Notes under the pieces: generated by a model | Told to the model about the DNA's origin: nothing | The model's input: the letters and a program-made list of their open reading frames with translations, nothing else | Database searches by the model: none | Part shown: piece after piece, positions 1-6,469 of the stretch | Position numbering within the stretch: position 1 is the stretch's first letter | Layout: every line of letters starts with the position of its first letter | From: a virus | Taxonomy: Duplodnaviria > Heunggongvirae > Uroviricota > Caudoviricetes | Direction: 5' to 3' (one strand) | Length of the DNA: 6,469 bases | Virus record (IMG/VR): IMGVR_UViG_2648501150_000029 | Translations under genes and position numbers: made by a program

Positions 1-158
1 CCGCCGCAGGTTTTGCACTGACGCTCCTTACGCTGCCGTGGCTGGGGAATCATGGTTTGTGGCTGGCGTTAACCGTCTTTCTGGCGTTACGCGGGCTTTC
101 TCTGGCGGCTATCTGGCGGCGTCACTGGCGTAACGATACCTGGTTTGTCGCAACGTGA
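1..158 (+). CDS. dinF: 3' end of a MATE-family efflux transporter gene (DinF-like), 5'-truncated by the window edge
   Basis: Open frame from position 3 to TGA at 156-158 translating to a hydrophobic C-terminus (...ALTLLTLPWLGNHGLWLALTVFLALRGLSLAAIWRRHWRNDTWFVAT*). The position upstream of yjbJ and zur matches the lexA-dinF-yjbJ-zur order recalled for E. coli. Identity is from recall, not a search. Confidence 0.6.
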   Translation, partial: AAGFALTLLTLPWLGNHGLWLALTVFLALRGLSLAAIWRRHWRNDTWFVAT

Positions 159-273
159 CGGTTAAAAATTCTGAATAAATAATCCTAAGCAAAATTGCTG
201 ACTACACTTAATCTCACGTTCAGAAGAAAAGTGAACGTACTCTCATTCACAACCTAACGATGAGGTCTTGATT

Positions 274-483
274 ATGAATAAAGATGAAGCCGGCGGTAAC
301 TGGAAACAGTTTAAAGGTAAAGTGAAAGAGCAATGGGGCAAACTGACCGATGATGATATGACGATCATTGAAGGAAAACGTGATCAGTTAGTGGGTAAAA
401 TCCAGGAGCGCTACGGTTATCAGAAAGATCAGGCAGAAAAAGAGGTTGATAGTTGGGAAAAACGCCATGATTACCGCTGGTAA
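274..483 (+). CDS. yjbJ: CsbD-like small stress-response protein YjbJ (UPF0337 family), 69 aa
   Basis: ATG at 274 preceded by GAGG (262-265) at 8 nt spacing; stop TAA 481-483. Product MNKDEAGGNWKQFKGKVKEQWGKLTDDDMTIIEGKRDQLVGKIQERYGYQ... matches E. coli YjbJ as I recall it. The ORF-track start at 268 is a TTG two codons upstream and is less likely. Confidence 0.85.
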   Translation: MNKDEAGGNWKQFKGKVKEQWGKLTDDDMTIIEGKRDQLVGKIQERYGYQKDQAEKEVDSWEKRHDYRW

Positions 484-524
484 TTAATCCCTCCTGCCCG
501 ACATGTACAAGGATGTACACCCTT

Positions 525-1040
525 TTAGCGAGGTTTCTTTTTCACCTGAATAGAGTGGTCATGATGGCACTGTTCAGGATGACGACACGCTTCTACTTCT
601 ACACATGCTGAACATAATCCATGTGCTTCAATAACATTATGCCGCAGGGCAAAACCCATTTTTGCCGCCAGCGTATGCATGATGTCTTCCACGCCTTCAG
701 CACATTCTTCTTTCACCGCGCCGCAGCGATCGCAAATAAACATGGCTGAAGTATGGGTGGGCTGATCGAACAGATGACAGAGCACATAACTGTTGGTGGA
801 TTCCACCTTATGCACAAAACCTTGTTCAAGCAGAAACTCCAGCGCGCGATAAACCGTTGGCGGCTTGGCTTGCGGTTCAGCTTCGCGCAGCAAATCAAGC
901 AGATCATAAGCGCTGATAGCGCCATCCTGCAGACTCATCAGGCGCAACACTTCGAGACGCTGTGGGGTCAGGCGCACATTACGCTGTGCGCAGATTTTTT
1001 CAGCCTGCGCTAATAACTCCTGCGTTGTGGTCTTTTCCAT
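525..1040 (-). CDS. zur: Zinc uptake regulator Zur (Fur family), 171 aa
   Basis: Minus-strand ORF; ATG at 1040-1038 gives MEKTTTQELLAQAEKICAQRNVRLTPQRLEVLRLM..., with the Fur-family HTH region and CxxC pairs (CDRCG, CSACVEVEAC), ending ...HDHSIQVKKKPR at TAA 527-525. A GAGG lies 6 nt upstream of this ATG. The 252-aa ORF in the track (to 1283) is an in-frame upstream extension without its own RBS. Confidence 0.9.
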   Translation of the reverse strand: MEKTTTQELLAQAEKICAQRNVRLTPQRLEVLRLMSLQDGAISAYDLLDLLREAEPQAKPPTVYRALEFLLEQGFVHKVESTNSYVLCHLFDQPTHTSAMFICDRCGAVKEECAEGVEDIMHTLAAKMGFALRHNVIEAHGLCSACVEVEACRHPEQCHHDHSIQVKKKPR

Positions 1041-1110
1041 TGGGCACCTCGACAGTGGGGTTAAGAATGTCCTTACTTTACCATAGTTCTCACTTAAACG
1101 CCGAGAACAG
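1041..1110 (-). promoter_or_regulatory. zur 5' leader with ribosome-binding site; the promoter is probably within this stretch
   Basis: On the minus strand the sequence reads ...ctatggtaaagtaaggacattcttaaccccactgtcgaGGTGcccaATG, with a GAGG/GGTG Shine-Dalgarno. A possible -10-like TAAAGT is present but I cannot place it precisely. Confidence 0.3.
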
Positions 1111-1356
1111 GGTGTCATGGCTGTCACATTGCCTGATCGCATATTCGTTATGCTATAGTAGCGCCCCCAATTTACCAGATGCTTAAAAAGTCGCCATGCC
1201 AGCAGAATCACACACTGTTTATCCCGCTTACCGTTTCTCGATTGCCCCGATGCTTGATAGGATGTACCGTTTTTGAAAAACAACTAGTTATACACTTTGT
1301 GGGAGCCTATTGGGAACCTGTTATTCTTAGAAAGCATCATTTGCTCATCACTTCAA

Positions 1357-1385
1357 TTGACCATGGTTAAAGCCAGCTATAAACT
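1357..1385 (+). promoter_or_regulatory. Candidate sigma70 promoter for the downstream plus-strand cassette
   Basis: TTGACC (1357-1362), 17-bp spacer, TAAACT (1380-1385), overlapping a TATAAA at 1377-1382. It sits about 125 nt upstream of the ATG at 1512 in AT-rich DNA. Sequence-pattern call only. Confidence 0.25.
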
Positions 1386-1511
1386 TGACAAACGAGGTAA
1401 CTGGTTGCTTAGGCCCAAGTGGGCACACCATAAGAAGCTCGTGTTGGTGATGAAGCAACCCATGAAGTATCGAGAATAATTATAAAGTTCACTATCTTTG
1501 AGGTTTCTTAT

Positions 1512-2084
1512 ATGTTTTGCGAAGAAAAAGTAGCTCAAATGGCTGCATACCTACTTCTTAAGCGAGGTGGGCGCATGGCATATCTGAAATTGATGAAGTT
1601 GCTCTATCTGTCTAACCGCCAGTCGATTTTGAAGCATGGCAGGATGATCGGCGAAGATAGCCTTTACTCTATGAAATTTGGACCAGTCATGTCGAATACG
1701 CTGAACTTGATTCGCGGTAAGGCTGAAGGCATTGGTGACTACTGGTACAACTTGATAGAGACGAACGGGCATAATGTATCGTTGCGTTCAGATCCGAGGG
1801 AAATGGATGCAGACGAGGTCTTTGATGAATTGAGTCGTGCAGATATCCGGATTTTAGATGAAATCTATTCTCGGTATGGGCATATGAACCGATTTGATCT
1901 CGCAAATATGACGCATTTAGAAAGCGTTTGTCCAGAGTGGCACGATCCTGGCAATTCTCGTAAGCCTATAGACCTGAAAGAAATGCTGATCAGTGAGGGT
2001 AAAAGCGAGGATGAGGCTAATCGCATAATTGGCAAAATGGAAGAATCTCAGAAACTTAAGGAATTTTCTTTGCAATTATCATGA
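1512..2084 (+). CDS. Panacea-domain (DUF4065, GepA/SocA-like) protein; putative antitoxin or sensor component
   Basis: ATG at 1512 with GAGG 8 nt upstream. The N-terminal region (VAQMAAYLLLKRGGRMAYLKLMKLLYLSNRQSILKHGRMIGEDSLYSMKFGPVMSNTLNLIRG) has the K-L-x-K-L-L-Y-L ... F-G-P-V pattern I associate with Panacea/DUF4065 phage-associated proteins. Low GC compared with the flanks. Stop TGA 2082-2084 overlaps the next start. Confidence 0.6.
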   Translation: MFCEEKVAQMAAYLLLKRGGRMAYLKLMKLLYLSNRQSILKHGRMIGEDSLYSMKFGPVMSNTLNLIRGKAEGIGDYWYNLIETNGHNVSLRSDPREMDADEVFDELSRADIRILDEIYSRYGHMNRFDLANMTHLESVCPEWHDPGNSRKPIDLKEMLISEGKSEDEANRIIGKMEESQKLKEFSLQLS

Positions 2085-2500
2085 CGGATTATCAGCCATA
2101 CAGGAAAGGAACTGTGCTTGCCCCAACTGGGCCATGCAATCATCTTCATGTGATTTGTAATGATCCTGTTTATTACCCCGTTAACGATTGTTATTGTGTT
2201 TTAGTTGTTAATATTTCTAGTATCAAGGATGGTGTCCCCCACGATCCGTCTTGCGTCTTGAATTCTGGTGATCATCGCTTTATCAAGCATCCAAGTTATG
2301 TTGTTTACGCTGAAGCTATAATTTGGCGAGTGGATAACATGGTTAGAAAGCAGCGATCGGGTGAGATTTCTGTTCATGATGATATGCCAGAAGCTACATT
2401 CAATAGAATTCTGGACGGTTTTGATATCTCTGATGAAGTTACGCCAAAGAACCTTAAATTTAAAAATAAATATTGCGTATCATCTATTGATGATGAGTAA
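2081..2500 (+). CDS. Hypothetical 139-aa protein translationally coupled to the Panacea gene; candidate toxin/effector partner
   Basis: ATG 2081-2083 overlaps the upstream TGA (ATGA, 4-nt overlap) and has no independent SD, which implies coupling. Stop TAA 2498-2500. No family recognised with confidence; there is a weak by-eye resemblance to Kid/PemK/MazF-type toxins (C-x-C-V-L-V-V-N...SYVVYAEAIIWRVDNMVRKQRSGEIS), unverified. Confidence 0.45.
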   Translation: MTDYQPYRKGTVLAPTGPCNHLHVICNDPVYYPVNDCYCVLVVNISSIKDGVPHDPSCVLNSGDHRFIKHPSYVVYAEAIIWRVDNMVRKQRSGEISVHDDMPEATFNRILDGFDISDEVTPKNLKFKNKYCVSSIDDE

Positions 2501-2539
2501 ACAACAGGAATTGTTTCGGTATAACTTCAGGAGTTTTCT

Positions 2540-2713
2540 ATGGAAGATCAAAAAGCAACCAAGCCACAGGTTAAGTTCGACACAATGAAAGCATTCGCAG
2601 GTATGGGTGCTGCTGTTGAAGTTCTGATGAAGGCTGCTCCTAATGCGTTCACTCACGCTACTGTCTCTGGTAAAGAGCAGCAGGGTAAGCTTCGTCGTCG
2701 CAAAGCAGCATGA
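2540..2713 (+). CDS. Small hypothetical protein, 57 aa (MEDQKATKPQVKFDTMKAFAGMGAAVEVLMKAAPNAFTHATVSGKEQQGKLRRRKAA)
   Basis: Not in the ORF track (under 60 aa). ATG at 2540 preceded by AGGAG (2529-2533) at 6 nt spacing; stop TGA 2711-2713; followed within 20 nt by an intrinsic terminator. Basic C-terminal tail. No family recognised. Confidence 0.45.
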   Translation: MEDQKATKPQVKFDTMKAFAGMGAAVEVLMKAAPNAFTHATVSGKEQQGKLRRRKAA

Positions 2714-2732
2714 TCATAGCTGGTGCTTTTTG

Positions 2733-2758
2733 AAAACCCGCCTTTAGGCGGGTTTTTT
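2733..2758. terminator. Bidirectional rho-independent terminator
   Basis: aaaaCCCGCC-ttta-GGCGGGtttttt: a 6-bp GC stem (2737-2742 / 2747-2752) flanked by an A-run and a T-run, so it ends in a U-tract on either strand. It lies between the plus-strand small gene (stop 2713) and the convergent minus-strand excisionase-like gene (stop 2761-2763). Confidence 0.7.
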
Positions 2759-2760
2759 AT

Positions 2761-3042
2761 TTAGTGATGTTCTTTGCCCTTCTGTTTGCTTGTTCTGACC
2801 TGTTCCCACTCGATACGTCCTTCTTCTCGTCTTTTGTCTATGTATTCCGCAAGATCCTGAATATTGATGCAACGTTTTGCTTTTTGTGATGTGCCGATGC
2901 GATATGTTGGAACGGGCAACTTACAAGCGTTTGCTTTTGCTTCTGCCGTGGCTGGACTCATGCCAAAGTACTTTTGGCTAACTGCTGAGAGTTCAATGTT
3001 AGGGGTATTGAATTCAGCCATCAGTAAAAACAAGGTGTTCAT
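2761..3042 (-). CDS. Excisionase-like / PrtN-family small DNA-binding regulator, 93 aa
   Basis: Best start is ATG at 3042-3040, preceded by GGAG at 6 nt spacing; the ORF-track start at 3069 is a GTG with no SD. Product MNTLFLLMAEFNTPNIELSAVSQKYFGMSPATAEAKANACKLPVPTYRIGTSQKAKRCINIQDLAEYIDKRRE... has the MNTLFLLMA N-terminus that I associate with PrtN/excisionase-like prophage proteins. It is the last gene of the prophage operon. Confidence 0.6.
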   Translation of the reverse strand: MNTLFLLMAEFNTPNIELSAVSQKYFGMSPATAEAKANACKLPVPTYRIGTSQKAKRCINIQDLAEYIDKRREEGRIEWEQVRTSKQKGKEHH

Positions 3043-3078
3043 AATTTTCTCCATCAAAACCGGCTGCACCCGGGAAAA

Positions 3079-3651
3079 TCATAATTCTGTGCTGGTGGCA
3101 GGAATTAATTTCTGCCAGATAGCGGAAACATATTTTGCCTGATGACGGGCATCAGCCAGGGCGTTGTGCCGTTCGCCATCGAAAGGCATGTCCATTTTGG
3201 GGTCGAATCCGATGGAACGCCCAAGCGTAACGATCGTGCGTACATCGTGGTCATTCCAGTATGCCCACGGGCAGATTTGTCCTGCTCGCTCATAAGCTCC
3301 ACGTAAAATTACGTTGTCGAAGGTGGCTCCGTTACCCCAGACTTTTAAATATTTCGTATTGTCTGCGTGCCGGTTAATGAAATGATTTAGTTCTGAGAGA
3401 GCATCGCTGATCGACAAAGTATCATCAATACAGATTGCAGCTCGTGCTTCAGGGCTTTGTTTCAACCACCACAGGATGGTATCGCCGTCAGGTGTAGCTC
3501 CTTGCCCCATAGCACTTTCCAGGCTAACAACCGTATAGAATTCTTGTCCGATGTCTCCGGTTTCTGGAGTGAAGAACACCGCGCCAATGGAAACGATCGG
3601 TGCATCCTTATTTTTCCCCATCGTCTCAAGGTCGATCATTAAGTTGTTCAT
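3079..3651 (-). CDS. DEDDh-family (DnaQ-like) 3'-5' exonuclease, prophage-encoded, 190 aa
   Basis: ATG at 3651-3649 with AGAGGTG SD 5 nt upstream; it overlaps the upstream stop (TGATG). N-terminal Exo I motif MIDLETMG (D-x-E) and C-terminal H-x-A-x-x-D-A (ERHNALADARH), diagnostic of DEDDh exonucleases. By position this is the full-length counterpart of the ypdJ exonuclease fragment I recall in K-12 CPS-53. Confidence 0.75.
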   Translation of the reverse strand: MNNLMIDLETMGKNKDAPIVSIGAVFFTPETGDIGQEFYTVVSLESAMGQGATPDGDTILWWLKQSPEARAAICIDDTLSISDALSELNHFINRHADNTKYLKVWGNGATFDNVILRGAYERAGQICPWAYWNDHDVRTIVTLGRSIGFDPKMDMPFDGERHNALADARHQAKYVSAIWQKLIPATSTEL

Positions 3652-4460
3652 CACTTCACCTCTTGTGATGGTTTTGCTGCAAAATACTCGATACCTTTAT
3701 CCCAGATAGATTTTATGGTCGACCACGTGACTGGCACTTTAATTTCAATACGTCCGCTCCCGTCACAGGTATCGCAATCATCATCGCCAAAGCATTCCAG
3801 GCAGCTTATAAACGTAGTTTCTGAAAATTCACCGGATAGCGCCCCCTTAGCGCCGTTCTCGGCTGTTAGTCTCTTCGGCACCATAACCCAACCATCCGGA
3901 GTTACCGGAGAGTTGCCAGACAGTGCGTTCTGCAATCGTTCCAGCTTAACGTATTCCTGAACCCTGTTTCCGTCGCACGCCTGAAGCCATTGCACAGCCT
4001 TTTGCGCATCAGTGTGAAAGGCACAAGTGCGACCGTCATCAAATTGCATTTCGTAGAGGTCAGCAACCTGTTTAAACTGCGTTTGTGGCAACTTGTAAGC
4101 CTGGCTTGCAGGTACGGCACCATAGAGCATGGCAGCGCGGCAGGCGTTCCAGCCTTCATCAAAACCGACTATGCCATTATTTAAAGACGGACGAGCATCT
4201 GGCACCACCGGCACTGGCTTGGCTATATATAGCGGCTGAACATACCAGCCCTTTGATAACCAACTGTCAGCAATGTTTTTACTCCTGGTTATTGCCGGAA
4301 TACCTAAGCCATTGTCTGAATGCAGCCATGCCACCGGATCCTCTTCCAGCGATGCCAGAGCAATTTCATAAGCACGGCGCTCAACATTGTCTCGCACGTC
4401 CATGCTGCTGATTCGTTCTTTGATTTCTTTAATCAGTTCTTTATCGGTAAATGTGGTCAT
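3651..4460 (-). CDS. Hypothetical prophage protein, 269 aa, with C-terminal CxxC / CxxCxGxG zinc-ribbon-like motif (in the YfdT position)
   Basis: ATG at 4460-4458 with GGAGG/GGAG upstream; overlaps the upstream stop (TAATG). C-terminus ...TTFISCLECFGDDDCDTCDGSGRIEIKV contains CLEC and CDTCDGSG (CxxCxGxG, the DnaJ-type zinc-finger signature). Stop TGA 3653-3651. Function unknown. Confidence 0.6.
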   Translation of the reverse strand: MTTFTDKELIKEIKERISSMDVRDNVERRAYEIALASLEEDPVAWLHSDNGLGIPAITRSKNIADSWLSKGWYVQPLYIAKPVPVVPDARPSLNNGIVGFDEGWNACRAAMLYGAVPASQAYKLPQTQFKQVADLYEMQFDDGRTCAFHTDAQKAVQWLQACDGNRVQEYVKLERLQNALSGNSPVTPDGWVMVPKRLTAENGAKGALSGEFSETTFISCLECFGDDDCDTCDGSGRIEIKVPVTWSTIKSIWDKGIEYFAAKPSQEVK

Positions 4461-4822
4461 TATGCTCCAGCCTCCGGTGCTTTTGGCATTACTGCCCAGT
4501 GAGTGATGTTGACGTTTTCAAGGTCCCCGACCTGAAATGTCCACTGCCATTCTCCGGTTTCTTTTTGCCCCCATGTATACCAGAGAGAACGCCAGCCAAT
4601 CAGCCAGCCTTCTCCATTAGCATCAAATAACAGAACACTTTCATTCGCTGGCGGCAGTTCAGCTGACACTGGTATTACTTTGTTTTCCAGTGCTGCACAT
4701 TTAGCTTCAAGCGCATCAAATTTACGCACCAGGTATTCAGCATCCGTTTCATTCACTTTCAGATCTCGCGGTACACATTTCCCGCGAAGAAATCCTTCCA
4801 TTTCGAAAACATTCATGCGCAT
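4460..4822 (-). CDS. yfdS: YfdS-like prophage protein, 120 aa
   Basis: ATG at 4822-4820 with GGAG 8 nt upstream; overlaps the yfdR stop by 10 nt. A second in-frame ATG at 4816 forms an ATGA overlap with that stop. Assignment rests on the yfdQ-yfdR-yfdS order and the matching 120-aa length recalled for K-12; no motif recognised. Confidence 0.6.
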   Translation of the reverse strand: MRMNVFEMEGFLRGKCVPRDLKVNETDAEYLVRKFDALEAKCAALENKVIPVSAELPPANESVLLFDANGEGWLIGWRSLWYTWGQKETGEWQWTFQVGDLENVNITHWAVMPKAPEAGA

Positions 4823-5349
4823 TTGCGTAACTCCGATAATTCGTTAAAGCGTTCCATAAACATCCCGTAGGCATGGCCTGGAGCCAGTGGAATCACGTTG
4901 AACATCTCTGTTGCCGGGATACCTTCCAGTACAGGCCAGAAAGAGCCATCATCAAGCCCGAGATCGCGGCGTTCGGTTGCCAGCATGATGAGATCGGCAT
5001 ATTTCACGGGCGTACTCATAACCGGTGGTAACCCGTATTTCTCACGGATTACGGCGTCTATTTTTTCTTCCATCCGTTTATAGTCAGGAAGAAGGCGTTT
5101 CAGTGGTGCGGGAATGTCCTGGCAATACGCTTCTGTTGCATCATGCATTAACGCTTCAAAAGCAAATTCCTGCGGCACCAGCTGGCTGCAAAGAACCGCA
5201 TGTTGGGCGACGCTGTAGAAGTGCGAAAGATGACCGGCAAAGCGACAGATATTTGAAAGGGAAACCGCGATATCGTTAATATCGATGTCGTCTTTATTTA
5301 TCCTGTCATAATAAAAATGCTTCCCAGAAAAAGTTTTGATAAATGACAT
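4813..5349 (-). CDS. yfdR: HD-domain phosphohydrolase (5'-deoxynucleotidase-like), YfdR, 178 aa
   Basis: Best start is ATG 5349-5347 (MSFIKTFSGKHFYYD...) with GGAG 6 nt upstream; the ORF-track start at 5376 is a GTG without SD. HD-domain signature visible: ...H-x-x-x-H... (GHLSHFYSVAQH) and ALMHDATEAY (the H-D dyad). The 178-aa length matches K-12 YfdR as recalled. Confidence 0.8.
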   Translation of the reverse strand: MSFIKTFSGKHFYYDRINKDDIDINDIAVSLSNICRFAGHLSHFYSVAQHAVLCSQLVPQEFAFEALMHDATEAYCQDIPAPLKRLLPDYKRMEEKIDAVIREKYGLPPVMSTPVKYADLIMLATERRDLGLDDGSFWPVLEGIPATEMFNVIPLAPGHAYGMFMERFNELSELRKCA

Positions 5350-5442
5350 TTTGTTCTCCACGTATATGCGCTGCACCGCGCTGAATTCTGGTAAAAAGAA
5401 TCCCTCACCATCCGGCGATTATTGAGTAAATTACGTTTCCAT

Positions 5443-5464
5443 AAATGCCCCCGCAGGGGCATTT
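5443..5464. other. Perfect 22-bp palindrome / stable hairpin between yfdQ and yfdR
   Basis: aaatgcccc-cgca-ggggcattt: a 9-bp perfect inverted repeat with a 4-nt loop. It lies 13 nt downstream of the yfdQ stop and about 85 nt upstream of the yfdR start on the minus-strand transcript. No clean U-tract follows on either strand, so it is not a canonical intrinsic terminator. Confidence 0.5.
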
Positions 5465-5476
5465 GCAGTAATGAAA

Positions 5477-6301
5477 TCAGGCGGTGAAAGTACCAATAAA
5501 GGTTTCTACTTTGCTGTCCTTGAATTTCTCAACAAGCAGATCACGAAATTCGTTAGCCATTTCTTCCTGCACCGCCTCCAGCTGAATAATGCGCAGAACC
5601 AGTACAGGACGATCGCCAGTGATAATGCTGAGGCGTAATTTAAACGGACGTTCTTTCAGACCTTCAAACGGAACGCATTTAAATTCAAATGCCACTGGCA
5701 TAATGTCTTTGGTCTTCGCTTCGACAGACTCCATCAGGGAGCGTTTGCCGCTGAAGTCATTGTCTTCAAAATCAGCGGTCTGGTTCGCTTCAATTGTGAT
5801 TTTACGGATCGCCGCAGCCGCTTTGGTTGCCTGAATGGCGTCACCATTAGCATCAAAGCCCACAAGGTAGTCTGCCCAGTCTTCAATCCATTCTGCCAGT
5901 GACTTCTGGGAGTTACGCTCGCCATTAACAGACAACAGAGCAGAGAACGGTGCTGTCTTTTTCAGTTTGAGAGTGGCGGTGTTATCTGCGTGACCTGGTT
6001 CATCAATAGTACCCAGGTTAAGCACACTGACGGCTCGCATATTATCGGCATCGATAAAGCAGCGGGTGCCTTCATCTGCAAGATCTTTAGAATAACGGGT
6101 AAAGTCATCGATGCTGGCAGTGGAAAGTGCACCACGGAAACGGAAACGATTTAAATTAAATTTTTCCAGATCATGAATGCGGAAATTCTCAGGCAATGCC
6201 ACAGCATCGGCACCAATCTTACTGATAATTTCATTAACACCCTGAGCAGAAATAAGGGCATGGATTTGATTAATTGCGGTTGAGTCTAAGTTCTGAGACA
6301 T
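5477..6301 (-). CDS. yfdQ: DUF2303-family prophage protein YfdQ, 274 aa
   Basis: ATG at 6301-6299 with GAGG 8 nt upstream; stop TGA 5479-5477. Product [70 protein letters not shown]... matches in length and N-terminus what I recall of E. coli CPS-53 YfdQ. Identity is from recall. Confidence 0.75.
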
Positions 6302-6366
6302 AATAAGTCCTCACTATATTAAGATATTCAGTGATGAGATAAATAATCAGTTAATTAAGAACGATA

Positions 6367-6469
6367 TTAATGACCTGCTGCGCGGAGTTTTCCGTCAGGT
6401 TCACCGGCAAGAGTCAGTAATTGTCCCTGGTCTTCCTGCAGAATAGTCAGGCGACCACCGCGATTGACA
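6367..6469 (-). CDS. 3' end of the upstream prophage gene (YfdP-like by position), 5'-truncated by the window edge
   Basis: Minus-strand open frame running into the window end, terminating ...VNRGGRLTILQEDQGQLLTLAGEPDGKLRAAGH* at TAA 6369-6367. Named only by position upstream of yfdQ. Confidence 0.4.
   Translation of the reverse strand, partial: VNRGGRLTILQEDQGQLLTLAGEPDGKLRAAGH

What the first reader, a model, noticed from the sequence alone, without database searches (positions are those of the whole stretch)
1100..1511. Backbone-to-accessory junction upstream of zur: composition shift and about 400 bp with no convincing gene
Past the zur 5' leader the sequence becomes markedly AT-rich from about 1250-1290 onward and stays so through the Panacea cassette. 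The 1100-1511 stretch has only short ORFs without ribosome-binding sites and a short imperfect repeat (cAGATGCTTaaaaag near 1175-1190 and cCGATGCTTgatagg near 1245-1260). This is where an island or prophage boundary (att site or decayed host-gene remnant) would be expected, but I cannot identify the repeat partner because the other end lies outside the window.
Basis: partly seen in the sequence, partly recalled or inferred. Interest (0 to 1): 0.4.

Follow-up and report, generated by a model that had tools for sequence, protein, structure and literature searches.

The report
Prophage end inside the dusA gene
The stretch is the exact place where a lambda-like prophage joined the E. coli chromosome inside the tRNA-modification gene dusA; this type of junction is common and already described, so the finding is correct but ordinary.

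Summary
Window 1041-1257 is E. coli backbone: the zur-dusA intergenic region plus the first 62 nt of dusA (ATG at 1196). It is 100% identical to a genome in which dusA is intact. From 1258 onward the DNA is prophage.

The crossover lies in ATGCTTGA (1250-1257), inside a 17-bp imperfect repeat (1241-1257). The partner copy matches at 15/17 and sits about 41-45 kb away, next to a tyrosine integrase and a phage-supplied replacement 5' end of dusA.

Window 1258-1320 is the integrase-distal arm of the phage attachment site. It is conserved in 742 of 5426 complete E. coli genomes. Conservation stops right after two direct GGGARCCT repeats, which are candidate integrase arm sites. Three sequenced phage genomes (SKA5, Lys8385Vzw, mEp460) carry both arms joined as one attP.

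Window 1321-1511 is the non-coding leader of the Panacea cassette. I found no conserved ORF, no Rfam match and no unusual RNA fold there.

The GC drop is real but modest.

This is the known dusA-specific integrase system (Farrugia 2015; phage 1720a-02). Interest is low.

The parts
1041..1195 (.). Host backbone: divergent zur-dusA intergenic region. This is the backbone variant without the DUF2713 gene that lies between zur and dusA in other genomes.
   Evidence: Window 1041-1257 is 100% identical to L001 3001-3217, where zur and an intact dusA are adjacent.
1151..1159 (+). Candidate extended -10 promoter element (TGcTATAGT) of the native dusA gene, now pointing into the prophage. This is an inference.
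   Evidence: Read directly from the sequence. A 13/14 match (GTTATGnTATAGTA) lies upstream of dusA in the otherwise diverged DUF2713-carrying backbone, but its E-value is only about 0.5. The consensus scan did not call it.
1196..1257 (+). Displaced native 5' end of dusA: the start codon plus 20 2/3 codons, cut off from the rest of the gene by the prophage.
   Evidence: Identical to the start of the annotated dusA CDS in L001 (3156-3217). The translation MPAESHTVYPAYRFSIAPMLD equals the native N-terminus. PGAP annotates the equivalent fragment in other genomes as a partial tRNA-dihydrouridine synthase pseudogene.
1196..1276 (+). Chimeric 26-codon ORF: dusA codons 1-20, a hybrid junction codon (GA from host, T from phage), 4 phage-derived codons, then a stop. 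It is a by-product of integration.
   Evidence: Translation. Identity to the empty site ends after 1257.
1241..1257 (.). att common core (ATTGCCCCGATGCTTGA). It forms an imperfect direct repeat with the far junction (ATTGCTCCTATGCTTGA, 15/17). Strand exchange falls within ATGCTTGA at 1250-1257.
   Evidence: Three-way comparison of the empty site, the window junction and the far junction. Both mismatches left of 1250 carry the host allele here and the phage allele at the far junction. Phage 1720a-02 has an experimentally defined 7-base core inside the same motif (PMC6328086). The Lys8385Vzw attP carries a tandem duplication of exactly this 8-mer.
1258..1320 (.). Integrase-distal arm of the phage attP. 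This is the minimal conserved phage end.
   Evidence: 742 of 5426 E. coli genomes carry it. Many prophages with different neighbouring cargo share only the first 61-63 bases of the 1258-1511 query (window 1258-1318/1320) and diverge just after. It is contiguous with the integrase-proximal arm in phage genomes SKA5, Lys8385Vzw and mEp460.
1278..1290 (+). IHF-like site (AAACAACTAGTTA, one mismatch to WATCAANNNNTTR) between the core and the arm repeats. The evidence is weak.
   Evidence: There are 14 such one-mismatch sites in the window against 8.5 expected, so the position is suggestive but not statistically supported.
1301..1319 (+). Two direct repeats, GGGAGCCT (1301-1308) and GGGAACCT (1312-1319): candidate arm-type integrase-binding sites.
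   Evidence: These are the only two GGGARCC sites in the window. Three more lie in the integrase-proximal arm (L002 46903-46937). Five of the 12 sites in 49.9 kb fall within 255 bp of att arms, Poisson P about 5e-10. The repeats are nearly invariant across prophages with different cargo (one substitution in SKA5, one at the last base of the second repeat in O157/mEp460), and conservation ends right after them.
1321..1511 (+). Non-coding leader specific to this cargo cassette. It holds a promoter-like TTGACC-17-TAAACT (1357-1385) overlapping a near-palindrome TTGACCATGGTTAA (1357-1370), and a GAGG ribosome-binding site (1500-1503) 8 nt before the Panacea ATG.
   Evidence: Shared by only 208 of the 742 genomes with the arm. 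Promoter scan, palindrome. A stop and a frameshift in relatives break the ORFs. No Rfam hit. RNA fold z = 0.18.
1512..2757 (+). Context: the cargo cassette in the slot between the att arm and the excisionase. It comprises a Panacea-domain protein (1512-2084), an overlapping 139-aa partner (2081-2500), a 57-aa ORF (2540-2713) and a terminator hairpin (2732-2757).
   Evidence: Pfam SocA_Panacea, E = 2e-19. PHROG hits. Terminator scan. The same slot holds other cassettes in other prophages.
2761..3069 (-). Context: excisionase of the PrtN / pyocin-activator family, the directionality factor expected to act with the integrase at this junction.
   Evidence: Pfam PF11112, E = 4e-23. PHROG 1300 'excisionase', E = 8e-40. 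Annotated as excisionase in phage mEp460.

Best explanation
Window 1100-1511 spans the integrase-distal junction of a lambda-like prophage that integrated by tyrosine-recombinase site-specific recombination into the 5' end of dusA. In the window's orientation this is the left junction, with the structure host arm - core - short phage arm.

The stretch has four parts:
- 1041-1195 is the host zur-dusA intergenic region.
- 1196-1257 is the displaced native start of dusA.
- 1258-1320 is the short arm of attP. It carries an IHF-like site and two direct GGGARCCT repeats.
- 1321-1511 is the non-coding leader and promoter region of a Panacea-type cargo cassette, which sits between the att arm and the excisionase gene.

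Strand exchange happened inside ATGCTTGA (1250-1257). At the far end of the prophage, outside the window, the integrase gene sits next to a phage-borne promoter and a surrogate dusA 5' end. That surrogate is fused in frame to the rest of dusA, so the host keeps a working gene.

Shown here: the breakpoint, the two junctions, the empty site, the contiguous attP, the population frequency and the integrase identity. Inferred: that the GGGARCCT repeats bind the integrase, the IHF site, the promoter assignments, and that this particular copy can still excise.
For: Breakpoint. Window 1041-1257 is 100% identical to an unoccupied zur-dusA locus, and identity stops after 1257.

Far junction. A genome with an identical 1041-1511 carries a 44,974-bp lambdoid prophage. 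It ends with int(-) followed by a restored dusA(+), with ATTGCTCCTATGCTTGA at that junction. Strain 998 matches the whole window at 99.2% and has the far junction about 41 kb away.

attP. A reconstruction made from the two junction arms is contiguous at 94-98% identity in phage genomes SKA5, Lys8385Vzw and mEp460.

Frequency. 742 of 5426 genomes hold the integrase-distal arm, and 742 hold at least 80% of the integrase-proximal arm plus phage dusA'.

Family. The integrase is a tyrosine recombinase (PF00589). It is 364/365 identical to the one in O157:H7 EC4115. Farrugia et al. 2015 list the EC4115 dusA island in Table S1, with a left end (5179273) that corresponds to window 1257/1258.

Experiment. 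Phage 1720a-02 matches the integrase-proximal arm at 94%. It was shown experimentally to integrate in dusA, to have a 7-base core, to carry a phage dusA' and to regenerate attP (PMC6328086).

Excisionase. It lies at 2761-3069.

Composition. The GC change point is at 1253.
Against: The far junction and the integrase are not in the window. For the window's own genome they are inferred from genomes with identical or 99% identical sequence.

The arm-site and IHF assignments rest on sequence pattern and conservation only. The IHF match is not statistically distinctive.

The consensus scan did not call the proposed dusA promoter.

The T/C polymorphism inside the core (ATGCTTGA here, ATGCTCGA in SKA5, mEp460 and the DUF2713-carrying backbones) prevents placing the cleavage points more precisely than within the 8-mer.
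Confidence: 0.95

Rival explanations
1. The junction is genuine, but in the window's own genome the element is a decayed prophage remnant that can no longer excise. The att junction would then be a fossil rather than a working recombination site.
For: Farrugia's table lists O157:H7 EC4115 as carrying a 10.9-kb 'phage remnant' at the same site with the same arm. The M21816 prophage has pseudogenised tail-fibre genes. The window shows only 5.2 kb of the element.
Against: The core, the arm repeats and the excisionase are intact in the window. The best whole-window matches have the far junction 41-45 kb away, with a full-length integrase where annotated. Free phages with the same attP and the same cargo cassette exist (SKA5, Lys8385Vzw).
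Confidence: 0.25
2. Window 1258-1511 hides a small protein gene or a small RNA, for example the 60-codon ORF at 1297-1479 or its 38-codon ATG-1363 version, rather than being att arm plus leader.
For: ORFs of 53-63 codons exist on both strands. The 1363-1479 product would be very basic. An sRNA (sRNA-17) has been reported in mEp460-like prophages (PMC7719688).
Against: There is no Pfam hit and only one marginal PHROG hit (E = 0.004). Close relatives carry an in-frame TAG and a 1-bp deletion inside the ORFs. No Shine-Dalgarno sequence precedes them. There is no Rfam hit at E <= 1 in 900-2690. The RNA fold is no better than shuffles, z = 0.18. sRNA-17 maps elsewhere, at L002 8164, which is outside the window.
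Confidence: 0.04
3. The local imperfect repeat (1170-1184 / 1241-1255) is the target-site duplication or att pair of a small inserted element.
For: It is a 12/15 match whose second copy overlaps the real core.
Against: Both copies are present, unchanged, in the unoccupied locus. 34% of shuffles give an equally good pair. The true partner is next to the integrase.
Confidence: 0.01
4. The boundary is a static, ancient insertion/deletion polymorphism or a product of homologous recombination, not a site-specific recombination junction.
For: The backbone around it is itself polymorphic: the DUF2713 gene is present or absent, and the dusA 5' alleles are strongly diverged.
Against: The breakpoint is identical in two different backbones and with at least five different adjacent cargos. 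attP is contiguous in phage genomes. A dedicated integrase and excisionase are present. A sister phage has been tested experimentally.
Confidence: 0.01

Closest known systems
dusA-specific integrase (DAI) elements of Farrugia et al. 2015 (NAR 43:4547; PMC4482086)
   Same: The element is inserted at a single site in the 5' end of dusA. The integrase sits next to the restored dusA. The element supplies a replacement 5' end. Semi-conserved direct repeats of about 21 bp flank it, and the displaced native 5' end lies at the far junction. The integrase here is 99% identical to that of the EC4115 island listed in their Table S1, and their island end coincides with window 1257/1258.
   Different: Nothing essential differs. 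In this backbone the repeat is only 15/17 identical, because the native 5' allele is diverged; it is a perfect 26 bp in EC4115. The paper did not describe arm-type repeats or the cargo slot.
Stx2 phage 1720a-02 (KF030445) in Citrobacter rodentium dusA (PMC6328086)
   Same: It has the same integrase-proximal arm (94% over 195 bp), the same core motif (attB GCTCCCATGCTCGACTGGA, 7-base core), a phage-borne dusA' and the same gene order with int at the opposite end from the early-left genes. Integration and attP regeneration were shown experimentally.
   Different: It has different cargo (Stx2) and a different host. That paper names the int-proximal junction attL, so the window's junction would be their attR.
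Phages mEp460, SKA5 and Lys8385Vzw (sequenced phage genomes)
   Same: They carry the contiguous attP: int - dusA' - core - 63-bp arm - cargo - excisionase - exonuclease. SKA5 and Lys8385Vzw also carry the same leader and Panacea cassette as the window.
   Different: mEp460 has a different cassette (177 aa + 57 aa) after the arm. Lys8385Vzw has an 8-bp tandem duplication of the core.
Bacteriophage lambda attL (B-O-P') architecture
   Same: The layout is a short arm with an IHF-type site between the core and a cluster of direct arm-type repeats, a longer opposite arm with further arm sites, and a separate excisionase.
   Different: In lambda, int and xis are adjacent and lie on the P' side of attP. 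Here attP (plus a cargo cassette) lies between xis and int. The target is inside a protein-coding gene, which the phage repairs with its own 5' end. Protein binding to the sites was not tested.

Membership tests
dusA-specific integrase (DAI) genomic elements | [quoted passage not shown] | tested here: met
   The breakpoint falls after codon 20 2/3 of dusA (window 1257/1258) when compared with the unoccupied locus L001. The breakpoint is the same in 7 occupied genomes with two different backbones.
dusA-specific integrase (DAI) genomic elements | Tyrosine integrase encoded next to, and divergent from, the restored dusA at the other end of the element | tested here: met
   Seen in L002 (int 45785-46882 on the minus strand, dusA 46971-48008 on the plus strand; PF00589, E = 7.5e-21) and in EC4115. 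It is not visible in the window itself. It is inferred for the source genome from identical or 99% identical junction-bearing genomes.
dusA-specific integrase (DAI) genomic elements | Integrase homologous to integrases assigned to the family by its authors | tested here: met
   The L002 integrase is 364/365 identical to the integrase of the EC4115 dusA island, which is listed in Farrugia Table S1.
dusA-specific integrase (DAI) genomic elements | Element supplies an in-frame surrogate 5' end of dusA, and the native 5' end is displaced to the far junction | tested here: met
   The phage-borne sequence MHDNPETQKTNQTSAMPEKTGAYGSSRFSIAPMLD is fused in frame to WTDRHCRYF.... The displaced native 5' end is window 1196-1257.
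dusA-specific integrase (DAI) genomic elements | Pair of semi-conserved direct repeats (about 21 bp) at the two junctions | tested here: met
   The repeat is 17 bp at 15/17 in M21816 and the window, and a perfect 26 bp in EC4115. I did not compare it with the published logo, because figures are not held.
dusA-specific integrase (DAI) genomic elements | Excision as a circle that regenerates attP and an intact native dusA | not testable with these tools
   Indirect support only: contiguous attP in three phage genomes, abundant empty sites, and experimental demonstration for the sister phage 1720a-02.
Lambda-type complex attP (arm-type sites, IHF, excisionase) | Repeated arm-type integrase-binding motifs in both arms, distinct from the core | tested here: inconclusive
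   Five GGGARCC copies cluster in the two arms (P about 5e-10), and cross-phage conservation ends just after them. Binding was not tested.
Lambda-type complex attP (arm-type sites, IHF, excisionase) | IHF site between the core and the arm sites | tested here: inconclusive
   There is a one-mismatch consensus match at 1278-1290. Such matches are only mildly enriched in the window, 14 against 8.5 expected.
Lambda-type complex attP (arm-type sites, IHF, excisionase) | Dedicated excisionase (directionality factor) | tested here: met
   Window 2761-3069(-): PF11112, E = 4e-23, and PHROG 1300 'excisionase', E = 8e-40. Annotated as excisionase in mEp460.

The most novel reading that the evidence does not exclude
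Integration swaps promoters. The displaced native dusA promoter and start (1151-1257) now point, with no predicted terminator, across the att arm into the cargo slot. In every variant seen, that slot holds a plus-strand two- or three-gene toxin-antitoxin or defence-type cassette. The phage-borne promoter meanwhile takes over dusA. The slot next to attP would then be a hotspot whose cargo gets host-promoter-driven, integration-dependent expression in lysogens.
Probability: 0.2. Interest if true: 0.4.

Novelty: already known. Interest (0 to 1): 0.15.

Why it matters
The main value is for annotation. It fixes the prophage boundary to the base (1257/1258). It explains the 'partial tRNA-dihydrouridine synthase' pseudogene that pipelines call here. 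It also shows that the Panacea cassette is phage cargo sitting directly next to attP, not chromosomal backbone.

About 14% of complete E. coli genomes carry an element of this class at dusA, so the anatomy may be reusable for delimiting these prophages: core ATGCTYGA, a 63-bp conserved arm ending in two GGGARCCT repeats, then a variable cargo slot. It does not change what is known about site-specific recombination.

Tried and rejected
- Rfam scan of 900-2900 at E <= 1. The only hits are sub-threshold and sit on the terminator hairpin at 2690-2765. Nothing hits 1100-1511.
- RNA fold of 1258-1515. z = 0.18, so there is no unusual structure.
- Pfam and PHROG scans of the three short ORFs in the stretch. 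Nothing credible came up.
- I tested whether the local repeat is an att pair or target-site duplication. Rejected on the empty-site comparison and the shuffles.
- I tested whether the backbone carrying DUF2713 between zur and dusA is a fossil dusA island that left a displaced dusA fragment between zur and DUF2713. I found no significant remnant. The two backbones look like diverged alleles that share the promoter -10 element and the ATG at window 1196. I dropped the idea.
- I checked whether the published prophage sRNA-17 of mEp460-like prophages lies at this junction. It maps to L002 8164, in the yfdP-repressor intergenic region, which is outside the window.
- The RS218 genome could not be fetched by accession.
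- The first script failed because some locus files are not exported to /data. I used the alignment tools on locus references instead.

Full report
**What the window holds.** ORF listing, family scans and comparison with annotated genomes give this map:
- the end of dinF (1-158)
- yjbJ (273-483)
- zur on the minus strand (525-1040)
- the stretch in question
- a Panacea-domain gene (1512-2084) with an overlapping 139-aa partner (2081-2500)
- a 57-aa ORF (2540-2713) and a terminator hairpin (2732-2757)
- a leftward block of phage early genes: a PrtN-family excisionase (2761-3069), a 3'-5' exonuclease, yfdR, yfdQ and others

**Checking the observation.**
- The GC drop is real but modest. GC is 0.479 in 1041-1257, 0.390 in 1258-1511 and 0.416 across the cargo module 1258-2760. 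It recovers to 0.469 in the rest of the prophage.
- An unsupervised change-point search between 525 and 2760 puts the shift at 1253, which is essentially at the true junction.
It is only a 12/15 match, and 34 of 100 dinucleotide-preserving shuffles do as well. Both copies sit in host DNA that is unchanged in genomes without the insertion.
- 'No convincing gene' holds for 1258-1511. It does not hold for 1196-1257, which is the beginning of dusA.

**The breakpoint.**
- A megablast of 1041-1511 against 5426 complete E. coli genomes splits the query in two. Bases 1-217 of the query (window 1041-1257) match at 100% in genomes where they run into an intact dusA. Bases 202-471 (window 1242-1511) match elsewhere under 'partial tRNA-dihydrouridine synthase' pseudogenes.
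- In strain 2017.09.02CC (L001), zur and dusA are adjacent. Window 1041-1257 is identical to L001 3001-3217, and identity ends exactly after 1257.
- The dusA CDS starts at window 1196. After the junction the frame runs five more codons into phage DNA and stops at 1274-1276.

**The other end.**
- Strain M21816 (L002) is 100% identical over 1041-1511. It carries a 44,974-bp lambdoid prophage to the right of the junction. The prophage ends with dinI, a 365-aa tyrosine integrase on the minus strand and, 88 bp further on, a full-length dusA on the plus strand.
- The first 104 nt of that dusA are phage DNA. They encode MHDNPETQKTNQTSAMPEKTGAYGSSRFSIAPMLD, fused in frame to the host WTDRHCRYF....
- The three sites read:

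| Site | Sequence |
|---|---|
| Empty site | ATTGCCCCGATGCTTGA-ctgg |
| Window junction | ATTGCCCCGATGCTTGA-tagg |
| Far junction | ATTGCTCCTATGCTTGA-ctgg |

- The two mismatches left of ATGCTTGA are host-type in the window and phage-type at the far end. Exchange therefore occurred within the 8-mer at 1250-1257.
- Strain 998 matches the whole window at 99.2% and has the far junction about 41 kb away.

**Direct test of the attP model.**
- I joined the integrase-proximal arm (from L002) to window 1258-1400 and searched the phage collection. The joined sequence is contiguous at 96.2% in phage SKA5 and 93.7% in Lys8385Vzw over all 342 nt. In mEp460 it is contiguous at 97-98% up to base 256, about two bases short of the arm's end.
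- In these phages the gene order is dinI - int - dusA' - core - arm - cargo - excisionase - exonuclease.
- SKA5 and Lys8385Vzw also carry the same leader and Panacea cassette as the window.

**Anatomy of the phage side.**
- Among E. coli genomes, 742 of 5426 carry the phage arm, and conservation is nested. Many prophages share only the first 61-63 bases of the 1258-1511 query (window 1258-1318/1320). A subset shares 105 bases. Only 208 share at least 80% of 1258-1511.
- Alignment of seven occupied loci with two backbones and five different cargos shows near-invariance through ...GTGGGAGCCTATTGGGAACCTG (ending at 1320), followed by abrupt divergence.
- The arm thus ends with two direct GGGARCCT repeats (1301-1308 and 1312-1319). 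Three more copies lie in the integrase-proximal arm (L002 46903-46937). Five of the 12 copies in 49.9 kb fall within 255 bp of att arms, Poisson P about 5e-10. I read these as arm-type integrase sites; this is an inference.
- An IHF-like match (1278-1290) sits between the core and the repeats, as in lambda's P' arm. By itself it is not statistically distinctive.
- An independent search with the integrase-proximal arm plus the phage dusA' finds 742 genomes with at least 80% coverage, the same number.

**1321-1511.** This segment belongs to the cargo cassette, not to att.
- It has a promoter-like TTGACC-17-TAAACT (1357-1385) overlapping a near-palindrome, and a GAGG 8 nt before the Panacea ATG.
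- The ORFs in it are not conserved as coding. A relative carries TGG>TAG at 1402-1404, in frame with the 60-codon ORF, and another has a 1-bp deletion.
- There is no Rfam match and no unusual RNA fold (z = 0.18).

**Comparison with what is known.** This is the dusA-specific integrase system.
- Farrugia et al. 2015 describe integrases at a single site in the 5' end of dusA in more than 200 bacteria. The elements supply the new dusA 5' end, are flanked by semi-conserved 21-bp repeats and excise as circles (PMC4482086).
- Their Table S1 lists several E. coli elements, including O157:H7 EC4115, with island coordinates 5179273..5190127. In that genome, 5179273 is the last base of the displaced dusA fragment, which is the equivalent of window 1257/1258. 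Its integrase is 364/365 identical to the M21816 one.
- Stx2 phage 1720a-02 shares the integrase-proximal arm. It was shown experimentally to integrate in dusA, with a 7-base core inside GCTCCCATGCTCGACTGGA, a phage dusA' and regenerated attP (PMC6328086).
- That paper calls the int-proximal junction attL, so the window's junction is attR in its convention. By lambda's structural convention (host arm - core - short arm) it resembles attL.

**Verdict.** The thing itself is already known and common, so interest is low.

**The one less ordinary point.**
- The displaced native dusA promoter and start now face the cargo slot, with no predicted terminator between them.
- Every cargo variant I saw is on the plus strand.
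- Integration may therefore put the cargo under the host dusA promoter, while the phage promoter drives dusA. I could not test this here.

Noticed in passing
window 1321-2760; L004-L008 about 1564-2720; L009 2757-3790: The slot between the 63-bp att arm and the excisionase holds at least five different plus-strand cassettes in different dusA prophages: Panacea + 139 aa + 57 aa (the window, MB53, SKA5, Lys8385Vzw); Panacea 193 aa + 153 aa; a 179-aa protein + a YafO-family toxin; 177 aa + 57 aa (O157, mEp460); and Panacea 157 aa + 182 aa. It looks like a toxin-antitoxin or defence cargo hotspot next to attP.
   Followed up: partly
L011 (phage Lys8385Vzw) about 2679-2705: The attP of this phage carries a tandem duplication of exactly the 8-bp core (ATGCTCGA ATGCTCGA). 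This fits the 8-mer being the staggered-cut overlap region; it may also be an aberrant recombination product.
   Followed up: no
window 1041-1240 versus L003 1541-3330: The backbone is polymorphic. Most E. coli genomes (about 3700 of 5426) match only window 1042-1108 at about 85%, and the sampled loci of that type carry a DUF2713 gene between zur and dusA plus a longer, strongly diverged dusA 5' region; the window lacks both. Divergence between the two dusA 5' alleles runs right up to the att core. The phage-borne dusA' is 81% identical to the long allele. This suggests repeated exchange of dusA 5' ends between phages and hosts.
   Followed up: partly
L002 8164-8184 (outside the window, yfdP-repressor intergenic region): The published ArcA-regulated sRNA-17 of E. 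coli K1 (PMC7719688) maps inside this class of dusA prophage, about 0.9 kb beyond the right end of the window.
   Followed up: yes
window 3651-4822 versus L002 4494-6112: The early-left region is mosaic. The window has a 269-aa and a 120-aa ORF where M21816 has three small ORFs and a PAPS-reductase-domain gene, even though the att junction and the Panacea cassette are identical.
   Followed up: no
window 2732-2757: A strong GC-rich hairpin with U/A tracts on both sides sits between the convergent cargo cassette and the excisionase. It looks like a bidirectional terminator. It draws several sub-threshold Rfam hits (sroH 3' end, RNAI, leader families) that simply reflect terminator shape.
   Followed up: partly
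(collection-level): A few matches to the att arms (5-9 places) lie on records labelled as plasmids rather than chromosomes. I did not inspect them. They could be phage-plasmids, excised circles assembled as replicons, or misassemblies.
   Followed up: no

Follow-up and report, generated by a model that had tools for sequence, protein, structure and literature searches.

A 57-residue protein gene behind the Panacea cassette of an Escherichia coli prophage, probably a stranded partner of a phage GNAT-fold protein

Background

Directly behind a Panacea-domain gene and its overlapping partner, a prophage in the dusA gene of Escherichia coli carries a third, short open reading frame on the same strand, and the question raised by this arrangement is whether the small gene works with the cassette as its third component (as an earlier note had proposed) or reached this place in another way. 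The stretch of DNA analysed (6,469 nt, IMG/VR record IMGVR_UViG_2648501150_000029; hereafter the window, to which all coordinates refer unless another locus is named) is a piece of the E. coli chromosome with the end of dinF, yjbJ, zur (minus strand) and a truncated dusA, followed from ~ 1260 by a prophage. The latter is lambdoid, integrated in dusA, and closely related to the phages mEp460, SKA5 and Lys8385Vzw. The truncated 5′ fragment of dusA (~ 1154–1318, a RefSeq pseudogene in the matching strain) is followed by 78 nt that are shared with the attP side of mEp460, and together they are, judged by their sequence, the left junction of the dusA-integrated prophage. Prophages that integrate in dusA and carry a PrtN-type excisionase were reportedly described by Farrugia et al. 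in 2015.

The cassette itself consists of a Panacea (SocA-like, PF13274, E 2.2e-19) antitoxin-domain gene of 190 aa (1512–2084, + strand) and a partner gene of 139 aa (2081–2500, + strand; PHROG 19071), the presumed toxin, the start of which overlaps the Panacea stop codon (ATGA). The partner start is placed at 2114 (128 aa) by RefSeq and at 2081 (139 aa) by the Lys8385Vzw record and the ORF list; since the ATGA overlap at 2081 fits translational coupling, the longer form is favoured. Ahead of the three genes, the + strand has a single promoter-like site, TTGACC-17-TAAACT (1357–1385, 9 of 12 positions). On the other side, the PrtN-family excisionase gene (2761–3042, minus strand) is convergent and, being a backbone gene of the dusA prophage, lies outside the unit, with an exonuclease gene and further early genes beyond it on the minus strand. 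With a Panacea gene, a small overlapping partner and a third ORF within 100 nt, the window thus resembles the known PanAT cassettes.

Results

The small gene (2540–2713, + strand) encodes a basic protein (pI 10.2) of 57 amino acids (MEDQ...GKLRRRKAA) from an ATG start, 6 nt upstream of which lies the Shine-Dalgarno sequence AGGAG (2529–2533). The partner stop at 2500 leaves a gap of 39 nt, and the GC content of the ORF is 0.48, compared to 0.43 and 0.39 in the two upstream genes. In all of these respects (the reading frame with its GKLRRRKAA end, the AGGAG at 6 nt, the 39-nt gap and the less AT-rich composition) the earlier note had described the locus accurately. It had also called the ORF unannotated, which is not the case: the protein is recorded as WP_000390072.1 (hypothetical protein), as gp24 of mEp460, and in Lys8385Vzw and SKA5.

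Over its full length (residues 1–57 against profile positions 1–57 of 57, E 8.4e-36) the protein matches PHROG 2741, a phage protein family without assigned function, of which it is, by this profile match, a member. Homologues, with identities reaching down to 53–67%, are found in phages and prophages of Escherichia, Salmonella, Enterobacter, Atlantibacter, Pseudescherichia, Franconibacter, Cronobacter, Hafnia, Serratia, Edwardsiella, Brenneria and Photorhabdus. All of them have a Shine-Dalgarno-like purine run at a constant distance from the ATG, with differing sequence around it, and indels among them keep the frame. An alignment of 14 diverse coding sequences gave a median dN/dS between pairs of 0.17 (maximum 0.33), compared to 1.5 and 1.6 in the two shifted frames of the same alignment, and 54 of 59 columns vary at the third codon position, against 32 and 33 at the first two. 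The optimal-codon fraction (computed with a list of optimal codons) is 0.75, the highest in the window. The patterns of conservation show the 57-aa ORF to be a genuine protein-coding gene of phages, and a conserved one. The family is a narrow one: a profile HMM search against 1.84 billion representative proteins retrieved 15 clusters, all of them stand-alone proteins of 53–61 aa apart from two long Ala-rich chance matches, and no informative domain fusions. Literature searches with the accession, the PHROG number and the name of the phage gene yielded nothing.

Downstream of the stop codon, a conserved 3′ untranslated stretch, CATAGCTGGTGCTTTTTG (2714–2731, + strand), of which the core GCNCTTTTTG is kept even in distant homologues, leads into an intrinsic terminator at 2732–2757 (+ strand; 2732–2762 for the element as a whole) with an 11-bp stem (six G-C pairs), a 4-nt loop and a T-run. 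The + strand unit closes with this terminator, immediately next to which lies the stop codon of the excisionase gene, read in the opposite direction. The terminator had been described as strong and bidirectional, of which the first half holds for the + direction; in the other direction no more than four T follow the stem (TTTTC) and the site is absent from the scan, so that it is a strong terminator for + strand transcripts only. A G+C-rich hairpin with a U-run also ends every small-gene homologue that was folded. In the scan, no terminator-like site was found on the + strand between 1512 and 2732, and with a gap of only 39 nt to the partner gene it is therefore probable that the small gene shares a transcript with the two genes upstream, the candidate being one of 1.4 kb that would start at the site at 1357–1385 and end at 2757.

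Just 5′ of the terminator, a U-rich stretch (GCNCUUUUUG) is conserved where synonymous sites are saturated (2714–2762 in the window; L005–L009, L093 and L179). It resembles an Hfq-type 3′ module, and no Rfam family was matched at threshold: with Rfam 15, searched at permissive E-values, the best match on the small-gene region had 29.4 bits where the gathering score is 55, and all matches were driven by the terminator. A local hairpin over the small-gene stop codon, taken from an RNAI-like Rfam alignment, was not consistently reproduced across homologues. Elsewhere in the window, a weak STnc100 match between the yfdQ-like and yfdR-like genes (5306–5485, minus strand; 20 bits against 47, E 0.43) is probably due to chance.

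The linkage of the small gene to the Panacea cassette was examined in IMG/VR, where 74 loci have a gene for a protein related to the 139-aa partner. All 60 loci in which the partner is at least 99% identical carry the small ORF, and none of the 14 diverged Panacea-plus-partner cassettes (50–86% identity, L159–L172) does. The earlier note had proposed conservation beside homologous pairs as a check, with consistent absence there counting against a third component, and absence is what was found in 14 out of 14. In one of these loci (L159, IMG/VR 2791354940_000012, 398–480) the Panacea pair (86% identity) is followed, at the same prophage site, directly by the terminator and then xis, without the small gene.

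The conserved neighbour of the small gene elsewhere is a different one, here called c0, which encodes an acidic GNAT-fold protein of ~ 178 aa (177–181; gp23 of mEp460, PHROG 4350). Of the 95 loci recovered via the small protein, ~ 52 have c0 directly upstream, in all genera except Cronobacter, while a Panacea pair takes this position in the near-identical E. coli lineage only. Seen from the other side, the small gene accompanies c0 in all 80 IMG/VR loci that were found via c0, in the same orientation and with its end ~ 360–370 nt after c0, and in all 89 c0 loci it lies 90–200 nt downstream; c0 without the small gene was never found among these 89. The c0 homologues of Hafnia, Photorhabdus, Edwardsiella, Brenneria and Serratia are each followed by a homologue of 54–58 aa, and even the three most diverged relatives of the small protein (35–45% identity) lie behind proteins that match the c0 profile (hhalign probability 99.5–100%), which indicates that the two genes have co-diverged. 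Neither protein matched a model in Pfam, NCBIfam or PADLOC, and a comparison with PDB sequence profiles brought no meaningful match to the one or the other.

The reverse situation, a small gene without c0, occurs in two lineages, namely the Panacea type of E. coli and Cronobacter. In the Cronobacter loci (L095–L097, 5667–6156) the small gene is preceded by an unrelated ORF of 85 aa, and its place is between the genes for terminase and portal, in opposite orientation. The encoded protein has ...QGKRRK as its C-terminus, without the otherwise conserved terminal Ala-Ala. The window itself contains no GNAT gene.

Phage genomes carry the pair of c0 and the small gene in no fewer than four places: between attP and xis (E. 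coli), behind a cI-like repressor gene (Brenneria), between Q and holin (Hafnia, Serratia, Edwardsiella and metagenomic contigs) and in the tail/baseplate block of a myovirus (Photorhabdus). Such a distribution is moron behaviour, and by its genomic positions the pair is a mobile two-gene moron unit of temperate Enterobacterales phages. Known phage morons include bor and lom of lambda, rexAB after cI, and stx between Q and the lysis genes. Like these, the unit sits at cargo sites (attP-xis, Q-holin, after cI) with a terminator of its own, and it is present in some phages and absent from relatives (e.g. L159, at the same site). It differs in being a two-gene unit of which the second gene is a codon-optimised one for 57 aa behind a structured spacer, and in having a promoter of its own only as a candidate. 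In the Hafnia loci (L090 4150–5109, L091 4051–5109, L092 995–1954) a gene with a RelA/SpoT domain lies directly upstream of c0, between Q and holin, and matches the PADLOC candidate defence family PDC-S33 (E 1e-112), which places the Hafnia pair in a hotspot for defence cargo. In Brenneria (L178, 3568–4865) c0 starts 41 nt after the cI-like repressor gene, on the same strand, and is followed by the small gene; by analogy, this layout resembles that of lambda, with rexAB behind cI, and points to expression during lysogeny.

Between c0 and the small gene, native loci have a spacer of 93–196 nt (196 nt in the mEp460 type, e.g. L002 2815–3013; further L005–L009, L090, L093, L176, L178 and L179). 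A conserved motif, TAGACG-N16/18-TAGGAT, overlaps the c0 stop codon and is absent (deleted) in the window. It agrees with a promoter at 8 of 12 positions, its second hexamer is preceded by TG in distant members, and it was not reported by the promoter scan. The spacer further contains three conserved hairpins (CCAATCG/CGATTGG, AAGGTTAGC/GCTACCTT and GAGAC/GTCTC, the last of which abuts the Shine-Dalgarno sequence), with almost no compensatory changes in the consensus fold of the native spacer.

How the small gene came to stand behind a Panacea cassette becomes apparent from a comparison with mEp460. In BLAST alignments, homology both to mEp460 and to a c0-type Escherichia locus (L004) stops at 1318 and restarts at 2527, the flanks (1241–1318 and 2527–3673) being 94–98% identical to mEp460, and identities over both comparisons ranging from 93 to 98%. 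The 1208 nt in between (1319–2526, + strand), which carry the Panacea cassette, are unrelated to the 803 nt found at the same place in mEp460 and replace the c0 gene and 196-nt structured spacer of mEp460-type phages. The GC content is 0.41 inside this segment and 0.47 on both sides. The right joint is located 13 nt before the ATG of the small gene, i.e. inside the ribosome-binding region, with the AGGAG on the retained right arm, and since this same joint is common to all Panacea-type loci, a single event is indicated. The window therefore looks like a recombinant, with the left part from a phage carrying the Panacea pair and a terminator, and the right part from one carrying c0, the small gene and its terminator; the existence of L159 as a third architecture supports such an origin, and its arrangement likely represents the type of the other parent. 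The alternative that had been offered for the small gene in the earlier note, a separate moron of different composition, is essentially right, the step in composition falling together with the joint at 2526/2527.

Among complete E. coli genomes, the small gene is found in 566 records, 205 of them Panacea-type and 361 c0-type. These numbers add up exactly, which means that the two types are essentially mutually exclusive and that Panacea-type genomes do not have c0 elsewhere. The pair of c0 and the small gene is present in 358 of 5426 complete E. coli genomes (~ 7%), O157:H7 strains included, and four copies are on plasmids; the 205 genomes with the recombinant include many avian or ESBL isolates.

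The consequences of the loss of c0 can be seen in the sequence of the small gene. All 103 Panacea-type copies that were examined have an intact ORF and a good Shine-Dalgarno sequence. Counted as distinct variants rather than events on a tree, and on draft-derived contigs, the Panacea lineage has 15 nonsynonymous and three synonymous changes (per-site ratio ~ 1.5), compared to two and seven (~ 0.08) in the c0 lineage of E. coli when sampled alike (Fisher p = 0.004). Four of the changes (P34H, K50E, A33V and V26A) hit positions that are invariant or nearly so in the alignment of close homologues, and A20V/T, A57V and R54L hit well-conserved ones. It thus appears that the small gene is under relaxed constraint without c0, and an excess of nonsynonymous variants is indeed expected if the function of the small protein depends on c0. 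The same excess could instead reflect diversifying selection.

With respect to the proteins themselves, AlphaFold2 (with 24 homologues) predicts the small protein to be a single helix (residues 15–37, pLDDT 73–82) between disordered tails, with a mean pLDDT of 67; small residues are abundant in the helix (AFAGMGAAVEVLMKAAP). In the tail, a conserved E-x-Q-G-K/R precedes a run of basic residues with Ala-Ala at the very end (RRRKAA in the window). Of 36 family members, 30 end in AA and four in VA, the two exceptions being the Cronobacter forms without c0. The C-terminal degrons of ClpXP substrates include ..LAA (ssrA), ..VAA (RseA fragment) and RRKKAI (MuA) (PMC8138137), and the resemblance of the small-protein tail to these is suggestive. 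The basic tail had been read before as a sign of nucleic-acid binding; its conservation is confirmed, but with the Ala-Ala at its end a degradation tag is at least as good an explanation. The two families have opposite charges, with a median pI of 4.5 for c0 and 10.2 for the small protein. In c0, the conserved features are a Y...GF motif with invariant Y148, G152 and F153, and an H-P-L-x-G-R-M segment, presumably located where the helix begins that in GNATs holds the acetyl-CoA pyrophosphate. Among the proteins that c0 matches in structure are TacT3, TacT2, AtaT and KacT.

Discussion

Following these results, it seems that the small gene natively belongs to the c0 unit, lost its partner when the Panacea cassette recombined in, and is now a passenger; the probability of this reading is put at roughly 0.7. 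A single recombination would have replaced c0 and the spacer with the Panacea cassette, while the ribosome-binding site, coding sequence and terminator of the small gene were kept. The gene would now be transcribed by read-through from the cassette promoter, with its own terminator ending the transcript, and its product, deprived of c0 and under relaxed constraint, would have become a passenger. In this it would be similar to orphan antitoxins and anti-addiction genes, with a small partner that is kept without the enzyme, putative read-through expression and a drifting sequence; the difference is that the toxin and antidote roles of c0 and the small protein are themselves putative.

What the small protein does in its native setting can be stated with less confidence. 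A tentative but reasonable reading, falling somewhat short of even odds, is that it is an abundant, short-lived and antidote-like binder that restrains the GNAT protein c0. It would be made in excess (by virtue of the strong Shine-Dalgarno sequence and the highest optimal-codon fraction in the window), be short-lived through the conserved basic tail and Ala-Ala resembling a ClpXP degron, and bind the acidic c0 through its small-residue-rich helix and basic tails, thereby holding the enzyme in check. This idea follows from the fact that c0 never occurs alone in 89 loci, while the small gene stands alone in two lineages, together with the degron-like tail, the strong Shine-Dalgarno sequence, the codon optimality and the complementary charges (c0 acidic, the small protein basic).

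A comparison with the known GNAT-type toxin-antitoxin systems is obvious, as the native small gene adjoins a GNAT-fold protein of ~ 175 aa, as in TacAT, AtaRT and KacAT, in which a short C-terminal segment of the small partner blocks the enzyme. The antitoxins of such systems have a DUF1778/RHH domain and are encoded upstream of the toxin (PMC9177977). The small protein lacks this domain (no Pfam match, and a single predicted helix), its gene lies downstream of c0 behind a long spacer, and c0 is acidic (pI 4.5) and reached no Pfam, NCBIfam or PADLOC model. Given the missing DUF1778/RHH domain, the reversed gene order, the long spacer, the acidic enzyme and the absence of a family model, the pair is not filed as a GNAT-type toxin-antitoxin system. 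GNAT toxins that acetylate tRNA have a basic surface to bind it, and the acidity of c0 therefore argues against a toxic activity of this type. That the pair is an undescribed toxin-antidote or anti-phage moron, with a highly expressed, ClpXP-labile basic protein of one helix, encoded downstream behind a structured spacer, restraining an acidic GNAT-fold enzyme, and that the orphan in the window would, like an anti-addiction gene, give the lysogen immunity to the GNAT of incoming related phages, is regarded as rather doubtful.

Of the readings that compete with that of a stranded partner, the one that survives best is that the small protein acts independently of c0 (e.g. by binding a host protein, nucleic acid or the membrane with its helix and basic tails) and is a portable single-gene moron often found travelling beside c0. 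The strict co-occurrence and co-divergence with c0 throughout the family do not fit with this, nor do the relaxed constraint without c0 and the loss of the conserved C-terminus from the Cronobacter copies. On the other hand, the small gene has stayed intact in 205 E. coli genomes and a Cronobacter phage lineage that lack c0, it has a strong Shine-Dalgarno sequence, an optimal-codon fraction of 0.75 and its own terminator, and in native loci there is a conserved promoter-like motif just upstream. The 103 Panacea-type copies, all intact and with a good Shine-Dalgarno sequence, also speak for such an own function, which on balance is considered unlikely.

Less favoured, and distinctly unlikely, is that the small protein serves c0 as a substrate or cofactor, with acetylation of its N-terminus or lysines turning it into an active effector. 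A substrate would be expected to leave loci with c0 only, of which 0 out of 89 were seen, and no lysine is invariant family-wide (K50 and K31 are replaced by R in some members). Moreover, the conserved degron-like C-terminus suits a labile inhibitor better.

A functional, regulatory or nucleic-acid-binding third part of the Panacea toxin-antitoxin cassette, making 1512–2758 a three-gene system, is what the arrangement suggests at first sight: the small gene follows the pair after 39 nt in the same orientation without a predicted terminator in between, every near-identical copy of the cassette has it in intact form, and PanAT architectures of three genes, with accessory genes, do exist (PMC8832971). 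The same study (Kurata et al. 2022, PMC8832971) found accessory third genes in small fractions of the genomes, however, and judged them not to be general to neutralisation. In the present case the third ORF is limited to one near-identical E. coli lineage, and, as the joint at 2527 shows, it derives from the other parent. The diverged homologous cassettes lack it in 14 of 14 cases, L159 consisting of cassette, terminator and xis only; its conserved partner elsewhere is the GNAT-fold gene c0 and not Panacea; and in the Panacea context it accumulates mostly amino-acid-changing variants (15 nonsynonymous against three synonymous). The proposal of a third component, with which the analysis started out, has thus become very unlikely.

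Finally, that the region acts mainly as RNA (a small RNA or a regulator derived from the 3′ end) with an incidental ORF is highly improbable, since the dN/dS values and codon-position pattern show selection on the protein, homologue indels keep the frame, and the several Rfam matches on 2662–2765 are all below their gathering score and driven by the terminator hairpin, even though the 3′ untranslated stretch and terminator are more conserved than synonymous sites.

Conclusions

Taken together, the Panacea cassette of this prophage is, by comparison with its relatives, a two-gene system, and the small gene is a leftover of a cassette exchange at the attP-xis cargo site. For the window, this removes the false lead of a three-gene Panacea system and leaves a stranded, annotated hypothetical gene of modest interest. 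The locus is at the same time a natural example of the swapping of defence or toxin-antitoxin cargo, in which a replacement of 1.2 kb with a joint in the ribosome-binding site has stranded a gene that is visibly relaxing. Of moderate interest in its own right is what the analysis brought out beyond the window, namely an uncharacterised and tightly linked pair of a GNAT protein and a 57-aa protein in phages of many Enterobacterales.

Follow-up and report, generated by a model that had tools for sequence, protein, structure and literature searches.

The question raised by this locus is which mobile element occupies the chromosome beside zur in an Escherichia coli genome. The window analysed here, a stretch of 6,469 nt, contains genes that strongly resemble part of CPS-53 (KplE1), the cryptic K-12 prophage integrated at argW, and a preliminary description suggested that positions 2761-6469 may be a less-decayed and possibly inducible version of that prophage with a different integration site. 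Its observations were partly confirmed and its interpretation is partly supported. The reading that we favor, with a probability of about 0.9, is that the window holds the excisionase-side end (attR) of a temperate lambdoid prophage, inserted in the dusA 5' end of an E. coli chromosome in which zur lies directly beside dusA. The element is of an already known kind, an ordinary lambda-like dusA prophage.

The gene dusA is a well-known phage landing site. Positions 1-1257 are B2-type E. coli backbone, comprising yjbJ (CsbD family; 268-483, plus strand; annotated at the matching position in MS1679, M21816 and E2348/69), zur (525-1040, minus strand; annotated as zur in relatives) and the opening 62 nt of the native dusA (1196-1257, plus strand; MPAESHTVYPAYRFSIAPMLD...). 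This backbone, 94% identical to K-12 and to MB53, is an allele without yjbL and yjbM, in which zur directly adjoins dusA. Positions 1041-1257 match the zur-dusA intergenic region and dusA start of empty-site B2-type genomes such as E2348/69 at 100%, and homology to the intact dusA of these genomes breaks off at 1257. Homology to the MB53 dusA prophage begins at 1242, directly past the dusA fragment annotated in MB53. An alignment of attP (phage SKA5), attR (window), attL (MS1679) and attB (K-12) placed the core, or crossover region, at 1242-1257 (TTGCCCCGATGCTTGA) and gave the expected pattern, attP agreeing with attL to the left of the core and with attR to its right. Both the core and the direct repeats are imperfect; the insertion lies in the dusA 5' end at the conserved att motif, and the attB described for C. 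rodentium (PMC6328086) is similar to this core. The non-coding stretch that follows (1258-1511), the phage-side attP arm, is identical or nearly so in the MB53 prophage and is contiguous with the integrase side in SKA5.

Judged from these alignments, a lambdoid prophage has its attR junction at 1257/1258. The prophage consequently starts about 1.5 kb to the left of 2761, where its beginning had been noted, and takes in the genes at 1512-2713. We rejected a chromosomal (yjbL/yjbM-like) assignment of these genes since in MB53 they lie to the right of yjbLM and a dusA fragment, and since the SKA5 phage genome carries them. The earlier inference of a site other than argW holds, although the phage DNA abuts a dusA remnant rather than zur as such.

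The closest known relatives are the elements and prophages that integrate specifically in dusA (Farrugia et al., 2015; PMC4482086), especially the Stx2d phage 1720a-02 (KF030445; PMC6328086) and Escherichia phage SKA5 (OR670062). The window shares with them the conserved core in the dusA 5' end and a PrtN-family recombination directionality factor (RDF) at the attR end. The integrase at the opposite end and a phage-borne substitute for the dusA 5' end are seen in relatives: MS1679, M21816 and MB53 all have DinI, a DusA-type tyrosine integrase and a reconstituted dusA at their far end, which in the window's own copy falls beyond position 6469. The integrase and att repeats that the preliminary description proposed to locate were found in part, the imperfect repeats through the alignment and the integrase in the relatives, and its suggestion of a different integrase specificity proved sound, the target being the dusA 5' end. 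The MS1679 integrase is identical to that of 1720a-02 at 364 of 365 residues (99.7%), and 1720a-02 has been shown experimentally to integrate 100 bp into dusA and to form excised circles (PMC6328086). A dusA frame restored by a new 5' end is visible at the MS1679 attL, and SKA5 carries a "tRNA-dihydrouridine" fragment beside int.

The SKA5 record, a complete phage genome as deposited, shows the arm contiguously as DinI, integrase, phage dusA' segment, PanA, a 139-aa ORF, a 57-aa ORF, rdfN, exonuclease, Ea22, EaE and HD hydrolase; it is 98.4% identical to window positions 2500-5460 and has the same layout of cargo genes. The nearest relative is the MB53 prophage, which differs from the prophage part of the window by three mismatches in 5228 nt (99.94%), while the best genome match in the collection reached 99.4% and none was identical to the window. 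M21816 matches the junction at 100% but differs from the window in the early operon between 3651 and ~5260, and has a different middle and a lambda-like tail, whereas MS1679 and MB53 have contractile tails; this mosaicism makes extrapolation to the window's far end uncertain. The window differs from the 1720a-02/SKA5 group in showing no stx genes within its length and in its backbone without yjbL and yjbM, and the middle of the early operon varies among relatives. The arm itself occurs on both yjbLM-containing and yjbLM-lacking backbones, which points to recent mobility.

Inside the prophage, six intact, tightly packed minus-strand genes occupy 2761-6301, as first described. The gene nearest the junction, rdfN (2761-3042, minus strand; 93 aa), encodes an excisionase of the PrtN family (Pfam PF11112, E 3e-23; PHROG 1300 excisionase, E 1e-39) that is 97% identical to a protein of phage 1720a-02 and belongs with the PrtN-family RDFs (RdfN) of dusA elements. 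A prtN homologue is present in 64% of dusA islands (PMC4482086), and a distant homologue of the window protein, the RdfN of a Vibrio dusA element, is the RDF required by that element (PMC8409611).

The next gene (3079-3651, minus strand) encodes a DEDDh 3'-5' exonuclease. Its intactness was correctly recognized: the 190-aa product covers positions 1-177 of the 177 in PF16473 (Rv2179c-like; E 4e-75), a script located D7 and E9 (D-x-E) and H162-x4-D167 (H-x4-D), and a WGNGATFDN segment containing an aspartate, read by eye, was taken as the Exo II motif, so that the full-length domain and the D-E-D-D-h residues are all present. NCBIfam and PADLOC searches returned nothing further except a weak DEDDh match for this protein. 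The MS1679 copy of the gene is interrupted by a stop codon (window 3501 C>A).

Beyond it, in the yfdT position, lies a gene for a protein that is indeed 269 aa long (3651-4460, minus strand). It is Ea22-like by its match to phrog_60 and by Ea22 annotation in PhiR40_1 and SKA5, but its C-terminal part, with a CxxCxGxG-like motif, is its own, and it has only residues 1-42 in common with K-12 YfdT. This is as expected for mosaic Ea22-type proteins, which have N-terminal regions in common and unrelated C-terminal domains (PMC10834534). The arrangement recalls the lambda exo-xis region, where early leftward accessory genes lie between recombination/immunity functions and xis (PMC10834534). The gene series continues with yfdS (4460-4822, minus strand; DUF551/EaE-like, 120 aa, PF04448), yfdR (4813-5349, minus strand; HD-domain 5'-deoxynucleotidase, 178 aa, phrog_318) and yfdQ (5477-6301, minus strand; DUF2303, 274 aa, PF10065, E 6.5e-93), whose products are 98.3, 98.3 and 99.3% identical to their K-12 counterparts, and reaches the window edge in the cut 3' end of yfdP (6367-6469, minus strand; 100% identical to YfdP residues 88-120 by tblastn and annotated in relatives). 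Rfam searches recovered no RNA family anywhere in the window, and a promoter scan of it gave three sites against 4.8 expected in shuffled sequence, so we claim no promoter.

Given this gene content, we sought to assess whether the element could be a less-decayed relative of CPS-53/KplE1 with a new integrase specificity, in which case K-12 yfdT and ypdJ would be eroded forms of the gene for the 269-aa protein and of the exonuclease gene. The DNA from yfdP' through yfdS and 118 nt into the next gene speaks for this: it is 96.1% identical to CPS-53, lies in the same order and is adjacent to the RDF gene and att site of a prophage end. The matching blastn segment (window 4343-6469) is also 97.2% identical to SfV; nothing matches to the left of 4343, a mosaic breakpoint within the Ea22-like gene that marks the limit of both CPS-53 and SfV homology. 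The CPS-53-like part runs only from yfdP' into the opening 118 nt of yfdT, and so comprises the yfdP-yfdS cassette with some 40 codons of the following gene. The order yfdP-yfdQ-yfdR-yfdS is the same in CPS-53 and SfV, with 96-97% DNA identity to the two and 98-99% protein identity to K-12, so the gene order initially matched to the CPS-53 arm stands up to this breakpoint and no further. The same yfdPQRS cassette turns up in 138 records of phages of different types, and being common to many unrelated phages it does not define membership in CPS-53.

The supposed decay in K-12 is not borne out by comparison with SfV. K-12 YfdT is shorter, as had been noted (101 aa), but it has the length of SfV orf28 (complete genome U82619) and is ~95% identical to it, and so is not truncated; YfdT/orf28 is another, 101-aa, Ea22-type variant. 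The 46-aa ypdJ, first described as an exonuclease pseudogene, corresponds to the first 46 residues of the SfV-type excisionase (SfV Xis). On this comparison ypdJ is what remains of an excisionase and not of an exonuclease, and K-12 never had this exonuclease in that place. Searches of CPS-53 by blastp and tblastn found no counterpart of either the exonuclease or the PrtN-family gene in the excisionase position. CPS-53 also differs in the features that govern integration: it uses argW and IntS, whereas the window's site is dusA and the integrase of its relatives has no significant BLASTP match to IntS; its RDF is TorI, which has no similarity to the window's PrtN-family RDF by blastp or tblastn. 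CPS-53 is furthermore SfV-like, with gtr genes beside int, while the dusA relatives have other immunity and cargo modules. A CPS-53 origin therefore seems to us very improbable. The element is neither a relative of CPS-53/KplE1 nor a less eroded copy of it, and only the yfdP-yfdS cassette is common to the two.

The interval between attR and rdfN begins with a Panacea/SocA-domain antitoxin candidate, PanA (1512-2084, plus strand; PF13274, E 2.2e-19; Panacea domain annotated in relatives), overlapped by 4 nt by the gene for a 139-aa toxin candidate with a predicted MazF/Kid/CcdB fold (2081-2500, plus strand). A 57-aa ORF follows (2540-2713, plus strand; phrog_2741, E 8e-36), whose segment recurs much more widely than the PanA cargo in dusA prophages across E. 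coli genomes, O157:H7 included. A palindromic hairpin at 2732-2757, with an 11-bp stem, six GC pairs and U/A runs on both sides in a consensus scan, is a likely bidirectional terminator between the convergent units. In 1720a-02 the same slot holds a 182-aa hypothetical protein.

The unit matches the PanA-PanT systems in being a prophage-borne pair of a Panacea-domain gene and a small candidate toxin, and the pair is conserved in a Shewanella element. The study of these type II toxin-antitoxin systems validated RNase-type PanT toxins and describes one as an mRNA-cleaving MazF-type RNase (Kurata et al., 2022; PMC8832971). Here, in contrast, the partner's family has no Pfam model and its likeness to MazF/Kid is at fold level only (8-17% identity), which leaves toxicity and neutralization as candidate functions. 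The AlphaFold model of the 139-aa protein used a 45-sequence alignment, a single-sequence model reaching a pLDDT of only 31.7, and PDB sequence searches with the 139-aa and 269-aa proteins returned nothing meaningful. The pair is probably an addiction or anti-phage module. A more specific proposal, which we hold tentatively and at slightly less than even odds, is that the partner represents an undescribed, divergent MazF/Kid/CcdB-fold branch with invariant H21/H23/C26/D55/C58/H65, which moves as a PanA-neutralized module between unrelated integrative elements (E. coli dusA prophages and a Shewanella yicC element) in a swappable attR-rdfN cargo slot, in an anti-phage or addiction role.

Cryptic prophages are frequent in E. 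coli, and the dusA prophages of MS1679 (its exonuclease included) and M21816 hold some pseudogenes. The arm could accordingly be all that survives of an element that lost its integrase or structural genes and became a fixed, non-mobile island in dusA; the window stops at yfdP, and the integrase, attL and structural genes of this copy lie beyond 6469. However, all nine phage-side ORFs are intact, each of the three relatives inspected has an integrase and full structural modules, and the arm is nearly identical to the apparently intact MB53 prophage (~39.5 kb, zero annotated pseudogenes) on a backbone only 94% identical, which argues for recent acquisition. We consider such a dead remnant unlikely. 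With the MB53 prophage and phage SKA5, which has the same arm, as its basis, a complete and possibly inducible dusA prophage is plausible, and to this extent the preliminary description may have been right.

For a prophage of this kind, a tyrosine integrase specific for dusA, its gene lying at the opposite end, would recombine attP with the conserved site ~60 nt into dusA. The phage-supplied substitute 5' end would keep the gene open at attL, leaving the native one stranded at attR, and excision would require the PrtN-family RDF. The rdfN gene would be the last of a leftward early operon, yfdP-yfdQ-yfdR-yfdS-Ea22-like-exonuclease-rdfN, expected to be expressed only after derepression. Within it, yfdQRS would act as a widely shared early accessory cassette, and YfdR may damp host replication initiation through DnaA, which the K-12 protein binds (PMC4776307). 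The attR-rdfN interval would be a separately transcribed cargo slot, here occupied by the PanA antitoxin and MazF-fold toxin candidates.

The significance of these results beyond correct annotation is slight. Two points about K-12 are corrected, in that YfdT is not truncated and that ypdJ comes from an excisionase instead of an exonuclease, and the true prophage boundary is now placed inside dusA. The PanA and MazF-fold pair in the variable slot beside attR is the one mildly useful lead. A block that resembles a famous K-12 cryptic prophage is here a freely exchanged phage cassette, and it is the integrase, RDF and att site that should decide what such an element is.

The element is a lambdoid prophage inserted in dusA and equipped with an RdfN-type excisionase; elements of this kind are already well known. 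The best complete-genome match to the window, E. coli MS1679, is collinear with it throughout (99.4%). On the bacterial side, the window carries yjbJ (268-483, plus strand) and zur (525-1040, minus strand), and positions 1041-1257 are 100% identical to many genomes, such as E2348/69, in which an intact dusA directly follows zur without yjbL or yjbM. This homology ends at 1257; the window thus carries a displaced native dusA 5' end (1196-1257, MPAESHTVYPAYRFSIAPMLD), assigned by identity to these empty-site genomes and joined to phage DNA at ...GCCCCGATGCTTGA/TAGGATGTACC.... Aligning attP (phage SKA5), attR (window), attL (MS1679) and attB (K-12) revealed the classical pattern, in which attP equals attL left of the core and attR right of it; attL at the far end of the element would read ...GCTCCTATGCTYGA/CTGGACGG. 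Junction and alignment therefore place the prophage start at about 1258, rather than at 2761 as in the preliminary description, and make the genes at 1512-2713 prophage cargo.

In E. coli MB53, zur is followed in turn by yjbLM (DUF2713), a 105-nt piece of the dusA 5' end and the Panacea gene. Window 1242-6469 differs from this genome by only 3 mismatches in 5228 nt (99.94% for the prophage part), while window 1-1108 is only 94% identical to it, and the unmatched 1109-1241 comprises the zur-dusA intergenic region and dusA start of another backbone allele. The backbone allele in 1-1257 resembles that of E2348/69, in that zur adjoins dusA, yjbL and yjbM are absent and DusA is shorter at its N-terminus. 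The yjbJ-zur backbone is likewise only 94% identical to K-12. From the contrast between this backbone and the 99.94% identity of the prophage part to MB53, we conclude that the same phage entered divergent lineages.

A prophage of 38-45 kb extends from the same junction in all three relatives (MS1679, M21816 and MB53). It comprises cI/cro, Q and genes for replication, lysis, head and tail; at its far end lie DinI, a tyrosine integrase of 365 aa and a dusA with a phage-supplied 5' end. The MB53 prophage has no pseudogene flags. Structural modules are of contractile-tail, HK97-head type in MS1679 and MB53, and of lambda-like siphovirus type in M21816; the same ends with differing structural modules indicate that both ends form a recombination module common to mosaic phages. 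Despite these structural differences, the three have identical ends (att, cargo, rdfN and integrase), and M21816 has a PAPS-reductase-domain gene and small ORFs in place of yfdS and the Ea22-like gene. The deposited genome of Escherichia phage SKA5, recorded as that of a complete phage, carries in one contiguous piece DinI, integrase, the phage dusA' segment (attP), PanA, the 139-aa and 57-aa ORFs, the PrtN-family gene, exonuclease, Ea22 (269 aa), EaE and an HD hydrolase, which is the excised topology expected for the window's arm. The MS1679 integrase is identical at 364 of 365 positions to that of the Stx2d phage 1720a-02, and the PrtN-family proteins of the window and this phage are 97% identical. 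Experiments on 1720a-02 showed that it integrates 100 bp into dusA, identified a core of seven bases and a dusA' ORF of the phage, and demonstrated excised circles with attP (PMC6328086). DusA-specific integrases with a 21-bp att motif are found in more than 200 bacteria, and prtN homologues in 64% of dusA islands (PMC4482086); one dusA element was shown to need RdfN, of the PrtN family, as its recombination directionality factor (RDF) in order to excise (PMC8409611). Accordingly, the earlier proposal of a site other than argW and a different integrase specificity holds, given the dusA junction and the DusA-type integrase in relatives.

The ORF listing and protein family searches (Pfam, PHROG) show a tightly packed minus-strand operon, in which most adjacent genes overlap or abut: the 3' end of yfdP (6367-6469), YfdQ (5477-6301), YfdR (4813-5349), YfdS (4460-4822), a 269-aa Ea22-like protein (3651-4460), a 190-aa DEDDh exonuclease (3079-3651; PF16473 full length) and the PrtN-family protein (rdfN, 2761-3042; PF11112, PHROG 'excisionase'). 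CLECFGDDDCDTCDGSGRIE, in the C-terminal region of the 269-aa protein (3651-3800), is reminiscent of the DnaJ-type zinc-finger motif CxxCxGxG. The exonuclease is intact in the window, MB53 and M21816, has an internal stop in MS1679 through C>A at window 3501 (L001 23501, in the MS1679 locus) and is annotated in two pieces in SKA5, suggesting that it may be dispensable in lysogens.

The genes had been correctly described as intact, but the proposed kinship with the K-12 prophage CPS-53 was not borne out. DNA homology is limited to window 4343-6469 (96.1%, ungapped), covering yfdP', yfdQ, yfdR, yfdS and 118 nt from the start of yfdT. YfdQ, YfdR and YfdS are 98-99% identical between the two, while YfdT resembles the 269-aa protein at residues 1-42 only, in keeping with the mosaic build reported for Ea22 proteins, whose C-terminal domains are unrelated although N-terminal regions are shared (PMC10834534). 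CPS-53 DNA shows no trace of the window's exonuclease or RDF, and TorI and ypdJ of CPS-53 resemble no window product. Nor did the supposed decay in K-12 survive comparison with SfV (gene order orf32-31-30-29-28-xis-int). Across the K-12 yfdT-ypdJ segment, the genomes of phages SfV, SfII, SfIV, PhiR29 and Kati show 94.5-97.8% identity; SfV orf28 is 101 aa, as long as YfdT, and ypdJ (12095-12235 in the CPS-53 locus, L004) matches SfV Xis over residues 1-46 of the latter. YfdT is therefore untruncated and ypdJ a broken excisionase, ruling out both an exonuclease remnant and the window genes as the ancestral state of yfdT/ypdJ. On this evidence, the Ea22-like gene, the exonuclease gene and rdfN of the window form a cassette that is an alternative to the K-12 genes. 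Because ypdJ matches the SfV excisionase, CPS-53 itself looks like an SfV-type left arm with xis cut and replaced by an IME10-type torI/att segment. The torI end of CPS-53 is 92.7% identical to phage IME10. The yfdPQRS block is present in 138 phage records.

The slot between attR and rdfN (1258-2760) varies among related phages. In the window it holds a plus-strand trio, namely a Panacea/SocA-domain protein (PanA, the antitoxin candidate; 1512-2084), a 139-aa ORF (2081-2500) that shares 4 nt with the PanA gene, and a 57-aa ORF (2540-2713), followed by a strong palindromic terminator-like hairpin (2732-2757). In contrast to this PanA/MazF-like pair, PhiR40_1 has a pair annotated YafM/YafO (L005 1-1240) and 1720a-02 a 182-aa hypothetical protein (L007 1-1490). 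The PanA version occurs in 205 of 5426 complete E. coli genomes; 666 E. coli genomes match at least some part of 1258-2760, many the rdfN-proximal part alone. The 57-aa ORF and the rdfN-adjoining terminator are far more widespread, O157:H7 genomes included. The 139-aa ORF had no match in Pfam, NCBIfam or PADLOC; its family, which has invariant His, Cys and Asp positions, numbers 62 clusters of proteins called 'hypothetical', from Enterobacterales, Vibrio and Shewanella. In Shewanella, an unrelated integrative element adjoining yicC encodes a homologue with 53% identity, again behind a Panacea gene that it overlaps by 4 nt. Since validated PanA partners already include RNase-type PanT toxins, one an mRNA-cleaving MazF-type RNase (PMC8832971), the 139-aa ORF, a candidate toxin, is with PanA probably a new member of the known PanA-PanT kind.

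Several features argue for activity: every gene visible in the window is intact, SKA5 has the same arm, and PhiR40_1, mEp460 and 1720a-02 hold most or part of the early operon at ~97%. The arm is also all but identical to its counterpart in a prophage that appears complete and lies on a backbone diverging by 6%, which implies recent horizontal arrival. Against activity, relatives including MS1679 have gathered pseudogenes, including the exonuclease stop.

As shown for close homologues, the DusA-type integrase would recombine attP with the dusA site, and the phage-borne 5' segment would keep dusA open at attL. Gene order suggests that rdfN is the last gene of a leftward early operon ending at the 2732-2757 hairpin, so that its expression on derepression would lead to excision. 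From the literature, YfdR is probably an HD-domain 5'-deoxynucleotidase. Because K-12 YfdR binds DnaA and, oversupplied together with YfdQ and YfdS or YfdT, inhibits replication initiation (PMC4776307), YfdR and its partners may have an early host-takeover role.

Follow-up and report, generated by a model that had tools for sequence, protein, structure and literature searches.

Excisionases such as lambda Xis, P2 Cox and the MerR-like proteins are small winged-helix recombination directionality factors (RDFs), and some of them combine excision with promoter control. P2 Cox is both RDF and repressor and exerts this control at Pc, while TorI acts in the same double manner at intS. In lambda attP lies beyond int, and integration therefore leaves xis next to int. 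The end of the CPS-53 (KplE1) prophage of E. coli K-12 reads yfdP-yfdQ-yfdR-yfdS-yfdT-ypdJ-torI-attR, TorI being a protein of 66 aa that also inhibits TorR. PrtN of P. aeruginosa, the founding member of the Pfam family PF11112, is reportedly a transcription activator that acts on P-box promoters of the pyocin genes under control of the repressor PrtR (Matsui 1993, as cited in PMC4482086).

Members of PF11112 also occur in elements inserted in dusA. Farrugia et al. 2015 defined the dusA-specific integrases and noted that 60 of 94 dusA islands have a prtN homolog, its role then being open (PMC4482086). Durand et al. 2021 named the PF11112 gene rdfN and showed that IMEVchUSA3 no longer excises once rdfN is deleted, and that Int and RdfN are all that a mini-element at E. 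coli dusA needs to excise (PMC8409611). In the same study rdfN seems ubiquitous in dusA-specific elements, and the integrase promoter Pint of IMEVchUSA3 is constitutive, with no regulatory role of RdfN reported (PMC8409611). Phage 1720a-02 integrates 100 bp into dusA and its excision needs Int (PMC6328086). The trio of PrtN-type RDF, dusA integrase and dusA att site is an established module (PMC4482086, PMC8409611).

Here we analyse a stretch of 6,469 nucleotides, hereafter the window, in which the minus-strand gene at 2761..3042 had been proposed to be PrtN-like rather than TorI-like and to mark a mosaic prophage end. Sequence comparison indicates that this gene very probably encodes an RdfN-type RDF (excisionase) of the PF11112 winged-helix family, belonging to a lambdoid prophage that is integrated in dusA and uses a dusA-specific tyrosine integrase. 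The assignment draws on the list of open reading frames, the PF11112 and PHROG 1300 matches, the similarity to an RdfN-type protein of V. cholerae and a structural model.

The gene is an intact ORF of 93 aa with its ATG at 3042 and its TAA at 2761-2763, and the translation begins MNTLFLLMAEF. We ruled out a start at the in-frame GTG at 3069, which would give 102 aa. Since the ATG is preceded by the Shine-Dalgarno motif GGAG 6 nt upstream, the GTG has none, and the MNT start is nearly invariant (19 of 21 alignment rows), the coordinates of the original prediction are exact. At the same coordinates the closest genome carries WP_001093917.1, named 'pyocin activator PrtN family protein' by RefSeq. 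In a Pfam profile search the protein matches PF11112 (PrtN) over profile positions 1-73 of 74 with E=3e-23 and 82 bits, the cut-off of this family being 24.2 bits, and it also matches PHROG 1300 'excisionase' with E=1e-39. Both matches bear out the proposal of a PrtN-like protein in the position of an excisionase. At E<=0.01 PF11112 is the only Pfam family found, with no match to lambda Xis, AlpA, HTH_17 or Tn916-Xis; searches of NCBIfam, of PADLOC and of PDB sequences returned nothing for this protein.

V. cholerae P0027, an RdfN-type protein that may differ from the IMEVchUSA3 allele, is 61% identical to the window protein over all of its 76 residues (E=3e-33). The start of the P0027 gene matches the published IMEVchUSA3 rdfN primer prtNEcoRIf exactly and the deletion primer nearly exactly. 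It is located in an SGI1-like island beside zur, together with an MpsA-type Integrase_1 gene. With 93 residues the window protein is 17 residues longer than the 76-aa island RdfN, the difference being a helical and basic C-terminal extension that the island protein lacks. The N-terminus and the wing residues are kept across the family in an alignment of 21 sequences.

The same alignment served as input for a confident AlphaFold2 model of the 93-aa protein (mean pLDDT 89, pTM 0.75). The model shows an N-terminal helix, a strand-helix-helix-wing core comprising residues 15-60 and a long C-terminal helix (residues 61-91). Compared with predicted viral structures (BFVD), its best match is a putative Klebsiella phage excisionase with a target-normalised TM of 0.86, an rmsd of 1.9 Å and E=4e-3; the next matches are HTH proteins of the MerR-like and excisionase types and other PrtN-annotated proteins. 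A fold search of the PDB yielded no significant match; P2 Cox came first at E=0.19, and the putative Klebsiella excisionase 2kvv was 20th at E=0.72. The predicted fold is thus compatible with an excisionase-type winged helix. With lambda Xis, P2 Cox and the MerR-like excisionases the window protein has in common its small size and, by prediction, a beta-helix-helix-wing core, whereas at the sequence level none of these matches it. TorI and lambda Xis are both missing among the best 50 PDB fold matches, which lends no support to a fold-level kinship with these two.

The window is a piece of E. coli chromosome that runs through yjbJ and zur into prophage DNA. The host genes are yjbJ (CsbD family; 268..483, plus strand), assigned from the list of ORFs and the RefSeq annotation of the closest genome, and zur (zinc uptake repressor; 525..1040, minus strand), assigned from the annotation of that genome. 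This closest genome, strain MS1679, is 99.4% identical over the full window length and has the order lexA-dinF-yjbJ-zur, about 38 kb of phage genes, and a 365-aa tyrosine integrase adjoining dusA. The window is one end of a lambdoid prophage of about 38 kb that occupies the 5' end of dusA, beside zur. The different chromosomal location that had been suggested is thereby confirmed, the element lying at dusA and not at argW.

To define the host/prophage junction we compared the attL of the window (gattgccccgATGCTTGATaggatgtacc), the attL of MB53, the attP of phage SKA5 (cattgctcctATGCTCGATaggatgtacc) and the attR by int in MS1679 (cattgctcctATGCTTGACtggacggac). The crossover core of attL is ATGCTTGA at 1250..1257; host identity ends at 1257, and the sequence from 1258 on is phage-only. 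Positions 1041-1257 are 99-100% identical to the start of an intact dusA (e.g. that of ABU 83972). Comparison with intact dusA further identifies the displaced native 5' end of the host gene, MPAESHTVYPAYRFSIAPMLD, which integration has left at attL (1196..1257, plus strand). A loss of attL had been suspected, as the window lacks a stretch of about 1.6 kb with yjbM and a different dusA remnant that most relatives have, and its own dusA remnant seemed foreign. We rejected this deletion reading and regard attL as intact because in 1,123 of 5,426 complete E. coli genomes zur natively adjoins, directly and without yjbL/yjbM, a dusA with exactly such a 5' end. In this lineage lacking yjbM after zur, to which the host belongs and which makes up roughly one-fifth of E. 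coli genomes, the N-terminus of DusA differs (MPAESHTVYPAYRFSIAPMLD...), and the zur flank of the window is only 94% identical to that of yjbM-carrying strains. The divergent flank and the different N-terminus suggest that the whole zur-dusA interval may have been replaced long ago in the yjbM-less lineage.

As the integrase lies outside the window, its pairing with the PrtN-like gene was read from near-identical elements. MS1679, SKA5 and mEp460 all encode a dusA-specific tyrosine integrase as partner; its gene is located at the far end of the prophage and, in the phage genome, just across attP. The RdfN homolog of SKA5 is 100% identical to the window protein and that of mEp460 97%. Both phages show the order tail fibre genes, dinI (minus strand), int (minus strand), the dusA 5' copy with attP, plus-strand cargo, the PrtN-like gene (minus strand), the exonuclease gene (minus strand) and early genes, with int and rdfN 1.7 kb apart in SKA5. 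Because attP sits between them in the phage genome, int and rdfN come to lie at opposite ends of the prophage. This arrangement differs from that of lambda, where xis and int remain neighbours.

The pairing extends well beyond these relatives. With tblastn against 50,697 phage records the PrtN-like protein was found in 106 records and the integrase in 183, and at least 20 phage records are common to both lists among the matches listed. A dusA-family integrase with 30-99% identity (tblastn) is present in all seven sampled loci that bear an rdfN homolog, namely mEp460, SKA5, EKP1 (recorded under an Elizabethkingia host), Morganella IME1369_02, Ralstonia UAM5, Burkholderia AH2 and an Acinetobacter contig. 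Most of the seven have a dusA 5' mimic between int and the rdfN homolog, and the Acinetobacter homolog adjoins dusA itself. Phage 1720a-02 likewise carries a copy of the rdfN homolog, with 98.7% identity. Within E. coli the gene was found in 741 of 5,426 complete genomes (about 14%), and in the five genomes inspected, down to 81.5% nucleotide identity, it is always at the zur-(yjbM)-dusA-remnant locus.

The window element resembles IMEVchUSA3-type elements in several respects. The RDFs of both belong to PF11112 and have a dusA-family integrase as partner; both kinds of element integrate into the 5' end of dusA, for which they bring a substitute, and once integrated neither has its RDF gene next to int. 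They differ in the setting of the RDF gene, which in IMEVchUSA3 has an AcaCD-responsive promoter and belongs to an IncC-mobilisable island, whereas the window gene is part of a lambdoid early block, presumably under CI/SOS control.

The comparison with CPS-53 defines where the two prophages part. Positions 4343-6469 of the window have 96% nucleotide identity to CPS-53, a stretch that comprises part of yfdP at one side and the first 39 codons of yfdT at the other. Because this identity stops abruptly at 4343, the mosaic junction, the RDF end of the prophage is mosaic, as had been proposed. TorI and the window protein occupy the same slot as last gene of a yfdP-yfdQ-yfdR-yfdS early block, both genes are at the prophage end opposite the integrase, and both products are predicted to be small winged-helix RDFs. 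The statement that the gene holds the same position as torI needs one correction: it is indeed the last gene of the leftward block, but it is not the last before the att site, since three plus-strand cargo ORFs (1512-2713) separate it from attL. K-12 TorI is a different and shorter protein, as stated in the original prediction. BLASTP gives no alignment between the two at E<=100, and in Pfam TorI has a sub-threshold HTH_17 match only. Inhibition of TorR, the second role of TorI, is not known for the window protein.

The partners differ as well. The 365-aa dusA-type integrase has no meaningful similarity to IntS; its catalytic domain is all that Pfam recognizes, while P4-type arm-binding and central domains are additionally present in IntS. 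The att sites are dusA and argW, respectively. The view that a swapped RDF goes with a swapped integrase and att site is thus upheld, and the two findings named beforehand as speaking against it, an alignment to TorI or an element lacking an integrase, were not obtained: TorI does not align, and in MS1679 the integrase is next to dusA. Since the trio is already an established module, the swap is an exchange between known types and not a new one. The junction interval 4343-4460 falls inside a 269-aa ORF (3651-4460), whose first 39 codons are common with yfdT and whose remainder is unrelated to the CPS-53 region.

Upstream of the rdfN homolog are a 3'-5' exonuclease gene (3079..3654, minus strand) and then, at 3651..6301 on the same strand, genes for the 269-aa protein, a yfdS-like protein, a yfdR-like 5'-deoxynucleotidase and a yfdQ-like DUF2303 protein, which make up the rest of the visible early block. 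From 6301 to 2761 the minus-strand genes are tightly packed, with gaps of at most 36 nt except for one of 127 nt, or of 100 nt with the GTG at 5376 taken as the yfdR start. The gap between exonuclease gene and rdfN homolog is 36 nt and holds no predicted minus-strand terminator, and none is predicted anywhere inside the block 6301-2761. In MS1679 the leftward block extends up to the region beside a CI-like (S24/XRE) repressor.

We propose that int would be expressed from its own promoter next to attR, in analogy to the constitutive Pint of IMEVchUSA3, while rdfN would be made only on derepression of the leftward block controlled by the CI-type repressor, for example in the SOS response. RdfN may then bind one att arm and switch the integrase from integration (attP x attB) to excision (attL x attR). 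This would yield the circular phage with the order int, attP with the phage copy of the dusA 5' end, cargo and rdfN. If this holds, the place of rdfN as last gene of a CI-controlled block would answer a question left from 2021, namely what drives rdfN in prophage-like dusA elements.

The att site itself carries short repeats. In the window two tandem 7-bp repeats (GGGAGCC, TATT, GGGAACC; 1301..1318, plus strand) probably represent arm-type sites of the integrase on the P' arm. Across 12.4 kb of SKA5 sequence, GGGAACC occurs in 4 copies, all inside 232 bp spanning attP. Altogether the phage att site has five copies of the 7-bp word distributed 3+2 over both arms (4387-4421 and 4613-4619 of locus L004). 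Three of them, one inverted and two direct, are found between the start of int and the phage dusA', and the remaining two are in tandem on the other arm, 11 bp apart. The 3+2 layout is common to four relatives although the word differs in each, the others being GGTGTAC in EKP1, GGTGTCC in Morganella IME1369_02 and GGTGTGC/GGCACAC in Ralstonia UAM5. It resembles the five Int arm-type sites of lambda, and the specificity changes alongside the integrase. RDF sites sit on one arm only. We had considered the GGGAACC repeats as RdfN sites and rejected this, as five copies on both arms (3+2) are more like lambda Int arm-type sites; the heptamers are probably bound by the integrase, judging by this analogy. 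We located no RdfN binding site. A weak IHF-like site, AAACAACTAGTTA, is seen at window 1278-1290, between the core and the tandem repeat pair.

The compact architecture of this region bears on whether the protein has a second function, acting as RDF and also repressing or activating the promoters of the att arm, i.e. those of int and the phage-borne dusA'. From the int start to the dusA' start there are only 88 bp, and because this stretch holds arm-type repeats, att-arm binding and promoter control must overlap. Such a double role has precedents in TorI and P2 Cox, the latter also being the best, though weak, structural neighbour of the model in the PDB (E=0.19), and the 17-residue helical extension, which the 76-aa island RdfN does not have, could provide for it. 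Against this stand the missing RdfN binding sites and the constitutive Pint of IMEVchUSA3, for which a regulatory role of RdfN was not reported (PMC8409611), and we consider a dual function quite unlikely compared with an RDF acting in excision. A more specific version, likewise rather unlikely, starts from the fact that the att arm is squeezed into about 210 bp together with the int promoter, the phage dusA promoter and the 5' coding part: the RdfN of lambdoid dusA prophages might also control int and host dusA during induction, perhaps via the phage-specific C-terminal helix.

The annotation of the protein points to another function, namely that of a PrtN-like transcription activator of late, lysis or cargo genes of the phage without any role in excision. 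Its Pfam family is named after the pyocin activator, as is the RefSeq entry, the founding member PrtN does activate transcription, and the role of the homologs in dusA islands was left open by Farrugia et al. in 2015 (PMC4482086). However, the window protein is much closer to the RdfN-type P0027, and the gene belongs to an integrase/att module in a prophage with CI-like and Q-like regulators, whereas the context of PrtN is pyocin genes. A Q antiterminator and a late region of lambda type are encoded by the prophage itself, the family co-occurs with dusA-type integrases in phages as well as in islands without late genes, and no other candidate excisionase is present in the annotated records of the closest relatives. 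An activator without excision role is thus very unlikely, and the RdfN-type RDF is the reading we retain.

That the gene is an inert relic of a defective prophage has next to no probability: the adjoining exonuclease gene has an internal stop in the closest genome MS1679 and the element of O157:H7 F6321 is visibly decayed, but the window ORF and the window's own exonuclease gene are intact, SKA5, a phage deposited as a complete genome record, encodes a 100% identical protein, and throughout the family the N-terminus and the wing residues show conservation. The exonuclease belongs to the Rv2179c-like DEDDh type (PF16473, E=4e-75) and its gene is immediately upstream of rdfN. It is intact in the window, interrupted by an internal stop in MS1679 (L001, 23079-23651), split in SKA5 and truncated in O157:H7 F6321, and appears from these sequences to be an often-inactivated gene.

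The finding is correct but ordinary, since this combination of helper, integrase and insertion site is known from earlier work. The gene is very common, and the result matters little beyond correct annotation. The element is better described as a dusA-integrating lambdoid prophage with a CPS-53-like early block and a different integration/excision module. It provides a clear case of RDF, integrase and att modules being exchanged together between otherwise similar lambdoid phages. About 14% of complete E. coli genomes carry prophages of this type, Stx-phage relatives included, and knowing the excision factor helps the engineering of non-excisable lysogens in such strains.

Between attL and the rdfN homolog the prophage carries cargo. 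A Panacea-domain (SocA-like) antitoxin gene (1512..2084, plus strand; PF13274, E=2e-19) is followed by a 139-aa ORF (2081..2500, plus strand; PHROG 19071, function unknown), the stop of the first overlapping the start of the second (ATGA). The 139-aa ORF has no Pfam or PADLOC match; from its position it is the putative cognate toxin. Together, the genes at 1512-2500 are likely a toxin-antitoxin pair of the PanA type whose toxin is unclassified. In strain A10 a YafO-family toxin pair takes this place, and in O157:H7 F6321 and mEp460 it is occupied by an unrelated ORF of 177 aa. Since the cargo differs between strains, the slot next to attP is a variable cargo (moron) site. In the V. cholerae SGI1-like island with RdfN (L007, 7265-17069), also flanked by a Fur-family (zur-like) gene, the cargo consists of an OLD-family ATPase/TOPRIM gene and then a UvrD-like helicase gene, a Gabija-like pair.

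The last plus-strand ORF before rdfN is a conserved phage ORF of 57 aa (2540..2713; PHROG 2741, function unknown, E=8e-36), which is found at the same place in mEp460 and SKA5. It is kept in all relatives inspected except strain A10, whatever cargo adjoins it. This ORF is convergent with rdfN and is followed by a strong GC-rich hairpin between the two genes (2732..2757), which has the form of a canonical terminator for the plus-strand ORFs and a weak T-tract on the minus strand.

Follow-up and report, generated by a model that had tools for sequence, protein, structure and literature searches.

An intact yfdQ-yfdR-yfdS cassette and a variable fourth gene in the predicted early leftward operon of a prophage inserted in dusA

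The yfdQ-yfdR-yfdS cassette is already known from prophages, and in Escherichia coli K-12 its overexpression has been linked to a block of the initiation of chromosome replication. A further copy raises the question of whether it is complete, whether the K-12 findings would apply to it, and what is encoded by the gene that follows it. The DNA considered here (the window) is a stretch of 6,469 nt from a member of the class Caudoviricetes, in which positions 3651-6301 exactly enclose four intact, tightly packed minus-strand ORFs. An initial annotation had identified yfdQ, yfdR, and yfdS and had raised the prospect of an intact, full-length cluster; the three identifications are right, with 98-99% protein identity to the CPS-53 prophage of K-12, and the four ORFs bear out the second point. 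Direct sequence comparison shows that 3651-6301 carries the conserved accessory cassette yfdQ-yfdR-yfdS in intact form and, after it, a variable fourth gene, whose 269-aa product is the only uncharacterised one among them.

The cassette and the predicted operon around it

Gene order and orientation of yfdQ-yfdR-yfdS are the same as in K-12, and the DNA is 96.1% identical over window positions 4343-6469; homology ends at position 4343, 118 nt into the fourth gene. The three conserved genes are under strong purifying selection, with dN/dS values of about 0.03-0.04 against K-12. The first of them, yfdQ (5477..6301, minus strand; dN/dS 0.034), encodes a DUF2303 protein of 274 aa (Pfam DUF2303, E 6.5e-93), with 272 residues (99%) identical to K-12 YfdQ. 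A YfdQ homologue has been solved (PDB 9o7m, 36 chains), and YfdQ is 39% identical to the part of it recovered from the alignment.

The 127-bp spacer between yfdQ and yfdR contains a GC-rich hairpin (5443..5464, minus strand) with a 9-bp stem and a 4-nt loop, which begins 13 nt past the yfdQ stop codon. It is present in both the minimum-free-energy and the centroid folds (spacer z = -2.2), its U tract is short only, and it was not listed by the consensus terminator scan. It is possibly a weak terminator, an attenuator, or an RNA-stabilising element.

The next gene, yfdR (4813..5349, minus strand; dN/dS 0.039), is predicted to encode an HD-domain 5'-deoxynucleotidase of 178 aa, starting at the ATG at 5349 with a GGAGAA ribosome-binding site; a length of 187 aa, from a GTG, is only the mechanical maximum of the ORF. 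Three differences (K16R, V23D, and D170E) separate the protein from K-12 YfdR, leaving 175/178 residues identical (98%). The HD signature reported in the initial annotation is real (H50, H69-D70, E73, D78, and D119), and R36 is also present alongside it. Homologues in Klebsiella and Yersinia, 65% and 58% identical to YfdR here, keep H50, H69-D70, E73, and D78 invariant in the region common to all aligned sequences. YfdR matches PHROG 318 ("deoxyribonucleoside 5' monophosphate phosphatase", E 1e-111) and PDB 2gz4 (E 3e-14), and RefSeq and PHROG both name the protein a 5'-deoxynucleotidase. Its HDAxE...DxPxPxK core aligns with YfbR; the score against the Pfam YfbR-like family PF12917 (24.2 bits) falls just under the gathering cut-off of 25.9, and that against the NCBIfam equivalog NF003009 (19.9 bits) far under its cut-off of 122. 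By sequence comparison, YfdR is a distinct phage-type branch relative to the YfbR-like families.

Overlapping yfdR by 10 nt, yfdS (4460..4822, minus strand; dN/dS 0.030) encodes 120 aa, of which 118 (98%) are identical to K-12 YfdS. It matches PHROG 583 and joins a helical module at the N-terminus to a DUF551 domain (Pfam DUF551 22.1 bits, cut-off 22).

The unit of 3651-6301 proposed initially is too small, as the genes from yfdP to a 3'-5' exonuclease and an excisionase-like gene belong to one early-left operon. Of yfdP, only the 3' part is included (6367..6469, minus strand), as the window ends inside the gene; it is annotated as yfdP at 26367-26729 in L001, a genome 99.4% identical to the window. 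The conserved yfdP-yfdQ-yfdR block starts with yfdP, and a YfdP-family gene (PF27127) stands directly 5' of the DUF2303 gene in Klebsiella, Yersinia, and Xenorhabdus loci. At the other end, the exonuclease (3079..3651, minus strand; 190 aa from ATG) is Rv2179c-like and of the DEDDh type (Pfam PF16473, E 4e-75), is translationally coupled to the 269-aa gene through a TGATG overlap, and is intact here, but in the closest genome it is interrupted by a stop codon. The leftward operon closes with a gene (2761..3042, minus strand; annotated at 22761-23042 in L001) that is PrtN-family or excisionase-like (Pfam PyocinActivator, E 4e-23; PHROG 1300 "excisionase", E 8e-40). The operon ends at a convergent junction with a strong bidirectional intrinsic terminator (2732..2757; 11-bp stem, T/A runs on both sides) found by the terminator scan, and the weak, sub-threshold Rfam matches that cluster there correspond to terminator-like stem-loops.

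From yfdR to the exonuclease, neighbouring genes overlap by 1-10 nt, and the promoter/terminator scan found no internal promoters or terminators above chance on the coding strand. To judge from this layout, the operon would comprise yfdP, yfdQ, yfdR, yfdS, the 269-aa gene, the exonuclease, and the excisionase-like gene. The 99.4%-identical genome carries a promoter-like site (10/12) upstream of the operon and, also upstream, a gene for a cI-like repressor (HTH + Peptidase_S24). Because the operon lies downstream of a repressor with an S24 self-cleavage domain, the gene layout suggests that the lysogen would not express it and that SOS induction would turn it on. The prophage is inserted in dusA and has a lambda-like arrangement of its early genes, with the cassette in the early-left operon. 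Prophages of Klebsiella and Yersinia show the same succession of repressor, yfdP, yfdQ, yfdR, variable genes, Rv2179c-type exonuclease, xis, and int.

Among 5426 complete E. coli genomes, 2298 carry at least 80% of the length of the cassette, and it occurs in the viable phages PhiR40_1, PhiR55_1, and PhiR47_1, as well as in SfV, SfIV, cdtI, and Stx phages. The full four-gene arrangement at 98% identity is found only in PhiR40_1, PhiR55_1, PhiR47_1, and 71/5426 E. coli genomes. [quoted passage not shown]

A mosaic protein in the yfdT position

The fourth gene (3651..4460, minus strand) is an intact ORF whose start codon shares 1 nt with the stop codon of yfdS (TAATG). The initial annotation had listed its product as an uncharacterised member of the cluster at the yfdT position; the position holds, and orthology to YfdT does not, as alignment with the 101-aa YfdT is limited to residues 1-42 (81% identity). 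The 269-aa protein is no orthologue of YfdT; it is linked to YfdQRS by position and translational coupling alone, and it belongs to a shuffled, modular gene class filling the slot between yfdR and the exonuclease.

Read from the N-terminus, the protein consists of YfdT-like helices (aa 1-42, nt 4335-4460), a variable module ending in PLY..PVPVVP (aa 43-95, nt 4176-4334), a GWNACRAAML motif (aa 96-112, nt 4125-4175), an optional module (aa 113-177, nt 3930-4124), a near-invariant linker, NALSGNSPVTPDGW (aa 178-191, nt 3888-3929), a 4-Cys module with C220, C223, C229, and C232 and a CxxCxGxG ending (aa 192-263, nt 3672-3887), and a conserved tail, P.QEVK (aa 264-269), that extends into the ribosome-binding site of the following gene. 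Sequence searches against Pfam, NCBIfam, and the PDB gave no match, with none reaching its Pfam gathering score among matches listed up to E = 10, and the only PHROGs matched are of unknown function. A protein identical to this product is common in E. coli, where it is labelled "hypothetical protein".

In relatives with 94-97% identity over aa 1-198, DUF551 takes the place of the 4-Cys module; DUF551 at the C-terminus of the 269-aa protein itself was considered and rejected, there being no DUF551 match. More than 1300 clusters at 50% identity contain the 4-Cys module, and none of the four Cys is lost in any of the 148 newly returned representatives examined (of 150 listed). When compared with a DnaJ-type zinc finger, the module has one CxxC-x5-CxxCxGxG unit, no Pfam match, and a model pLDDT of 44. 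In phage records the 269-aa homologue goes by the name "Ea22" and YfdS by "EaE"; membership of the Ea22 family by sequence was rejected, since BLASTP against lambda Ea22 was empty and no Pfam model was matched at or above its gathering score.

What the cassette may do

The K-12 prophage study to which the initial annotation referred exists, and its content is as stated there (Noguchi & Katayama 2016, PMC4776307). K-12 YfdR binds domain I of DnaA in a Phe46-dependent manner, specifically so when purified, and competes moderately with DiaA and DnaB (PMC4776307). Multicopy yfdQ and yfdR together with either yfdS or yfdT inhibit initiation at oriC, an effect that goes with suppression of hda-185 among the marks of the K-12-type cluster, and in pull-downs YfdQ, YfdS, and YfdT were without strong affinity for YfdR or DnaA (PMC4776307). 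Deletion of yfdQRST left both initiation and hydroxyurea resistance unaltered, and the authors themselves concede that the replication effect could be an artefact (PMC4776307).

The minimal set of yfdQ, yfdR, and yfdS is complete here without YfdT at 98-99% protein identity, which makes it very probable that this cassette would give the K-12 overexpression phenotype as well. The published phenotype does not need the 269-aa protein. Of the host-takeover or replication-control role proposed initially, the completeness of the minimal set stands; the role itself has an overexpression-only basis, with deletions having no effect. DnaA boxes are not enriched in the window.

We put at roughly 70% a joint explanation in which an intact cassette in an early leftward prophage operon, with K-12-like biochemistry, damps initiation and/or remodels dNMPs. 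The biochemistry of the K-12 proteins would carry over to the cassette here, and a burst of expression after induction may damp host initiation and/or remodel the dNMP pool, favouring phage DNA replication. As a reading, remodelling of nucleotide pools by YfdR is just as good as replication control. K-12 YfdR is an HD-domain 5'-deoxynucleotidase of low nucleotide affinity (PMC4776307), and its dNMP phosphatase activity is given as weak in the citation of Zimmerman 2008 in the same paper.

It is possible, though doubtful as a complete account, that pool remodelling is the real function, with YfdR as a dNMP phosphatase that adjusts pools or disposes of dNMPs and DnaA binding as an overexpression side-effect. 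Conservation of the HD metal-binding and catalytic residues is strict, and 5'-deoxynucleotidase is the name given to YfdR by the databases. There are 324 phage records with HD enzymes of the YfdR type, virulent and jumbo phages of Bacillus, Caulobacter, Vibrio, and Pseudomonas among them; a contact specific to E. coli DnaA cannot be the conserved trait across such different hosts, which argues that the conserved function is enzymatic. The possible artefact admitted by the authors of the DnaA study points the same way. However, the specific binding of purified YfdR to DnaA and the importance of Phe46 sit poorly with a side-effect, and a pure enzyme model leaves unexplained why the phenotype also needs yfdQ and yfdS or yfdT. 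Flanked by the immunity region and xis, like the corresponding segment of lambda, the cassette brings to mind a module for DNA-end processing or recombination in place of lambda exo-bet-gam, with YfdQ, possibly a large oligomer, working with the exonuclease. Translational coupling to the Rv2179c-type exonuclease, kept downstream in Klebsiella and Yersinia, would fit, as would the 36 chains of the YfdQ homologue in one PDB entry and the DUF2303 genes of Xanthomonas/Xylella phages just upstream of Erf, YqaJ exonuclease, and SSB. Phage ArgO145, however, has the cluster together with a complete, separate Rec module, and Casjens and colleagues judged such a role unlikely (PMC12315714); we likewise think it improbable.

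An advantage to the lysogen seems to us equally unlikely: low-level expression would aid survival of stress (H2O2, MMS, and acid) by slowing initiation, to the benefit of the host and not the phage. K-12 yfdQ and yfdS deletions are sensitive to H2O2 or MMS, according to the citations of Wang 2010 and Rooney 2009 in PMC4776307, but that paper describes the stress phenotypes as weak. Even in the defective CPS-53 prophage the genes have stayed intact, with purifying selection acting on them, and a preprint reports that YfdQ production affects plaque formation by phage SW1; yet here they belong to an early operon under repressor control and have no promoter of their own above chance, and the same block occurs in virulent-like Xanthomonas phages and many inducible phages. 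Highly improbable, in our estimate, is a scheme in which YfdS, YfdT, the 269-aa protein, and their recombinants are interchangeable adaptors, whose shared N-terminal helices dock on YfdQ/YfdR and whose exchangeable C-terminal modules (DUF551 or the 4-Cys module) pick the host target. It would explain the interchangeability of YfdS and YfdT in K-12 although the two are without mutual sequence similarity, and the large YfdQ oligomer that it supposes is hinted at by the multi-chain entry of the homologue. If it were true, DnaA would be only one of several host targets, and the 269-aa protein would be a retargeting variant.

Comparison with known systems

The closest comparison is CPS-53, where yfdP is likewise upstream and yfdQ, yfdR, and yfdS have the same order, overlaps, and spacer. 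The fourth gene differs, encoding the 101-aa YfdT in place of 269 aa, the two products being alike only in aa 1-42 and the last residues (..QEVK), and no homologue of the exonuclease was found in the K-12 stretch searched. Furthermore, CPS-53 is a remnant at argW, whereas the cassette here resides in an apparently complete prophage at dusA.

The same yfdP/yfdQ/yfdR block occupies the same early-left-operon position in SfV (orf29-31), SfIV, cdtI, ST64B (gp35-37), and LLS (gp37-39). The DNA of SfV, SfIV, and cdtI is 95-97% identical to the cassette, and the YfdR proteins of ST64B and LLS are 67-69% identical to YfdR here; what lies between yfdR and the exonuclease or xis differs from phage to phage. 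Lambda Ea22 and related mosaics fill the same slot as the 269-aa gene, between recombination/early genes and xis. Ea22 proteins combine common N-terminal helices with exchangeable C-terminal domains, including DUF551 (PMC10834534), and the 269-aa protein shares this plan of an N-terminal helical segment and swappable C-terminal domains, although the 4-Cys module is not described in the Ea22 paper (PMC10834534).

YfbR, the chromosomal 5'-deoxynucleotidase of E. coli, has the same HD-domain fold family, HDAxE...DxPxPxK core, and metal ligands as YfdR, but the BLASTP match spans 40 residues only (33% identity); unlike YfbR, YfdR is phage-borne, and its nucleotide affinity is reported to be much lower (PMC4776307). 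DiaA, DnaB, and Bacillus subtilis SirA use the DnaA domain I surface around Phe46, as does K-12 YfdR, whereas lambda P targets domain III (PMC4776307). DiaA, SirA, Dps, and lambda P, which also act on DnaA, have no sequence or fold kinship with YfdR, an HD enzyme, and, unlike them, YfdR needs co-expressed partners in vivo (PMC4776307).

Identity and conservation of the cassette

Four intact ORFs, all on the minus strand, take up exactly the region 3651-6301. The first in the direction of transcription, yfdQ (5477-6301, minus strand), encodes a 274-aa protein with a full-length DUF2303 domain (E 6.5e-93). It is followed by yfdR (178 aa, minus strand), which opens at the ATG at 5349, and by yfdS (4460-4822, minus strand), whose 120-aa product matches DUF551 at the Pfam threshold. 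A longer, 187-aa GTG form of yfdR was set aside as an artefact of the ORF caller; it is the ATG at 5349 that has a ribosome-binding site (GGAGAA). The fourth gene encodes a 269-aa protein and lies where Escherichia coli K-12 has yfdT in its cryptic prophage CPS-53.

When compared with CPS-53, YfdQ is identical at 272/274 residues, YfdR at 175/178 and YfdS at 118/120. At 98-99% protein identity, together with the DUF2303 match, the gene names proposed in the initial annotation hold, as does its supposition that the cluster might be intact and full length, the four ORFs being uninterrupted. In the DNA, identity to K-12 is 96.1% between positions 6469 and 4343, with homology stopping 118 nt into the fourth gene, and the differences are mostly synonymous (dN/dS 0.034 for yfdQ, 0.039 for yfdR, and 0.030 for yfdS). 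These three genes are not decaying and are under strong purifying selection. One might take such a block for a decaying prophage remnant, an idea that we dropped because the genes are intact, dN/dS is 0.03-0.04, and the cluster occurs in viable phages, namely PhiR40_1, PhiR55_1, and PhiR47_1, where all four genes are found at 98% identity.

Of 5426 complete E. coli genomes, 2298 contain at least 80% of the length of yfdQRS, and a single genome may match at as many as five places. Matches were also obtained in 138 phage records, among them SfV, SfIV, cdtI, and Stx phages. The cassette is thus already known and among the commonest prophage blocks in E. coli, and with the K-12 copy already studied, one more copy adds little.

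The resident prophage and its early-left operon

The window is E. coli chromosome. Every one of the 5426 complete E. coli genomes matches some part of it, 118 of them match at least 80% of it, and the best match is full length at 99.4% identity. It begins with yjbJ (268-483, plus strand) and zur (annotated at 525-1040, minus strand; a 252-aa ORF for zur is merely the mechanical maximum), and the left end of a prophage takes up the rest, from approximately 1260. As seen in the closest genome, MS1679, the immunity and early region of this prophage is lambda-like, its head is of the HK97 type, its tail is contractile and has a baseplate, and its tyrosine integrase lies at the far end, adjoining dusA (12009-14232 of L005, the stretch with that end). 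At 1196-1258 (plus strand) lies the original 5' end of dusA, now displaced, which encodes MPAESHTVYPAYRFSIAPMLD and runs out of frame afterwards, and the far-end dusA is intact and reads ...RFSIAPMLDWTDRH after a different N-terminus. The prophage therefore inserted in dusA, and the layout of the 5' fragment puts the junction with the chromosome at approximately 1245-1260. A simple repeat search between both prophage ends gave no clear att core, and it is the dusA fragment that marks the junction.

Just inside the junction, the gene at 1512-2084 (plus strand), whose product has a Panacea domain (SocA-like antitoxin), overlaps by 4 nt the next ORF at 2081/2114-2500 (plus strand; 139 aa, annotated as 128 aa), for which no family was matched. 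The two resemble a toxin-antitoxin pair of the Panacea type at the end of the prophage; in PhiR55_1, the same place is occupied by a pair annotated YafM/YafO. In many genomes (hits H5-H15), the match to the window is broken in two by approximately 1.5 kb of additional sequence, its annotation being a DUF2713 family protein, which is a variable insertion, or an absence here, somewhere within the window.

The unit extends beyond 3651-6301. Overlaps join yfdR to yfdS (10 nt), yfdS to the fourth gene (1 nt, TAATG), and the fourth gene to an intact Rv2179c-type 3'-5' exonuclease gene (1 nt, TGATG) at 3079-3651 (minus strand; E 4e-75). There follows a PrtN-family/excisionase-like gene at 2761-3042 (minus strand), and a terminator scan placed a strong bidirectional terminator with an 11-bp stem at 2732-2757, between this gene and a convergent 57-aa ORF (2540-2713, plus strand; PHROG 2741). 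The exonuclease gene, intact here, is annotated in MS1679 as a pseudogene with an internal stop, and PADLOC weakly matches its product to a DEDDh model for CRISPR-associated proteins.

Sites resembling promoters or terminators are no more frequent within the cluster than chance would give. The 127-bp spacer that separates yfdQ from yfdR contains a GC-rich hairpin (5443-5464, minus strand; 9-bp stem, 4-nt loop), 13 nt past the stop codon of yfdQ; its U tract is short, and it might attenuate or stabilise the transcript. Rfam returned only sub-threshold matches, at the terminator (approximately 2700-2760) and, in one weak case, at 5306-5485, where STnc100 overlaps the hairpin.

The upstream part in the closest genome contains yfdP and two small genes, then a ClpX-type zinc-finger gene, a 10/12 promoter-like site, and a gene for a cI-like repressor that carries both an HTH and a Peptidase_S24 domain. 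Between this repressor gene and the candidate early-left promoter lies an unusual occupant for an immunity region, a gene whose product has a BRCT domain (28019-28909, plus strand, of the MS1679 stretch). Klebsiella and Yersinia prophages share the order repressor, yfdP, yfdQ, yfdR, variable small genes, Rv2179c-type exonuclease, xis, int, and yfdP-yfdQ recurs in Xenorhabdus.

YfdR, YfdQ, and the replication effect

The published work on the K-12 cluster to which the initial annotation refers is that of Noguchi & Katayama (2016, PMC4776307). It describes yfdQ-T as a multicopy suppressor of hda-185, extra copies of which inhibit initiation in several backgrounds and deletion of which has no effect; its authors consider the roles of YfdQ, YfdS, and YfdT unclear and allow that the effect might be an overexpression artefact. 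As this cluster has yfdQ, yfdR, and yfdS complete, at 98-99% identity, the phenotype described in K-12 should transfer to it, whatever its fourth gene.

The HD signature noted earlier in YfdR is present, in the form of H50, H69-D70, E73, D78, and D119, with R36-F37 preceding them. The core HDAxE...DxPxPxK can be aligned with that of YfbR, a 5'-deoxynucleotidase encoded on the chromosome, and the homologues from Klebsiella and Yersinia (65% and 58% identical) keep H50, H69-D70, E73, and D78 without change. As to whether YfdR is an orthologue of YfbR, it scores 24.2 bits against the Pfam YfbR-like family, slightly below the cut-off of 25.9, falls far below the NCBIfam YfbR equivalog threshold, and matches the phage family PHROG 318 (E 1e-111); we therefore rejected orthology. 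It also matches the solved protein Atu1052 (2gz4; E 3e-14). YfdR is a phage-type branch within the HD superfamily.

What we could establish for this copy is gene identity, intactness, selection, and operon layout; the biochemistry is that of the K-12 proteins only, and the natural role is what we infer. Our best reading is a conserved accessory cassette of an SOS-inducible early-left operon. YfdR would be an HD 5'-deoxynucleotidase, the K-12 form of which binds domain I of DnaA as well, and together with YfdQ and YfdS it would, when abundant, lower initiation at oriC, as described for the K-12 proteins. After induction, host initiation may then be damped and/or dNMP pools reshaped, favouring phage replication. 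A DnaA-box scan of the window gave one match, in zur, against 0.8 expected by chance.

The main rival holds that the enzyme activity of YfdR is its real function and that binding to DnaA is incidental. It draws on the very wide host range of the homologues, since 324 phage records from very different hosts contain HD proteins of the YfdR type, virulent and jumbo phages included, and on the caution of the K-12 authors themselves. A role in recombination is a weaker rival; others describe the block as frequent in the early-left operons of phages organised like lambda, its function not known but probably not recombination (PMC12315714). A role in stress tolerance of the lysogen is likewise a weaker proposal. 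The earlier interpretation as a replication-control or host-takeover module is thus right on identity and literature, and its functional part is unproven. Because the cassette is intact, under strong purifying selection, and part of viable phages as well as of a prophage that appears complete, it offers the right setting for testing whether phages really use the effect on DnaA observed in K-12 or whether that effect comes from overexpression.

The function of YfdQ may soon be clearer, because a homologue has been solved (PDB 9o7m, 'YfdQ protein'; 39% identity over the part recovered by the alignment). Its sequence is that of Xanthomonas/Xylella phages, and the 36 chains in this single entry hint at a large oligomer; we found no publication on 9o7m or on any structure of YfdQ in the literature searched. 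The predicted YfdQ model is usable (pLDDT 78), and a Foldseek search of PDB entries released up to 2026-04-08 gave no match at E<=0.001, 9o7m being absent among the matches; the model has no meaningful fold relative in the PDB. Searching BFVD, a viral structure set, returned only other uncharacterised DUF2303 proteins. Such proteins also occur in actinophages and, next to Erf, a YqaJ exonuclease, and SSB, in Xanthomonas/Xylella phages; in the phage with the solved homologue (L013, 6962-7786), its gene lies upstream of these three.

The fourth gene and the yfdT slot

The 269-aa protein, initially taken for a YfdT-like member of the cluster, is not YfdT: the two are alike only in residues 1-42 (81% identity) and in the last few residues (..QEVK), a conserved tail whose coding sequence overlaps the following gene at its ribosome-binding site and start. 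YfdS is without similarity to either protein; the redundancy of YfdS and YfdT in K-12 is therefore not due to shared sequence.

Comparison with 120 relatives yielded a module map. N-terminal helices (aa 1-42) are followed by a variable stretch ending PLY..PVPVVP (aa 43-95), a GWNACRAAML motif (aa 96-112), an optional module (aa 113-177), and a near-invariant linker, NALSGNSPVTPDGW (aa 178-191), after which comes a four-cysteine module (C220, C223, C229, and C232). Relatives that are 94-97% identical over aa 1-198 have a DUF551 domain after the linker instead. The four-cysteine module alone occurs in more than 1300 clusters at 50% identity, on proteins of 104-442 aa; among the newly returned representatives (150 listed), all four cysteines are present in 148/148 examined and the CxxCxGxG ending in 140/148.

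An identical 269-aa protein is common in E. coli, labelled 'hypothetical protein'. The complete DNA specific to this gene was found in 71 of the 5426 E. coli genomes and pieces of it in 1209, under names that include DUF551 protein and ead/Ea22-like protein. The protein has no match in Pfam (listed up to E = 10), NCBIfam, PADLOC, or PDB sequences, and its AlphaFold model, from a 45-sequence alignment, is unusable (mean pLDDT 44, pTM 0.24). It is one among thousands of recombinants in its class and the sole uncharacterised gene of the cassette. The 'yfdT' slot is shown by these exchanges to be a hot spot of module shuffling, and it would thus be wrong to regard YfdT of K-12 as typical.

Phage records attach the label 'Ea22' to this protein, which a direct comparison with lambda Ea22 did not support, giving no similarity. 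The likeness is one of construction: Ea22 proteins are built on the same plan, a common N-terminus with exchangeable C-terminal domains, in a slot before xis (PMC10834534).

Follow-up and report, generated by a model that had tools for sequence, protein, structure and literature searches.

The 269-aa protein encoded at positions 3651 to 4460 on the minus strand of the window, that is, of the whole 6,469-nucleotide stretch of phage DNA analyzed here, is a phage accessory protein of an ordinary type, a mosaic "ea"-type early protein, carrying an undescribed domain. Judged by sequence comparison, it is a mosaic of four exchangeable cassettes joined at short conserved recombination linkers, and the last cassette is a widespread, unnamed, small acidic domain of about 75 residues that appears to fold autonomously, which we refer to as the LTAENGAK-Cys4 module. 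We consider it about as probable as not (roughly 0.5) that this module, stapled by zinc, is the protein-binding head of a modular accessory protein from the early operon and captures a host protein.

The preliminary description of this DNA had reported a 269-aa open reading frame with a CxxC...CxxCxGxG motif, and both could be confirmed: the ORF listing gives an ATG-started frame of 269 aa plus stop at 3651..4460 (-), its translation contains FISCLECFGDDDCDTCDGSGRIEIKVPVTW, and C220, C223, C229, and C232 are found in it, in addition to C107, C146, and C162. The frame is a real gene. Its translation is coupled to that of both flanking genes (TAATG at 4458-4462, TGATG at 3649-3653), it occurs with 100% DNA identity in many complete E. 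coli genomes, and the identical protein is present in RefSeq as WP_000206745.1, where it is annotated as "hypothetical protein"; the version of phage SKA5 is 99.6% identical at the protein level and is labeled "Ea22 protein." The gene is part of the leftward early accessory operon in a temperate phage integrated at dusA; in this operon, yfdP, yfdQ, yfdR, and a yfdS-like gene are followed by our gene, an exonuclease gene, and xis; its neighbors encode a 3'-5' exonuclease (Pfam Rv2179c-like 3'-5' exoribonuclease domain) and a 5'-deoxynucleotidase. The tail Q-E-V-K-stop (3649..3665, minus strand), which is common to YfdT and the DUF551 variants, holds the Shine-Dalgarno sequence GAGGTGA and the overlapping ATG (3651-3649) of the downstream exonuclease gene.

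The region preceding the cysteines had been taken for a single N-terminal stretch of roughly 220 aa, but it actually consists of three separate cassettes. Cassette 1 (aa 1-42; 4335..4460, minus strand) has two predicted helices and is 81% identical to the N terminus of K-12 YfdT and 86% identical to SfV/SfII orf28-29; the DNA homology to CPS-53 (96%) stops at window position 4343, and the K-12 homology stops at about aa 39. Cassette 2 (aa 43-112; 4125..4334, minus strand) is of the EPVAW...PLY...GWNACRAAML type, matches phrog_5117/660/28084, and is deleted or replaced in part in close relatives such as P0011 and P0024. Cassette 3 (aa 113-180; 3921..4124, minus strand) resembles segments of EaA, with 52% identity to the segment following the dATP/dGTP pyrophosphohydrolase domain in EaA of the P22-like phage BTP1, 44% to its counterpart in P22, and 85% to Stx-phage EaA/"DUF551" proteins. 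The linker SGNSPVTPDGW (aa 181-191; 3888..3920, minus strand) is then the recombination joint that precedes either the Cys module or DUF551 in near-identical relatives, and the module itself, cassette 4, occupies aa ~191-262 (3675..3890, minus strand), with a predicted short helix, a β-hairpin, and a C-terminal helix. Separate PHROGs match separate stretches of the protein, and phage matches independently cover aa 1-42, 1-114, 116-205, and 187-258. Many close relatives keep cassettes 1 to 3 (aa 1-198 being 95 to 97% identical) but end in DUF551 and lack the Cys module; in the 269-aa protein itself, the Pfam search detected no DUF551 (PF04448). The full-length AlphaFold2 model reached a pLDDT of only 58.7, and of less than 50 in cassette 3, which is too low for the spatial arrangement of the cassettes to be read from it.

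It had been suggested that K-12 YfdT might be a truncated form of this protein. The two proteins share only cassette 1 and the last four residues, the remainder being unrelated, and hence YfdT is not a truncation; nor is its C terminus a remnant of the last module helix, since the module HMM does not match YfdT. The kinship in cassette 1 nevertheless suggests another reading, in which the protein is a YfdQRST-type auxiliary that acts through its YfdT-like N terminus together with YfdQ and the DnaA binder YfdR, damping host replication initiation or biasing the lysis-lysogeny decision, while the Cys module is merely one among several interchangeable tails. We regard both parts of this reading as possible yet rather unlikely. 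Apart from the 81% identity of cassette 1, it draws on the genes directly upstream in the window, where yfdQ, yfdR, and the yfdS-like gene show 96% DNA identity to CPS-53, on the finding that multicopy yfdQ plus yfdR plus either yfdS or yfdT inhibits replication initiation in K-12 (PMC4776307), and on two papers in which the lambda and Stx Ea22 proteins favor lysogeny (PMC7093339, PMC8614690). On the other hand, the overlap with YfdT is limited to 42 residues, DnaA pulled down YfdR only, deletion of yfdQRST had no phenotype (PMC4776307), and the Cys module occurs with dozens of different N termini, as well as alone, far from yfdQR genes, so that whatever function the module itself has cannot depend on a YfdQR complex.

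The architecture agrees well with that of the known early-left proteins. Lambda/Stx Ea22, P22/BTP1 EaA, YfdS, and YfdT likewise have their genes immediately upstream of xis/int, in the leftward early operon, and they share a short helical N terminus, exchangeable cassettes, and a portable C-terminal domain; cassette 1 corresponds to the YfdT N terminus, cassette 3 to an EaA segment, and DUF551 is an alternative tail. Unlike in the ea-type proteins described so far, the C-terminal domain of the 269-aa protein is a different and undescribed one. The domain combination, which had been considered unusual for an early-region protein, is not so, as the Cys cassette is routinely shuffled among early-operon proteins of the same class. 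Despite the "Ea22" label in SKA5, homology to lambda Ea22 was rejected (BLASTP E ≥ 2.8, no match to PF13935 [Ead_Ea22] in the 269-aa protein), and PF13935 is carried by 6 of the 142 other module-bearing proteins.

The last cassette stands out by its spread and autonomy. The module was found in at least 1,312 cluster representatives (50% identity clusters, E ≤ 0.001), reaching from Escherichia to Pseudomonas and occurring in both enterobacterial and Pseudomonas phages. Of 348 collected proteins, 302 carry it at the C terminus, 17 internally, and 5 at the N terminus, and in 24 it stands alone. The 60 residues upstream of it fall into at least 68 unrelated groups; the stand-alone proteins, of 76 to 90 aa, are found in temperate phages of Gammaproteobacteria. 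Distant members sit in similar early regions, along with YfdP, DUF2303, a methyltransferase, xis, and int. The family motif, (M/V)PxxLTAENGAKxxLxGEF, then a hairpin with CxxC/CxC...CxxC, and then VPWxxIKxI(Y/W), is present in all its elements at aa 194-252, and these elements are nearly invariant across 84 aligned sequences; conservation is strongest outside the knuckle, in LTAENGAK..L.GEF and W..IK.I (P195, L198, T199, E201, N202, G203, A204, K205, L208, G210, E211, F212, W246, I249, K250, and I252 are nearly invariant). In the AlphaFold2 model of the module (pLDDT 86), strands 33-39 and 57-63 enclose a loop (40-56) that holds the cysteines, and the two 10-residue blocks over model residues 41-60 have mean pLDDT values of 85 and 92. 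No Pfam or NCBIfam model covers the module (the NCBIfam search of the target was empty), its PHROG matches have no assigned function, a sequence search of PDB chains with the whole 269-aa protein gave zero matches, the fold of the whole module is unmatched among solved structures, and a literature search found no publication on it.

These features also bear on whether the gene does anything at all. The reading frame could have arisen as a by-product when a hypervariable region recombined illegitimately, and could have been retained only because it links the translation of the flanking genes; this idea fits the extreme cassette turnover, the Shine-Dalgarno sequence of the next gene in the conserved tail, and the lack of a phenotype when the counterpart cluster is deleted in K-12 (PMC4776307). 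However, a module whose conservation extends from Escherichia to Pseudomonas, with nearly invariant residues besides the cysteines, that also exists as a stand-alone gene, and whose predicted fold is confident makes this account hardly credible.

The putative Cys4 zinc knuckle, C220-x2-C223-x5-C229-x2-C232-G-S-G (3756..3803, minus strand), reads C220LEC223FGDDDC229DTC232DGSG and lies in the acidic loop where the hairpin turns. The preliminary description had placed the motif at the C terminus and written it as CxxC...CxxCxGxG. It does lie in the C-terminal region, but not at the extreme C terminus, as C232 is followed by some 35 further residues, among them a 16-residue helix predicted for the same domain; moreover, only the second knuckle (CDTCDGSG) has the full CxxCxGxG form, while the first (CLECFGDD) is CxxCxG-D-D. 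Each of the four cysteines is at least 90% conserved in the 84-sequence alignment, which reaches 25 to 45% identity, and the motif thus stands above chance. The expected conservation among homologs is borne out down to about 35 to 45% identity, including Serratia and Pseudomonas phages, and the zinc-finger-like character agrees with the structure prediction, in which a β-hairpin, predicted with confidence, bears the four cysteines at its tip. Of 209 distinct modules, 204 (~98%) have a four-Cys arrangement, and the spacing between the knuckles varies from 4 to 13 residues across the family. As for the exceptions, ST64B Sb31 and P0415 have only three cysteines, while P0432 has one and P0421 and P0430 have none, these last three keeping the LTAENGAK scaffold motif. 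That the cysteines are ~98% kept and tend to vanish jointly suggests that the four form a single structural zinc site, and the few members without cysteines indicate that this site would be dispensable for the scaffold. In its secondary structure and pLDDT, the model is in keeping with a knuckle at the hairpin tip, which would probably bind zinc.

The motif had further been likened to the DnaJ-type zinc-finger signature, a likeness that holds in part. When the family profile was run against PDB sequences, the best and only solved structures it found were DnaJ cysteine-rich domains (1EXK, E 0.02; 2CTT, E 0.024). Aligned by hhalign with a DnaJ profile built from 81 sequences, the module profile gave a probability of 76% over 31 columns (DnaJ residues 177-212). 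On the other side, GxG is not conserved, varying in distant members (e.g., CDDCGDAG and CEVCGGEI), and the scores stay below the Pfam DnaJ_CXXCXGXG threshold: PF00684 did not match the query, and only 3 of the 84 members matched at E ≤ 1, the best with 23.9 bits against a gathering threshold of 32.7. The resemblance is local and below family thresholds, as far as profile comparison can tell. The anti-TRAP family PF15777 behaves in a similar way, since 34 of the 84 members match it, all at E ≥ 0.04, one listed score being 11.6 bits against a cut-off of 32. With DnaJ CR and its single-center relatives, such as anti-TRAP and the BSD2 CRD, the module shares adjacent CxxCxG(xG) knuckles between β-strands, and the profile matches to this group are weak but recur. 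DnaJ CR has four CxxCxGxG repeats and two zinc centers, whereas the module family has two knuckles throughout and one putative metal center. Anti-TRAP has one zinc center built from two repeats, and the module would be like it in this respect. Unlike in DnaJ CR, the module knuckle is embedded in the scaffold of LTAENGAK...GEF and the C-terminal helix, a scaffold that in some members survives without the cysteines.

The DnaJ likeness gave rise to the proposal of a chaperone-like role, in which the knuckle would hold unfolded clients or engage DnaK and so modulate the host Hsp70 system. In some sources, relatives do bear names such as "molecular chaperone DnaJ" or "DnaJ-like protein," and weak matches were obtained in BFVD, one of them to a 70-aa mimivirus "DnaJ." Yet every other DnaJ feature is missing, as neither a J domain, nor a G/F region, nor the DnaJ C-terminal substrate-binding domains were matched by Pfam or NCBIfam models. 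Together with the halved number of repeats and centers, scores below the Pfam and NCBIfam cut-offs, the unconserved GxG, top-conserved residues that lie outside the knuckle, and members without cysteines, this makes a chaperone element very improbable.

A nucleic-acid-binding role had been put forward as well. CxxC...CxxC knuckles are frequent among nucleic-acid-binding zinc ribbons, the neighbors are a 3'-5' exonuclease and a 5'-deoxynucleotidase, and in 10 of 142 representatives the module is fused to a dATP/dGTP pyrophosphohydrolase, so the module could be a DNA/RNA regulator or a specificity factor for neighboring nucleases and nucleotidases. Such a role fits poorly with an acidic module (pI 4.5; family mean net charge, -5.9) whose knuckle loop is a run of Asp/Glu. 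A kinship with the homeodomain/zinc-finger protein Ea8.5 of lambda was also rejected (hhalign probability, 1.4%). Moreover, the exonuclease persists downstream where DUF551 replaces the module, showing that the adjacency is positional, and the Pseudomonas and stand-alone members do not have it nearby; a specific tie between the module and the exonuclease was therefore rejected. We consider the zinc-ribbon explanation improbable, and it seems that the module would bind protein rather than nucleic acid.

According to the above-described analysis, the zinc-stapled head may be pictured as follows. The gene product is a beads-on-a-string mosaic whose cassettes recombine at the linkers, with helical N-terminal cassettes that might supply oligomerization or partner contacts. 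At its end, the β-hairpin of a ~75-residue acidic domain would be stapled at the tip by one Cys4 zinc center, formed by two neighboring knuckles that are similar to the repeats of DnaJ CR or anti-TRAP. This site would be structural, and the working surface would be formed by (M/V)PxxLTAENGAKxxLxGEF and by WxxIKxI(Y/W) on the C-terminal helix, allowing the head to capture a host protein soon after infection or induction, most plausibly a DNA-metabolism or defense factor. Because no conserved partner gene of the module was found, no target can be named.

The biological role may be approached by analogy. The C-terminal domains of Ea22 proteins are portable and are thought to bind host proteins (PMC10834534), and Oad2, an EaE-type protein from a similar locus, binds and inhibits the OLD nuclease (preprint 10.64898/2026.07.10.737580). 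Oad2 (HK446 gp27) and Lar are both small anti-defense proteins that, like the 269-aa protein, are modular and encoded next to xis in the early-left operon. The N-terminal cassette of Oad2 is 70% identical to that of the gene adjoining 3651-4460 in the window; the target protein itself has zero sequence similarity to Oad2 and was rejected as its relative, only the neighboring gene sharing the Oad2 cassette. In a single case (P0393), the Lar restriction-alleviation domain is fused to the Cys module. PADLOC returned no match for the target, two relatives, and four neighboring genes. From these analogies, host takeover or anti-defense is most likely the role of the module, with a chaperone or nucleic-acid-binding role less likely. 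More specifically, we tentatively suggest, as a possibility of low probability, that the module represents an undescribed family of anti-defense/host-takeover heads, which would block a host immunity or DNA-metabolism enzyme in the way of Oad2 or Lar and be redeployed by arms-race shuffling.

The definition of the module provides a domain boundary for annotating thousands of "hypothetical" prophage proteins, as well as a compact experimental target of about 75 residues. Since it exists as a stand-alone protein, one pull-down or defense-library screen could give the whole family a function. If the module does prove to be an anti-defense or replication-control head, the xis-adjacent region would further be seen as a reservoir of fast-evolving host-interference modules.

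The target protein is encoded by a 269-codon ORF with an ATG start at 3651..4460 on the minus strand. Its product appears in E. coli genomes as the "hypothetical protein" RefSeq WP_000206745.1. Three findings establish that this is a real gene. Many complete E. coli chromosomes carry it with 100% DNA identity, the isolated phage SKA5 has a 99.6% identical counterpart (labelled "Ea22 protein"), and it overlaps both neighbors: its start codon shares TAATG with the stop of the gene upstream, and its stop shares TGATG with the start of the exonuclease gene downstream, whose Shine-Dalgarno GAGGTGA lies within the last codons of the target. Cysteines occur at residues 107, 146, 162, 220, 223, 229, and 232. 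The Cys motif in the preliminary description is real, reading ...TTFISC220LEC223FGDDDC229DTC232DGSGRIEIKVPVTW... in translation (motif at 3756-3803, minus strand), but it is not at the extreme C terminus, as about 35 residues still follow, and of its two knuckles only the second is a complete CxxCxGxG.

The gene belongs to a prophage. On its left side the window has yjbJ and zur (268-1040) and a 5' dusA fragment (1196-1258, plus strand; MPAESHTVYPAYRFSIAPMLD...). The remainder is a prophage end, and because the fragment lies between zur/yjbJ and the prophage genes, dusA is the site of integration. The 252-aa ORF at 525-1283 (minus strand) is an over-extension from an upstream TTG; Zur proper starts at MEKTTTQELL... 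and has 171 aa (525-1040). Strain WP4-S18 carries a DUF2713 gene between zur and the dusA fragment, which is absent from the window, and the identity to this strain is broken at 1108-1242. On the minus strand, the operon runs YfdQ (DUF2303), YfdR (HD-family 5'-deoxynucleotidase), a YfdS-like DUF551 protein, the target, a 3'-5' exonuclease (Pfam Rv2179c-like 3'-5' exoribonuclease domain), and a PrtN-type excisionase; this is the leftward early accessory region, which corresponds to lambda exo-xis, to the "ea" genes of P22, and to yfdQRST of K-12 CPS-53. On the plus strand at the prophage end, a Panacea/SocA-domain protein (1512-2084; Pfam E value 2.2e-19) overlaps by 4 nt a 139-aa ORF (2081-2500) that has no match in Pfam or PADLOC and whose sole match is a function-less PHROG; the two resemble a toxin-antitoxin pair of the PanA type whose toxin is unclassified.

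Rather than a 220-aa region of no known kind fused to a finger, the target is a mosaic. Separate stretches are matched by PHROG profiles (residues 1-114, 1-94, 1-46, 65-126, 181-227, and 225-262), and in tblastn against phages, SfV/SfII share with it only residues 1-42, several Stx phages only 1-114 or 119-198, P22/BTP1 EaA only about 114-205, and a Serratia phage only 187-258. Dozens of the closest database relatives are 95 to 97% identical over residues 1-198 and have a DUF551 end in place of the Cys segment, while other close relatives keep this segment and have middle parts inserted, deleted, or replaced. These piecewise matches, together with tail swaps at short conserved linkers (...AMLxxG... 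and SGNSPV(T/I)PDGW) that form the joints, divide the target into four cassettes: residues 1-42, 43-112, 113-180, and, after a linker (181-191), cassette 4 (about 191-262), which is followed by the tail PSQEVK. Because cassette 4 is routinely shuffled, the domain combination is not the unusual one first supposed.

K-12 YfdT (101 aa) and the target align only over target residues 1-42, at 81% identity, and at the terminal QEVK; the 59 residues in the middle of YfdT are unrelated, lack Cys, and gave no match to the HMM of cassette 4. The window and CPS-53 share 96% DNA identity from 6469 to 4343, where the homology ends. Judged from these alignments, YfdT is a different cassette combination and not a truncated target, which answers a question raised earlier. 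The Q-E-V-K-stop tail (3649-3665, minus strand) is common to the target, YfdT, and the DUF551 variants, and it probably survives every cassette exchange because the exonuclease gene has its Shine-Dalgarno GAGGTGA and overlapping start codon there.

As a domain, cassette 4, here called the LTAENGAK-Cys4 module, is autonomous and occurs widely. With residues 181-269 as query, phmmer returned at least 1,312 proteins at E ≤ 0.001 (243 at E ≤ 1e-30) from 1.84 billion cluster representatives, and profile searches that started from the versions in Serratia and Pseudomonas phages found relatives at 25 to 55% identity, including many stand-alone proteins of 76 to 90 aa (for example, METNTVMMPRELTAENGAKAALMGEFSIQFPIKCCCDGEDGDCEVCGGSGEYTQTVNVPWTTIKEIYRAAVKHLGC). 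The module stands at the C terminus in 302 of 348 collected proteins, makes up the protein by itself in 24, is internal in 17, and lies at the N terminus in 5; the 60 residues upstream fall into 68 unrelated groups. In 142 module representatives, the Pfam partners are dATP/dGTP pyrophosphohydrolase (former DUF550; 10), DUF551 (9), Ead_Ea22 (6), Lar (1), and ASCH/DUF3850 (1), and most of the rest have no Pfam match. Distant members occupy equivalent genomic places: DUF2303 ... module protein ... exoribonuclease-xis-int in Serratia phage OS31, beside a TraR-like gene in Pseudomonas phage pAN, in a prophage with YfdP-DUF2303-methylase ... int, and in a phage-like early region with SbcCD-like and methyltransferase genes. 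In pAN gene 47 (2968-3516 of the collected locus), the module is N-terminal and precedes an unrelated domain of about 95 residues; this gene comes straight after a gene for a C4 zinc finger of the TraR/DksA type, which corresponds to lambda orf73. The idea that the target is a functionless by-product of recombination is contradicted by the Escherichia-to-Pseudomonas conservation and the stand-alone genes, and we consider it the least probable of all.

In an 84-sequence module alignment, K205 and W246 are invariant, and P195, L198, T199, A200, E201, N202, G203, A204, L208, G210, E211, F212, C220, C223, C229, C232, I249, K250, and I252 are at least 90% conserved, so the Cys motif is indeed kept among homologues. 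The signature is (M/V)PxxLTAENGAKxxLxGEF, 7 residues, CxxC (or CxC), an acidic loop of 4 to 13 residues, CxxC, and VPWxxIKxI(Y/W); the "GxG" after the second knuckle is lost in distant members (CDDCGDAG, CEVCGGEI). The four-Cys arrangement occurs in 204 of 209 distinct module sequences, a sample biased to close relatives. Two proteins (P0421 and P0430) have no Cys and one (P0432) has a single Cys, all three retaining the flanking motifs; three-Cys modules are found in ST64B Sb31 (2434-3267 of its locus; first Cys to Phe) and P0415 (second Cys to Arg). It seems that Cys loss tends toward all-or-none, as a single shared metal site would give. The Cys-poor members keep the flanking motifs, which shows that the putative metal site is an add-on to the scaffold and not its core.

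The AlphaFold2 model of the module, built with the 84-sequence alignment, has a mean pLDDT of 86. In its numbering (residue i is protein residue i+180), an ordered N-terminal segment with LTAENG is followed by a short helix (24-28), a strand (33-39), a loop with the four Cys (40-56), a second strand (57-63), and a helix (66-81); lying between the two strands, the cysteines are predicted to sit at the tip of a β-hairpin. The full-length model is poor (pLDDT 58.7), with two predicted helices in cassette 1 and cassette 3 not resolved. Foldseek matched the module model to nothing in the PDB (best E 1.3) or among the viral predicted structures of BFVD (best E 0.07), and the target matched no Pfam or NCBIfam family. 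The earlier recognition of a DnaJ-type pattern is sound for the knuckle pair, which locally resembles the DnaJ CR in two comparisons: when all PDB sequences were searched with the family profile, 1EXK (E. coli DnaJ CR, E 0.02) and 2CTT (human DNAJA3 CR, E 0.024) ranked first, and hhalign with a DnaJ profile built from 81 gammaproteobacterial proteins gave 76% probability over 31 columns, at DnaJ 177-212 (repeats 3-4 and the following strand). The domain as a whole falls outside the DnaJ CR family: it has two knuckles versus four and one possible center versus two, scores below all thresholds, comes with no J, G/F, or C-terminal domains, and has its best-conserved residues outside the knuckle. 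Members whose loop is longer and whose knuckles are both complete CxxCxGxG (P0388 and P0407) give sub-threshold matches to DnaJ_CXXCXGXG (23 to 24 bits, cutoff 32.7), BSD2_CRD, anti-TRAP, and NCBIfam DnaJ models; across the 84 members, weak matches number 34 for Anti-TRAP and 3 for DnaJ_CXXCXGXG. Given these differences from the DnaJ CR family, a chaperone role is very unlikely.

The reading we rank first, with a probability of about one half, is that the module is a generic protein-binding head for host interference. One structural zinc would staple the hairpin, the invariant LTAENGAK/GEF/W-IK-I surface would form the working face, and the N-terminal helical cassettes may supply oligomerization or partner contacts, as is described for Ea22 proteins (PMC10834534, PMC8614690). 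The module is acidic (pI 4.5; family mean net charge, -5.9), and this, with the Asp/Glu run in the knuckle loop, suggests that the ligand would be a protein and makes nucleic-acid binding improbable. An auxiliary role like that of YfdT, with host-physiology control of the YfdQRST or Ea22 type, is a separate and rather doubtful alternative; multicopy yfdQ plus yfdR plus yfdS or yfdT inhibits K-12 replication initiation (PMC4776307), and Ea22 is described as favoring lysogeny (PMC7093339). Within the protein-binding-head reading, an anti-defense role is a tentative specific version, by analogy with Oad2 (HK446 gp27), which adjoins xis in a similar locus and is reported to bind the OLD defense nuclease and inhibit it directly (2026 preprint 10.64898/2026.07.10.737580). 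The N-terminal 40 residues of Oad2 are 70% identical to the YfdS-like gene directly upstream of the target, and one module-bearing protein carries a Lar restriction-alleviation domain. The YfdS-like neighbor (4460-4822, minus strand) is itself mosaic, with a DUF551 domain at its C terminus.

Mosaic accessory proteins of early operons with a portable C-terminal domain are a known kind, and the target is one of them. The module domain itself appears to be undescribed, since it has no Pfam or NCBIfam model, its PHROG matches carry no function, no solved fold matches, and our literature searches found no paper on it. This finding would not surprise a phage biologist; its value lies in annotation and in giving experiments a compact target, and the natural three-, one-, and zero-Cys variants are ready-made controls for the importance of zinc.

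Follow-up and report, generated by a model that had tools for sequence, protein, structure and literature searches.

The window, a 6,469-nucleotide stretch of viral DNA (IMGVR_UViG_2648501150_000029), carries a 190-aa open reading frame (ORF) at positions 3079..3651, which very probably encodes an active DEDDh exonuclease, as its family, its intact catalytic residues and its predicted fold all suggest. The explanation that we consider probable as a whole is that the product is a 3'-5' exonuclease of the Pfam family PF16473, encoded by an accessory gene of a prophage early operon and acting on the 3' ends of DNA.

Gene, family and fold of the exonuclease

The ORF lies on the minus strand (3651 to 3079), as read from the sequence, whereas the first-pass annotation had given no strand. 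Its product begins with MNNLMIDLETMG (MNNLMIDLET...) and ends with ATSTEL, followed by a TGA stop codon at 3081..3079, and its assignment is supported by Pfam, PHROG, an AF2 model, Foldseek and an identical RefSeq protein. The product matches PF16473 (Rv2179c-like 3'-5' exoribonuclease domain, a family in which T4 DexA is included) with E = 4e-75 over positions 1-177 of the 177-position profile, and the score of 251.8 bits, compared with a cut-off of 27, is far above chance. It also matches PHROG 255, which is described as 'exonuclease' (E = 1.8e-93). The general RNase_T model PF00929 (DnaQ/RNase T proper) stayed below its gathering score (20.9 vs 24 bits) and covered residues 5-46 only, and is, as judged from these profiles, a different family of the same superfamily. 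No NCBIfam model matches the exonuclease, and a literature search under the name PF16473 returned no papers.

All five catalytic residues of a DEDDh enzyme are present. The Exo I motif D7-L8-E9 (3625..3633, minus strand) supplies the metal-binding Asp and Glu, the Exo II Asp is D112 in WGNGATFD (3316..3318, minus strand), and the Exo III motif H162-N-A-L-A-D167 (3151..3168, minus strand; 3168..3148 when it is read through A168) supplies the general-base His and a further metal-binding Asp. In an alignment of 39 homologues, D7, E9, D112 and D167 are invariant and H162 is conserved in at least 90% of the sequences, and the five residues align with D7, E9, D119, H186 and D191 of DexA, respectively. 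This bears out the earlier description of a full-length DEDDh enzyme, assigned to the RNase T/DnaQ superfamily, in which Exo I and Exo III are intact, and adds the Exo II Asp to it. A profile search, which had been proposed as a check for membership of a non-catalytic family, placed the protein in the catalytic PF16473 and so favors a presumably active enzyme; those of its members that have been tested (Rv2179c, T4 DexA and E. coli EcD) all show 3'-5' exonuclease activity. Among relatives that are about 82% identical, pN was ~0.11 and pS was ~0.77 (with synonymous sites saturated), and the gene is under purifying selection.

In the PDB, T4 DexA (exonuclease A; 8KEL/8KEN) was the sole match, whether the search used the single sequence (E = 8e-11) or the profile (E = 1.5e-15), and the structure of Rv2179c was detected by neither search. 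The AF2 model, which was built from 39 homologues (pLDDT 88.3, pTM 0.86), predicts a DnaQ/RNase T-like alpha/beta fold, and Foldseek again ranked DexA first (8kel/8ken, TM 0.74-0.78), followed by RNase T (TM about 0.70), Orn and REXO2, with a Foldseek probability of 1.00 for the DexA and RNase T matches. DexA, which also belongs to PF16473, is thus the best match by sequence as well as by fold, and S87, D90 and W152 of DexA align with the exonuclease in addition to the catalytic residues. The two proteins are only ~30% identical, however. DexA is longer (227 aa compared with 190 aa), has additional loops and helices, and belongs to a lytic phage whose DNA contains 5hmC, and its acidic residue D169 is not conserved in the exonuclease.

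The prophage operon and the variable upstream neighbor

The window joins the E. coli chromosome, represented by yjbJ and zur at its left end, to one end of a prophage. In MS1679, the closest complete genome (99.4% identity), the prophage spans from the zur side to dusA, and the tyrosine integrase is located beside dusA at the far end, ~38 kb off; the positions belonging to this arrangement are 1241-1318 in the window and 13135-14232 in L192. A 78-bp stretch of the window (1241-1318) matches by blastn the region between int and gp23 of phage mEp460, suggesting that it is likely the attachment site between int and xis, which become separated in the prophage state.

The leftward operon consists, in order, of the repressor region, yfdP, yfdQ (DUF2303), yfdR, a gene for a DUF551 protein, a gene for a 269-aa protein, the exonuclease gene and xis. 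The minus-strand stretch 4460-6301 encodes YfdQ (DUF2303, E = 6.5e-93), a YfdR-type HD 5'-deoxynucleotidase and the DUF551 protein, which is 120 aa in length. The only gene that follows the exonuclease on this strand encodes a PrtN-family excisionase (2761..3069, with the RefSeq start at 3042; PF11112, E = 4e-23; PHROG 1300 'excisionase'; also annotated in RefSeq), followed by a terminator, in agreement with the earlier placement of the exonuclease as the penultimate gene of the operon. The terminator is a strong, GC-rich hairpin between A and T runs (2732..2757; 11-bp stem with 6 GC pairs), which is likely bidirectional and, as judged from its sequence, likely ends both the leftward operon and a convergent small ORF. 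The latter is a conserved 57-aa ORF on the plus strand (2540-2713), equivalent to mEp460 gp24 and without a family, which converges on xis and has this terminator in common with it. Comparison with mEp460 and E. coli strain 104 by blastn delimited a conserved block, 2527-3673, that comprises the 57-aa ORF, xis and the exonuclease gene. The adjoining slot (1319-2526) holds different genes in mEp460 and strain 104. In the window, a 190-aa Panacea-domain protein (SocA-like antitoxin, PF13274, E = 2e-19) is encoded there on the plus strand with a 4-nt overlap with a gene for a 139-aa protein (1512-2500 together); the partner has no Pfam family and matches PHROG 19071, and the two look like a putative toxin-antitoxin pair of the PanA type that forms additional cargo of this prophage end. 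An Rfam scan of the window returned nothing, and no recognizable partner recombinase is encoded within the window.

The position of the exonuclease gene is equivalent to the exo-xis region of phage lambda, the genes of which are early and non-essential and influence the lysis-lysogeny balance (PMC10834534). By analogy with lambda, the gene, a presumably non-essential accessory placed directly before the excisionase gene, would be transcribed from an early-left promoter after induction or infection, as part of the early leftward operon of a prophage that resembles mEp460 and is integrated at dusA.

Upstream, the exonuclease gene overlaps the gene for the 269-aa protein (3651..4460, minus strand) by a genuine TGATG, in which TGA at 3653..3651 closes the 269-aa ORF and ATG at 3651..3649 opens the exonuclease, the minus strand across the start being CAAGAGGTGAAGTGATGAAC. 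As judged from PHROG (PHROG 60) and from neighborhood comparison, the 269-aa protein is a mosaic with a variable C-terminal module, and the proteins found at this position in related phages carry the annotations Ea22, EaA or DUF551. According to a previous study, proteins of the Ea22 family join a constant N-terminus and coiled coil to C-terminal domains that are portable and become swapped, DUF551 among them (PMC10834534). Here, the module contains a DnaJ-like, zinc-finger-like motif, CxxCxG-x3-CxxCxGxG (C220, C223, C229 and C232; 3753..3803, minus strand), which was recognized from the motif itself, is conserved in relatives, and is not recognized by any Pfam model.

The first-pass annotation had taken the overlap as a sign that the two proteins work together, and in its full form this idea holds that they are a functional pair in which the zinc finger targets the nuclease, with translational coupling as the signal. 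This could be examined in both directions, using the best 80 viral-contig loci with relatives of the exonuclease and, in reverse, the best 80 loci with the zinc-finger module. Among the 80 exonuclease loci, the ORF directly upstream takes 56 distinct forms of 42-378 aa, with C-terminal modules of at least three kinds, including the zinc finger (~18 of the 56 forms, found in E. coli as well as in further enterobacterial lineages), DUF551 (with WMPLPEPP at its end) and others. When only the 39 loci are considered whose exonuclease shares at least 96% identity with that of the window, the upstream ORF still occurs in 18 lengths (93-319 aa), whereas the junction GAGGTGAAGT[G/A]ATG is kept in all of them, in two as the variant GAGGTAAAGTGATG. 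Identity to the window collapses ~11 nt 5' of the exonuclease ATG in 30 of these 39 loci, and the block common to mEp460 and strain 104 ends at window position 3673. The translation-initiation junction (3649..3673), which contains the Shine-Dalgarno sequence GAGGTG, the upstream TGA and the overlapping ATG, is also the 5' mosaic boundary of the block 2527-3673, as indicated by the sequence, the comparison of loci and blastn. Across window positions 3652-3673, otherwise unrelated upstream proteins (loci L006-L044) end in ...QEVK*, with the mosaic boundary 11-22 nt 5' of the ATG; they have this tail in common because their last codons are the Shine-Dalgarno sequence of the exonuclease (GAGGTGAAGTGATG).

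A constant junction behind varied upstream ORFs implies that the overlap belongs to the ribosome-binding site of the exonuclease cassette itself, and translation would start from this Shine-Dalgarno sequence inside the last codons of whichever gene lies upstream. The overlap is real, but does not serve as a sign of co-function, since the same junction stands behind many unrelated proteins, DUF551-type ones included, and overlaps or gaps of at most 3 nt are normal in these operons with any neighbor. In the reverse sample, the zinc-finger module is followed by the exonuclease in 45 of the 80 loci, a frequency that speaks for some association, and lacks it in the other 35 (34 of them informative, as one locus ends 3 nt past the module), where, for instance, a small ASCH-like protein (recognized by eye) or other small ORFs come next. 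These two-way counts rule out an obligate pairing and indicate that the two genes are frequent neighbors in a mosaic region. An 823-aa fusion protein of Rac/Qin-like prophages, which has a CxxC...CxxC stretch ahead of its exonuclease domain, might be read in favor of a pair, but its N-terminal part has no similarity to the 269-aa protein, and a Rosetta-stone link between the two was rejected on this ground. Altogether, we regard a functional pair with a nuclease-targeting zinc finger as improbable.

The stable neighbor of the exonuclease is instead the downstream excisionase. An excisionase (recognizable or putative) or an Arm-binding integrase is the next downstream ORF in 79 of the 80 exonuclease loci (78 of 79 with downstream DNA). 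The excisionases found after the exonuclease are of several families, of which at least two, PrtN (PF11112) and DUF1233 (PF06806), are different Pfam families, and two more are of weak helix-turn-helix types.

Substrate and possible role

The enzyme is probably a dimeric, Mg2+-dependent 3'-5' exonuclease of PF16473, and its most likely substrate would be DNA 3' ends, as in T4 DexA. DNA rather than RNA is slightly favored from sequence comparison, because the DNase DexA is the only solved relative that can be detected by sequence, while the RNase Rv2179c was not detected. Points against the preferred explanation as a whole are the low identity to DexA noted above, the fact that Rv2179c, after which the family is named, is an RNA exonuclease, and the lack of a recognizable partner recombinase in the window. 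DexA has been described in DNA-end trimming and nucleotide scavenging (PMC12153337), and the place of the gene in the early-left operon suggests that it would be expressed after induction or infection and would have a comparable function. Single-stranded or frayed DNA ends may be cut to mononucleotides, for nucleotide scavenging or end processing in lytic growth; such a role in the DNA metabolism of the lytic cycle is put forward tentatively, with somewhat less than even expectation. The neighboring YfdR-type 5'-deoxynucleotidase could speculatively take up the mononucleotide products, and the presence of a nucleotidase and an exonuclease in one operon may hint at a shared role in nucleotide salvage.

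Rv2179c of M. tuberculosis is the founding member of PF16473 and a DEDDh 3'-5' exonuclease, and the exonuclease matches the family profile over its full length. It differs from the exonuclease in being a chromosomal RNA exonuclease, a divergent orthologue of RNase T, while the exonuclease is a prophage gene. By this likeness, the exonuclease could be an RNA 3'-5' exonuclease that trims the RNA 3' ends of phage or host transcripts, as Rv2179c and RNase T do, or that blocks RNA phages. RNase T, Orn and REXO2 match the predicted fold strongly, and a recent preprint (2026) has reported ISG20-like nucleases of prophages, called TONDOs, which are DEDDh enzymes that defend against MS2 and Q-beta, one of them requiring an adjacent auxiliary ORF (PMC13344964). 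However, TONDOs were found with ISG20 as the query and typically have an auxiliary domain, and the catalytic Asp of their mutated members lies at positions 91-191, implying an N-terminal extension that is absent from the exonuclease (PMC13344964). DexA, and not the structure of Rv2179c, can be reached from the exonuclease by sequence or profile search, and we consider an RNA-directed role of this kind unlikely.

A role in defense is suggested by another member of the family. Kang et al. (2025) reported that EcD, a DexA homologue, digests the 5hmC DNA of T4, leaves unmodified DNA intact, and makes E. coli cells resistant to T4 (PMC12153337). Similarly, the exonuclease might be a prophage defense nuclease of the 'HREX' type, which would degrade incoming 5hmC phage DNA, spare host DNA, and shield the lysogen from T-even phages. 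The EcD sequence, which we reconstructed from the primers given in the same paper (189 aa, MIDTET..., with A78), also belongs to PF16473, is 37% identical to the exonuclease (E = 3e-38), is of similar length, and has the same catalytic residues; the equivalent of DexA W152 is kept in the exonuclease as W132. EcD was found in five viral contigs (L186 at 5679-6248, together with L168, L173, L183 and L189), where it is flanked by the gene for a DUF4761 protein on one side and a Dam-type methyltransferase gene on the other, and where a Cox-like gene and an integrase lie close by. As this locus belongs to the early operon of a P2-like element, the published 'bacterial' EcD is prophage-encoded and is not a core host gene, and in this respect it resembles the exonuclease, although EcD is beside a Dam methyltransferase and the exonuclease of the window is beside xis.

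The residues associated with tetramer formation point the other way. The defense variant is marked by loss of the equivalent of DexA D90, which mediates tetramer formation together with S87 (PMC12153337), and the exonuclease retains both (S80 and D83), whereas EcD has A78 in place of the D90 equivalent. At the position of DexA D169, near which EcD has an acidic residue, the exonuclease has R145 and S146, neither of them acidic, although the alignment there crosses an indel; as aligned, the exonuclease is the opposite of EcD on both counts. Residue arguments of this kind are weak at 30-37% identity. In addition, a lysogen would be expected to keep the operon repressed, and a consensus scan for an internal promoter that would allow expression there gave 10 sites, compared with 10 expected by chance. 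PADLOC matched the exonuclease to a generic DEDDh model only (E = 2.3e-5), and found no partner gene among the seven neighbors scanned. Defense against 5hmC phages by this gene is therefore, in our view, as unlikely as an RNA-directed role.

A broader anti-phage interpretation would take the exonuclease and the excisionase as a cassette that moves as a unit, with the nuclease as an anti-phage effector similar to EcD/HREX or to TONDOs, and the upstream Ea22-like C-terminal module (zinc finger, DUF551 or others) as an interchangeable helper or specificity factor. We give this little credence; if it were true, the pattern of variable neighbors would reflect diversifying selection and not independence.

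The first-pass annotation had also mentioned counter-defense by relatives that degrade signaling nucleotides or host nucleic acids. On this view, the exonuclease would destroy immune signaling nucleotides or the nucleic acids of defense systems, for example cyclic oligonucleotides or the msDNA of retrons. Orn and other DEDDh enzymes break down short linear oligonucleotides, and the CBASS-associated exonuclease Cap18 is found among the Foldseek matches, as a distant one at rank 44. The known phage enzymes that degrade cyclic nucleotides have other folds, for instance Acb1 (2H phosphoesterase) and Apyc1 (metallo-beta-lactamase). The searches that were run linked PF16473 to no such role, no CBASS-like or similar genes lie near the exonuclease, and its neighborhood gives no defense or counter-defense signal, so that this interpretation appears highly improbable. 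Membership in a known defense system (Cas-associated DEDDh nucleases or CBASS Cap18) was likewise rejected, as there was no specific PADLOC profile match and no partner gene.

Known copies, relatives and naming

The exonuclease is already known, annotated and ordinary, and its family has been defined and structurally characterized. The RefSeq protein WP_001061348.1 ('3'-5' exonuclease', E. coli strain 104) is identical to the product of the window, and gp26 of phage mEp460 ('exonuclease', YP_007112100.1) differs from it in one residue, D97A. In all three the gene stands directly before that of a PrtN-type excisionase, and the two prophage copies, those of the window and strain 104, occupy the same prophage end beside zur. 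The three differ in the upstream neighbor, which is a DUF551-type protein in strain 104 and mEp460 and the 269-aa zinc-finger-type protein in the window, and in the cargo at the prophage end, where the Panacea-domain pair of the window is replaced by other genes in strain 104 and mEp460.

Of 5426 complete E. coli genomes, 4215 (~78%) contain homologues at the DNA level, at a median of two and a maximum of eight sites per genome. Relatives were found by tblastn in 1238 phage records, and a protein search returned 2821 clusters, which, where named, are 3'-5' exonucleases or exoribonucleases. In MS1679 (L001, 23079-23651), the exonuclease gene is a pseudogene with a one-base nonsense change, G51*, while the copy in the window is intact, and truncated variants of the exonuclease also exist in databases; both fit a dispensable accessory gene.

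A longer relative, the 823-aa '3'-5' exonuclease' WP_000048437.1 of Rac/Qin-like E. coli prophages, is 61% identical to the exonuclease of the window over its C-terminal 180 aa and is likewise encoded directly upstream of excision genes (xis-int). Unlike the exonuclease, it carries a 640-aa N-terminal region that is unrelated to anything in the window. In a Rac/Qin-like prophage at ompW (L004, 3074-5545), the CxxC...CxxC stretch of this protein precedes the exonuclease domain. Two other longer proteins, P0009 and P0050, were considered as natural fusions and rejected, as they appear to be products of frameshift or deletion.

The 823-aa protein is often mislabelled as exodeoxyribonuclease VIII, and the same label is attached to the gene studied here in several phage records. 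RecE is a 5'-3' enzyme with a different fold. Identity with RecE was rejected, as Pfam gives only PF16473 and the sub-threshold PF00929 for the exonuclease, both of them DEDDh 3'-5' families, and by these profile matches the label is a mis-annotation. The correction of this wrong 'exodeoxyribonuclease VIII' label is a modest gain from the present analysis.

Follow-up and report, generated by a model that had tools for sequence, protein, structure and literature searches.

A conserved mRNA hairpin between yfdQ and yfdR in the early-left operon of enterobacterial prophages

The yfdQ-yfdR spacer and its inverted repeat

What is the function of an inverted repeat that lies between two genes of an otherwise tightly packed prophage operon, and does it act as DNA or as RNA? 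The window, i.e. the whole stretch of 6,469 nt analysed here, matches a lambdoid prophage of E. coli ACN002 with 100% identity. This prophage of 44 kb is inserted in dusA, as follows from an integrase which abuts the intact dusA at one end and a dusA fragment at the other end. The operon under study corresponds to the polycistronic early-left mRNA of the SfV/CPS-53-like type; all its genes are located on the minus strand, and the same operon is carried by CPS-53 of E. coli K-12 and by phage SfV. It starts with yfdP, which extends beyond the window edge, followed by yfdQ (5477-6301, minus strand; DUF2303), yfdR (4813-5349, minus strand; HD-type 5'-deoxynucleotidase), a DUF551 protein, a hypothetical protein, an Rv2179c-like 3'-5' exonuclease and a PrtN-type excisionase. 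An e14-like cI/cro (immunity) region is found about 1.5 kb upstream of yfdP. The product of the gene downstream of the repeat, YfdR, binds DnaA (PMC4776307). A promoter scan revealed no sigma-70-like promoter on the minus strand of the yfdQ-yfdR spacer, and no RNA-binding domain was recognised in the neighbouring proteins.

The spacer (5350-5476, minus strand) measures 127 nt, in good agreement with the about 125 nt of a preliminary description, which had also pictured every other gene junction of the operon as overlapping or within about 36 nt. For junctions that lie fully inside the window this is the case, since three of them overlap (by 10, 1 and 1 nt) and one has a gap of 36 nt, but yfdP and yfdQ are separated by 65 nt (6302-6366). 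On the plus strand the repeat consists of AAATGCCCC (5443-5451), CGCA (5452-5455) and GGGGCATTT (5456-5464). The mRNA-sense minus strand accordingly reads AAAUGCCCC-UGCG-GGGGCAUUU, followed by AUGGAAACGUAAUUU, and as RNA forms a helix of 9 bp (5443-5464, minus strand; denoted apical helix) with five G-C pairs, a UGCG tetraloop and a folding energy of -15.8 kcal/mol, which begins 12 nt past the UGA of yfdQ. The designation as a perfect 22-bp palindrome is appropriate for the 9-bp arms around their 4-nt spacer, but not in the strict sense, since the loop is not self-complementary. Perfect inverted repeats with arms of at least 9 bp and loops of 3-8 nt are expected by chance at 0.22 per dinucleotide-shuffled window and 0.004 per 127 nt; the window harbors two of this class, namely the repeat at 5443-5464 and a true terminator at 2732-2757. 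The absence of a proper U-tract noted earlier is confirmed by the tail AUUUAUGG and by a consensus terminator scan, which requires 5 T in 8 and calls the terminator at 2732-2757 but not this site.

The terminator at 2732-2757 (GAAAACCCGCCTTTAGGCGGGTTTTT, 11-bp arms) is a strong bidirectional intrinsic terminator and is situated between the convergent excisionase gene and a gene pair on the plus strand. A Panacea-domain protein and a hypothetical protein after it lie beside the dusA fragment at the prophage end (1700-2736, plus strand, and about 1443-1547) and are possibly a toxin-antitoxin pair. Another near-perfect 22-bp palindrome, TGGCAGAAATTAATTCCTGCCA, is located at 3096-3117, within the exonuclease gene at its 3' end and about 55 nt before the excisionase gene starts, and could be a DNA site controlling excision.

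An extended hairpin maintained in the mRNA-sense strand

The repeat as first described is only the top of a hairpin of about 50 nt, which itself is part of a conserved three-hairpin spacer. This extended imperfect hairpin, HP1ext (5429-5478, minus strand), was detected in a repeat search by its 22-nt arms with 73% complementarity and in the folds of its variants. Its outer helix GAUU/AAUU takes in the last two bases of the yfdQ stop codon UGA; this helix begins with the second of the three stop-codon bases (UAAUUGC ... GCGUAAUU). Inward from the outer helix follow the short helices CUG/UGG and (C)AUU/AA(C)G and then the apical helix, while two isolated C-G pairs and small non-canonical steps link the outer to the inner helices. 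Altogether the HP1ext model comprises 19 pairs over 23 steps. In other genera the same element is a helix of 20-23 bp with a few non-canonical pairs, and folds of 20 bp are obtained in Phytobacter/Kosakonia as well as in the E. coli variant L005. The E. coli variant present in the window has a lower helix which is weakened by C.A and A.C mismatches and is thus weaker than in most relatives, and its minimum-energy fold picks a different outer pairing.

The 3' strand of the outer helix is located 8-22 nt past the apical stem. Hence, the outer helix forms only in RNA that has been read through, and the form under selection is the read-through transcript. As judged from this geometry, the hairpin is most likely functional in transcripts continuing into yfdR. 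The most conserved bases are those at the hairpin base (UAAUUGCUC.GC.UUAA / UUA.UGAAGCGUAAUU) together with the unpaired motifs GGCGAGGGAUUC and GUGCAG, not those of the apical stem and loop.

Of 5,426 complete E. coli genomes, 2,998 (about 55%) carry the spacer at 91-100% identity. They include K-12 with its CPS-53, where the counterpart of the 22-nt hairpin occupies positions 2474869-2474890. The spacer also occurs in 50 phage records, among them SfV, SfIV, Stx2c-converting phages, cdtI and mEp460. The hairpin travels with the 3' end of yfdQ, which lies upstream of it in 78 of the 80 hairpin-bearing IMG/VR loci, and yfdR is the usual cistron downstream. Among close relatives the 22 nt are near-invariant. 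Two different C>U changes occur in the 5' arm, each of which retains, on the mRNA strand alone, a G.U pair; the loop is either UGCG or, in related E. coli prophages, UACG (on the sense strand only), and one variant lacks one G.

In order to reach distant relatives, one genome per species was scanned with the YfdQ protein, yielding 32 loci with 55-75% protein identity in Buttiauxella, Serratia, Symbiopectobacterium, Phytobacter, Kosakonia, Izhakiella, Mixta, Pseudocitrobacter, Erwinia, Citrobacter, Klebsiella, Kluyvera and Enterobacter. Prophages of 14 or more genera of enterobacteria share the conserved spacer. In every enterobacterial locus a hairpin is present at the same position after the stop codon, with a new stem sequence but maintained pairing, as exemplified by the paired arms UUAAUUGCCCUG/CGGGGCAAUUAG, UUAAAUCCCCGG/CGGGGAUUUA, AAUAGCCCCCG/CGGGGGUUAUU and AAAUACCCCA/UGGGGUAUUU. 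Two more scans of viral contigs contributed 81 additional distinct spacers.

Compensatory change was quantified in several alignments. In a MAFFT alignment of 35 distinct variants, which was not fitted to the structure (A4), 95.4% of the cells are standard pairs compared with 85.4% in shuffles, none of 500 shuffles reaching the observed value, and both sides have changed in 12 of the 19 pairs, a number that drops to 0-3 once the pairing partner is shifted 1-3 columns away. An alignment of 22 sequences covering the whole spacer with its three hairpins (A1) has 88.8% of its cells paired and 12 compensated pairs; in slid controls the values are 32-45% and 1-4. In the alignment of 98 distinct sequences to a covariance model, the four variable pairs of the apical stem are distributed as AU76/UA21/GC1, UA91/AU7, CG51/GC34/GU6/AU4 and GC52/CG27/UG17/UA2, and base 2 of the stop codon changes in concert with a base that lies 54 columns farther downstream (AU60/GC20/GU17). 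All these cell counts, in each of the alignments, are drawn from related sequences and hence do not represent independent events. The variety of stems across genera, taken together with the slid controls, makes a chance pattern very unlikely.

The strand on which the structure is maintained can be read from several observations. G.U cells (178, in 11 pairs) far outnumber A.C cells (36, in 7 pairs). Of 62 variants, 50 fold more stably as the sense strand, the mean energies being -21.9 kcal/mol for the sense and -18.8 kcal/mol for the antisense strand. Finally, a covariance model built from the 22-sequence whole-spacer alignment (R1; a hairpin-only model is denoted R2) finds one element in each of 100 loci, all 100 having sense-strand scores of 94-149 bits, whereas the hairpin on the antisense strand scores about 27 bits. 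The G.U excess, the stability of the sense fold and the model scores show that the structure is selected in mRNA-sense RNA, not in double-stranded DNA or in an antisense transcript.

An all-against-all comparison of columns in the 98 variants, which covered alternative and pseudoknot helices, gave no second covarying helix, only clade-linked coincidences. Coding explanations were rejected as well: for an ORF of 54 codons (5298-5462) that starts in the hairpin, or for read-through of the UGA, the substitutions fit paired stems rather than codons, and the frame further downstream is not kept from genus to genus.

Further hairpins of the spacer and their exchange

Downstream of HP1ext the spacer continues with an A/U-rich single-stranded stretch (5419-5428, minus strand) and two shorter hairpins. 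HP2 (5405-5418, minus strand) has the sequence UCGCC-GGAU-GGUGA, followed by a conserved GGGAUUC; in alignment A3 99.2% of its cells are paired, and one pair varies as GC84/GU11/AU3. It is called terminator-like by a simple scan, but only because the tail is U-rich in E. coli, other genera showing GGGAUUCGUGCAACC in this place. HP3 (5368-5381, minus strand; GCGC-GGUGCA-GCGC, -7.6 kcal/mol) ends 19 nt ahead of the yfdR AUG, and the Shine-Dalgarno sequence GGAG of yfdR is located at 5356-5359 (minus strand), within the spacer. The stem of HP3 is variable, with 4-6 bp (5-6 bp in other genera), and closes a conserved hexaloop GUGCAG. Its 42 variants fold alike despite stem changes such as GCGCU/AGCGC, CGCAG/CUGCG, GUGCG/CGCAC and GCGCCA/UGGCGC.

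The three hairpins do not always occur together. Serratia-type loci contain HP1ext alone, placed before the Shine-Dalgarno sequence; the loci L008, L098 and L306 keep HP1ext in combination with other downstream genes; and a common deletion type has lost yfdP-yfdQ and the 5' arm of HP1 but retains HP2 and HP3. Since HP1ext, HP2 and HP3 separate in nature, they are to be regarded as independent hairpin modules and not as one folded aptamer. For the same reason, a single integrated riboswitch aptamer for yfdR is unlikely. In locus L007, rdgC replaces yfdP-yfdQ and a different long hairpin, also devoid of a U-tract, occupies the same position (2455-2505). This hairpin, AUUGCAGCAAUC ... GAUUGCUGCAAU with an inner CCCAU/AUGGG stem, has 12+5 bp and a folding energy of -25.9 kcal/mol; HP3 and the ribosome-binding site of yfdR are retained.

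Hairpins with a (G/U)UGCAG hexaloop that end 18-23 nt ahead of a start codon, and are separated from it by a GGAG-type Shine-Dalgarno sequence, precede four genes of this prophage. Besides yfdR, these are xis/PrtN (CCGG-GUGCAG-CCGG, window 3060-3073, minus strand), yfdP (CGACC-UUGCAG-GGUCG) and a KilA-N gene (GGCGG-GUGCAG-CCGCC); in locus L090 such hairpins are located at 6253-6268 (minus strand) and 12910-12925 (plus strand). TGCA-loop hairpins no more than 40 nt upstream of a start codon were counted in 5 of 41 cases, with about 0.9 expected.

The frequent variant without yfdP and yfdQ has its junction within two similar hairpins, that of the yfdP leader and that of the yfdQ-yfdR spacer, leaving GAGAAACUAACC joined to GCCCCUGCGGGGGCAU. 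Junctions of this deletion type are found in L006 (2440-2520) and L009 (3230-3300), to be compared with L002 (2690-2750) and L001 (8030-8090, minus strand). The mosaic prophage L008 breaks about 10 nt past the hairpin, and L126 (6523-6544) carries the same 18-nt hairpin in an unrelated operon. The hairpins also mark recombination junctions in prophage mosaics.

Possible roles in the early-left transcript

Which function would such a hairpin serve? The element is a structured intercistronic mRNA hairpin, that is, it is of a known type, and it has no Rfam family. On the evidence of sequence and predicted folds, we give about even credence to the proposal that it is a post-transcriptional intercistronic processing or stability element. 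The hairpin would form on the mRNA-sense strand from the yfdQ stop codon onwards, in RNA reading on into yfdR. It might then block 3'-to-5' exonucleases and so, once the A/U-rich spacer immediately beyond it has been cut, protect the yfdP-yfdQ segment; alternatively, the irregular helix of 20-23 bp might itself be the substrate of the double-strand-specific RNase III. In either case the two halves of the operon, upstream and downstream of the hairpin, would decay independently, which would set the ratio of their expression. Both the nuclease and any effect on expression, including the control of the ratio between yfdQ and the downstream genes that had been suggested before, are what we infer from the layout.

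A processing or stability role is favoured by several features: the layout corresponds to that of RNase III sites and stabiliser hairpins, an A/U-rich stretch follows, the replacement hairpin of L007 stands in the same place, and RNase III sites in E. coli are enriched in intergenic regions within transcripts (PMC6212723). The hairpin is located in exactly such a region, between the yfdQ stop codon and the yfdR Shine-Dalgarno sequence of one transcript. Published K-12 data sets bear on the site as follows. Term-seq lists no 3' end for yfdQ or yfdR, the operon being silenced by a Rho-dependent region inside yfdP (PMC7815308); bicyclomycin data place this termination region inside CPS-53 yfdP at NC_000913.3 2473888 (plus strand; PMC7815308, supplementary file 2). 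Because Rho stops transcription inside yfdP, no transcript ends are on record for the more distal part of the operon in K-12. Likewise, the TERMITe tables have no entry at the site, the cryptic prophage operon of K-12 not being transcribed through it, and a K-12 RNase III data set contains only zero-coverage positions nearby, in the coding sequences of yfdP, yfdR and yfdS (PMC5371410).

Comparison with known systems supports the assignment on the level of layout. The layout of HP1ext resembles that of other phage elements, all of them long, irregular hairpins that extend over about two helical turns, contain small internal loops, lack a U-tract and are situated between a stop codon and the next Shine-Dalgarno sequence of a polycistronic early phage mRNA. 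These are the RNase III processing sites, such as the early sites R0.5, R1.1 and R1.3 of T7 and the N-leader and sib sites of lambda. The 1.1 and 1.3 junctions of T7 fold alike, with an upper stem of 10-13 bp, a mismatch and a lower stem. A profile search of the T7 genome with R2 and filters switched off matched no known RNase III site, while the best match of R1 (1421-1504, gene 0.4/0.5 junction) has an E value of 0.3 and is not significant. We take this junction to be R0.5; the positions of the T7 sites are reportedly those of Dunn and Studier (1983). A relationship to the T7 sites is therefore unsupported, and the likeness is one of layout, not of family. Stable stem-loops directly after the upstream cistron inside an operon are likewise characteristic of the intercistronic stabilisers that give segmental mRNA decay, namely the malE-malF REP, the Rhodobacter puf and the pap operon elements. 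Contrary to REP-type elements, the yfdQ-yfdR hairpin is present once per prophage, and its conserved lower stem includes the stop codon. The A/U-rich stretch after the hairpin could be an RNase E site.

Among the other explanations is a weak terminator or pause site. The apical stem together with AUUUAU would release some polymerases after yfdQ unless these are modified by phage antitermination. The operon is of the lambdoid early-left type, in which internal terminators are usual, and the hairpin shares with intrinsic terminators a G+C-rich stem (9 bp, -15.8 kcal/mol) with a tetraloop shortly, i.e. 12 nt, after the stop codon. The 8 nt following the G+C part include 4 U in the window and 3-5 U in relatives, the tail AUUUAU(G/U) might allow a degree of termination or pausing, and in the recombinant L306, where the downstream module is replaced, a U5 tail (GGGAUUUUUAAAG) follows the stem. 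Against this, a U-tract is found in none of 98 variants, the tail score is 2.9 compared with 5.7 for the true terminator at 2732-2757, and the sequence after the full inner helix is UGAAGCGUAA. The 5' arm UUAAAU is no A-tract, so that the U residues it pairs with are needed for the stem itself. The site goes uncalled by the consensus terminator scan, and the SfV record annotates two terminators in the operon, none of them here. Moreover, the covarying helix extends 3' of the would-be release point, so that selection maintains an outer helix that exists only in RNA already past the site. The missing U-tract and this restriction to read-through RNA render a simple terminator unlikely, and for any weak terminator, attenuator or pause site we see only a small chance. 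The attenuator offered as one of three readings in the preliminary description is hence disfavoured, whereas the RNA-level hairpin is borne out by compensatory changes, G.U excess and the outer helix. The third of its readings, a DNA operator, implied further, operator-like copies; with up to 3 mismatches, one copy only exists in 49.9 kb. A nut site of N-type antitermination was also rejected. In such a site, close to where the operon begins, a motif resembling boxA, CGCUCUU(U)A, precedes a short boxB hairpin by a few nt; the 127-nt spacer contains no GCTCTT, and it lies about 1.5 kb into the operon, not near its start.

A palindromic operator that binds a dimeric regulator, or a linker for recombination where two modules meet, in both cases without a role for the RNA, is in our opinion very improbable. 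The two arms show perfect symmetry, mosaic prophages cease to be homologous in or next to the hairpin (H27, H28, L006, L008, L009, L126), and the yfdP-yfdQ deletion junction falls inside two hairpins; such junctions are, however, equally expected if short G+C-rich hairpins merely supply microhomology. Copies were searched with 3 mismatches in 13.8 kb and 49.9 kb of the prophage, by exact matches of an 18-mer in IMG/VR and by R1 in 28 long loci. In each case, i.e. in the 44-kb prophage (at 3 mismatches), in every one of 80 viral contigs and in every one of the 28 long loci, a single copy was found, and an operator-like distribution is accordingly rejected. The site is about 1.5 kb away from the cI/cro region and remote from promoters, the sequence of the operator half-site is not conserved, as stems differ between genera with pairing kept, and a G.U bias is not expected from recognition of double-stranded DNA. 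The single copy, the lack of a promoter at the site and the replacement of the stem with retained pairing thus make a DNA operator unlikely. An RNA operator has somewhat more in its favour, albeit being quite improbable too. A phage or host protein would bind the lower stem and the purine-rich internal loop (3' side UGAAGCG), possibly together with HP2/HP3, and control translation of yfdR or autoregulation of yfdQ. Conservation is indeed highest at the hairpin base and in the unpaired motifs rather than in the apical stem and loop, and HP3-type (G/U)UGCAG hairpins stand 18-23 nt before four start codons of the prophage. On the other hand, the modules separate freely (HP1ext alone in Serratia-type loci, HP2/HP3 without the HP1 5' arm in the deletion type), the neighbouring proteins are without a recognised RNA-binding domain, and the internal loop is changed to AUGGAAAC in the E. 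coli clade. A more far-reaching variant is rather unlikely: the 127-nt spacer would represent an undescribed cis-regulatory RNA family in which the recurring HP3 marks a phage-wide post-transcriptional regulon, with an RNA-binding factor or ribonuclease as its reader and HP1ext as a processing signal.

When all Rfam families were searched against the window, the spacer and eight relatives, no match exceeded the threshold. The sole family matching the spacer is STnc100 (RF02076), a prophage-encoded sRNA and thus prophage-borne like the spacer, but the match amounts to 20 bits compared with a gathering score of 47 and is non-significant over the whole window. Searches of the literature on yfdQ, yfdR and DUF2303 found no paper describing the hairpin or the spacer. 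The element is thus very common in E. coli, yet without an Rfam family or a description found in the literature. As a processing or stability element, the hairpin may provide a covariation-supported and genetically tractable case of how expression in the early operon of a temperate phage is partitioned, here between yfdP/yfdQ and the downstream yfdR and xis; if its function were generic mRNA stabilisation only, the finding would be an ordinary one.

Another structured box, GUUGUGGUGAAU ... ACCGGGAGGCACCCGGCACCACAAC, is present in the early-left leader upstream of yfdP (L215, 902-1030, plus strand; L002, 2418-2545, plus strand; L001, about 8250-8365, minus strand). The Buttiauxella version is a partial match to STnc100 of Rfam (36.9 bits, threshold 47), and the ACN002 version has no Rfam match. 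By its position just downstream of the presumed leftward promoter, this leader box recalls the antiterminator put RNA of HK022.
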